Source: Eledone cirrhosa
Lineage: Eukaryota
Assembly (NCBI GenBank): GCA_964016885.1
Contig: OZ024755.1
Location: 37,200,001-37,264,000 of the forward strand
Direction: 5' to 3'
DNA length: 64,000 bases
Below the pieces are notes generated by a model. That model ran no database searches. It saw only the letters and a list, made by a program, of their open reading frames with translations, and was not told where the DNA came from. Below, piece after piece: positions 1 to 64,000 of this stretch. The position numbers were made by a program, and so were the translations under genes. The first letter of the stretch is position 1. The number at the start of each line of letters is the position of its first letter.

Positions 1-446
1 TGATACAGGGACAAAGTCAACAATTTTTTTGAGAAGTGGATGTCGATTAAATTGAACCTACTACATTACTGGTACTTTACATTATATGATCTCGTAAGGT
101 TGAAAGTCAAAGCTAACCTGGGCGGTATTTGAACTCAGAACGTAAAGGGACCTATCTCTATGCTGCAAAGCATGTTGTCTGGCTCTCTACCGATTCTCTC
201 AATCCACCACCCTAATTTAGGAAATAATTATTGGTTTCTTATATAGGCACAAGGCCAGCAATTTTCGGGGAGGGGAAAGTCGATTAAATCGACTCCAGTT
301 CGTGACTGGTACTTTATTTTATCGACCCCGTAAGGATGAAAGGCAAAGTTAACCTTGGCGGGATTTGAACTCAGATCATAAAGGGCCATAACTCTATGCT
401 GCAAAGCATGGCGTCCGACCCTCTACCGATACTGCCAATCCACCGC
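1..446 (-). mobile_element. Two adjacent copies of tRNA-derived SINE family A (older copy ~1-212, better copy ~226-446)
   Basis: Reverse complement of the consensus GGCGGTGGATTGGCAGTATCGGTAGAGGG...GAGTTCAAATCCCGCC (A/B-box-like head), body CTTTGCCTTTCATCCTTACGGGGTCGATAAAATAAAGTACCAG, tail GGCCTTGTGCC...GAAACAATTATT. Confidence 0.85.
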
Positions 447-571
447 AAATAATTATTGCAAAGTTGGCTCCTTAACCATTCGGTTATGTACCCTATGTTA
501 ACTTACTTATAAATACGTATTTTTCTCTCTTAACAATTAACTAACCATTTGTTTTGTCTTTTCTTTTGCAG

Positions 572-679
572 GCAACGTTGAATAAATTTACAAGTTCTGG
601 GAAGCCATTATTGTTACCTCATGAATCACATGAACAACCAAATATAAATACATTAAGTATGAGAAGTAGAGTAAGATGA
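572..679 (+). CDS. Possible terminal coding exon of an unidentified host gene (ATLNKFTSSGKPLLLPHESHEQPNINTLSMRSRVR*)
   Basis: ACTAAC branch-like motif at 540-545, polypyrimidine tract, CAG acceptor at 569-571. Only phase 0 stays open (to TGA 677-679). AT-rich downstream region with AATAAA near 1040 and 1074. No recognisable homology. Confidence 0.4.
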   Translation, partial: ATLNKFTSSGKPLLLPHESHEQPNINTLSMRSRVR

Positions 680-1420
680 AAGACGTAAACAACATCAGCA
701 ACAACTACTAAACAATAATATATGTGAAAAGATAATACAGATTTGTTCGTGATACTATAAGGCGATGAAAAAAAAAGAACAAAAAAACACAGATTTGATT
801 GACATGAAAAACAAACAGTCGGGCAACGGCATGTCACAACATTAAAAGCAATTATTTTATTTTCCAATTTTTAAGATCTCTCTTGATGAAACACTACACA
901 CTGTTAAATAAATTATTATTTAAGATTATTGGAATTTCTTATCGTTTTTCTTACTTCTTAACCGTTTTATATATCTTTTAAAATATAATTAAGTTGGAGT
1001 TAGAAACAATTTAAATTTTCTTTCAGCAGAACAACATACAATAAAGTGAAACCATAACTGAAACACAATCTACAATAAATCTTACATATATTTAATTTTT
1101 TTATATGCTGACCTGATTATTTTCGCTATTGAGCTTTTCTTTAGGTGTCAAGCTGTTTAATTCGTGAAAACAATTGTTTTAACAGGTTTTTATACGTGTT
1201 TAATTCTTGCTTTTAGTATCAGAAAGATAAACATTTATCACAAACAATTTAGTCCTTTTATATACAGTTTAAATTTTACCTTTACCTTTCAGTTATAACT
1301 TCCATTCAACTAATATTTCACTCAGTATGTTGTATTCCATATTCTCTATTTTTTTTTCTACTCTTGCCAATAATAGATGTTAAAAATAATAGCCTTTTAC
1401 AACAAATGATATACAGTCCA

Positions 1421-2028
1421 TCTACATAATACTAAAAGTCTGTGATTGCTTGCTTGCTTGTCTGTAATGCAATACAGCCAAAAGGGCGCATAATGGAAAA
1501 ATACTTTGAAAGGAAGTTGCCCTGAAATAGGAATACAAATGGAATAAAACAAGTTTCGCGTAAATCGGATCAAGGGGTTCCCGAGATATAGGGTTTTTCC
1601 GGTTACCTTCATAAACAGAAAGAGAGAGAAAGAGACAGATGAAGAGATAGTGGTTGTGAGAGAGTAGATTGAAAGAGAGACAGAGGGAGAGGAGACAGAG
1701 AAGAAGAATGGAAGAGAGAGAGAGCTGGTCGCGTTGTTGTGTGCATATATATATATATGTGAGTGTGTGTGTGTATATATATGTGTGTGTGTGTGTGTCT
1801 ATGACCAGTGTATATAGATCGCAGACACCCATATACGTATATATATATACACGCACACATACATATATATATATTTACAAACACACACATTTATATATAC
1901 ATACACACACGTATATATATGGGCATTCCAGTTTCATTTCATATTATATACATGTTTGTGTATATTAGAATTATTAAAAAAAATATATTTTGAAGTGAAT
2001 GTGACCCAACGGGTCACGGGTGGTCTAG
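1421..2028 (+). mobile_element. Non-autonomous Helitron, copy 1
   Basis: 5' TC after A, 3' hairpin GTGACCC-aac-GGGTCAC (2001-2017), terminal CTAG (2025-2028) followed by T, no TSD. Homologous copies at 53983 and 57254. Confidence 0.8.
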
Positions 2029-2339
2029 TATTATATAGTTTTCGTATTCCAACTCTAAATAAATGGTAATCCATGCATATAACATTCAAAATATGTGCGA
2101 GTTCAGTAAAGTAAACACAAACGCCATATTATGCTGCTGTTTGATCCAATGGGAATCATCAAATGACAAAATAAATTCCTGGCGTTCATGTTTGCCTTGA
2201 GTTAAAATTGCAAATTTTAATGGATTTTCTTCCGAAATTCAGGACTTTTAGAAAACGGGGATTAACTATAGGTAGAGAAATATGGCTAGAGTTGAACAAA
2301 ATTGCATGTGAAATGAAAGTCAGAATAATTTGTCAATCA

Positions 2340-2527
2340 ACTTCGTCAAATCGGACCGAGGAAACAATATTTCCGTTGGTCTTTCCAATTGCTAATACTA
2401 TCTATCGGTCGCAACGTGAAATAAAGTGTCTTGCTGAAGGACATAAGGCATCACCCGGTCCAGAAATCAAACTGACAACCTCACGATTACGAATCCAGTT
2501 CTCTAACCAATCAGCCACATGCCTTCA
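2340..2527 (-). mobile_element. tRNA-derived SINE family B
   Basis: Reverse complement of the family at 3790-3975 and 59557-59765 (GTGGCTGATTGGTTAG head, TGTCCTT..GCAAGACACTTTATTTCACGTTG body, TTCCTCGGTCCGATTTGACGAA tail). Confidence 0.75.
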
Positions 2528-2751
2528 CAAGTCAAAATCTTAGTTGATAAAGCTAAACATTTTAATTTAGATGTGAGGAATTTCCTCAGTTATTTTAATG
2601 TAAGGTGAGTAAATTGTTTATGAGTCTTATTTCTAACGTTTCTGTGTTATTATTTCTAACGTTTCTGTGTTATTAATCTATTATTAATCGGGTCAAGCCT
2701 TCTATGCAGGTAACACGTATCTTTGATTTGATTTAATTTAACATTAATATT

Positions 2752-2924
2752 AATTGTTTCTACTTTTTGGCACAAGTGCATTACTGGTACTTTATTTATC
2801 GACCCCATAAGGATGAAAGGCAAAGTTAACCCCGGCGGGATTTGAACTCAGAATAGCAAGGGCCGTTACTCTATGCGTCAAAGCATGGCGTCCGACCCTC
2901 TACCGATACTGCCAATCCACCGCC
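2752..2924 (-). mobile_element. SINE family A
   Basis: Matches family A consensus in reverse. Confidence 0.85.
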
Positions 2925-3789
2925 AGAATGTGAGATGAGTTGTGTAAAAAGATCTTTTACAATTCTGTAAAACACGTGTTTCAGCTTGACAAGGCAACAG
3001 CTTGAAATGGTGACTTGCAATATCAAAATTATGAAAAAAATGGTGAAATATCACATGGTTGGCATGTTTCCTCTATCTTCAACATTTCCAAATTCTCGTT
3101 GAGAGATCTTTATTCGACTGATTCTCAGCTTATATTTGACTGTAATATTTTACTTATCATTGGCTGAGATATTGCTTTGTATAATGTATCAAACAAGAAA
3201 CTTTAGTAGAGTACTATAGACAATCGAATTGAACCCAACACATAGATGGCATATCAGTATTTTATCAAATACTGATGGGAAACTAAAACCTGGCAATCTA
3301 AAGTTCGTGCCACTTGCCATTTTTTAAAAAATATTACCAACATATTGGTGGTTTTATATAACTTAGTAATTTCTTTTAACTTCTTATTGAATTTATAGAC
3401 ATTTGGATAGGTCTAGTTGATTTAATTCGCCCCCGCCTGTAACTAGTTCAACTTTATTCATCAACCAAATACAGGATGAAAGTCAAAATCAACTTTGACG
3501 TCATGCAAATTGTGCAACGTCAGACAAATTCTTACGATAAGAGTTAAATACAAAAAAGAAAAGCATTAAATCATGATCATGACAGTCATAATATTCAGTC
3601 TTAAGACCTCTTAATTAATTGAAGCCTGTCGACTAGATCATCTATTGCTTCATATATGCTTTTTGCTTGAGAACGTCTGCCAAAACTATATTTCCAATAA
3701 GTCGTCCATATTGAGAAGACAGCAATGATTGAAACTGGTTCAACCCAACCAGGATGAGCACTAACTTGGATATTGATATTACATACTGA

Positions 3790-3975
3790 AGGCTCGTGGC
3801 TGAGTGGTTAGAAAATTGGATTCGCAATCAAGAAGTGGTGAGTTCGATTCTCCGACCGAACGATACGTTGTGTCCTTGGGCAAGACTTTTTATTTCTCGT
3901 TGCGACTGATAGAGAGTATTAGCAATTAGAAAGACCAACGGAAACATTTGTTTCCTCGGTCCGATTTGACGAATG
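3790..3975 (+). mobile_element. tRNA-derived SINE family B
   Basis: A-box-like TGGCTGAGTGG, B-box-like GAGTTCGATTC, body TGTGTCCTTGGGCAAGAC, shared 3' tail. Confidence 0.8.
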
Positions 3976-5354
3976 TCGACCGACTGTCGATACTAGAACA
4001 TTGCCTCATATTTCTACTGTATCCCATTAAATAAAGCATACTAATAGATTAGAGTTTGTTTTATAGAATCCTAGCAGAAAGTCGACAAAGTCACACACAT
4101 GGAATTTTGACTCAGAATCTACTTGTTAATCATTTAATATGGAATATAACTCCGTAGTTTTCGACTACAAAACAGCAAGTTTAACATCTCCCCACTCCAC
4201 GTATATCTTGTTGACGCAATGTTGATTTAGGAGTTAAACATGTTAGATTCGCAATCATAAGGTTCTGGATTTCGTCCCATTGCAGGGAATCTTTTTTTTT
4301 TACCATAGCCTCGAGTCTATACAAGATTGTGAGTGAAATTAGACGCAAACTGTTTAGCAATTCGTTGGGTGTAGTCTTTATGTAGTTCAAAGATTTGTTT
4401 ATCACACAATGTCTTATAATGATTCTGCATGAGAATTATGTTATGGGTTTACATTTTGTGGAATACTCAGGCAATTACTTAAATTAACAATAATGTTAAT
4501 TTAACGCGGAGAATACTCAGTTGCTCAAATAAATAAATGTTCAACTTCGAAATAGACTGAGGCCCATCATATGTATTGATGAATGTGTAGTGTTGCAAGC
4601 GTCTCCCGGTATGAGGCTAATCAATAAACACTGGGTTTTCCCTCCCTTTTCCAACACCAGTCACCAAAGTCCTGCAAACGTCTGACTAAGTTCCTCTGAC
4701 TAAGTCACAAATGTTGATCTGTTTATGGCTAAGAGATTTCTTTTAATATCATAACATTGAAAGGTTCAATCGGTTGGCATAAACGAAAAAACATCAAATT
4801 ATTTGTAGTTCTTGTTTTGTTTTCGCTATTTAGCCCCAAATTAACCTATTGATTTGAACTTCGATCAAATCGGTTCAAAGTGTGGTCGGGCTGCTTGATT
4901 TTGTCATGTAACCAGCTCCATATTATCTAAAGAGCCTCTACCCTATTGAAACAGTTTAGTATGGTTGGGAAAATATTTGCCTATTATTTCTAGGAAGTTT
5001 AGTAACAGCGTTAAGGTCTCAACATTAACTGAAGGGTTTGTTATTTAGCTTCAGTTCTTTTCTGAACGGTTGAACGGACCCTCCAGACGAGCACAGCCCC
5101 ACGTTTATTATCAGATAGTGTATCATGGACGAATCTTCCAACGTTTCCCTTCTAAAATGAAATCAAGGGGAGTGAGATTTGAAGAAGTTTTGACTGTTAC
5201 TTCGAAAAATTTGAGTTACCTTATTGAAACTCATTCACCTACTGTGCGGTGTTTATTGGTATCGTTTCAAAATATATATTGTAAGTTCAATATCGCCCAA
5301 TTTAGTGACTTTCGCTTCCTCAAATCGACAACAAAGAGGCGCCGAAAGGAAATG

Positions 5355-5690
5355 ATGGACATCCTAGACATACAATGCAACGGGAGGAAACAATAGCACC
5401 ACTGACGATGTTGCAGATGTGCAACGAAAGATTTATGATAAACTATATATCTGTGTTTGTGTCTATATTGTATCTGTATTATTTTTGACCGTCGGTCAGT
5501 CAATGGCAACATTGAGGACCGAGTAAATTAGATTACCGATATAAAAGTCACAGAAGCGAAAACCAACCAAACAGTGAGTGTGTTCTGTTATTAATTCTGG
5601 CAATATTACACAAATATGACCCTCCCCAAGTATAACAATATTTGTTTCGACACACGATTACATATAAAAAACCTCGCAAATCTAATTCAT
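5355..5690 (+). mobile_element. Solo copy of the putative pseudo-LTR of the PLE at 26131-28015, with HHR-like core
   Basis: Near-identical to 28233-28525 and 31693-32030. CTGACGA(5402-5408)-tGTTGCA gatg TGCAAC-GAAA(5426-5429). Ends in (TA)n. Confidence 0.7.
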
Positions 5691-5696
5691 ATATAT

Positions 5697-5807
<111 letters not shown>

Positions 5808-6364
5808 CATATATATATACATATATATATACACATATATATATATATATACATATATACATATATATATATACATATATAGAATAAGAAAATGTGAAGT
5901 AGTTTCAGATGTTAAAGATCATGATGTGATACATATTTCAATGACGACAGTCGCCTCACGTTTCGGTGTGCCCTTGAGTCCCAATTCACCCACACCGGTC
6001 TACGCAGGCGCAAGTCCGAAGGAACTTGACGATCAACTACCCCAAAATTCTACGAAATTCGCCTAGGAAGCCCCCCCCCCCCCCCCCTCGTCAACAAACA
6101 ATCCAGGTCTGTAAAATGAAACGGTTACATTCCCCTGCCAGTGGCAGTTGGCCGAAAGCTAGTGGGGGTGGGAGAGTATGAGTTTCAATAGGTCTCAATA
6201 CTACCCCTAAATTAAGCATGGACAATAGAATTGACCATCAACGGTTAAGAGAATATATACTTATTTCTAGGTATTATGGTTTCACAGGGGAAATTATGAT
6301 TGAGAATTAGAAATTAAAATCAAAAATCAAAAATTAAAAAATTAAAAAAATTACAAGTTAAAAT

Positions 6365-7358
6365 CACACCCCACACGCACATACCCACCTGTACATATAT
6401 GCACGCACTAACACTATCCACACACCCTACTACCACCACTAATCCTCACCCATATATCCACTCCGACCACCCCATAACTAATATCACTAACATCCCCCCC
6501 GACCGCACGCACACGAACACACACCATCACACACACTCCCACCCACCTACGTACACCACCCACTCTACACACCCAACCACCACTAACCCCCACTTTACAC
6601 ACCCGCATTCAACCCTTTCCCCACCACCAGTAATACTAATACCCACTAACACTCCACCACACACACACTCATCTAAACACGCACACACACCAGTACACTA
6701 CACTCCCTCCTCCGTCCCCAATACCTTTTCTCTCCCCCCGCTCCACTTACACCCCTTCACACACATACATCCCACTAACACCTCCACTAATATACACCCC
6801 ATAACCCCACATCACCACCCTCCCCCTCCTCCTTTCAAACCTACCCACCCTCTCCCTTGTCCACCGCACCTCCGCACACTCAGACACAGTTCACACCACA
6901 TACAGACCTTTTCTTCACTTGTCAACCTCCGCTAGTGATATCTCTTCACCCTGCCTTGACCAGCAGACCACTTCCTGTTGCGTGCGCACCCCACATCTAT
7001 CCACTCCGCACCACCACCACCACAAAAGGATTTCACACCACCGGTCATCGTTCCAGCTATCCACTCTATAACAGGAGAAATATCCGACATCTTATCGCAC
7101 ACTACGCGGAACTACTTTAGGAACATACCCACGAACAAACACTCACATTTTTTTCAGAACCACGCCACCTACATTCACACTACGTATAAACACAAACGCA
7201 CACGCGCGTATCCCCACATACACACACTCAGCCTCCGGAATCCCCCCACCTTCTGACCCCTCTCCATCCACACGCACACACCGACTTACACCCCATCCCA
7301 CGTACACACCGGTTCTCCTTTACCTGAACATGGAACCTCGTTCTTCCCCCAACTCTCA

Positions 7359-7393
<35 letters not shown>

Positions 7394-7750
7394 CTACACA
7401 CATGAACAAACACCACCTTTAGCGCTCCCCGCTCGGACCCCCCACCTCCCTCTCCCAACTCCACCCACCACCACCCCCTACACGCCACACACCCTTCCAC
7501 CACTTGTTTATTTTTATATTTATTTTTATTTTTATTTGTACTTCTAAAATCGTTTTTCCTCCCTTTTCTCTACCCCCCTTTTTTAAATGTATTTCCACCA
7601 CCACCCCACACACCCTCGGAACTCTCTTCCTCTCCACTTTTCTCCCGATGAAGGGCTTATGCCCGAAACGACCCCACTCCACTCTCAAAAGCGTGAACCT
7701 AATAAACTCATATTTGTACTGCCTCTCTGTTTTTGTTCCTGTCTAAGATT
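6365..7750 (+). other. C/A-rich low-complexity segment ending in a degenerate minimal HHR motif (CCGATGAagggcttatgcccGAAACG at ~7645-7670). Probable old PLE 3' end.
   Basis: Strand-biased composition. HHR-like core with GGGC/GCCC stem II and a U4-to-C change. Followed by (TA)n. Confidence 0.4.
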
Positions 7751-7889
7751 TAACTATATATATACATATATATATATACATATATATACATATATATATA
7801 TATATACATACACACATATATATATATATATATACATACACACATATATATATATATATACACATATATATATATACATAATGAAAACT

Positions 7890-8925
7890 TAAATTATGTT
7901 AGTTTTTATTCTAATCATCCTAAAAGTGTTAAGAATGTGATAGTCAATATTGTACAACAAAGAATCTCCAGACTTTCTGCTAATAGATCCATATTTAATA
8001 GTAAGGCTGTATATTATAATGAAGCGCTACATAAAGCAGGATATAACAATAACGTTGAGTATATAGATAAAAATACTGAAATCCATCAAAATAAAATTAA
8101 TTATAATCATCATAAAAATGAATATAAACACAAGAACTGGATGAATAAATCAAAGAAGAAAGTAAGAATTAGATCTATAATTTGGTATGCACCGCCAGCA
8201 TCCTTAGGTATTAAGACACCTGTAGCACACTAATTCTTTAAGGCTTTAGCTAAATGCTTCCCTAGATTTCATAAATATTACCCTATCTTCAATAGACACA
8301 CAGTTAAACTCTCTTACTCAACTACTATGAATATTGCTCAAAATATACCAAAAATAAATAATAAGAATCTAAAATCAAACTAACCTCTACTAAAAAATAA
8401 TAATAGTCTAAACATGAATGATAGTATAATGCCTTTAAATAGCAATACGAATGGTATAATACCGTTAAATAACAATGAGAATAATTGTAATTGTAGAAAT
8501 AGGTAGAAATAGCTAGAAATAATTGTCTTGATAAAAACCTTGTATATAAATGTACCATTAAGGCAAATGGTAATGTATATAATTACATAGGTGTCACTTG
8601 ATTTAAATTTAAGGACCATTGGTATAATCACAAGCATACTTTTAATAGACCGGATAAAACATTTTCAACTTAACTTTCACAATTAGTATGTTCTTTAAAT
8701 AACATTAAATACTCCATCTCTTGGAGAAAATTAAGTTCTGTTATCCTCTACCGGAACTCTGCAATCTCAGAATTTTGCCATCTTTGCAATGAGGAAATCC
8801 TTCACATAATCACAAAGTATGACAATTTAATCAACAAAAAGAATGAATTATTTAGTAGTTGTAATCATAAAATTGGTAAGACTTTCCAGGCAATATACCA
8901 GTTCCAAAAAAATAAGGACAAATAA
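7890..8925 (+). pseudogene. Decayed Penelope-like element fragment (RT thumb, linker, GIY-YIG endonuclease)
   Basis: SNHPKSVK..RISRLSAN..YYNEALHKAGY, IIWYAPP, IFNRHTVKLSYS, NCNCR..CLDKNLVYKC..NYIGV. Stops and frameshifts present. Confidence 0.8.
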
Positions 8926-9934
8926 CACCTTAAATATATGTAAATTCTGCCTAATTGAAGTAATAATCTATAGATATTTATATGTAATAGCATAACCTCA
9001 TTGAGAGTTTTTTTTATACTATGAATTGATTAGGATAGCTCACTATTTAATTAGACATCAATTAAGATATATATTTTAGATATGTTGAGGATCTTAAAAA
9101 ATTGTTGGACGAGAGTATAGATATTCCCTCTAAGTTAAAAAAATGTTTTACATTGTAAAAGAGTTATCTTCCTTTTGTTTACATTGTCCGTACATTTTAT
9201 TAGCTTGCAAAAAAAATAGATTAATAAATAATAATGAATAGTTTAATAATACATAGACTATCATTAAACTTAAACTATATATATTGGAATAATTAAGTAT
9301 CGAAGTAAATATAAATATAACCCTTCATTAAGTGAAATAAAGTTTATGGAGAGTAATTATAATTAATTATAATCATAGTTAGATTTAAAAAAATAAATGA
9401 AACTTAAAAATAACGAAGTTTCACATAAAGTAGAATTTTGAATTAATTTAGATGATAAATGAACAAAATATATTATATATTGATGTGGATATATACATTT
9501 TTGATATATCTTAATACATATTTAATAGATATTTAATAAGCATTAAAGATAAATTGTTTAATTGTTACAATATGATGCTAAATAGAATATCTTACCTTGT
9601 CATAATCTAAAATGAGTTAAATTGAATTAAATTAATTTAAGCATATAAATTATTAATGAACTTAAATATTCGATTGCCTAATAATCTAGCTATATTATAA
9701 ACTTATAATTAACTGAAGCGTAATCCAATACAAGCGGTATTCACTGATAACTAATAAGAAACATTTTTTAAATTTTGAATTTTTCTCTAGCATTTAAAAC
9801 AACGAGATTTTGTATTCTCTCCTTTACTTTATCTTTTCCTTTTCCTTTACTTCTTCTCTGTATTTCCTGTCTTTTCTCTCCGCATCTTCCCTTTTCTTCT
9901 TTTCTTTATTTCCTTATCCATGTATTCCCAATCG

Positions 9935-12172
9935 TATTCTTAAAATCGTAACCCACCCTCGTGGAGGCCCTCCGATTGGTCGTTTCCGCTCGCGCGGGTA
10001 CCACTCGGCAACTGCGCGGGTCCACTGATTATCGGTGAACCGGGCGACGTGTCCAGCCCATCTGAACTTGCTGCGCATATATTCCGTGATGACGTCCCTC
10101 ACGCCGGACTTCTGTCTGATGACTTTGCTTCTGATATGCTCTCTCAACGAGATTCCTAGCATTGAGATCTCCATGGCTCTTTGAGCCGTTACCAGCCCCT
10201 GCTCTTCTCTCTTCGTTGTAGCCCAAGTTTAACTGCCATATAACATTGCAGGTAAAACTGTGCTATTGAAGAGGTTGGCGCGGGTGGTCTTGTCCAACCT
10301 CCCCTTGAGCACATCCCTTATGCCGTTGAACTTCTTCCATCTGGCCCTTACTCTCCGCGAGACCTCCCTCTCAATGTCTCGTCGCATGTTCACTTCTTGT
10401 CCCAGGTAGACACATTCCTCCAGCTCCTCTATTTCATCACCGCCAACCACCATTCGACCTGTTGGACGTTGTGGGACCGCATGAACTTCGTTTTGATGCC
10501 GTTCATCTTGAGGCCTACTGCAGAGCTTTTGATGTCGAGCTCCGTCAGCATGGTCTGAAGCTGATTCGTGGTTTCAGCGATGAGTACGATGTCATCAGCG
10601 AAACGAAGGTGGGTAAGTATCTCGCCGTTGATGTTGACACCGCCTTGTTAGTCAATGCCTCTGATGATCTGTTCGAGACACGCGGTGAAAAGTTTTGGAG
10701 AGATCGTATCGCCTTGCTTCACTCCATTCTCGACCGGTACTCGTACGGGTGATGATAGCAGAGCTATGTCGGTGGAGCATCCGGAACTCGCCTCCCTGAG
10801 CAGTTGAACGTATTGCGCCTCTATTCCTTGCCTCTGCAGCGAGTTCAGCACTGCATTGATTTCGACGCTGTCGAAGGCCTTCTCGTAGTCTACGGGCGCG
10901 ACACAAGGAGGCATCTTGTACTCTTTTGCTCACTCAAGCAGTTGTGTCAGAGTAAATATGTGGTCCATCCTGCTGTAGTTTTACCGGAAGCCGGCTTGCT
11001 CTCTCGGTTGCTGTTCGTCCAGATGAGGTGATAACCTGTTCAGGATTATCTTCGTGAATAGCTTGTACACGTGAGACAGCAGGCATATGGGTCGGTAGTC
11101 CTTAAGAACTACTCTATCGCGCTTCTTGTATAGCAGGATGGTATTCGACTCTTTCCACTGCGAGGGTATTCTTCCCTCGTCAAGATAGTGTGTGAATCGC
11201 TCGGCGAGGATTTTCCAGAGCTGCTCTCCGTCTGACTTCAACACATCCGATGTTATGCCGTCTTTCCCTGGTGCCTTTCCGCTTTTCATCAAGCCGACGG
11301 CTCTTTCGACCTCACTGACAAGGATGGGTGGCACATTTTCTTCCTGTTGGAGTGACGGCAACGGCTGCACATTCCCGGCAGACTTGAAGAGCTTGGTGTA
11401 AAAGTCTTCGCAAACCTTTTCCACCTCACTCTTGTCGCTGACCGGTACTCTAGCTGTGTTTTTCAGGGTCGTCACCTCCGATCTGTACATTGCATGTCCC
11501 TCTCGCATTTCTTGAGGCTCTTCATTTCCTTTGCGGCCTTCAGGAGCTTCTCCATCCGGTATGCCTCGAAGTCTCTCTTCAGTTGTTGACGTATCACTCT
11601 GCTGAGAAGGGAATATTCGAGGTGACCCCTTCATATTCTTCCTCTTCTTAAGCAACTTCATAGTTTCCTCCGAGACTCTTCCCTTCCGATCCCTCGGCCA
11701 CACACCCTTAGCCTTCCTCAAGCACTCCTTCAGTTTCCCTATCAGTGAGTCGTAGTCACCGTCTATGCCGTCTCCTTGACGCCACTCTTCCTGCATAATG
11801 GCTTCCTACAGCTGCGCCTCGTTGAAGACCTAGACGCGTTCTCCCTTCGACTCCAAATGCAGCGCCTTCTTCTCCCTCGTCCGGTCGATGACGACCTTCG
11901 CCCTCACCAGACGATGATCACTGCCAGCGTTGAATGGCGTTATGACGGAGACGTCCTGTAGTATGCGTCGCTTGTCGACCAAGATGTAGTCGATCTCGTT
12001 TCGGTGCTCAGAATTTGGCGATACCCACGTCCATCCCTTCTCCTTCTTCTTCCTGAATAGGCTGTTTCCGATGTAGAGCCGTCACGCCTCCGCCATGGTG
12101 ACTAAACGCTCTCCTCTCTCATTTCGGTCTCCTAGGCAGAATCTTCCGATACACTCTTCCCCTTTAGCTAGC
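9935..12172 (-). pseudogene. RTE-clade LINE, 5'-truncated and frameshifted (APE endonuclease end plus RT)
   Basis: [107 protein letters not shown]. Confidence 0.93.
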
Positions 12173-12179
12173 TTTTGAA

Positions 12180-13087
<908 letters not shown>

Positions 13088-13273
13088 CATATATATATAT
13101 ACATATACATATATATATATACATATATATATATACATATATATATATACATATATATATATACATATATATATATACATATATATATACATATACATAT
13201 ATATCATATATTTATATATATATATATATACATATATAATCAATAACAAAGAACGCCTATGGCATATGCATAT

Positions 13274-13331
13274 CTTTACTTGCTAACATTGTTTCATCCG
13301 CACTATAAGTGGGACTCATCAGAGCATAAAG
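13274..13331 (-). ncRNA. Minimal type I hammerhead ribozyme
   Basis: Minus strand ctttatgct-CTGATGA-gtcc cact tat agtg c ggat-GAAAC aat GTT-agcaagtaaag. Stem I ugcu/agca plus cuuua/uaaag. Confidence 0.75.
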
Positions 13332-13727
13332 GTTGATTACATATCACACAAGCAATAACAAATCCAAGACATTGAAGAAATAAAGGATAAAAAATAATAA
13401 AAGATAAAAAATATAAAAAATATTGAGGAAGTAAAAATAAAAATAAACATTGAAAAATAAACATTGAAAAATAAACATTGAAAAATAATTGAAAAATAAG
13501 GGGTGCTATCAGTCACAGTTGGGCGGGGTGCTGTCAACATATAGTTACATACAAGCATACACATAGATAAGAGAACAGACAAGAATAGATAAGATAGATA
13601 GGAGTAGGTAAGAATAGATAAAGAATAGGTGAAAAGTAGGTAAAAAATAGACATATAATATATATAAGAAAATATAAAAAACATACATATAAAATATACA
13701 GATAATAGTGATACAGGGTAAGGAATG

Positions 13728-13930
13728 AAATAAAATAAAATAAAATAAAATTAAAATTAAAATTATATAAAATAAAATATAATATAATATAATAATAAAA
13801 TAAGATAAAATAAAATAAAATAAAATAAAATAAAATAAAATAATATAATATAAGATATAATTAAATAAAATTAAATAAATAAAATTAAATAAAATGAAAT
13901 GAAATAAAATAAAATAAAATAAAATAAATT
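13728..13930 (+). repeat. (AAAAT)n-type microsatellite
   Basis: Direct inspection. Confidence 0.9.
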
Positions 13931-14217
13931 GAGATAAGATATATATTTTTTTAGAATATATTTCTTGAATATATCAGGGGCCCACGAAGGCCCTAAGTGT
14001 CACAGTTATCAGTATCACTTGACCATTGCAATGCAATGGAGACGTCCCAGGTTGGGCAGTCTCAAAAGTTCACTCGAAAGTCACGGGTGTGCATTCACAC
14101 AGTTGAGCGGTGGGGTAATCACAAACCGGTTCACACCCGGGCAGGAGTCCAATGGTCAACAGAGGTACATCGAAGGAAGGTAGGAGAATTCACGTGATAC
14201 ATATATATACATATATT

Positions 14218-14248
<31 letters not shown>

Positions 14249-14316
14249 ATATATACATATATATATATACATATGTATATATACATATATTTATATATAT
14301 ATATACATATACATAT

Positions 14317-14368
<52 letters not shown>

Positions 14369-14613
14369 GTATATATACATATATACATATGTATATATGT
14401 ATATGTATATATACATATATACATATACATATACATATAGATATAGATAGGTAAATATACACGGGTGTGTATGATTGTGTATAGAAGATTATATTAATAA
14501 GAGGAATTCCAACTTTGTCTGATTTACTCGTTTTATTTACAATCCTTTAAAATATATATAATATGGTATTATAATGAAATAGTATGATAGAATATTAAAT
14601 TCTAAGTGTTAAT

Positions 14614-14652
14614 TGAACAAGTACTTTCATGCTTTCGCAATCTTCAGGTTCA
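14614..14652 (-). ncRNA. Minimal type I hammerhead ribozyme downstream of the GIY-YIG ORF (PLE pseudo-LTR)
   Basis: Minus strand tgaac-CTGAAGA-t tgc gaaa gca t-GAA AGTACT T-gttca. Perfect 5-bp stem I, palindromic stem III. Confidence 0.8.
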
Positions 14653-15029
14653 TGATATGTGGTGACAGTCGAGTTTGCAATTTTCAACTGTAATGAGATG
14701 GGTAAATTTACTACCTTTTATACATTTTATACAGAGAAAAGTGGCCCCAGAATGCAAAGCCCTGTAAACTGTATTTCGACCAATCAGTGTGTAGTTTCAC
14801 TGAATTACTACAGCTGATTGGTTTAAGCGTCACGGCTGGTTGAGCATGCTAACGTCCAATAGTCATACCCAACGTATCAATTGTTTTGCTTTTTGAAATG
14901 ATGAAAATAGTATTTTCTATTAATCATCACCATCAACATCACTTTTATTATTATTATTATTATTGTTGTTGTTGTTGTTGTTAGTGGTCGTGGTCATAGT
15001 GGTAGTAGAAGTAATACCCCTAGGCGTTA

Positions 15030-15509
15030 TTATTGTTGATTTAGCTTGGGTTTGAATTTATCAATAAAATTCTTTTCTTTGATTTTTCTCTTGATTTCAC
15101 TTGGGCTGTGTAATTTGTAGAATGGGAATATTATAAATATTCCCTGACCACATGTTGCCAGGTGGCCGCTTAGGGGTATCTGACGGACATTTGGGTCTCT
15201 GATTTGTTGACGGTGTACCCGTGCACGCTCCGATAGTGCATTTCCAGTTTGACCGACATATAGTTCTTCACAATTCGGGCATTTAATGCAGTAAATTAGA
15301 TTTCTGCTTTTGCAGTTCATATTTGCATTTGGGAATATTTTTCCAGTTGTTGTTTTCATATATTGACCGGCGTGTATGGATTGACATGTGCCGCATCGAT
15401 TATCATTGCATTTAGATACAGTGAATGATTGGTCTTTGTTGTTAAGGTCAAACTTTGCTTTTGTTAGCAATTGCTTCAAATTTTTTGGCTGTCTTTTACT
15501 AAGAGTCAA
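15030..15509 (-). pseudogene. 5'-truncated Penelope-like element (Neptune-like): Cys linker plus GIY-YIG endonuclease
   Basis: KRQPKNLKQLL..KCNDNRCGTC..CKSRNLIYCIKCPNCEELYVGQTGNALSER..VH..LSGHLATC..KEKNFIDKFKPKLN. Confidence 0.88.
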
Positions 15510-15578
15510 AGATCGATCTGTGATTAAGCCTTATATATACATATATATATATATATACATATATACACACACACACAC

Positions 15579-15611
<33 letters not shown>

Positions 15612-15626
15612 CCCACATATATATAT

Positions 15627-18720
<3,094 letters not shown>

Positions 18721-21700
18721 TATATTATTGTTCTGCACCCTCCTGCATTGAACCACCTAGGTACTATGACATAACCTGTGTATTTGCTGGCATGGACGTG
18801 CATCTGTGCGCCTATGTTAGTTGATATATTAAATTATCTATATTTATCTCCAAATCACTGATTTGTCGAGCAAACCTGCCAAAACCACTTCAAAATTTTT
18901 TTTGGGGTGTTAGTAGGCGTCAGTCATCTTACCATCCCATTCCTTTTAACTAGCCTCTATGTCACGTGATTGATTCTTTAGAATCGGACATTTGACTGGA
19001 AGCAGTGAGAATTTCAGTACATAGAATCCAGTCCTCGCCTAGCTGTTCTTTCTACCGAATTATTATTTTTATATGAGCCGCTAGTGTCCGCGCATTGCCT
19101 GGAGGCTCAGCTGAGAATAGACTCCCTGATGACGCAATGAATTCTCGACAGTTGGATTATGTAACTGTCTTTATCCCATTGCAGAAACTAATTAGTTGGA
19201 GTGAAAATTTAAGTAAGTAAGTAAAAAATTTTTAAAAAATTTTTTAAAAAATGTTTTCTTATTTTACGTCTTTTATATTATTGTTCTGCACCCTCCTGCA
19301 TTGAACCACCTAGGTACTATGACATAACCTGTGTATTTGCTGGCATGGACGTGCATCTGTGCGCCTATGTTAGTTGATATATTAAATTATCTATATTTAT
19401 CTCCAAATCACTGATTTGTCGAGCAAACCTGCCAAAACCACTTCAAAATTTTTTTTGGGGTGTTAGTAGGCGTCAGTCATCTTACCATCCCATTCCTTCT
19501 AACTAGCCTCTATGTCACGTGATTGATTCTTTAGAATCGGACATTTGACTGGAAGCAGTGAGAATTTCAGTACATAGAATCCAGTCCTCGCCTAGCTGTT
19601 CTTTCTACCGAATTATTATTTTTATATGAGCCGCTAGTGTCCGCGCATTGCCTGGAGGATCAGCTGAGAATAGACTCCCTGATGACGCAATGAATTCTCG
19701 ACAGTTGGATTATGTAACTGTCTTTATCCCATTGCAGAAACTAATTAGTTGGAGTGAAAATTTAAGTAAGTAAGTAAAAAATTTTTTTAAAATTTTTTAA
19801 AAAATGTTTTCTTATTTTACGTCTTTTATATTATTGTTCTGCACCCTCCTGCATTGAACCACCTAGGTACTATGACATAACCTGTGTATTTGCTGGCATG
19901 GACGTGCATCTGTGCGCCTATGTTAGTTGATATATTAAATTATCTATATTTATCTCCAAATCACTGATTTGTCGAGCAAACCTGCCAAAACCACTTCAAA
20001 ATTTTTTTTGGGGTGTTAGTAGGCGTCAGTCATCTTACCATCCCATTCCTTCTAACTAGCCTCTATGTCACGTGATTGATTCTTTAGAATCGGACATTTG
20101 ACTGGAAGCAGTGAGAATTTCAGTACATAGAATCCAGTCCTCGCCTAGCTGTTCTTTCTACCGAATTATTATTTTTATATGAGCCGCTAGTGTCCGCGCA
20201 TTGCCTGGAGGATCAGCTGAGAATAGACTCCCTGATGACGCAATGAATTCTCGACAGTTGGATTATGTAACTGTCTTTATCCCATTGCAGAAACTAATTA
20301 GTTGGAGTGAAAATTTAAGTAAGTAAGTAAAAAATTTTTTTAAAATTTTTTAAAAAATGTTTTCTTATTTTACGTCTTTTATATTATTGTTCTGCACCCT
20401 CCTGCATTGAACCACCTAGGTACTATGACATAACCTGTGTATTTGCTGGCATGGACGTGCATCTGTGCGCCTATGTTAGTTGATATATTAAATTATCTAT
20501 ATTTATCTCTAAATCACTGATTTGTCGAGCAAACCTGCCAAAACCACTTCAAAATTTTTTTTGGGGTGTTAGTAGGCGTCAGTCATCTTACCATCCCATT
20601 CCTTCTAACTAGCCTCTATGTCACGTGATTGGTTCTTTAGAATCGGACATTTGACTCGAAGCAGTGAGAATTTCAGTACATAGAATCCAGTCCTCGCCTA
20701 GCTGTTCTTTCTACCGAATTATTATTTTTATATGAGCCGCTAGTGTCCGCGCATTGCCTGGAGGCTCAGCTGAGAATAGACTCCCTGATGACGCAATGAA
20801 TTCTCGACAGTTGGATTATGTAACTGTCTTTATCCCATTGCAGAAACTAATTAGTTGGAGTGAAAATTTAAGTAAGTAAGTAAAAAAAAAAAAAAAAAAA
20901 AAAATTTTTTTTAAATTTTTTAAAAAATGTTTTCTTATTTTACGTCTTTTATATTATTGTTCTGCACCCTCCTGCATTGAACCACCTAGGTACTATGACA
21001 TAACCTGTGTATTTGCTGGCATGGACGTGCATCTGTGCGCCTATGTTAGTTGATATATTAAATTATCTATATTTATCTCCAAATCACTGATTTGTCGAGC
21101 AAACCTGCCAAAACCACTTCAAAATTTTTTTTGGGGTGTTAGTAGGCGTCAGTCATCTTACCATCCCATTCCTTCTAACTAGCCTCTATGTCACGTGATT
21201 GATTCTTTAGAATCGGACATTTGACTGGAAGCAGTGAGAATTTCAGTACATAGAATCCAGTCCTCGCCTAGCTGTTCTTTCTACCGAATTATTATTTTTA
21301 TATGAGCCGCTAGTGTCCGCGCATTGCCTGGAGGATCAGCTGAGAATAGACTCCCTGATGACGCAATGAATTCTCGACAGTTGGATTATGTAACTGTCTT
21401 TATCCCATTGCAGAAACTAATTAGTTGGAGTGAAAATTTAAGTAAGTAAGTAAAAAATTTTTTTAAAATTTTTTAAAAAATGTTTTCTTATTTTACGTCT
21501 TTTATATTATTGTTCTGCACCCTCCTGCATTGAACCACCTAGGTACTATGACATAACCTGTGTATTTGCTGGCATGGACGTGCATCTGTGCGCCTATGTT
21601 AGTTGATATATTAAATTATCTATATTTATCTCCAAATCACTGATTTGTCGAGCAAACCTGCCAAAACCACTTCAAAATTTTTTTTGGGGTGTTAGTAGGC

Positions 21701-24700
21701 GTCAGTCATCTTACCATCCCATTCCTTCTAACTAGCCTCTATGTCACGTGATTGATTCTTTAGAATCGGACATTTGACTGGAAGCAGTGAGAATTTCAGT
21801 ACATAGAATCCAGTCCTCGCCTAGCTGTTCTTTCTACCGAATTATTATTCTTATATGAGCCGCTAGTGTCCGCGCATTGCCTGGAGGCTCAGCTGAGAAT
21901 AGACTCCCTGATGACGCAATGAATTCTCGACAGTTGGATTATGTAACTGTCTTTATCCCATTGCAGAAACTAATTAGTTGGAGTGAAAATTTAAGTAAGT
22001 AAAAAAATTTTAAAAATTTTTTAAAAAATGTTTTCTTATTTTACGTCTTTTATATTATTGTTCTGCACCCTCCTGCATTGAACCACCTAGGTACTATGAC
22101 ATAACCTGTGTATTTGCTGGCATGGACGTGCATCTGTGCGCCTATGTTAGTTGATATATTAAATTATCTATATTTATCTCCAAATCACTGATTTGTCGAG
22201 CAAACCTGCCAAAACCACTTCAAAATTTTTTTGGGGGTGTTAGTAGGCGTCAGTCATCTTACCATCCCATTCCTTCTAACTAGCCTCTATGTCACGTGAT
22301 TGATTCTTTAGAATCGGACATTTGACTGGAAGCAGTGAGAATTTCAGTACATAGAATCCAGTCCTCGCCTAGCTGTTCTTTCTACCGAATTATTATTTTT
22401 ATATGAGCCGCTAGTGTCCGCGCATTGCCTGGAGGATCAGCTGAGAATAGACTCCCTGATGACGCAATGAATTCTCGACAGTTGGATTATGTAACTGTCT
22501 TTATCCCATTGCAGAAACTAATTAGTTGGAGTGAAAATTTAAGTAAGTAAGTAAAAAATTTTTTTAAAATTTTTTAAAAAATGTTTTCTTATTTTACGTC
22601 TTTTATATTATTGTTCTGCACCCTCCTGCATTGAACCACCTAGGTACTATGACATAACCTGTGTATTTGCTGGCATGGACGTGCATCTGTGCGCCTATGT
22701 TAGTTGATATATTAAATTATCTATATTTATCTCCAAATCACTGATTTGTCGAGCAAACCTGCCAAAACCACTTCAAAATTTTTTTTGGGGTGTTAGTAGG
22801 CGTCAGTCATCTTACCATCCCATTCCTTCTAACTAGCCTCTATGTCACGTGATTGATTCTTTAGAATCGGACATTTGACTGGAAGCAGTGAGAATTTCAG
22901 TACATAGAATCCAGTCCTCGCCTAGCTGTTCTTTCTACCGAATTATTATTTTTATATGAGCCGCTAGTGTCCGCGCATTGCCTGGAGGATCAGCTGAGAA
23001 TAGACTCCCTGATGACGCAATGAATTCTCGACAGTTGGATTATGTAACTGTCTTTATCCCATTGCAGAAACTAATTAGTTGGAGTGAAAATTTAAGTAAG
23101 TAAGTAAAAAATTTTTTTAAAATTTTTTAAAAAATGTTTTCTTATTTTACGTCTTTTATATTATTGTTCTGCACCCTCCTGCATTGAACCACCTAGGTAC
23201 TATGACATAACCTGTGTATTTGCTGGCATGGACGTGCATCTGTGCGCCTATGTTAGTTGATATATTAAATTATCTATATTTATCTCCAAATCACTGATTT
23301 GTCGAGCAAACCTGCCAAAACCACTTCAAAATTTTTTTTGGGGTGTTAGTAGGCGTCAGTCATCTTACCATCCCATTCCTTCTAACTAGCCTCTATGTCA
23401 CGTGATTGATTCTTTAGAATCGGACATTTGACTGGAAGCAGTGAGAATTTCAGTACATAGAATCCAGTCCTCGCCTAGCTGTTCTTTCTACCGAATTATT
23501 ATTTTTATATGAGCCGCTAGTGTCCGCGCATTGCCTGGAGGCTCAGCTGAGAATAGACTCCCTGATGACGCAATGAATTCTCGACAGTTGGATTATGTAA
23601 CTGTCTTTATCCCATTGCAGAAACTAATTAGTTGGAGTGAAAATTTAAGTAAGTAAAACAATTTTAAAAATTTTTTAAAAAATGTTTTCTTATTTTACGT
23701 CTTTTATATTATTGTTCTGCACCCTCCTGCATTGAACCACCTAGGTACTATGACATAACCTGTGTATTTGCTGGCATGGACGTGCATCTGTGCGCCTATG
23801 TTAGTTGATATATTAAATTATCTATATTTATCTCCAAATCACTGATTTGTCGAGCAAACCTGCCAAAACCACTTCAAAATTTTTTTGGGGGTGTTAGTAG
23901 GCGTCAGTCATCTTACCATCCCATTCCTTCTAACTAGCCTCTATGTCACGTGATTGATTCTTTAGAATCGGACATTTGACTGGAAGCAGTGAGAATTTCA
24001 GTACATAGAATCCAGTCCTCGCCTAGCTGTTCTTTCTACCGAATTATTATTTTTATATGAGCCGCTAGTGTCCGCGCATTGCCTGGAGGATCAGCTGAGA
24101 ATAGACTCCCTGATGACGCAATGAATTCTCGACAGTTGGATTATGTAACTGTCTTTATCCCATTGCAGAAACTAATTAGTTGGAGTGAAAATTTAAGTAA
24201 GTAAGTAAAAAATTTTTTTAAAATTTTTTAAAAAATGTTTTCTTATTTTACGTCTTTTATATTATTGTTCTGCACCCTCCTGCATTGAACCACCTAGGTA
24301 CTATGACATAACCTGTGTATTTGCTGGCATGGACGTGCATCTGTGCGCCTATGTTAGTTGATATATTAAATTATCTATATTTATCTCCAAATCACTGATT
24401 TGTCGAGCAAACCTGCCAAAACCACTTCAAAATTTTTTTTGGGGTGTTAGTAGGCGTCAGTCATCTTACCATCCCATTCCTTCTAACTAGCCTCTATGTC
24501 ACGTGATTGATTCTTTAGAATCGGACATTTGACTGGAAGCAGTGAGAATTTCAGTACATAGAATCCAGTCCTCGCCTAGCTGTTCTTTCTACCGAATTAT
24601 TATTTTTATATGAGCCGCTAGTGTCCGCGCATTGCCTGGAGGATCAGCTGAGAATAGACTCCCTGATGACGCAATGAATTCTCGACAGTTGGATTATGTA

Positions 24701-26050
24701 ACTGTCTTTATCCCATTGCAGAAACTAATTAGTTGGAGTGAAAATTTAAGTAAGTAAGTAAAAAATTTTTTTAAAATTTTTTAAAAAATGTTTTCTTATT
24801 TTACGTCTTTTATATTATTGTTCTGCACCCTCCTGCATTGAACCACCTAGGTACTATGACATAACCTGTGTATTTGCTGGCATGGACGTGCATCTGTGCG
24901 CCTATGTTAGTTGATATATTAAATTATCTATATTTATCTCCAAATCACTGATTTGTCGAGCAAACCTGCCAAAACCACTTCAACATTTTTTTTGGGGTGT
25001 TAGTAGGCGTCAGTCATCTTACCATCCCATTCCTTCTAACTAGCCTCTATGTCACGTGATTGATTCTTTAGAATCGGACATTTGACTGGAAGCAGTGAGA
25101 ATTTCAGTACATAGAATCCAGTCCTCGCCTAGCTGTTCTTTCTACCGAATTATTATTTTTATATGAGCCGCTAGTGTCCGCGCATTGCCTGGAGGCTCAG
25201 CTGAGAATAGACTCCCTGATGACGCAATGAATTCTCGACAGTTGGATTATGTAACTGTCTTTATCCCATTGCAGAAACTAATTAGTTGGAGTGAAAATTT
25301 AAGTAAGTAAGTAAAAAAAAAAAAAAAAAAAATTTTTTTTAAATTTTTTAAAAAATGTTTTCTTATTTTACGTCTTTTATATTATTGTTCTGCACCCTCC
25401 TGCATTGAACCACCTAGGTACTATGACATAACCTGTGTATTTGCTGGCATGGACGTGCATCTGTGCGCCTATGTTAGTTGATATATTAAATTATCTATAT
25501 TTATCTCCAAATCACTGATTTGTCGAGCAAACCTGCCAAAACCACTTCAAAATTTTTTTTGGGGTGTTAGTAGGCGTCAGTCATCTTACCATCCCATTCC
25601 TTCTAACTAGCCTCTATGTCACGTGATTGATTCTTTAGAATCGGACATTTGACTGGAAGCAGTGAGAATTTCAGTACATAGAATCCAGTCCTCGCCTAGC
25701 TGTTCTTTCTACCGAATTATTATTTTTATATGAGCCGCTAGTGTCCGCGCATTGCCTGGAGGCTCAGCTGAGAATAGACTCCCTGATGACGCAATGAATT
25801 CTCGACAGTTGGATTATGTAACTGTCTTTATCCCATTGCAGAAACTAATTAGTTGGAGTGAAAATTTAAGTAAGTAAGTAAAAAATTTTTTTAAAATTTT
25901 TTAAAAAATGTTTTCTTATTTTACGTCTTTTATATTATTGTTCTGCATCCTCCTGCATTGAACCACCTAGGTACTATGACATAACCTGTGTATTTGCTGG
26001 CATGGACGTGCATCTGTGCGCCTATGTTAGTTGATATATTAAATTATCTA

Positions 26051-26052
<2 letters not shown>
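18721..26052 (+). repeat. Tandem array of 13 full ~553-bp HHR-containing units plus ~120-bp partial unit (retrozyme / PLE pseudo-LTR array)
   Basis: Unit starts TATATTATTGTTCTGCA at 18721, 19274, 19827, 20380, 20950, 21503, 22051, 22604, 23157, 23705, 24258, 24811, 25378, 25931. No ORF called in the supplied track. Units nearly identical. Confidence 0.95.
19121..19202 (+). ncRNA. Type I hammerhead ribozyme (first of 13 tandem copies)
   Basis: ACTCC-CTGATGA-c GCAATG...CATTGC a-GAA ACTAATTAGT T-GGAGT. Stem I actcc/ggagt, stem II gcaatg/cattgc with inner hairpin gacagtt/aactgtc, palindromic stem III, predicted cleavage after GUU at 19197. Confidence 0.88.
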
Positions 26053-26124
<72 letters not shown>

Positions 26125-26130
26125 CATATA

Positions 26131-28015
26131 GACAAGCGACGACCCGACAACAGGACCACCAACAAGACCCGTATGCGGAGCTAATATAGCTAGCAACTAC
26201 AGGATCTCCTACTTCCTCTCAATGGTTATACGCCCCATAATCAAGATGTCCCCAGATGTATGTGACAGTACAGAGGACCTCCTCAGCTGAATCAGTGAGT
26301 GCAACAAAAACAGGAGCCTATCCAACTGCATAATAGGCAGCATGGATGTGGTGTCACTGTACCCATCCATTAACATTGATTTTGCTGTGAAAAGATGTGT
26401 GGAGATGATCATTGAGAGTGAGGTGGAGTTCTGCGACGTCGACACAGACGAACTGGGCCTCCTACTTAGACTTACCTACGACACTGACTACCTAGACAGC
26501 CATGACCTTAGATGTTTCTGCCCTAGTAGACCTATAAGAGGTAGACCCCCCACCATAACCTCAATGGCAAAAAAGACTCCCATGGGAAGGTGGACTGGGT
26601 GGACCAAAGCTATACGGACCCCCCAAAACAATGATCAGGTAAGAAAAATGGTCGCACATGCAATAGGGGCTAGTATCAAAACTACCCTAAAGGGCCACAT
26701 ATTTAAGTTCAATGAAAAAATCTACACCCAAAATGAGGGAGCAGCCATCGGCGTCAGCATAGCTGGTGATGTTGCCAACCTTTTCATGGTATGGTGGGAA
26801 AGGAGACTTAAAGATCTCCTTAATGAAAGCTCCATAGACCTCATCATGTACTCTCGTTATGTAGACGATATCAATATAGTTATAAGAACACCCCCACTAG
26901 AGAGCACTAACAAATTTGATTTAGAACGTAGCACGATGGAAAGCATCCAGCAGATAGCTAATTCCATACACCAGAGTATAACTGTAACTATCGACTTCCC
27001 TTCCAAAGACCTTAACAATAGACTACCTGTATTAGACACAGAACTCTGGATTAACACTATAGACGAGAGAGCCCAAATTCTCCACTCACACTATGCTAAA
27101 CCCATGGCCTCCAAATACCTGATACTCAAAAACTCAGCAATGTCCAGTAGTGCGAAGTTTAATATTCTGATCGCAGATTTGGTACGAGTGATGAAGAATG
27201 TGTCCAGCATGTGCGACCCAACAAAAATGGAAAGACACATCCAACACTTCATCAACCGCATGCAGTTCTCTGGCTACAACCAAAGAGACAGAGTCAGAGT
27301 ACACGAAGGAGCCATGGAAAAGTATAAGACCCTCATAGAACTGGACATGAAAGGAATTTGCCCATTATACAGGAGCAAATGATGGAATAGCTTAGGTAGG
27401 GCTAGACATAAGATAGGGAAAGCCACATCATGGTACGACAACCAGAGATACCAGAGTGTCATGTTTGTGGACGCCACCCCTGGAGAGAAATTAGCTAACC
27501 AGTGTAGAAAGGCCCTGAGAAGGACCCACTTAAAAATAAAGGTGGTAGAAAAGCCAGGAACCACCATAAAATCCCTGATCAGCAAAATCTACCCTTTTAA
27601 GAAAACCCACTGTACCAATAGGAAATGTATCATATGTAAGGTGAACCCCCGGATAAACTGTAAAACTAGAAACGTAGTCTATAGCATAAGATGCACAGAG
27701 GGTACTTGCAGAAACATGACAACAACATACATAGGTGAGACAGCTCGTAGTATAGGTGAAAGGATAGACCAACACTGGGGGGAACTAAAAGGACGAAAAA
27801 ACGGGTCAGTACTATACGAACATGCTAGACAACAACATGACGGTAACATAGACAACATAGAAATTAGAATAATATCTAAACATAGAAATGAACCAGCAGA
27901 TGGGCAAATCAGAGAGGCCAGTGAAATAGAAATTAGAAGACCAAAGCTAAACAGAAAGAATGAGTGGAATAACAACAACACCCAAACAAACAACACTGAC
28001 CTAAGAGAAGTATAA
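26131..28015 (+). pseudogene. Penelope-like retroelement (Naiad-like) RT plus GIY-YIG, 5'-truncated, one frame with two internal TGA
   Basis: GPPTRPVCGA, GSMDVVSLYPSI, GAAIG, SRYVDD, LPVLD, PLYR, MFVDATPG, CTNRKCIIC, NVVYSIRC..YIGETARS..ER..H. ORFs 26342 and 27461 are in the same frame. Confidence 0.9.
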
Positions 28016-28232
28016 ATAAGTAAATAAAATAAGATAAATAAATACATACACAAGCACAATAACAACAAGCACATAAACACACACTAGTCACCCAGCAAAC
28101 ATAACACTATACACACTAGTCACACAGCAAACATAACACTATACACACACGCAAACGCATGCGCAAAGAAGACAAAATAAAATAAACAAACAAGCAAATA
28201 AATAAATAAATATATAGACAGACTGAATAAAA

Positions 28233-28524
28233 AATGGCGTAGACATACAACACAACAGGAGGAAAATATAACACCACTGACGATGTTGCAGATGTGCAAC
28301 GAAAGATTTATGTAAATTATGTAAACTATATATATGTGTTTGTATCTATATTCTATCTGTATTATTTTTGACCGTCGGTCAGTCAATGGCAACATTGAGG
28401 ACCGAGTAAGTTAGATTGCAGATATAAAAGACAGCGAGAAGCGAAAACCAACCAAACAGTGAGTGTGTTCTGTTATTAATTCTGGCAATATTACACAAAT
28501 ATGACCCTCCCCAAGTATAACAAC

Positions 28525-28525
<1 letters not shown>
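28233..28525 (+). mobile_element. Putative 3' pseudo-LTR of the Naiad-like PLE with HHR-like core (CTGACGA 28277-28283, GAAA 28301-28304)
   Basis: Lies directly downstream of the ORF and is repeated at 5355, 31401 (-) and 31693. Stems I and III imperfect. Confidence 0.65.
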
Positions 28526-28623
<98 letters not shown>

Positions 28624-28858
28624 ATATTTAGAAACACACAGATACATGCGGACACACACATATACATGAATGCATCCGCACCCAACCGTGAGTTAAGGGT
28701 GCCAACTTCACCGATGTTGCTCAATGAATGACTGGGACAGACCAATCCGGTTGAACTAGACTGAACCAGTATCAGAGTTAAAAATACATTATGAAGAGAG
28801 AAGAAACATTTAGGTATAATTAGTAATAAAATGTATCATACCTAAACTGCTCCTAGAT

Positions 28859-28948
28859 TCCTCGACTACGTAGTTTCGTGGCATAAACAAAAACAATACA
28901 TCATAAAGATATAGAGTCCTTGCGAGGTCTGCCGACTTATCAAGAGGA
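28859..28948 (-). ncRNA. Type I hammerhead ribozyme, U3-A8 core variant
   Basis: Reverse complement of 29898-29987. Confidence 0.75.
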
Positions 28949-29451
28949 TACCTCATTTTACTAGTCTCAAGAACGCGTCTACACGACGTGAGAAAGAATC
29001 CCAAAAGGCGGAGGGGGAGATAGTCACGCGATATAACGGTCGAGAAACAGAGCTAAGCCTCTTATAACCCCGAAGAAAATACCACGGAGGCGGAGGGGGT
29101 ATTTATATCGAAGCCGTAGAAGAGGTAGTGAAGGAGGCGAGAAGTATGAGTAATGGAAGCTTTCCAGCAGTCCCCACACTTCAAAGATTGCTCGACCAGA
29201 GGGAGTTATTAACAATATATTTAGAAACACACAGATACATGCGGACACACACATATACATGAATGCATCCGCACCCAACCGTGAGTTAAGGGTGCCAACT
29301 TCACCGATGTTGCTCAATGAATGACTGGGACAGACCAATCCGGTTGAACTAGACTGAACCAGTATCAGAGTTAAAAATACATTATGAAGAGAGAAGAAAC
29401 ATTTAGGTATAATTAGTAATAAAATGTATCATACCTAAACTGCTCCTAGAT

Positions 29452-29541
29452 TCCTCGACTACGTAGTTTCGTGGCATAAACAAAAACAATACATCATAAA
29501 GATATAGAGTCCTTGCGAGGTCTGCCGACTTATCAAGAGGA
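29452..29541 (-). ncRNA. Type I hammerhead ribozyme, U3-A8 core variant
   Basis: Reverse complement of 29898-29987. Confidence 0.75.
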
Positions 29542-29897
29542 TACCTCATTTTACTAGTCTCAAGAACGCGTCTACACGACGTGAGAAAGAATCCCAAAAG
29601 GCGGAGGGGGAGATAGTCACGCGATATAACGGTCGAGAAACAGAGCTAAGCCTCTTATAACCCCGAAGAAAATACCACGGAGGCGGAGGGGGTATTTATA
29701 TCGAAGCCGTAGAAGAGGTAGTGAAGGAGGCGAGAAGTATGAGTAATAGAAGCTTTCCAGCAGTCCCCACACTTCAAAGATTGCTCGACCAGAGGGAGTT
29801 TCTCGACCGTTATATCGCGTGACTATCTCCCCCTCCGCCTTTTGGGATTCTTTCTCACGTCGTGTAGACGCGTTCTTGAGACTAGTAAAATGAGGTA

Positions 29898-29987
29898 TCC
29901 TCTTGATAAGTCGGCAGACCTCGCAAGGACTCTATATCTTTATGATGTATTGTTTTTGTTTATGCCACGAAACTACGTAGTCGAGGA
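29898..29987 (+). ncRNA. Type I hammerhead ribozyme, U3-A8 core variant
   Basis: TCCTC-TTGATAA-GTcGGCA...TGCCAC-GAA ACTACGTAGT C-GAGGA. Stem I tcctc/gagga, palindromic stem III, GUC site at 29980-29982. Confidence 0.78.
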
Positions 29988-30412
29988 ATCTAGGAGCAGT
30001 TTAGGTATGATACATTTTATTACTAATTATACCTAAATGTTTCTTCTCTCTTCATAATGTATATATATATACATATATATGTATATATACATATATATGT
30101 ATATATACATATATATACATATATATACATATATATGTATATATACATATATATATATACATATATATATATAAGAATATGAGAAATATGGGGAGAAGAA
30201 TACTGCATGGTTGCACATGGATTACATGTTATAAAATGAGTCCCTCATCAGTGATATATATACATATATATATACATATATTTATATACATATATTTATA
30301 TACATATATATATATATAAACATATATATATATATACATATATATATACATATATATATATACATATATTTATATATACATATATTTATATATACATATA
30401 TTTATATACATT

Positions 30413-30492
<80 letters not shown>

Positions 30493-30988
30493 TATATACA
30501 CACATATATATATACATATATTTATTATCTTCGTTTTTTCGTTCATTGCCAGAGAACGTCTTTATGCACCACCTAAGAGAACATTAATCTACGACCTCTT
30601 TTATACCATAAACGTGGTTTTGTCTTTGCGCGTAATTGTTTTTCACTACTCCTATTAATGACGTATTATTCGTTTTTTCCCGTTCTTTGCCAGCGAACGT
30701 TACCACGAACCAAAGTATCGTCTTCCTGTCTTCCTCCGGTTGCAACGGTTTTTGAAATATCCAGTTCTGCGTTTACAGTTTGACTTTGTTAGTTTCAGAA
30801 GATCCCGTTAAGGGTGAAAGCAGCGATTCTTTGCTTAAACTTTAATCTGTTATTTTAATAAATATTTGCTCTACGGTTCTTATATATTTGATATATATTT
30901 TCCTTATCGAGCCCTCTTTGGATTTTAGTCTTCAATTTTATTATTATTACTATATATACATATATTTATATACATATATATGTCTACA

Positions 30989-31040
<52 letters not shown>

Positions 31041-31142
31041 TATATACATATATTTATATACATATATTTATATACATATATTTATATACATATATATATA
31101 AACATATATATATATATATATATACATATATTTATATACATA

Positions 31143-31332
<190 letters not shown>

Positions 31333-31333
31333 T

Positions 31334-31372
<39 letters not shown>

Positions 31373-31400
31373 TTTCTTTATACATATATATATATATACA

Positions 31401-32030
31401 TATTGTTATACTTGGGGAGGGTCATATTTTTGTAATAATATTGCCAGAATTAATAACATAACACACTCACTGTTTGGTTGGTTTTCGCTTCTGTGTCTTT
31501 TATATCGGTACTCTAATTTAATTTATTCGATCCTCAATGTTGCCATTGACTGACCAACGGTAAAAAATACAGATACAATATAGACACAAACACATATATA
31601 TATATAGTCTCTCGAAGTTCTTTCGTTGCACATCTGCAACATCGTCAGTGTTGCTATTATGTTTCCTCCTGTTGCATTGTAAGACTAAATAAAGATGGCG
31701 TAAACATACAATGCAACGGGAGGGAACATAATAGCTACACTGACGATGTTGCAGATGTGCAATGAAAGAACTTTGATAGACTATATATATATGTGTTTAT
31801 GTCTATATTGTATCTGTATTTTTGACCGTTGGTTAGTCAATGGCAATATTGAGAACCGAATAAATTAAATTAACCAATATAAAAGACACAGAAGCGAAAA
31901 CCAACCAAACAGTGAGTGTGTTCTGTTATTAATTCTGGCAATATTACACAAATATGACCTCCCCAAGTATAACAATATTTGTTTCGACACACGATTTCAT
32001 ATCAAAAACCTCGCAAAACTAATTCATCGC
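31401..32030. mobile_element. Head-to-head inverted pair of the Naiad-associated pseudo-LTR (31401-31682 minus, 31693-32030 plus)
   Basis: Arms are reverse complements, both with CTGACGA..GAAA core, flanked by long (TA)n. Confidence 0.8.
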
Positions 32031-32050
32031 CGTTATATATACATATATTT

Positions 32051-32127
<77 letters not shown>

Positions 32128-32132
32128 TATTA

Positions 32133-32171
<39 letters not shown>

Positions 32172-32176
32172 TATTA

Positions 32177-32279
<103 letters not shown>

Positions 32280-32318
32280 TATATACTTATATACATATAT
32301 ATATATATATATATACTA

Positions 32319-32351
<33 letters not shown>

Positions 32352-32354
32352 CTA

Positions 32355-32387
<33 letters not shown>

Positions 32388-32671
32388 AATATACATATAT
32401 ATATATATATACTAATATACATATATATATATATACTAATATACATATATATATATATATATATACTAATATACATATATATATATACTAATATACATAT
32501 ATATATATATATACTAATATACATATATATATATATATATACTAATATATATATATATATATGTACTAATATACATATATATATATATATATATATAGGA
32601 AAGGAGTCAGGACCCTGACGGCTGAGCTCCTGCCGTTTCGACAGCTGCGTCCAGACCTAGCTGTCGAAACG

Positions 32672-32860
32672 GTGGGTTGGCAGTATCGGTAGAGAGTCGG
32701 ATGCCATGCTTTGACTCATAGAGTTACGGCCCTTGCCATTCTGAGTTCAAATCCGGCCGTGGTTAACTTTGCCTTTCATCCTTACGGGGGTCGATAAAAT
32801 AAAGTACCAGTGATGCACTGGGATAATTGCTGGCCTTGTGCCAAAAGTAGAAACAATTAT
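32672..32860 (+). mobile_element. SINE family A, abutting a partial fold-back element (32597-32672)
   Basis: Consensus match. Confidence 0.85.
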
Positions 32861-32914
32861 ATATACTAGCGGAAAAATCGACACCAAAATAATATCAGAA
32901 CTTTTTTTTGTGAA

Positions 32915-33090
32915 GTTGCGTGGCTTAGTAGTTACAGTGTGTGGTTGGCAATCTTGAGGCTACGGGTCCAATTCACAGACTTGGCGCTTCATTACGTCCT
33001 TCAGCAAGACATTTCGCTTCGCATTGCGAGTGGTAGATAGTATCAGCAATGGAAGGAGCAAAGAAAACATTGTTTCATTGGTCCGATTGG
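32915..33090 (+). mobile_element. SINE family B, diverged
   Basis: GCGTGGCTTAGTAGTTA head, GTCCTTCAGCAAGACATTT body, TTGTTTCATTGGTCCGATT tail. Confidence 0.6.
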
Positions 33091-34361
33091 GAGAGATCTA
33101 CTTTGCTCCTTATGTTTCATTGGAATTAATTTGGAAGTGAAATCTTATGAATTATTTCGATTCCGAACTGGATTATCCATATCCAGTTCCATTTCTCGAC
33201 GAATTATTTTATTTATTAGACGCCAATTATCAGATTTATAGGGAAAATTTGGAAGGAATATACATTTCTTAGATTCGTTCCCTTGACAGATGTAGTATTG
33301 TGGTTATCGATACGAACTGAATAAAATCAGTAAAGGAAAGTATGTTACAAACCTGACACAACTGTATATCCTCCATGATATTTCAGCAGCCATGTTCGTT
33401 CTCAAACGTGATAAATTATATCGCCAGATAAATGTTGCTTCAAGAAGTCCGCTAAAAGAAACAGTTCAATTCGGCACGTTTATCTCCATCTCAATTTTTG
33501 AGAGAAGGGAGATGGCTAGAACTCCCAGGTCATCAGATTTGTCCACCGCCATTGGTCCATCAATAAACCTATTGGAAGTTGGTTGGTGTTTTGACAACTT
33601 GAGATTTTCTGCCTGCCGTGCAGCAAGCCAGAATCTAATGCTGATTTCACGAGGTTGCTGTTAAACTTTCTGTATTTAGTTAGGTTCAGTGTGTACTTCC
33701 GGGTCAATAAATAAAGTTCTAGATGCCCACGGTAAAATGGTGAGATGCCTTTGATATTAGATCTGTCTCTGTACATTTTGTGTTTAAATACCACGTCTTT
33801 CTGTCAAGAGGTGCGACTGCCAGAAAGTGCCAGCAATGAAGTGAATAATGGAAGCATTGTTTCCTTGATCCAATCGGCTCCTTTAACAGATGTAATATTT
33901 GATCTGTAGTGTACAATTTACGTCTGTTGAACATTGGAATGAAGTCATCTTATAAATTGGCCACTCATGGAACACAATATAAAACTGCAGCGTTAGAGTG
34001 AGAAATAGAAGTAGGCTTCAATTTGTTTGGCATTATACATTATCTAATTTGACATTGACACCTTCACTAGCTTCTTCCATTTCTATAATGTATCTAAAGA
34101 AATTACTGAAACGCATTTCGCTACTTTTGTTTATCTTTTCAGTTAGATAAATCACCTACTTTATTATCTGTATATGGAGGTACGGTTTAGGCGAAAACAT
34201 TGTTACACATGCATAGCGAAAGTTTTACACTTATATATATATATATATATATATGAAACATTAGGGACCCCGACGGCTGAGCTCCTGCCGTTTCAACAGC
34301 TAGATCCGAACTCTACTACCCCAAGTATCTGCTGAATAATGGTGGTAACTGGTTTTTACCG

Positions 34362-34452
<91 letters not shown>

Positions 34453-34456
<4 letters not shown>

Positions 34457-34662
34457 GGTAAACAGAAATAACAACACAATCGGTACAGTATATGGAAGGA
34501 ATATATTAGGTTAACGCTTGAAATAGCAGGAAAGCGGTCTTAATGTTTCAGACGCTAGTCCTTCATCAGAAGAAAGAATGAGAAATAAGATATATTGAAA
34601 GGACGGGTAGAGTGGAATTGGAAAAAATGCCTTTAAATAAAAATAACAGGTCCATTCATGTT
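34453..34662 (-). mobile_element. Dispersed repeat (second copy 44748-44957) with minimal HHR at 34538-34573
   Basis: Minus strand tctt-CTGATGA-aggac tagc gtct-GAAACATT-aaga. Both copies abut (GT)n. Confidence 0.7.
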
Positions 34663-34758
34663 ATATATAAATATGGATCGAGGGGAGGGGAGGCTGTGTG
34701 CTTACTGAGAATATATATAATTTTTTTATAAAATGACAAGAATATATTCTTTAGCATT

Positions 34759-35124
34759 TTAATTCCGTGAAATCACTATACATATTTCCATCATCCAAAT
34801 ATGATGCAAGGCAGGACGATCTCATCAGGTAACTTCAACAGAATTACATAACAGGGTTACATTGAACACAAACTTATGGAAGGTAGGGAAAAAAGAATAG
34901 GAAATTTAATAATGCAAATTCGACCCGGGGACTGCCTGTAACAAAACTATTGTAGTGTGAATCTCTTATTCTTTGTTCTATATCTTCCATAAGTTTGTGT
35001 TCAACGTAACCCTGTTATGTAATTCTGTCGAAGTTACCTGATGAGGTCGTCCTGTCTATCATCATATTTGGATTTTTGAGAGCTGGACCATTAAAATATG
35101 TTTAGTGATTTGACGGAATTAAAA
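34759..35124. repeat. Diverged inverted repeat (34759-34882 / 34985-35124), each arm with CTGATGA HHR-like core
   Basis: Arms are reverse-complementary. Left arm minus strand ends GAAAtatgTA. Confidence 0.65.
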
Positions 35125-35448
35125 TTTTAAATTATATCTTCCGGTCCGGCCTTATGTCGTTGTTTTATAAATACTTTACTCCGTTCCTGTTCCAGCCACT
35201 GGATACCACATCTACGATAGATGACTTACATAACGTTGAGTGGTTTGATTGGTTTGTTACATCAGCATTTGCCTACTAGAACCACCAGTTCTACCCTTAG
35301 GTACTCAAAATAACTAAAATAGTATATATATATGCCACCAATGCTTTGAGAAAACAATACCAAACTTCACCACTGAGCATATAAGAAATCGAAATAACAG
35401 AAGTAAGCTTTATTCCATCGTTATGTTTTTCTGTTTTTTTCTATTCAC

Positions 35449-35517
35449 ATTCTAGCTGTCTGATGAGGTCATAACTATTGCATAATGGTTATCATCGAAA
35501 TATATACAATAGCGAAT
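35449..35517 (+). ncRNA. Hammerhead-like motif
   Basis: tgt-CTGATGA(35460)-ggtc ataactatt gcat aatggttat catc-GAA ATATAT A-ca. Good stem II, palindromic stem III, weak stem I. Confidence 0.55.
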
Positions 35518-35566
35518 AAACGAAGTTAATTTTAACCTGTTAGCTTACACTGCTTGTTTTATACAG

Positions 35567-35597
<31 letters not shown>

Positions 35598-35811
35598 CGA
35601 AAAGTATCAGGACCCGACGGCTGAGCTCCAGCCGTTTCGACAGCTAGATCTGAACTAAGCTAGCAGTATTCGGAGCTCAACCGTCAGGGTCCTGACTCTT
35701 TTTCTATTACCCACTCTACTACTCTAAGTATCGAGTACTTTGGTGTGTTATGGTCCAACTGGTATCTTACCACACCTTCTTTGTTTTATATATACACTCA
35801 CCCCCCCCCCC

Positions 35812-35852
<41 letters not shown>

Positions 35853-35889
35853 TATATTAATAAATGGAAACTATTTATAAAACCATATT

Positions 35890-35956
35890 TATTTTATTAT
35901 ACATATTTCAAGGGCCACCAAGGCAAATTATGGTGCGCTTTCATCAGATAAAATAC
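35890..35956 (-). ncRNA. Hammerhead-like motif in a dispersed repeat (related palindromic copy at 45575-45915)
   Basis: Minus strand tattttat-CTGATGA-aag cgcacca...tggtggc cctt-GAAAtatgTA-taataaaata. Confidence 0.6.
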
Positions 35957-37046
35957 AGATTTGTTTTATAAATAAATATTGACATACCCGGAAAAAAAAG
36001 ACAACCTTAACGGTTGGAGCTTCCTGGAAGCTATCCAGTTTGGCCACTTCTTGGAGTTTTGACCCACCAGAGGTCCTCAAGGTGGGTGCTACCACCCTTT
36101 GGGGGGTGTTGTGAAGGTCCAGGAGGCGCTGCGGCCCAATGGGGTGGTGGAGAACGTAGAGATGATATAATATTATATAAAATATCAAATGATACGTATC
36201 ATACAGTAAAATAAAAAAATATATAATATTTATTTATACATAGTATATATTATATTATTGATTATATATAAATTAACGATTTTATTTATTATAAATTATT
36301 TACAATTTGTGTGTAGGCAAGTCTCTCTGGAAATAGGGTTTGTGAGGGTATTACGTGGCCGTGAGGGGGGTGGCCCAAACTGTTTAGGAACCTCTGTTCT
36401 AGAGTGTAATGGATACATTCTTATATTATTAAAGTTTACTAAAAACTTATGCTTACGTGAACAACATAATTGAAGTTGGAAAGGAGATTTTGATGACGAG
36501 AATTTATAAAAATGTTTTCAATGCTGCCCAATCATTCGCAATGAATATTGATATGAACAGATCAAAATATACTCAGAGACGATACAATATTTTCGCCATG
36601 AAATAGAGGACCGAATTCTATGTCCAGCTCCAACCAAACAATTCATTACTTTCTATTAATGCCAGATTTACCATTGTGCTTAGGTGTACTTACAAACACG
36701 GCCCCGTTGGCTAGGTGGGCCCATCTTCATGCCAAAACAATTTTTTACGATGACATTGTCCAATGTTTTTCAAATGTCAAACCAAGTAAGGGACCTCATA
36801 ACTTAACTAGCACAGGACCTTATTTGTCCTAAACTTGGCACTGCTCTCTACACCCAATCCCAAGTTATTACGTGAACTTGAATGGAATAAGTTTATTGCT
36901 TGATATGCAAAAAGGATTCTAATTGCGCCGATATAATTCAAACACAAACTAATAATCGGGAAAGTGTCTCAAATTTGGAGTTAATAGAAGAATCTTTTGA
37001 AGCTATCATATAATTAAAACAAATAAACTAAAACATGTCTATTATT

Positions 37047-37203
37047 ATGGATTGGCAGTATCGGTAGAGGGTTGGACGCGATGATTTGCAGCAAAGAGTT
37101 AGGCCCCTTTATGGTCTGAGTTCAAATCCCGCCGAGATTAACTTTGCTTATCATCCTTATACTGGATAATTGCTGGCCTTGTGCCAAAAGTAGAAACAAT
37201 TAT
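37047..37203 (+). mobile_element. SINE family A with internal deletion
   Basis: Consensus match. Confidence 0.8.
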
Positions 37204-38141
37204 TATATGTTTTTGATTGGCCTACAGTTAAAAATATAAATATAAATATAGTATCTCAGCATGATCCTCCTCAAATATAACAATATCTGTTTCAACACAA
37301 GATTTCATGTCAAAAACCTTGCAAAACAAATTCATCACCGAAGATAGACCGAGATAATGGAATCTAAAAATAAATATGAAAACACTAAGTCAACGTCGAC
37401 AAACGTTGCAGGAGAACAATACAATGTAACGATAGTATTTTAGTGTAATGCTTAACGTATTTGTAAAAAAGACTTAACGATTCTGACATTAGTCATTTAC
37501 CGCAAGATGGAAATATCTTCGGCCGAGTTTACACAAGAAAAGATTCAGCACACTTTCTCCAATCGTCCCGGTAGAGCATGACATTTCTCAGTTCATCGAT
37601 TATATCAATGTTGGGATCTCTCAGCAGGGTATCAATGAATGAGACGGCCTGTCTTCCCACGCTTCTTTATCCGACTGCCGGTTTCCAGAGCACAAGTTGT
37701 GATGCTATCTCTTCTGGATGACAGATGCAGTGTCCAGCCAGTTTCATTCGTCTCCACGCAACTTTTTTTTGCGATTGGAAAGAGAGACAGGAACAAGTTT
37801 AGGGGAGAGATGAAAAAAGGAAAGAGAGAGACCAGAGTAATAAAGAAAACGTGTAACACGGTGTTGAGATGAGCACGCGTGGCTGTTCATCAGCCACCTT
37901 CAAGTGTGCGTTTGTGTGCCTCTGTGTGTGTGTGTTTGTGAACGTGTGTGCCTGTGTGTGTGTAAGTGTCTGTGTATTTGTCAACGTGTGTGTGTGTGAG
38001 CGTGTGTCTGCTCTAAACCTATGATATAAATATCCTTCAAACAGTTCCAGCTTAAATATAACCGAAGACGGTGTATATATTCCCATTAGATATAAACATC
38101 CATGCATATATATACATAGCTACATATATCTACGCGTATAC

Positions 38142-38338
<197 letters not shown>

Positions 38339-38340
38339 TA

Positions 38341-38374
<34 letters not shown>

Positions 38375-38411
38375 TATAAATATAAATATATATAAATATA
38401 TATATATAAAT

Positions 38412-38510
<99 letters not shown>

Positions 38511-38594
38511 AATAAATATATATATATAAATATAAATATATATATATATTGTTATACTTTGGGAGGGTCATGTTGCCAATAAATATAAATATAT

Positions 38595-38627
<33 letters not shown>

Positions 38628-38632
38628 TAAAT

Positions 38633-38681
<49 letters not shown>

Positions 38682-38713
38682 AATATATATATATATAAAT
38701 ATATATATATATA

Positions 38714-38769
<56 letters not shown>

Positions 38770-38780
38770 AATATAAATAT

Positions 38781-38875
<95 letters not shown>

Positions 38876-38907
38876 TAAATATAAATATATATAAATATAT
38901 ATATATA

Positions 38908-38939
<32 letters not shown>

Positions 38940-38998
38940 AATATAAATATATATATATATAAATATATATATATAACAGTATATAACAATATATTTAT

Positions 38999-39062
<64 letters not shown>

Positions 39063-39129
39063 CATGTATATTATATATATAACATGTATATTATATAAAT
39101 ATAATATATGTATATGTATGTATGTATAG

Positions 39130-39167
<38 letters not shown>

Positions 39168-39204
39168 GGTGAGAGATAGATAGATAGATAGATAGATAGA
39201 TATA

Positions 39205-40406
39205 TTTCTTTATTAGCCACAGGGGCACAAAAGAAGGGGACAAATACAAAGGGGGAAGTTTACATACAATAAAAACGTGTAAAATGTTATCACAGATGGA
39301 ATTTAAAAGTTAGTCGATTTTCCCCAATAGAGGGAGACAGTTTATATGGGTAACACATACCCCCGAAAAAAAATGTGCAACCCTCATCTCCAGGAGTACG
39401 AAGAGCTTGTACTCCTTTCCTCTCCTCCTCCTTTTCCTCAACCTACAGGCTGATATAGAGAGAAGGCCCATTCACTCGGGCCATTCTCGCCACTTTCACC
39501 CACCTTTTATAAAACTTGCTGGGGTACAGCACCTCTCTCTCCATCCTGATTCTTCTTCCAAAGTGGTATTTGAAAAAAAGAATCAGTTGTTGGCCGGAGA
39601 GAAAGGTGTCTGACCTCAGCCCTTTCAACCTTGTCCACCATACAACCTCTTTCGCCATAGCTATCACACAAAGGAAAACCGCCTCTCCTTCGTTTTTGAA
39701 GGAGGGTGGCGGTTTGATCATGACAATGGACTCGGTGGTCAACTGGATTGGTCCCACCCGCGACAATAGTCGTTCTACATAGCCCCACAGGTCAGTGACG
39801 CCCGGGCAGTGTATGAATGCGTGCGCGACGGTTTCTTCGTCTCGCACGCACCTCGGACAGATCTTTTTTGCAGGGTCCCTGCCCGGGCGCCCATGTCTGT
39901 AGAGCTTGTCTCGAACTGGTAGAGCTCCTCGGTAGCACTACCAGGCCAGGGACTTTTGGAAGTTGTCCATCGGTCCCGGGCGGAAGGTCCTACCGAACAG
40001 ACTGGCCAGTTCATCTTCCTCTACGCCCAGAGTTTCACCGAGCGCGTCGTCGCACTTGCTGCGGACCAACCCTCTATAGAATGACGAAGTGGAGTCTCCA
40101 CTGACCGCCGGGTCCGCCTGCCAGAGGGCTGTGAGCGCCTGAGCACATTCGATGTGCCAGTCGCCCATTTTCCTCGGTCTCTGCTTGACCCAGGACTGCA
40201 GCTCGGTCAGCGAGACGAGTCGTGGGAAGGCTCGCCTCACGAACGGGGCCCACACCGGTTGTCCGGTGAGGAATACGTAGAGATGCCGCAGCCTGAGCGC
40301 GTGTTTGCGCATCGTCAACCACGGCATCCCCAGCCCTCCGTTAGAAGGGTGTTGGCAGCAGATGGATCTTCTCACCAAAGGAGCCCGCCTCTTCCAAAGG
40401 AATCGG

Positions 40407-40410
<4 letters not shown>
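39205..40410 (-). pseudogene. L1/Tx1-clade LINE 3' fragment (post-RT region, CCHC zinc knuckle, 3' UTR with AATAAA) inserted in (GATA)n
   Basis: FRFLWKRR..VRRSICCQHPSNGGLGMP, CPRCVRDEETVAHAFIHCP, VWWTR. (TAGA)n on both flanks. Confidence 0.82.
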
Positions 40411-40451
<41 letters not shown>

Positions 40452-40879
40452 GGATAGATAGATAGATATTTATGACATTAGAAAATAAATCATATAGACA
40501 CAAATCTGATAGGGAGTTTTATGTTTAGCACACGAATGAAATATGAAAAACGATATAGAAATTGAGGTCATGACCTTGGCTTAAATCCCAACTAAAATTC
40601 CTGAAATATAATTTAAATCTATAAAACAACATTACGGATATACTAGATCTTATGATAGAGAAAATAGGATATGTATTGGAATAAATGAAGAACAGGCCAG
40701 TTCAGATACGGAGAGCCGAAATATAATTAATAACCTGAGAAATCTATATGTCTGAGGTTAAATATATTAATACAAGAGATTAGTATAAGGGGAAAATGGT
40801 AGAGTTGATAAAATCTTTCGCTGCATTCATTCTGCCGCTCGCAACATTCTAAGTTCAAATTCGGTTGTGACCAACGCCG

Positions 40880-40923
<44 letters not shown>

Positions 40924-40924
40924 A

Positions 40925-41250
40925 TAAACGTTTGGAGTTGTAAGTATGGATATAGAATATAAATGCAAATGCAAAAGATATTGTTGACAATTAGTCTTTT
41001 ACCTTAAATTTATTTAAATATCCTTACTTTTCGAGATAATATCTCTTCTTCGGAAGGAAGTAAAGGGGTTAATCCAGTATTAACCCCTTTACTTCCCTCC
41101 GAAGAAGAGATATTATCTCGAAAATTAAGGATGTTTAAATAAATTTAAGGTAAAAGACTAATTGTCAACAATATCTTTTGCATTTGCATTTATATTCTAT
41201 ATCATAATCCATACTTGCATTGTATTGGCCTTACAACTCCAAACGTTTAT
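40925..41250. repeat. Long near-perfect palindrome centred ~41075 with HHR-like motif (CCGAAGA-agaga tatta tctc-GAAAATTAagg)
   Basis: Arms reverse-complementary by inspection. Core has C in place of U4. Confidence 0.7.
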
Positions 41251-41287
41251 ACGTCATTACACAATGCTTCAAGTAAGCTACAACTTC

Positions 41288-41382
<95 letters not shown>

Positions 41383-41786
41383 ACGTACGTATGTATGTAT
41401 GTTCTTCTGGTTTTATAATTTCACAATTGGAATTTACACAACATCAACTAGGTAGATATGTCTGCATGTCTGCATGCATGCATGTGTAGATATGGATGTT
41501 ATTGTATGTGTGGATGTGTATGTTTTGAGTTGTATGTGTGCATGTGCATATGCTTTGTATCTATACATGTGTATATGCAGTTATTAGATGCAGAATTTTT
41601 GGAATGTTTTACTTATTTTTACTGTTGCATTAATGGATTTCCTAACTTGTAATTTCCTAAATTAATGGATTTCCTAACATGTAATTTCCTAACTTGTGTT
41701 CTTTCTGTTCCGTGAAGCCTAGCTTCTCAAGATTTGTATTGAGGCAGTTACTAACATACCCCAGTGCCCCAATAACCACAGGCATA

Positions 41787-41908
<122 letters not shown>

Positions 41909-41955
41909 ATCTGTGAATGTGTATAAAATCAAAAGATGGTTAAAAGAGTTCCATG

Positions 41956-42026
41956 TATTTTATTATGCGCATTTCAAAAACAAATATCATCATGGGATGA
42001 TATTTGCGTCCTCATCAGATAAAATA
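41956..42026 (-). ncRNA. Type I hammerhead ribozyme
   Basis: Minus strand TATTTTAT-CTGATGA-ggacg caaatatcatc ccat gatgatatttg ttttt-GAA ATGCGCAT A-ATAAAATA. 8-bp stem I, long stem II, palindromic stem III. Confidence 0.85.
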
Positions 42027-42342
42027 TATTATTTATACTCCAGTCCTATAAACTGTTGAGTGCTACTTATCCGATATTTGCATTGCTTTATTGTGCTACA
42101 AGAAAACTCACCTCCTACATTATACATATATATATTTATATATATATATATATATTTATATATGTGTGTGTGCGTGTGTGTGTGTGTGTGTGTGTCTGTG
42201 TGTGCGTGTGTGTGTATTCCTATATGTCTGTGGTGGTTTGTGAGGAAGGGGTGTTCGTGTATGCCGTAGGATATCTGAGCATACTGTGTTTAGTTGCGTG
42301 TGTAAGCATTGGCAATGTTTAATTTGAAAAACATATTTTCCA

Positions 42343-42708
42343 GTGGATTGGTAGTATCGGTAGAGGGTTCGACACCATGCTTTGCAGCAAAGAGTTACGG
42401 CCTTTTACGCAATCCAATACAAAAACAAACCAAAACTAAACTCCTCCCCTTAATTTTTCACGGTTTCCATTTGTTGTCTATTACAATTATTGTCAGTATC
42501 AGTAGAGCCGCCGCGCAACATGCTTTGTGACATAGAGTTACGTCCCGTTTCGTTTTGAGTTCAAATCCCGCCGGGATTAACTTTGCATTTCATCCCTACG
42601 GCGTCAATAGACTAAAGTACCAGTCACGCACTGGGGTCGATTTAATCGACCCCCCCCCCCCAAAAAAAAAAAATTTGCTGGCCTTGTGCCTATATAAGAA
42701 ACCATTAT
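42343..42708 (+). mobile_element. SINE family A: 5' fragment (42343-42410) and near-complete copy (42493-42708)
   Basis: Consensus match. Confidence 0.8.
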
Positions 42709-43070
42709 AATATGCAAACATAATATTTTTTCATCTTATTCCAGGTTTTCGTTCTCACTCAATCTAAATATAAAATATAGATCATAATATGTTAACTTAA
42801 TCTAAATATTTAGATAATCTTCTACAGTTTAGATTAATCTCCATCCTTTCTCACAGCCGTTACAAAGACATACATTTCTATGTTTATACAGAATTACTAT
42901 ATGTTATTCACACGATATCCTTATAATATATTCACAGACATGTTGGAGGGGTTTTATATATATATATATTTTTTTTTTCCGCTTTTTTGATAAATCTTTT
43001 CATTTATTTATTGGCGACCAATTGAACGTGACATAATATTTACTGTGATGCTGTACATGGAGCAAAGACG

Positions 43071-44500
43071 GAGATGGTACACATGGAACAAGCTGGTTGA
43101 AGAGATGCAACACGTGGGCGTGACAACGAGATGCTACATGTGGAAGTAACAAAGAGATGGTACACATGAAAGTAACAACCAGATGGTACACATGGAACAA
43201 GCTGGTTGAAGAGATGCAACACGTGGGCGTGACAACGAGATGCTACATGTGGAAGTAACAAAGAGATGGTACACATGAAAGTAACAACCAGATGGTACAC
43301 ATGGAACAAGCTGGTTGAAGACATGCAACACGTGGGCGTGACAACGAGATGCTACATGTGGAAGTAACAACGGCATGCTACATGTGGAAGTAAAAAGGAG
43401 ATGATACATGCTGAAGTAACAACCAGATGGTACACATGGAACAAGCTGATAGAAGACATGCAACACGTGGACGTGACAACGACATGCTACATGTGGAAGT
43501 AACAACGGCATTCTACATGTGGAAGTAACAAGGAGATGGTACACATGGAAGTAACAACCAGGTGGTACACATGGAACAAGCTGATAGAAGACAACAAGCT
43601 GATGGAAGTAACAACAGCAAGGTACATGTGGGAGTAATAATGACATGCTACGTGGGGAAGTAACAACGATATGCTACATGTGGAGGTAACAACAAGATGG
43701 TATAGACATGGAGGGAACAACAAGATGGTATAGACATGTAGGGAACAACGAGATGGTATAGACATGGAGGGAACAACGAGATGGTATAGACATGGAGGGA
43801 ACAACAAGATGGTATAGACATGGAGGGAACAACAAGATGGTATAGACATGGAGGGAACAACAAGATGGTATAGACATGGAGGGAACAACAAGATGGTATA
43901 GACATGGAGGGAACAACGAGATGGTATAGACATGGAGGGAACAACGAAATGGTATAGACATGGAGGGAACAACGAGATGGTATAGACATGGAGGGAACAA
44001 GGAGATGGCATAGACATGGAGGGGAAAACGAGATGGTATAGACATAGAGGGAACAACAAGATGGTATAGACATGGAGGGAACAACGAGATGGTATAGACA
44101 TGGAGGGAACAACAAGATGGTATATATATGGAGGGAACAACGAGATGGTATAGACATGGAGGGAACAACGAGATGGTATAGACATGGAGGGAGCAAGGAG
44201 ATGGTATAGACATGGAGGGAACAAGGAGATGGTATAGACATGGAAGGAACAACGAGATGGTATAGACATGGAGGGAATAAGGAGATGGCATAGACATGGA
44301 GGGAACAACAAGATGGTATAGACATGGAGGGAACAACGAGATGGTATAGACATGGAGGGAACAACGAGTTGGTATAGACATGGAGGAGAAAACGAGATGG
44401 TATAGTCATGGAGGGAACAACAAGATGGTATAGACATGGAGGGAACAACGAGATGGTATAGACATGGAGGGAACAACGAGATGGTATAGACATGGAGGGA
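43071..44500 (+). repeat. Minisatellite: ~109-bp higher-order units grading into ~29 copies of 28-bp GATGGTATAGACATGGAGGGAACAAC(A/G)A
   Basis: Period 109 at 43073/43182/43291. Period 28 from 43696. Confidence 0.92.
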
Positions 44501-44678
44501 AAAACATTGAATATGGGATCTGAAAATAATTGGTTTGTAGTTAAAAATCTGGAACAACTTCAATTCCAGGGAAGTTACAACTAGTTTCCTTTTTAGGTTT
44601 TACATGAGAAGGTCAAATGCAATGAAATTAAACCCATAACAACGTGATTGTGAAGCGAATTACTTAACTAACCTTGTT

Positions 44679-44750
<72 letters not shown>

Positions 44751-44832
44751 GGGTAAACAGATATAACGCCACAATCGTTACAGTATAAGGAAGGAATATA
44801 TTAGGTTAACGCTTGATATAGCAGGAAGAGGG

Positions 44833-44868
44833 TCTTAACGTTTCGGACGCCAGTCCTTCATCAGAAGA
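44833..44868 (-). ncRNA. Minimal type I hammerhead ribozyme (classic PLE form)
   Basis: Minus strand tctt-CTGATGA-aGGAC tggc GTCC-GAAACGTT-aaga. Confidence 0.8.
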
Positions 44869-45316
44869 AAGAATGAGAAATAAGATAGATTGAAGAGAGG
44901 GGCGGGATGAAATTAGAAAAAATGTCTTTAGACAAAAATAACAGGTCCATTCATGTTGACATCTCATATATGTATAAATACAGAGTGTGTAACCATGAAT
45001 GCAACTATGTGTATAAACATATACTTATACCTACTTTGTAAGCATGTAGAGATGCCAGAGTTTCCTCTGTAAATTGGAAGAACATTTGATCAATTTTCGG
45101 ATCTAATAGGACCCTCATCAGAGGGCGTGTATATTATCCAATCAAGCACAAGGAAACATGTATTTGATATGTGTATATACTTAGTCGGCCTCAGTATTAT
45201 TCTGAAATGGACGTGCAAATTTGCATATAATTACCGCTCATGTTAGCAATATATATATATATAGTAATAATAATAATTTGCTTAAATATTGATGTTGTAG
45301 ACGCTCTTGTGTTCTT

Positions 45317-45392
<76 letters not shown>

Positions 45393-45574
45393 TTGCTTAA
45401 ATATATATATATATATAGTAATAATAATAATTTGCTTAAACTTTAATCTGTTATTTTAATAAATAAATATATATATATATATATATATGTAGAAGTTATA
45501 TTTAATTTGTTGGAATTCCGACAAACATAATGGTTTATAACTGATATAGAGCACTCAATAGATTATTATTTCAA

Positions 45575-45915
45575 GATATTAATAAATAGAAACTATATTT
45601 ATAAAACCATATTTATTTTATTATATATACTTCAAGGGCGACCAAACCAACGTCGGTGCGCTTTCATCAGATAACATACAAAATTTGTTTTATAAATAAC
45701 GACATACCAATGGAAATCAACCTTAACGGTCGGAAATTCGCACTAACCAGCGAATTTCCGACCGTTAATGTTGATTTCCATGGGTATGTCGTTATTTATA
45801 AAACAAATTTTGTATTTTATCTGATGAAAGCGCACCGAGATGGGCTTGGTCGCCCTTGAAGTATATATATAAAATAAATATGGTTTTATAAATATAGTTT
45901 CCATTTATTAATATC
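45575..45915. repeat. Palindromic (inverted) pair with HHR-like cores (GAAG instead of GAAA)
   Basis: Centre ~45748. CTGATGA at 45821 and reverse at ~45664-45670. Same family as 35855-36015. Confidence 0.75.
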
Positions 45916-45917
45916 TT

Positions 45918-45965
<48 letters not shown>

Positions 45966-46161
45966 AAAAGAGTCAGAACCCCAACGGTTGAGCTCTGGCC
46001 GTCGGCGTCCTGACACTTTTTCTATTACCCACTCTACTACCCTAAGTATTGAGTACTCTGGTGCGTTATGGTCCACCTGGTATCTTACCACACCCTCTTT
46101 GTTATATATACACGAAATTTAGTAGATAAATTATGTAATATTCATTCATTATTTATTCAAA

Positions 46162-46351
46162 GGGCGGTGGATTGGCAGTATCGGTAGAGGGTCGGACGCC
46201 ATGCTTTCCAGCATAGTTACGTCCCTTTACGATCTGAGTTCAAATCCCGCCGAGGTTGACTTTGCCTTTCATCCTTACGGGGTCGATAAAATAAAGTACC
46301 AGTAATGGACTGTATAATTGCTGGCCTTGTGCCTAAAGTAGAAACAATTAT
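46162..46351 (+). mobile_element. SINE family A, full length
   Basis: Consensus match from GGCGGTGG to GAAACAATTATT. Confidence 0.9.
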
Positions 46352-46646
46352 TTATTCAAAGTAATCCATCTTATTTTACTAATGGGATAGAAAATTATAA
46401 ACCGTACGCAGTCCCGCGCTTCTTACTTTATTAAAGTTTAGATATATATATACATATATATATACACACATATATGTATACATATATATATATACACATA
46501 TATGCATACATATATATACACATACATATATATATATATACATATATATACTTACATATATATACATATATATACATACATATATATATATACATATATA
46601 TATATTTACATATATATATACATACATACATATATATATACATACA

Positions 46647-46684
<38 letters not shown>

Positions 46685-46689
46685 CATAT

Positions 46690-47598
46690 AAAAAAGAAAA
46701 TTTCGTTCTACATGGCTGAATACAATAAATGTAATCTGAGTTTTTCGAATATTAATAATTACATTCGATTCGTTTGCAGCTTTGGAAATAAGCCTCAGTT
46801 TTATACTCATGTCAGTAGAATGAATACTTCATTCTTGATCTTGTGTTGGCATGTGAACAGAACTGTAGACACTAATGTTTTTGGGTATCACCCTTCATCA
46901 GTACATCTCACTGTTCACCTGCCATACTGTCAGAGATAGTGAAAATATATGCTAGTTTCAAAAATACACAGTGACAGATCGGCCTGATTAGCAGACTGGC
47001 TGATCAGTCAGATCTGCATATTAGCAGATCCACTGATCAGCCAGATTTGTATATCAGCAGAGTGGCCAGTCAGTTTCCTGTATACGAGCGATAAATGGCC
47101 GGCTTTGCTAAATTCAAATGAAAAAGAAAATTTCGCTCTACATGGTGAATACAATAAATGTAATCTGAGTTTTTCGAATATTAATAATTGTTTCTACTTT
47201 TGGCACAAGGCCAGCAATTACCTCAGTGCATTACTGGTACTTTATTTTATCGACCAGTAAGGAAGAAAGGCAAAGTTAACCTCGGCGAGATAATACCATT
47301 CGATTGGTTTGCAATTATGCAGGCAAGCCTCAATTTTATAGCCATGTCATTAGAATGAACACTTCATTCTTGATCTTGTGTTGGCATGTGAACAGAACTG
47401 CAGACACTAATGTTTCTGGGTATCACCCTTCATCAGTACAGTTCACTGTTCACCAGAGCTAGTGAAAATATATGGTATTTTCAAAATACACAGTGACTGA
47501 TCGGCCTGATTTGCATATAAAGTTGAGGCTTCTTTGCAAAATTGCAAATGAATCGAATATTATTATTAATATTCGAAAAACTCAGATTACATTTATTA
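46690..47598. mobile_element. Diverged tandem duplication (46690-46990 / 47120-47515) with short inverted end, degenerate minus-strand HHRs (~46870-46905, 47405-47440) and a SINE A fragment (47185-47288) in the second copy
   Basis: Repeated AAAGAAAATTTCG.TCTACATGG. Minus strand CTGATGAagggt gat accca GAAACATTagtg. Confidence 0.65.
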
Positions 47599-47601
47599 TA
47601 T

Positions 47602-47676
<75 letters not shown>

Positions 47677-47894
47677 TACAATTGTTTCACCTAATAAAAA
47701 CAATGAAATAAAAACAAACAAGTTCCTTATATTAAAAAATTCATCATTTTACGATCGTTTCTGGGATGTATATGTGTGTTGGTATGTATATCATATAGAT
47801 CTATGTAAAAATATTACAAATTATCAGAGGAAATATACACACCTTCACATACACATGTCGTCCTCAGAAATATATATATATATATATATATATA

Positions 47895-48500
47895 TGGTGG
47901 CTGCCAACTCGTTTTCGAGTACGGCCACTACTTTATATCCATGTAGAACTCCTACCGATGCGCTGAACAAGTGTGACTTTTTAGTCCAGACAGCGACTTG
48001 AAAACTCTGGTACAAACACTACACCTGTGACAATTATTAACACACAGTGCTGGGCCCATGGTACCATGTGACGACAAGTGCAGAGAGATCTCCAGATATA
48101 AAGCAATGCCTGTGCCGTGAAGCTTTTATAGTGAGCAAAGGCACTGCACAAAGCCAGTCCCACTCTCTTAACCAAGATGATATTTACCAAAAAGAAGAAC
48201 AAGTCAACATCATTGGATACCATCAGGGTTGCAGGTATTATATCAGAGTTTTCCTTCTCCTAGAATTCTGCCTTGACAAAGGCTAAGGGGTCATCTCTCC
48301 CGGTGATTTTGGATGGCCATTGACTCCTAATAGCTCTTTTGCCCTTTGACAGGTTTTGTTTTTAGTCCTGCAGGATGTCCAAAATCACCCTCCTCACCAA
48401 GAAACCTTGGTGGGGTTGCCAGTTTAGTCGCCAACGACCCGACCATGAGACAGGTTGTACTGGGATACATGTTACCAGTAGCACCAACTGGTGACCTGAC
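47895..48500 (-). mobile_element. Longer copy of the repeat at 12629-13038
   Basis: Near identity over ~400 bp. (TA)n flanks. Confidence 0.75.
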
Positions 48501-48906
48501 ATAATATATATATATATAGGCATATATATACACACATATATATACAGTATATATGCATATATATACATATATATATACTTATATATATATACTATAAAGT
48601 ATGTCCATAGAATCATTTGATAAGATATATCCACCATCTCCTCTCCCAATCAGCATAATCAACCACACAAAAAAACAAAATAAACCAAGCTATAAGATTA
48701 AAAAGCACCCATGAAGAAATAATAGATAAATAAACGACAGCCATCTATTAGCGATCAACAGCTATAGAATATTTACTCAGCATTTCAATAGCACGTGGAA
48801 ATCGATTAAATATATCGTCAACCATACACAATTAGGTATAAAATTAAAGTTAGAAGAAAAATGTATATAAACATACCAAGATTGTTTTAATATTTCTATA
48901 TGTATA

Positions 48907-48942
<36 letters not shown>

Positions 48943-49402
48943 TAATAATATATGTAGTAAGAAACACAGTAAATCGTGTGTCTAATATTACGAGCTTATT
49001 GATTGCAGGGTTTCAGTATGAGTTATTAACTCTAACTTTCATTTATATATATATATATATATAAATATAAAAACAATGAAATTAAACAAAAAACGGTTAA
49101 TTCATAGTAAAACTCATTATTTTATGATCGTTTCTTTGCTTCACGACATCTACACACGGATTACATTGAGTTCTTCATACGGTTTAGACCCTATCATTGA
49201 TTGGTAGATTTATCTGTATATATATATATATATATAATTTTTACATTTTAATTAAAAAAATTTAAAGACATTTTATAACATTATGTGCATCATGTATTCT
49301 GTCTTTTTCCATATAGCGCTGGCCTCGGGACCCCCCTGCTGGTCCTTTAACCTTGTTCTGGTGACGCAGCTCGATGGAGCATGCAACTACTGATATACTC
49401 AT

Positions 49403-49464
49403 GTTTATAGGCTCTGATGATTCCTGCCATGGTGTATGGATGAAACACTGTTAGCTAATAAAAC
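49403..49464 (+). ncRNA. Minimal type I hammerhead ribozyme
   Basis: ggct-CTGATGA(49414)-tTCC tgccatggtgta t GGAt-GAAAC act GTT-agct, with outer gtttat/taaaac pairing. Confidence 0.72.
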
Positions 49465-49497
49465 AATGTATTTCTAAGCACTCTTTGGTTATTCCTA

Positions 49498-49538
<41 letters not shown>

Positions 49539-49811
49539 ATTACTGCAACTTACATGTACTACTGTCACGTGTTTCTCCCTCTCTGTCGGTATGTTTTTCT
49601 TCTGTTTATTTTCTTTTGCTGTCGTTCTATTCGCTATCGTCTGTTTTCCTCGATCGTAAAAATGATAGAAAGATAAATTACGACTGAAAAGTTGGGGTAA
49701 AAACATCAGAAAGATTTCACTTCGCGGGCTGCAGGCTGCCCATGACTGGTTTAGAGTGGTCGCCTATTATCATGGTTATTTCCCTTGGAACCCACGCTTT
49801 TCATATTTTCC

Positions 49812-50440
49812 TATATGTGTGTGTGTATGTATGCGCGTGCGTGTATGTCTGTGTGTATGTCCGTGTTTGTCTGTGTGTGTCTGCATTTTTCTCTGTGTGT
49901 GTGTGTCCGTGTGATTGCGTTTGTGTGCGTGGGTGTCTGTGTGCGTATGTGTCTGTTTGTGTGCGTGCTACCGTGTGTGTGTGTGTATGATTGTGTTTGT
50001 GTGTGAGTGTCTGCGTGCGTGTATATGATTGTGTTTGTGTGCGTATGTGCGCGTGTGTGTGTGTGTGTCTGTGTGTGCTCGTGTGTATGTTTCTGTGTTG
50101 GTGTGTATGTGTGTGTGTGTGCAAGATTGCGTTTGTGTGCCTGTGTGCACGTGTGTGTGTTTGCGACCGTGTGTGTGTATGTGTTTTTTCTGTGTGTCTG
50201 TCTGTGTATGATTGTGTTTGTGTGCGTGCTACCGTGTGTGCGTGTGTGTGTGTGTGTCTGTGTGTGTGCGTGTGTGTGTTTCTGTGTTGGTGTGTGTGTG
50301 AGTGTGCCTGTGTGCACGTGTGTGTGTTTGCGACCGTGTGTGTGTATGTGTTATTCTGTGTGTCTGTCTGCGTATGATTGTGTTTGTGTGCGTGCTACCG
50401 TGTGTGTGTGTGTAGTGTAACTGTGAGTGTGGGTGTGTGT
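49812..50440 (+). repeat. Complex (GT)-rich minisatellite
   Basis: Recurrent GTATGATTGTGTTTGTGTGCGTGCTACC. Confidence 0.85.
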
Positions 50441-50579
50441 ACCATCATTCATGCATTAGCAACATAGTAGGTAATTATGTTGCTAACACAAGTGTTAGAC
50501 CCCGACTAAGCGTTAAAGCCGATTATCGCCACAGAATTATTTTTTCTGTAAGAATTCATTATTTCCTTATACAATGAAC

Positions 50580-50640
50580 TATCAACATCAACAGCGTCAC
50601 CATCTTCATCATCATCATCATCATCATCATCCTCAACACC

Positions 50641-50671
<31 letters not shown>

Positions 50672-50812
50672 CCATCATCCTCAACATCACCACCATCACC
50701 ACCATCATCATCACCACCATCATCATCATCACCATCACCATCATCATCATCATCATCACCATCATCCTCAACATCACCACCACCACCATCATCAACATCA
50801 ACATCAACAACA
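50580..50812 (+). repeat. (CAT/CAC/CAA)n trinucleotide microsatellite
   Basis: Direct inspection. Confidence 0.9.
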
Positions 50813-50828
50813 ATGTTTAGAAGCCATT

Positions 50829-51303
50829 GGTGGATTGGCAGTATCGGTAGAGGGTCGGATGCCATGCTTTGAAGCATAGAGTTACCTCTCTTTACGATCT
50901 GAGTTCAAATCCCGCCGAGGTTAACTTTGCCTTTCATCCTTACGGGGTCGATAAAATAAAGTACCAGTAACGTACTGGGGTAATTGTTGGCCTTGTGCCA
51001 AAAGTTGAAACAATTATTAATGGCTGCGGATGGGAGTATCGGTAGAGGGTCGGACGCCATGCTTTGAAGCATAGAGTTACGCCCTTTAAGATTATTATTA
51101 TTATTACTGTAAATAATTGTTTCTACTATTGGCACAAGGCCAGAAATTACCCAGTACATTACTGGTACTTTATTTTATCGACCCCGTAAGGATGAAAGGC
51201 AAAGTTAACCTCGGCGCGATTTGAACTCAGAATGACAAGGGCCGTAACTCTATGCGTCAAACCATGGCGTCCGACCCTCTACCGATACTGCCAATCCACC
51301 GCC
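50829..51303. mobile_element. Cluster of SINE A copies: 50829-51018 (+), 51022-51090 (+, partial), 51113-51303 (-)
   Basis: Consensus matches. Outer copies are inverted relative to each other. Confidence 0.88.
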
Positions 51304-51925
51304 CTGATATTATTACTATAAATAATATCATCTTTATACAGTTTTTATCATTAAAGTTTACTAAAAAGTGTTTTTTTTAATCTCTAGATATATCATGAAA
51401 TTAAGTTCAATCTGAACAATATTTACATCTATTTGAGCCGTGACACCCGTATAAAATTAGATACATCTCTAATGACAACAAATAGGCTATTTGATCGTTT
51501 ATCAGTTCTACTAATTTCTACTTAATATTTCACAAAAAATGTTACTTTGTAAAAGTGTGTTGCTAATACAAAGAGGACTGCTATAAGGTCTCGTAACAAA
51601 CCCCTTGTGTTTCTTTTATCTTTAGATAGACCTATCCCGTCACATTAATGGAGAGTATAAACTAAACATAGATACATCAGCCACAGCTGTTCCCCTTACA
51701 CAAATCTGTGGAACACTCGTATAATACAATTTCGTCGTACCAAAGTTATTACCTATACACATCCCTCGACCCACTAGTAACTCCATCAAAACAACTCTCT
51801 ACTGTTTTTAAACAGTGAAGGCAGATTGAATAATGCAGTCTTACATATACACTAGATAAACTTAAACTGAAACCCACCCTGAAAATCGCATTCACTAATT
51901 TATTACAATATATTGATTTCGTCTT

Positions 51926-52190
51926 CTAAACTCGGCTAGTTGCAGACTGCGCATCAACATGAGATATTTTTCTCCACAAAGTTCGATCACCAGCAGCAGA
52001 GTTAAAAGAACAAAGATCAAGTCCAGTCCATAAGTTGACATTGTCAAGCCATCGTTTTGGCTGCTGGCCTCTGCTTCTCTTACCAGCCAACCTTCCTTTC
52101 AGGCATAACCTACTCAGACCACGAGTTGATCTTTTTATATGACTGTATAGTTTGAGTACTCTGCACTTGGCAACTCTTAAACACAACCTC
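51926..52190 (-). pseudogene. RTE-type LINE extreme 3' fragment
   Basis: LKLYSHIKR..LCLKGRLAGKRSRGQQPKRWLDNV..AAGDRTLWR. Part repeated at 60470-60540. Confidence 0.65.
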
Positions 52191-53982
52191 AATTAACAAA
52201 AAATACATCAACTGAAAGAAACTTACAAGAACTCAACAGCATATATCAAAACAGATTTAGGAATTACACGGTGTATAGACATCTTGAAGGGAGTTAAGCA
52301 GGGGGGGGTGTGTACTATCAGCACTTCTTTTCTGTATAGTTATAGCTGTACGTATCTACCAAACTGAAGAAGAATGCTCCTCTGGCTATGAAATAAGGGA
52401 TAGAATCCTATCAAATCTTAGCTAAGCCGATTGATTTCGTACATAGGCGCAAATGCTCATATCAGGGTGAAGGTTAAAGTTGATTATATGAACCCCAGTA
52501 CTTGACTAATATTTTATCAACACTGAGAGGATAATAATCTGAGTTGATCCTGATAGGATATAAACTCAGTAAGAACAAAAAGTGCCATATTTAAAAACTA
52601 ATTTCCCGATCCACATCTCTGATATAGTCCTATATATTGAACAGGCCTATGATCAATATATTGGATATATTTTGGCCATATTCTGCGCCTGTTCACCGAA
52701 CGACACTCGAAAACAGCAAAGAACTCCACCTGGCGGCCAACAGAAGCGGGTTTGCCGCAGGATCACCTGGCGACGAACGTTTCAAAAAGACCTGATGGCA
52801 GCCAACATCATTTGGCACGGACTCGAAAAAGTCTGATCGTCACCGCTGGCGACTACTTACTGCTCGAAAGTACTTAAGACTAAGACTATGATCGAACACG
52901 AGCCACGTCTGTCTTACGTTTCTTTGTTAAAATACACGTATGACGCCATGCGGTGGGATTGAACCCAAAGCTCTTTGATGGCGAATCGAACTTCTTAATT
53001 ATTCAACTTTGCTGCGGCTATAGTCCACCAAAGCATAATCTTTCTGGTCTTAAAATTATGAAACTGTGTTGTACACATTTAGTCTGACGCTCTACCGATT
53101 TTGTCAACTGCCTTACTCCTCCCCCAGAAATCATTATTTTCGCCAGGTAAACTAAAACGGGTAGAGATATTAATATTTGTTTGCATCACTATATCTCGTT
53201 ATGAGTTTTCCGTAACACGATTTTTAAAATCATTTGATTTGCTACTTTTCCACTTCATTAATCCCTCCAAGTTATCAAATTAGAAATAAAACCACTGGAT
53301 TTAATTCTCCATACTCTGTTTGCCTTAATCAAAATATATAATTCAAATTTAAATATTATCTTTATTTTCAATTACTTTGATGTAAATCATCAGTTTGCTT
53401 TCATTTCAAACTTCACTTCCACATTAAGCTATGTAAATAAGTCGCCGTAATATTCTGCCAGCAGAACTAAGCTTATGTTCCATTGATTCCTTTACTGAAC
53501 GCTAAAGTCGTTGGAATTATACCAATTAAAAAAGAGAATGGTTGACAAATATTTTTCTTTGAGAATTCCGTGGTTATATTATTAACTATTTTGTTTTAGT
53601 TACTTTTCAGATCTGTTTTTCTTGGATAATGCGATCCATTCTTATCATTGATGAAAATCCCAAGGCGATAAATGTCTTATTATTGTTCACTTGAAAACGG
53701 ATTATTTAGCTTAAAGGCAGCAGATAGCTGAAACTTTGCAATTTTTATTCTATTGTCATGATTTTCTACGTTCAAGTCCAGCTTGGTCTTCACGTTGATC
53801 GCATTTTCAAATGATTGAACAGATACAATTAACATATTGGTAAGGGGCCACAATCTTAGATTATCTCTAACGACTGAGCAGTATCATACTTAAAGGTAAT
53901 TCAACAATGACCGTAGTGAACATTTCTCGGGCATATATCTATGTGTGTGTGTGCATGTGTGTGTGTGCATGTGTGCGTTATA

Positions 53983-54405
53983 TCTATATATTACTAAAAC
54001 TCTGTGATTGCTTGCTTGTCTGTAATGTAATACAGCCAAAAGGGCGCATAATGGGAAAATACTTTGAAAGGAAGTTGACCCTGAAATGGGAATACAAATG
54101 GAATAAAACAAGTTTCGCGTAAATTGAATCAAGGGTTTACCGAGATACGGGGTTTTTCCGGGTACCTTCATAAACAGAGAGAGTGAAGGATAGAGAGGAA
54201 GAGATAGTGGTTGTGAGAGAGTAGATTGAAAGAGAGACATAGAGAGAGGGAGAGGAGAGAGAGAAGGAGAATGGAAGAGAGCTGGTGGTGTTGTGTATAT
54301 ATGTGAGTGTGTGTGTATATATATGTGTGTGCCTATGACCAGTGTATATAGATCACAGACATCCCACATATATACACACACACACACACACATACATATA
54401 TGTAT

Positions 54406-54436
<31 letters not shown>

Positions 54437-54591
54437 CATACACACGTATATATATGGACCTTCCAGTTCCATTTCACATTATATACATGTCTGTGTATAT
54501 TTTACTTATTTAAAAATTGTTTTTAAGTGAACATTATTTAAAAAAAAATATTTTGAAGTGAACGTGACCCAACGGGTCACGTGTGGTCTAG
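53983..54591 (+). mobile_element. Non-autonomous Helitron, copy 2
   Basis: A|TC start, CGTGACCC aac GGGTCACG hairpin, CTAG|T end. Confidence 0.8.
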
Positions 54592-54595
54592 TATT

Positions 54596-55443
54596 GCCGA
54601 GGTTAACTTTGCCTTTCACCCTTACGGGGTCGATAAAATAAAGTACCAGTAATGCACTGGGTTATTTGCTGGCCTTGTGCCAAAAGTAGAAACAATTATA
54701 TATAACTAAGGTTTCAAAGCTTCTTCCAACATCAGACCTAGAGACGGTACATCTACCAGCGTTGCATAACATTCATGCAACGTTATTTCATACACGAGGT
54801 ATCGCCAAGTGCAAGGGAACAATAAATTTGTTGTTTTTGTTATTCAAGGGAAGTAATTCCTGGGTCTGTATGTTTATCTTTTTTAATGCAATTAGAATTG
54901 TAATTGTTAAAGTGGCTGTTTTGTGTGTATGTGTGCCAATGTTTTCCCGTGAAATAACTGTTTCTACCTTTGGCACAAGGCTAGCAATTATCCAGTACAT
55001 TACTGGTACTTTATTTTATCGACCCCGCAAGGATGAAAGGCAAAGTCAACCTCGGCGGGATTTGAACTCAGATCGTAAAGGGACGTAACTATGCTGGAAA
55101 GCATGGCGTCCGACCCTTGAAATAACGTCGGACATCTTGGTATTGCCTGAAAGATAAGCAACACTAGCAGATATCCTATCTTTAATACCTATGCTAGAGT
55201 AGGCTTTGAAACCTTAGGTAGCATGCTACTGTGTTGAGAATTTATTTGTAATAATTGTTTCTACTTTTGGCACAAGGCCAGCAATTACCCAGTACATTAC
55301 TGGAACCTTACTTTATCGACCCCGTAAGGATGAAAGGCAAAGTTAACCTCGGGGGGATTTGAACTCAGACCGTAAAGGTGCATAACTCTATGTTGTAAAG
55401 CATGGCATCCGACCCACTACCGATACTGCCAATCCATCGCCCT
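54596..55443. mobile_element. Three SINE A copies: 54596-54698 (+, 3' half), 54955-55117 (-), 55250-55443 (-)
   Basis: Consensus matches. Confidence 0.85.
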
Positions 55444-56954
55444 TTATTTATTTATAATGATATACTTCAGCTCTGTATTTGACATAGAGCAAATTTTTTC
55501 CTTTATTTATTCCACGGAAACTCTGGACACTACGTACATATACACTCTAAATTTTGTCTCATGGCCTTCACTCGTCACCTTTTTTTACCACTACTTTTGT
55601 CGGTGTTGCCTGCTCCCATCTCCATTCACACTCGAACAACTCACTCGTCTTTCCCCCTCTATATACCCATATATTTTCCAACCCCATGTCCACACAAACT
55701 ACTACACAGTCTTTATTCCTCAGATTTTCAACCCACTGGAATTCCCTCTTTACTTGTTATTCAATGAAATGGTCTACTCTGTATTGTTCAAGCGGAACAT
55801 AAACATTATGGATCTCCCCAGTCTTAGAGGTTTTTAAAATCATATGCACAGCTTTTTATCTATAAAAAAAAAGCATCAGCAAATTGACCAAAGAAACAGG
55901 ATTGAAATCCAGTTGTAGTTTAAAGTTTTATATGTATTTCAGTAATCCGTTAGTAATTATACAGATTCCATATTCGATATTACCAAAGTTAATAACATTT
56001 GCTTCAAACTGCTGTGGTTAAGTGTGCAAAATACTGGAAAATAGGTTGGTTAATGAGTCGTGAAGGCTACATCGTGTTATTCACGTTAGCTATTGACTTT
56101 TGACAACAGAGTTAAGCCGACAAGAACTTTCTGCGTTGTTCGTACTATGGAGAGAGTGTGTCTGTTGATGTGCTAAATAATCTATAAATATTGATAGAAA
56201 GTGGGGTGAGAGGAGTCTTTTGTAACGAGTAACAACAGTACATTGCCATGATAAAAGAAACTAAAAGAAGTGTGTGCTATTTCGGAACGTAGTATCTATT
56301 ATGTATATAGGATTGATGGATAACAATATTGATTTGAAACAATATTCAGCAATGTTGAGATATTGTATCGACTTCGCGTTTACAAAAGTATCATTTCAAT
56401 AAATAAAACTTCAAAATAAAAACAAAAGAGCGGAAGATATAATTGAATTAACCATTATATTTACCCACTTCCCATCATCTTCTACCCATATAATTTATAG
56501 ATAGCTTGTCTAGATAGATTAGTTGCCAGCATGTAACCTATCAAAAGTGTATTCCACCTTAGATGGTGTGTGTGTAAAACAGCAGATACTAATTACATTT
56601 TGGGGATATTTTTCACGATCTACTTCAGTTGATAAACTCGTTTTTCTAGTATTTTAATATTTCTTTTTTATTCTCCCCATTTTATCACACAGTCGACTCT
56701 TCCATGCCCCAGCTCTGCAACAGTGTTCATTTTATCGACCTCGAGAATAATAAAAAACGAAGTAGACCCGGGCAGAATTTCTATTCAGAATATAAAAGAA
56801 TGTAACAAAATAGCACAAGATAGATTAGTCCGACGCTCCACCCATTTTGCCAATGGGAAAATCTCCACTTATTCACTCGCTGCAAATCGGTAGCATATAT
56901 TATTCCGTTTTACGATAAAGTCCGCCTGGACGAGGAGGCGAAATTGCTCTTAAA

Positions 56955-57144
56955 CAATTGTTTCTCCTTTTGGCACAAGGCCAGCAATTACTTCAGAGTA
57001 TTGCTGGTGATTTACTTTATCGACCCCGTAAGGATGAAAGGCAAAGTTTACCTCGGCGGGATTTAAACTCAGATTGTAAAGGGCCGTAACTCTGTGCTAC
57101 AAAGCATGGTCAGTCCCTCTACCGATACTGCCAATCCACCGCCC
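56955..57144 (-). mobile_element. SINE family A (older relic at ~56720-56853)
   Basis: Consensus match. Confidence 0.85.
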
Positions 57145-57253
57145 ATGTGCAATTATTATAATAGCCATTTATTTATATTTCATGATAAATTAACAAAATA
57201 AGGGAATAATTACTTATTTTCGAACTACAAATATCTTTTAATCTATCTATCGA

Positions 57254-57866
57254 TCTATATATAACTAAAAGTCTGTGGTGACTTGACTGCCTGTCTGTAA
57301 TGTAATACAATAAAAAGGGCGCATAATGGGAAAATACTTTGAAAGGAAATTGACCCTGAAATGGGAATACAAATGGAATAAAACAAGTTTCGCGTAAATC
57401 GGACCACGGGTTCCCGAGATACGGGGTTTTTCCGGATACCTTCATAAACAAAGAGAGAGAAAGATAGAAAGGAAGAGATAGTGGTTGTGAGAGAGTAGAT
57501 TGAAAGAGAGACATAGAGAGAGGGAGAGGAGAAGGAGAAGGGAAATGGAAGAGAGCTGGTGGTGGTGTTGTGTATATATGTGTGAGTGTATGTGTATATA
57601 TATATGTCAGTGTGTATGTGTGTATCTATGACCAGTGTATATAGATCACAGACACCTACATATATATACACACACATACATACACACACACATATATATA
57701 TATATATATGTATACACACACATTTATATATATACATACACGTATATATATATGAGCATTTCAGTGTATATTTAAAATTATTTTAAAGTGTATATTTAAA
57801 ATGTATATTTAAAATTATTTTAAAGTGAACATGATTTAAAATAAAACTTTTAAAGTAATTTCACTT

Positions 57867-57932
<66 letters not shown>

Positions 57933-58248
57933 CATAAAACATGTCTATAGAAGCACTAGATAAAATATATACCGTTTCCTCTCCCAATTAGCATAATTAA
58001 CCATATAAAAAATCAATTAGACCAAGCTATAAGAATAAAGGCTCCTATTTTTATATGGTTAATTATGCTAATTGGAAGAGGAAACGCTATATACTTTATC
58101 TAGTGATTCTATAGACATGTTTTATGATATATAGCTCTGATTATTTAATTTATTAATTCTTCATTGAGCCACAACGTGACCCGTTGCAAAACACATATAT
58201 ATCTATGACTTTATATATATATATATATGTAAACCTTTATATATATAT

Positions 58249-58301
<53 letters not shown>

Positions 58302-58698
58302 TCTGCTGGTCACACTCTCTCGGCTGGCCTATTCCTCACACTTTCACTCACTCACTCTCTGCTGCTCCCCCTCTCTCACCTCCTCCCATCTGACCTGTGT
58401 GAAATCCTTTTCTCGCTCACTATTCGCAGGGTTCAGACGCGTCCTTCGTCTTCTCGTCGTTGATTTGGTCGAACTTAAGTTCACATGTATCATTGACTTG
58501 TCTCTCATTTCCTCTCTTTACGTTGTATTACTACTTTTATTTGTTTACTGTCCCTCTTTCTCCACCCAATTCGCAATAACTTATTTTAGTTATTGCTCGC
58601 ACTGATTTTGAGGTATCTGATCTTTAATGCGAAAAAATACTGATGATAGTCAGAAGATCACTGATGATGGACAATCCCGTTTCTTGCTCTATTTTTCA

Positions 58699-58750
<52 letters not shown>

Positions 58751-58991
58751 AACAAGTAGGACCCCGAAGGCTGTGCTCAAGCCGTTTCGACGGCTAATTC
58801 TGGTCCAGAATTAGCCGTCGAAACGGCTTGAGCTCAGCCGTCTGAGTCCTACTTGTTCCTATTACCCACTCTACTACCCTAAGTATTGAGTACTTTGGTG
58901 CGTTATGGTCCATCTGGTTCCTTACCACATCTCCTTCGTTATATATATATATATATAAGAGGAAGGCACGAACGGGTCACGAGTGGTCTAG
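57254..58991 (+). mobile_element. Non-autonomous Helitron, copy 3, interrupted by nested insertions
   Basis: Body 57254-57860 homologous to copies 1 and 2. Hairpin left half AACGTGACCC at 58173-58182, right half and CTAG at 58971-58991. Confidence 0.7.
58748..58942 (+). mobile_element. Fold-back element family (other copies 32597, 34260, 35598, 45963, 63740)
   Basis: Palindrome around GCCGTTTCGACGGCTA..TAGCCGTCGAAACGGC followed by CTATTACCCACTCTACTACCCTAAGTATTGAGTACT..GGTGCGTTATGG. Inside (TA)n. Confidence 0.8.
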
Positions 58992-59556
58992 TAAAGAATA
59001 AAATAAAATAAAATATATTTCTTGTTTGAATATTATATGTTGATAATAATTTCTTGTTGGAATATTTATAATCAATGACAATACTATTGTTTAACTGTCA
59101 ATAACTATCACTAAAGCTTTAAATGGTTGCTATACACGAGTACGAAGAAAGATAACAATCATCAAAGCTCTGGACCGTTACAGACATAATTCTCTACGGC
59201 TACCCCCGCTCATTAGCCATACCATCTGAATTAGACGTCTTTAACTTGCAGGTCATGTCATAAGAGGCAACGAGCCTGCTCTCTCTCTCTCTCATATATA
59301 TATATATTTGTGCGTCGGATGGTATCTAAGATTCTTCCATAGGCAGTATGCCGGTTGAACACTCTATGCTCTTACCGAGTGGAAGAATATGCTCCGAAAT
59401 GATTAGACGTGTCCGTCGAACCTGCGGGTCCAGAATCAGACAGATCCATGCAATGATCGCGTGTCGAGCTGTCCGCCGACGAAACAATTGTAACGCACAA
59501 TAAATTGAGTTCAGATGCATCACTGATTTTTCGTTTTTATATATATATATATATAG

Positions 59557-59890
59557 TGGAGGCGTATGGTTGAGTGGTTAGGGAGTTGGATCCACATCTT
59601 GAGGCTGTGAGTTCAGTTTCTGGACCGGGTGATGCGTTATGTCCTTGAGCAAGACACTTTATTTCACGTTGCTCCTTCTACCTGGAGTTGCGACCGATAG
59701 ATAGTACTAGCAGCTGGAAAGACCGACGAAAATATTGTTTCCTCGGTCCGATTTGACGAAAGTCGATCGATAAAAAAAATATATATATATATATATATGT
59801 GTGTGTATTTCTATGTTGAAACCGATAGATTGTGTTAGCAATTAAAAGACCAACGGAAACATTGCTTCCTCGGTCCGAGTTGACGAAAAG
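59557..59890 (+). mobile_element. SINE family B (59557-59765) plus 3' fragment (59820-59890)
   Basis: Match to 3790-3975. Confidence 0.78.
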
Positions 59891-60131
59891 TCGATCAACT
59901 GTCTCTCTCTCTCGATCTATATATATATACGTGCTTGTCGTTTTTCCCTCTTCGGTATGTTTTTTTTTCCGTTTTTTCCCCTTTTTTTCTTTATCTTTTC
60001 TCTCTCTCCTTTTTTCCCCAATAACTTCCTTGAACTACTCCTATGGCTTTGGAGATAGACCCCCCATAACCACATATATTCTGAAACTACCTTGCCCAGG
60101 GTACTTGGATAAGCATATTTCATTTTGATCA

Positions 60132-60395
60132 AAGGGTTCCCCGGGGGCACAAACCCCCGCTGAAAATGTTTTCCCGTCGGTTTATATGAAATTTAAACCT
60201 TAGGTAAATGACAAGATGTGATGTCCATTCACAAAATGTCAGTAAATTTCAATAATATTAAGACACCCTAATGAGGGTTAAACCTCCTATTAGGGTTCCC
60301 CGGGGGCACAAACCCCCGCTGAAAATGTTTTCCCTTCGATTTATATGGGATTTTAACCATAGGTAAATGACAAGATATGATGCCTATTCACAAAA
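60132..60395 (+). repeat. Direct duplication of ~104 bp (60132-60236 / 60292-60395)
   Basis: AGGGTTCCCCGGGGGCACAAACCCCCGCTGAAAATGTTTTCCC repeated. Confidence 0.85.
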
Positions 60396-61197
60396 GTTTT
60401 GAATTGATATTTTGAAAAAAATTATTTACAAGAAACAAAATAAGAATAAGATTTAATAATGTAATTATAGGCATAACCTACTCACACCACGAGTTGATCT
60501 TTTTATATGACTGTATAGTTTGAGTACTCTTGACTTGACAATTGATGTAATTGGTCTAAGTTTGGTAATGTTGAGCAGCTCACTGATACAGATATGGTCG
60601 TTGAGCCGCTTACCAGTCATAAGTCTCGTGATGTGGTTCTGGAATGTAGAGAGCTTCTGAAGTGACCTTGTCGTCCAATTAACTCAATCAAGACCATATA
60701 ACACAACAGTCAAGTTACTAATTTCTGAATTGAAATCTCTCGAGGGTCATCATTGTATGAAGTACATATAACAGTATAAGATGATAGAAACAGTGTTGTT
60801 TTGGAAGGAATGCTTCCTGGTCTCTAGTTACCTTTCTCAGTCAATTTTTCTTTATTCTGTCATTGGTTTTAAGCAGCCTTTGTTGCCTTCGCTTGCCATA
60901 TTTCTTTTCCTCTGTCAGCGAAGCTCGTTATACTAGCTCCTAGTATTCCCTGTTTGCTTGACAAATATCTCAACAACATTCAACATTTTGCATTTTTCTT
61001 TTGCTATTTTGTTTCATTATGTTGTTATTGTTTTGTTCTGTGCATTCACCATTGATTTTCTTGAATGGATGTGTAAACGTTTCCTAACCTGCCGCTATTT
61101 TTATCATTGTCTTGTTTACAGAATTCCTTCCATAAATCATGCATTTGTGTTCCTTTTTACATCTCTTTTGCCAAGCTAACGTAGTTCCCATATAAGG

Positions 61198-61274
<77 letters not shown>

Positions 61275-61356
61275 TGTATATATATATATATATCTCACTC
61301 TCTATATATATTCTTATATTAGAGGAGGGTCATATTGTTATAATATTGCGAGAAAT

Positions 61357-61698
61357 AATAATTGTTTCTACTTTAGGCACAAGGCCAGCAATTACCCAGT
61401 ACATTACTGGTACTTTATTTTATCGACCCCGTAAGGATGAAAGGTAAAGTCAACCTTTGTTATAATATTGCTAGAAATAATAATGATTTCTAGTATAGGC
61501 ACAAGGCCAGTAATTTGGTGGGGAGGGGAAAGTCGATTAAATCGACCCCAGTACATTACTGGTACTTTATTTTATCGACCCCGCAAGGATGAAAAGCAAA
61601 GTTAACCTCAGAGGGATTTGAACTCAGACCGTAAAGGGACGTAACTATGCTGCAACGTATGGTGTCCGACTCTCTACCCATACTGCCAATCCAACGCC
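61357..61698 (-). mobile_element. SINE A partial (61357-61457) and full (61480-61698) copies
   Basis: Consensus match. Upstream TTGTTATAATATTGC is also duplicated. Confidence 0.85.
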
Positions 61699-61730
61699 CT
61701 ATTGCCAGAAATAATAAGAAAACACACTCA

Positions 61731-61783
<53 letters not shown>

Positions 61784-61816
61784 CATACATATATATATAC
61801 ATACATATATATATTT

Positions 61817-61847
<31 letters not shown>

Positions 61848-61863
61848 AATATATATATGTATG

Positions 61864-61896
<33 letters not shown>

Positions 61897-61933
61897 ATAT
61901 ATAAAAATATATATATATATAAATATATATATG

Positions 61934-62017
<84 letters not shown>

Positions 62018-62059
62018 AATATATATATGTATGTATATATATATGTATGTATGTATGTA

Positions 62060-62098
<39 letters not shown>

Positions 62099-62105
62099 CT
62101 ATCTA

Positions 62106-62160
<55 letters not shown>

Positions 62161-62173
62161 ATATATATGTATG

Positions 62174-62290
<117 letters not shown>

Positions 62291-62663
62291 GTATGTATGT
62301 ATATATGTAAATTTCTCTTTCACACACACACACACACACACAGGCTCTATAAATATCTCTATATATGACAGTTTACATCTCCTTATAGAATTCTGTCTTG
62401 GTTTCCTTTTTAATCAAGCCCTCCATAATTAATAGTCCGGCAGGAGAAGGAGGTACAGAACATTTACTGAATCTTAACCATTCATCAAACATAAGTTAAA
62501 CCATTTTATGTGTTGTTTTATTCACTTTCATAATCTGTAATTTAAGCCACCTTATATTTTTCATTTAATTTATACTTTCACTGGCTGAGGTACCCGGCTT
62601 CACCCGGGAAAACAGAGAAAACGACTGTATTGGATGTATTGTCTGTAATTGGTGTGTGACTGT

Positions 62664-62759
<96 letters not shown>

Positions 62760-63564
62760 CATAAAAAGCAATCATAAAACTTCCTTATTAGGCTGGGGGA
62801 GTAAACTGCCGATTAAATGGTAGCATTGGCCTTGGATTTTAAATGTGAAATAACCCTACTCAGTATGATTTTTTTCAGCTCCAAACGACGCCATTTGAGA
62901 CTCAGCAAAATACTGCATAACATTGCTTCTGAAGTGTTGCTTCGTTATTACGGACTGTAAGTAGTATATGGATAAAACCTGGAGGGTAGATTAATTTCAA
63001 ATAGTATCAATTTTTCTTTTTTCTGTAAAATCAAAGACTAAAACTACTTTATAAAAGCTAACGTAATATTGTTAAACCTTCCTATAGATCTATAGCAAAG
63101 ATGAACCATGTGCTTTAACGACATATTGCATTTGTAAAGTGATTTTTAACGTATGGTTGTTAATCATACGCACTTAAATATATTTATAAATCTAGCAAAA
63201 AAATCATTGTCGCAGAACTGTAGTCGCAGAGTCCAAAGCCTCGATGAATACACTGATACAGAAATTAAGGAAAATACTTCATTGCATTCACTGTATTTCT
63301 TTATTTAATCAATTTAAACGCTAGTATAGAGCTAGTAAGCCATAACAGACAAGGGGAAGTAACTCGTACATCTTACAGTTGAGAAACAAAGATATAGAGA
63401 GATAAGTGAATATAAAAATATATATTTTTTCAAAGTTAAACAGAATCAAAAATGTAAATATGGAATGACGGTTTAACCCTAAGTAACCGCAGGTATCTGG
63501 CAAAAACTTAACTTAATTACAATATTCGAGAAGAGAAAAGTGCGAAAGTGTTTCTATGGCATAA

Positions 63565-63720
63565 CTGTTTCGGAAAAGGCTAAATGTATGATTAACATTG
63601 TCGTGTAACACGCATCCACAATCTGAGTGAGTTTCTTGGTCAGTGTCCAAGTCTCAAACCCGTACAGTAGCACAGACTCCACTGTAGCAACAAAGAGACG
63701 GATCTTCAGGTCTTTTCGAA
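63565..63720 (-). pseudogene. RTE LINE RT fragment
   Basis: RKDLKIRLFVATVESVLLYGFETWTLTKKL..DACYTTML. Confidence 0.7.
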
Positions 63721-63738
63721 TATATATATATATATATA

Positions 63739-64000
63739 TAGGAAAAGGTATGACCCCGACGGCAGAGCTCAAGCCGTTTCAACGGCTATTTCTGGACTCG
63801 GTCCAGAAATAGCCGTCGAAACGGCTTGAGCGCTGCCGTCGGGGTCATACCTTTTCCTATTACCCACTCTACTGCCCTAAGTATTGAGTACTCTGGTGCG
63901 TTATGGCCCATCTGGTTCCCTACCACAATTCCTTCGTTATATATATATATATATATATAACGAAGGAAATGTGGTAAAGAACCAGGTGGACCATAACGCA
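63739..64000 (+). mobile_element. Fold-back element family copy (63739-63940) and start of an oppositely oriented copy (63958-64000)
   Basis: ~58-bp arms centred ~63798, same 3' tail as 58748 copy. Confidence 0.8.

Follow-up and report, generated by a model that had tools for sequence, protein, structure and literature searches.

The window analysed here, a 64,000-nucleotide stretch of Eledone cirrhosa contig OZ024755.1, contains a whole element at 28619-30062, flanked on both sides by (TA)n. BLASTN and direct comparison resolved it into the following parts, the two target sites being read from the sequence.

28525..28618, no strand: left target site, (TA)n tract
28619..29211, minus (sense) strand: unit 1, 593 bp, its 3′ end adjoining the (TA)n tract
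28619..28783, minus strand: stretch of 165 bp between the 3′ end points 28619 and 28784, analogue of a PLE tail
29212..29800, minus strand: unit 2, 589 bp, head-to-tail with unit 1 and 4 bp below the full unit
29798..30062, plus strand: inverted partial copy, 265 bp, its sense 3′ end adjoining the right (TA)n
30063..30525, no strand: right target site, (TA)n-rich tract

Units 1 and 2 differ by a single base (29155/29748). Read as its reverse complement, 28784-29048 is 100% identical to the inverted copy, which overlaps unit 2 by 3 nt at the inversion joint; on either side, the insertion meets (TA)n with a sense 3′ end. The initial annotation had described a 593-bp unit present twice plus an inverted partial copy. 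This layout stands, except that the second unit measures 589 bp. The right end, previously placed at 30058, is 30062 by comparison, yet 4-5 nt there resemble the (TA)n tract and blur it, and 30058 lies inside this blur. BLASTN detected no further copies of the 593-bp unit elsewhere in the 64-kb window. The ATG ORFs inside the element are of 48 and 78 aa, the remaining listed ORFs traversing (TA)n. No RT or GIY-YIG endonuclease ORF was found within 28619-30062. A tRNA-derived SINE was rejected, as the element has no detectable tRNA gene and neither an A nor a B box.

All three copies read TCCTC-TTGATAA-stem II-GAA-ACTACGTAGT-C-GAGGA, and their hammerheads are placed as follows.

28859..28955, minus strand: hammerhead copy 1, type I; U3 at 28943, A8 at 28938, C17 at 28864
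28948-28944 with 28863-28859, minus strand: stem I of copy 1; core U3 to A9 at 28943-28937, GAA at 28877-28875
28874-28865, minus strand: palindromic stem III of copy 1, adjoining C17 at 28864
29452..29548, minus strand: hammerhead copy 2; U3 at 29536, A8 at 29531, C17 at 29457
29891..29987, plus strand: hammerhead copy 3, in the inverted arm; U3 at 29903, A8 at 29908, C17 at 29982

Apart from the U3-A8 swap, every position agrees with the type I core (C3U4G5A6N7G8A9, G12A13A14, A15.1-U16.1 and H17), and G10.1-C11.1 and the GUC site are present. Three helices surround the core: a 5-bp stem I, a 6-bp stem II in which a single C bulges two pairs away from the junction, and a stem III of 3 bp in the monomer or 10 bp in the dimer, the last being a perfect 10-nt palindrome ahead of the GUC site. 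Loop II is long and holds an imperfect inner rod, so that stem-loop II occupies 59 nt. Earlier statements that U3-A8 preserves the 3-8 pair, and that stems and GUC site are intact, were borne out by the core reading in all three copies and by inspection of their sequence and folds, respectively. A CTGANGA pattern search does overlook this core, as had been proposed, since the copies read TTGATAA.

A hammerhead descriptor leaving positions 3 and 8 free was applied with a loose and a strict cut, together with 100 composition-matched simulated windows. The simulated windows yielded 11 loose matches, 2 of which had a Watson-Crick 3-8 pair, and no strict match. In the real window there were five distinct matches, all with a Watson-Crick 3-8 pair (4 C-G, 1 U-A), and two motifs passed the strict cut, the U3-A8 motif among them. 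The U3-A8 hammerhead is a real observation, beyond chance. Rfam gave no hammerhead match in the window, neither at gathering score nor at E up to 5. A C3-G8 neighbour, the 553-bp element described below, is also missed at gathering score, so the Rfam miss has causes beyond U3-A8 alone; the long loop II is probably one of them. Weak Rfam miRNA matches, far under gathering scores, were dismissed as (TA)n and hairpin noise. Coding constraint was likewise rejected as the cause of U3-A8: a 48-aa ORF crosses the ribozyme, yet C3-G8 would leave this ORF open too. The ORF (28810-28956, minus strand, and its copies) begins just upstream of stem I and traverses the ribozyme. In a Poseidon PLE the ORF likewise begins inside the hammerhead (PMC11167929); the start found here is probably a matter of chance.

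By folding prediction, the monomer hammerhead lies 1.1 kcal/mol above the minimum and represents about 3% of the ensemble. Two linked copies (two 108-nt fragments and an artificial linker, for a native spacing of 593 nt) are predicted to fold, unconstrained, into a double hammerhead at -63.7 kcal/mol. For the same helices, the dimer reaches -58.7 kcal/mol against -46.6 kcal/mol for two monomers, which is 12 kcal/mol better. For the predicted circular monomer the energy is -176.9 kcal/mol, at z = -5.4 relative to 30 shuffles, and the hammerhead is unformed in this fold. A palindromic stem III acting through a dimer is the known pattern of PLE hammerheads (PMC4209133, PMC6765202). The initial annotation mentioned neither this pointer to a dimeric ribozyme nor the fact that tandem and inverted copies are usual for PLE insertions. 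One additional pairing was noticed.

28923..28928 with 28955-28950, minus strand: candidate pseudoknot of 6 bp, one of them G-U, joining the beginning of loop II to the strand upstream of stem I

This candidate was first spotted by eye and has a null P of 0.02-0.03. The 553-bp element, tested after that eye-spotting, has at the same positions a 7-bp pairing with different inner bases (null P 0.008-0.012), for a total of two families only. Perreault et al. 2011 predicted a pseudoknot between stems I and II in about 40% of representatives (PMC3088659). The folds also contain an alternative, an extended stem I of 9 bp with a bulge, which competes for the pseudoknot bases. At 28856, 79% of the depth in the public run X1 is changed, turning one G-C of the extended stem I into G-U. 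We therefore lean towards the candidate pseudoknot.

Part of the unit is contained in 20 of 24 listed public runs, from 16 studies. No RNA run is listed among the 24 as containing the unit, which has no bearing on expression. Four runs, X1, X11, X17 and X20, were examined in detail as contigs, in which rare variants are dropped, letters are unphased, relatives below 80% identity are left out and neither RNA ends nor circles are visible. X1 gave 1,622 records: 670 at 99% identity or above, 488 at 95-99%, 283 at 90-95% and 181 below 90%. Its summed depth, which is not a copy number, is about 8×10^4 to 6×10^5 per full bin. Single listed X1 contigs have a depth of 5-15, so the family must be very abundant, and we infer copies of the order of 10^4. 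X11, X17 and X20 gave 14, 3 and 2 records, mostly near-identical pieces and mostly at depth 2-21. We do not claim horizontal transfer, as trace DNA from a species with a very abundant repeat explains these three runs equally well. Among metagenome contigs, the 23-nt 3′ half of the ribozyme had no match.

In X1, 18 places of the unit differ at a frequency of at least 4%, and none of them falls within 28857-29069, a stretch of 213 bp that includes U3 and A8. The probability of such a variant-free stretch is 0.004 for 18 places, and 0.033 for 13 when clustered places are allowed for; for the 97-nt ribozyme alone it is 0.04-0.09, which is weak. U3-A8 looks fixed in the family, because no other letter reaches 4% at 28943 (U3) or 28938 (A8) among the 1,622 X1 contigs. 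A predominance of CTGATGA or of single changes, named beforehand as the outcome contrary to a functional variant, was therefore not observed. X11 and X17 also span the core, with no difference there. No C3-G8 family member was present at 4% or more in X1, which leaves no contrast for U3/A8 covariation within the family. One low-depth X1 record (record 1, on 28859-28958) matches the ribozyme region only, with 16 differences and 3 gaps, and is a diverged relative.

Does such a core cleave? According to Perreault et al. 2011 (PMC3088659), hammerheads with the U3-A8 covariation show activity in vitro and are found among natural sequences. The swap would retain the 3-8 pair together with the 2′-OH of position 8, which is the general acid in the hammerhead (PMC11300833), so that the base change at A8 need not abolish the general acid. 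We lean towards useful self-cleavage of the U3-A8 hammerhead, with some reservation: minimal metazoan PLE hammerheads cleave poorly (PMC4209133), and of nine predicted retrozyme dimers one cleaved in vitro and eight failed to (Li et al. 2026, 10.64898/2026.07.22.740005). These eight failures are also what one would cite for a different reading of the same mobile element, in which the hammerhead is a passenger. U3-A8 would then come from a founder copy and have been fixed by amplification, cleavage would be weak or nil, and PLE proteins would copy uncleaved RNA. In a purified PLE system, hammerhead mutants were without effect on insertion in vitro and no RNA ends were seen at the cut site (PMC11167929). 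Moreover the family looks young, given the 670 X1 records at the highest identity, and for a young family uniformity is expected from descent alone. We nevertheless consider this reading unlikely. Both changes preserve the 3-8 pair, the other core bases, the stems, the palindrome and the candidate pseudoknot are all intact, and the 213-bp variant-free stretch exceeds expectation at either P value. The identical double change is also found in an unrelated host, S. mansoni (PMC4209133).

The three copies share one further base.

28814, 29407 and 30032, plus strand at 28814: G common to all three copies, absent from the X1 depth there

At 28814 the X1 depth is all A (other letter 488176.8 of 488176.8), against G in the window. 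This rare base being common to the three copies, they amount to one observation of U3-A8; the initial annotation was right to be cautious about three identical copies, which come from one source. Copying from one circular or concatemeric RNA fits the shared base, and a tandem source locus already bearing it fits too. Near-identical copies with a rare base in common could also arise by local satellite-type duplication or as an assembly artefact, with no RNA intermediate, and unequal crossover is an accepted growth route for such tandems (10.64898/2026.07.22.740005). We regard this as highly improbable. The joints recur in independent run contigs: the head-to-tail joint of the unit is present in X1, X11 and X17 (3 of the 4 runs examined), and among the loose ends listed for X1 the (TA)n joint occurs at 28784 (7 records) and 28785 (2 records). 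Units 1 and 2 have one real difference, and crossover yields no inverted arm ending at a recurrent site.

We conclude that the element is probably a non-autonomous PLE derivative, its pLTR-like unit being a non-LTR retrozyme, which inserts into (TA)n and would cleave as a dimer. Like non-LTR retrozymes (PMC7229834; 10.64898/2026.07.22.740005), it consists of two or more successive tandem units, each carrying a type I hammerhead, and has no protein-coding capacity. With 593 bp, the unit fits the span of 51-972 bp given by Li et al. 2026 (10.64898/2026.07.22.740005), whose sampling included no mollusc, and is longer than the RNAs of 170-400 nt described by Cervera and de la Pena in 2020 (PMC7229834). 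What sets it apart from these retrozymes is the inverted arm and the (TA)n target, which are PLE insertion marks. The anatomy of 28619-30062 agrees with published insertions of EN+ PLEs (PMC8557442; PMC11167929), namely a partial tandem, an inverted 5′ copy, two preferred 3′ end points, a tail and an AT-rich or microsatellite target. It differs from them in the tail, of 165 bp against 30-40 bp, and in that 28619-30062 lacks the RT and GIY-YIG ORF that an autonomous EN+ PLE has between its pLTRs.

Alternatively, the unit could be the pLTR of an autonomous PLE and the locus a 5′-truncated remnant, with no independently replicating family. Truncated PLE copies that carry pLTRs in tandem and inverted form are frequent (PMC8557442), and because retrozymes descend from pLTRs the boundary is not sharp (10.64898/2026.07.22.740005). 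This we hold to be improbable, since the unit is repeated head-to-tail without an intervening ORF and, among the loose ends listed for X1, whose contigs are short, the share running on into unlike sequence is 0. For the 593-bp unit, no pLTR homology to an autonomous element was found within the window.

A broken PLE ORF does lie nearby, at 26291-28015, separated from the 593-bp element by another repeat and a (TA)n tract. It comprises a 363-aa RT part, with a weak RVT_1 match under the Pfam cut-off, one in-frame stop and then a 210-aa part. In the latter, which has no Pfam match, a CX4CxxC linker and a GIY-YIG-like motif were recognised by eye; a linker of this type is described for Neptune elements (PMC8557442). 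Of the 59 homologues of the ORF, five carry a species name, in each case Octopus vulgaris; they align at 58-66% identity across 15-42% of the query, apart from one at 43%, and hint weakly at a cephalopod host. The neighbouring PLE clade was rejected as the source of the 593-bp element: neither U3-A8 nor the hammerhead layout of the unit occurred in the 34 PLE loci related to this ORF, 3 of which have short C3-G8 hammerheads after the ORF, a fourth weak match being A3-U8. The three (L001:3237, L007:1683 and L015:3669, on metagenome contigs) are of type I, with a palindromic stem III, downstream of PLE ORFs.

Other repeats of the window were compared as well. The 553-bp element, at about 18395-26047 in (TA)n, is built of 553-bp units with 13 plus-strand C3-G8 hammerheads, together with a single inverted copy at 18542 on the minus strand, and has the same insertion plan as the 593-bp element in mirror image. 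The two share the 5-bp stem I, the 6-bp stem II, the inner hairpin and the 10-nt palindrome, with no BLASTN similarity. Stem II of the 553-bp element has a C-A mismatch at its base, and the site there reads GUU. BLASTN of the 593-bp unit against the other hammerhead repeats tested gave no match (best E 0.36). A third repeat family, found beside (TA)n at 28230-28524 (truncated) and 31410-31975 (an inverted-plus-direct pair), has a hammerhead-like CTGACGA core with a stem II of 6-7 bp. C3-G8 hammerhead-like motifs with a palindromic stem III occur in addition at 14647, 34828, 35947, 42018, 44864 and 47436, all on the minus strand, the one at 14647 being about 380 bp downstream of a GIY-YIG ORF (15030-15530).

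For the non-autonomous PLE derivative we propose the following course. In a transcript through the tandem, the 10-nt palindromes of two hammerheads would pair, and the resulting dimer would cut after C17, at 29457 and 28864, releasing a 593-nt monomer RNA, perhaps circularised; the pseudoknot of loop II with the strand upstream of stem I may provide a tertiary contact. Lacking an ORF for either RT or endonuclease, the element must be supplied with these proteins in trans, and a PLE reverse transcriptase-endonuclease would nick (TA)n. Reverse transcription by PLEs initiates internally, the tail being the product of two internal starts (PMC11167929); here it would begin internally on the RNA at the preferred points 28619 and 28784. 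The first cDNA would span about two unit lengths, a second of 265 nt would be primed from the other target end, and the two would unite head-to-head at the 3-nt overlap.

The U3-A8 variant itself is not new, contrary to what the initial annotation implied. It was published for several natural hammerheads (Perreault et al. 2011, PMC3088659) and for about 1,300 motifs of Cercyon PLEs of S. mansoni (Cervera and de la Pena 2014, PMC4209133). The Cercyon case resembles ours in the U3-A8 covariation, type I fold, PLE context, predicted dimer action and opposite-strand copies nearby (PMC4209133). However, the Cercyon motifs are minimal and heterogeneous, mostly occur singly and have hardly any helix III or none, whereas here the family is uniform, with tandem units, and its hammerhead has a 10-nt palindrome, a candidate pseudoknot and a 59-nt stem-loop II containing the inner rod. 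A retro-element of the 593-bp layout is not described in the available text of PMC3088659, and the pseudoknot is, in our case, predicted only. We found no literature account of the 593-bp family, or of the pseudoknot layout in PLE hammerheads, in a comparison to which supplements and the work of Lunse et al. and of Przybilski and Hammann (PLE dimers; 3-8 exchanges) were external; the main text of PMC13282606 does not contain the word "ribozyme". Variant and layout are thus already known; what appears undescribed is the family, along with its uniform U3-A8 core and the candidate pseudoknot.

The 593-bp element leaves knowledge of the hammerhead core unchanged. It provides a second animal lineage with U3-A8 throughout a PLE-related family, and indicates that CTGANGA descriptors and Rfam can overlook an abundant hammerhead family. 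The role of hammerhead cleavage in PLE spread is left open by PMC8557442 and PMC11167929, and the U3-A8 element with its C3-G8 neighbour forms a pair for asking whether cleavage matters to PLE-driven spread. One may go further, tentatively, and we would not bet on it: the 593-bp units would be a very high-copy retrozyme family, probably of a cephalopod, wholly on U3-A8, of an undescribed dimeric type with a 10-nt palindrome and a pseudoknot from a long loop II to the strand upstream of stem I. The 553-bp family would be its C3-G8 form, and the shared base at 28814 would record reverse transcription in rolling-circle mode, with a single circular RNA as template and priming at either target end. 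If this were true, the two families would be a natural matched pair for asking whether a tertiary contact licenses a weaker core pair.

Two minor observations concern the ends and the arm of the element. The 5′ ends of the tandems (29800 here, about 18735 in the 553-bp element) are at, or at most 4 nt from, one of the element's own 3′ end points, and the 3′ end points may also be preferred nicking or template-switch sites. Finally, each unit has on its antisense strand two GGCGGAGGGGG boxes followed by a TATA-like sequence (29008-29036 and 29089-29110, again in unit 2). In the inverted arm, one such GGCGGAGGGGG/TATA-like pair faces the start of unit 2 in the sense direction and, speculatively, could allow the arm to supply a promoter.
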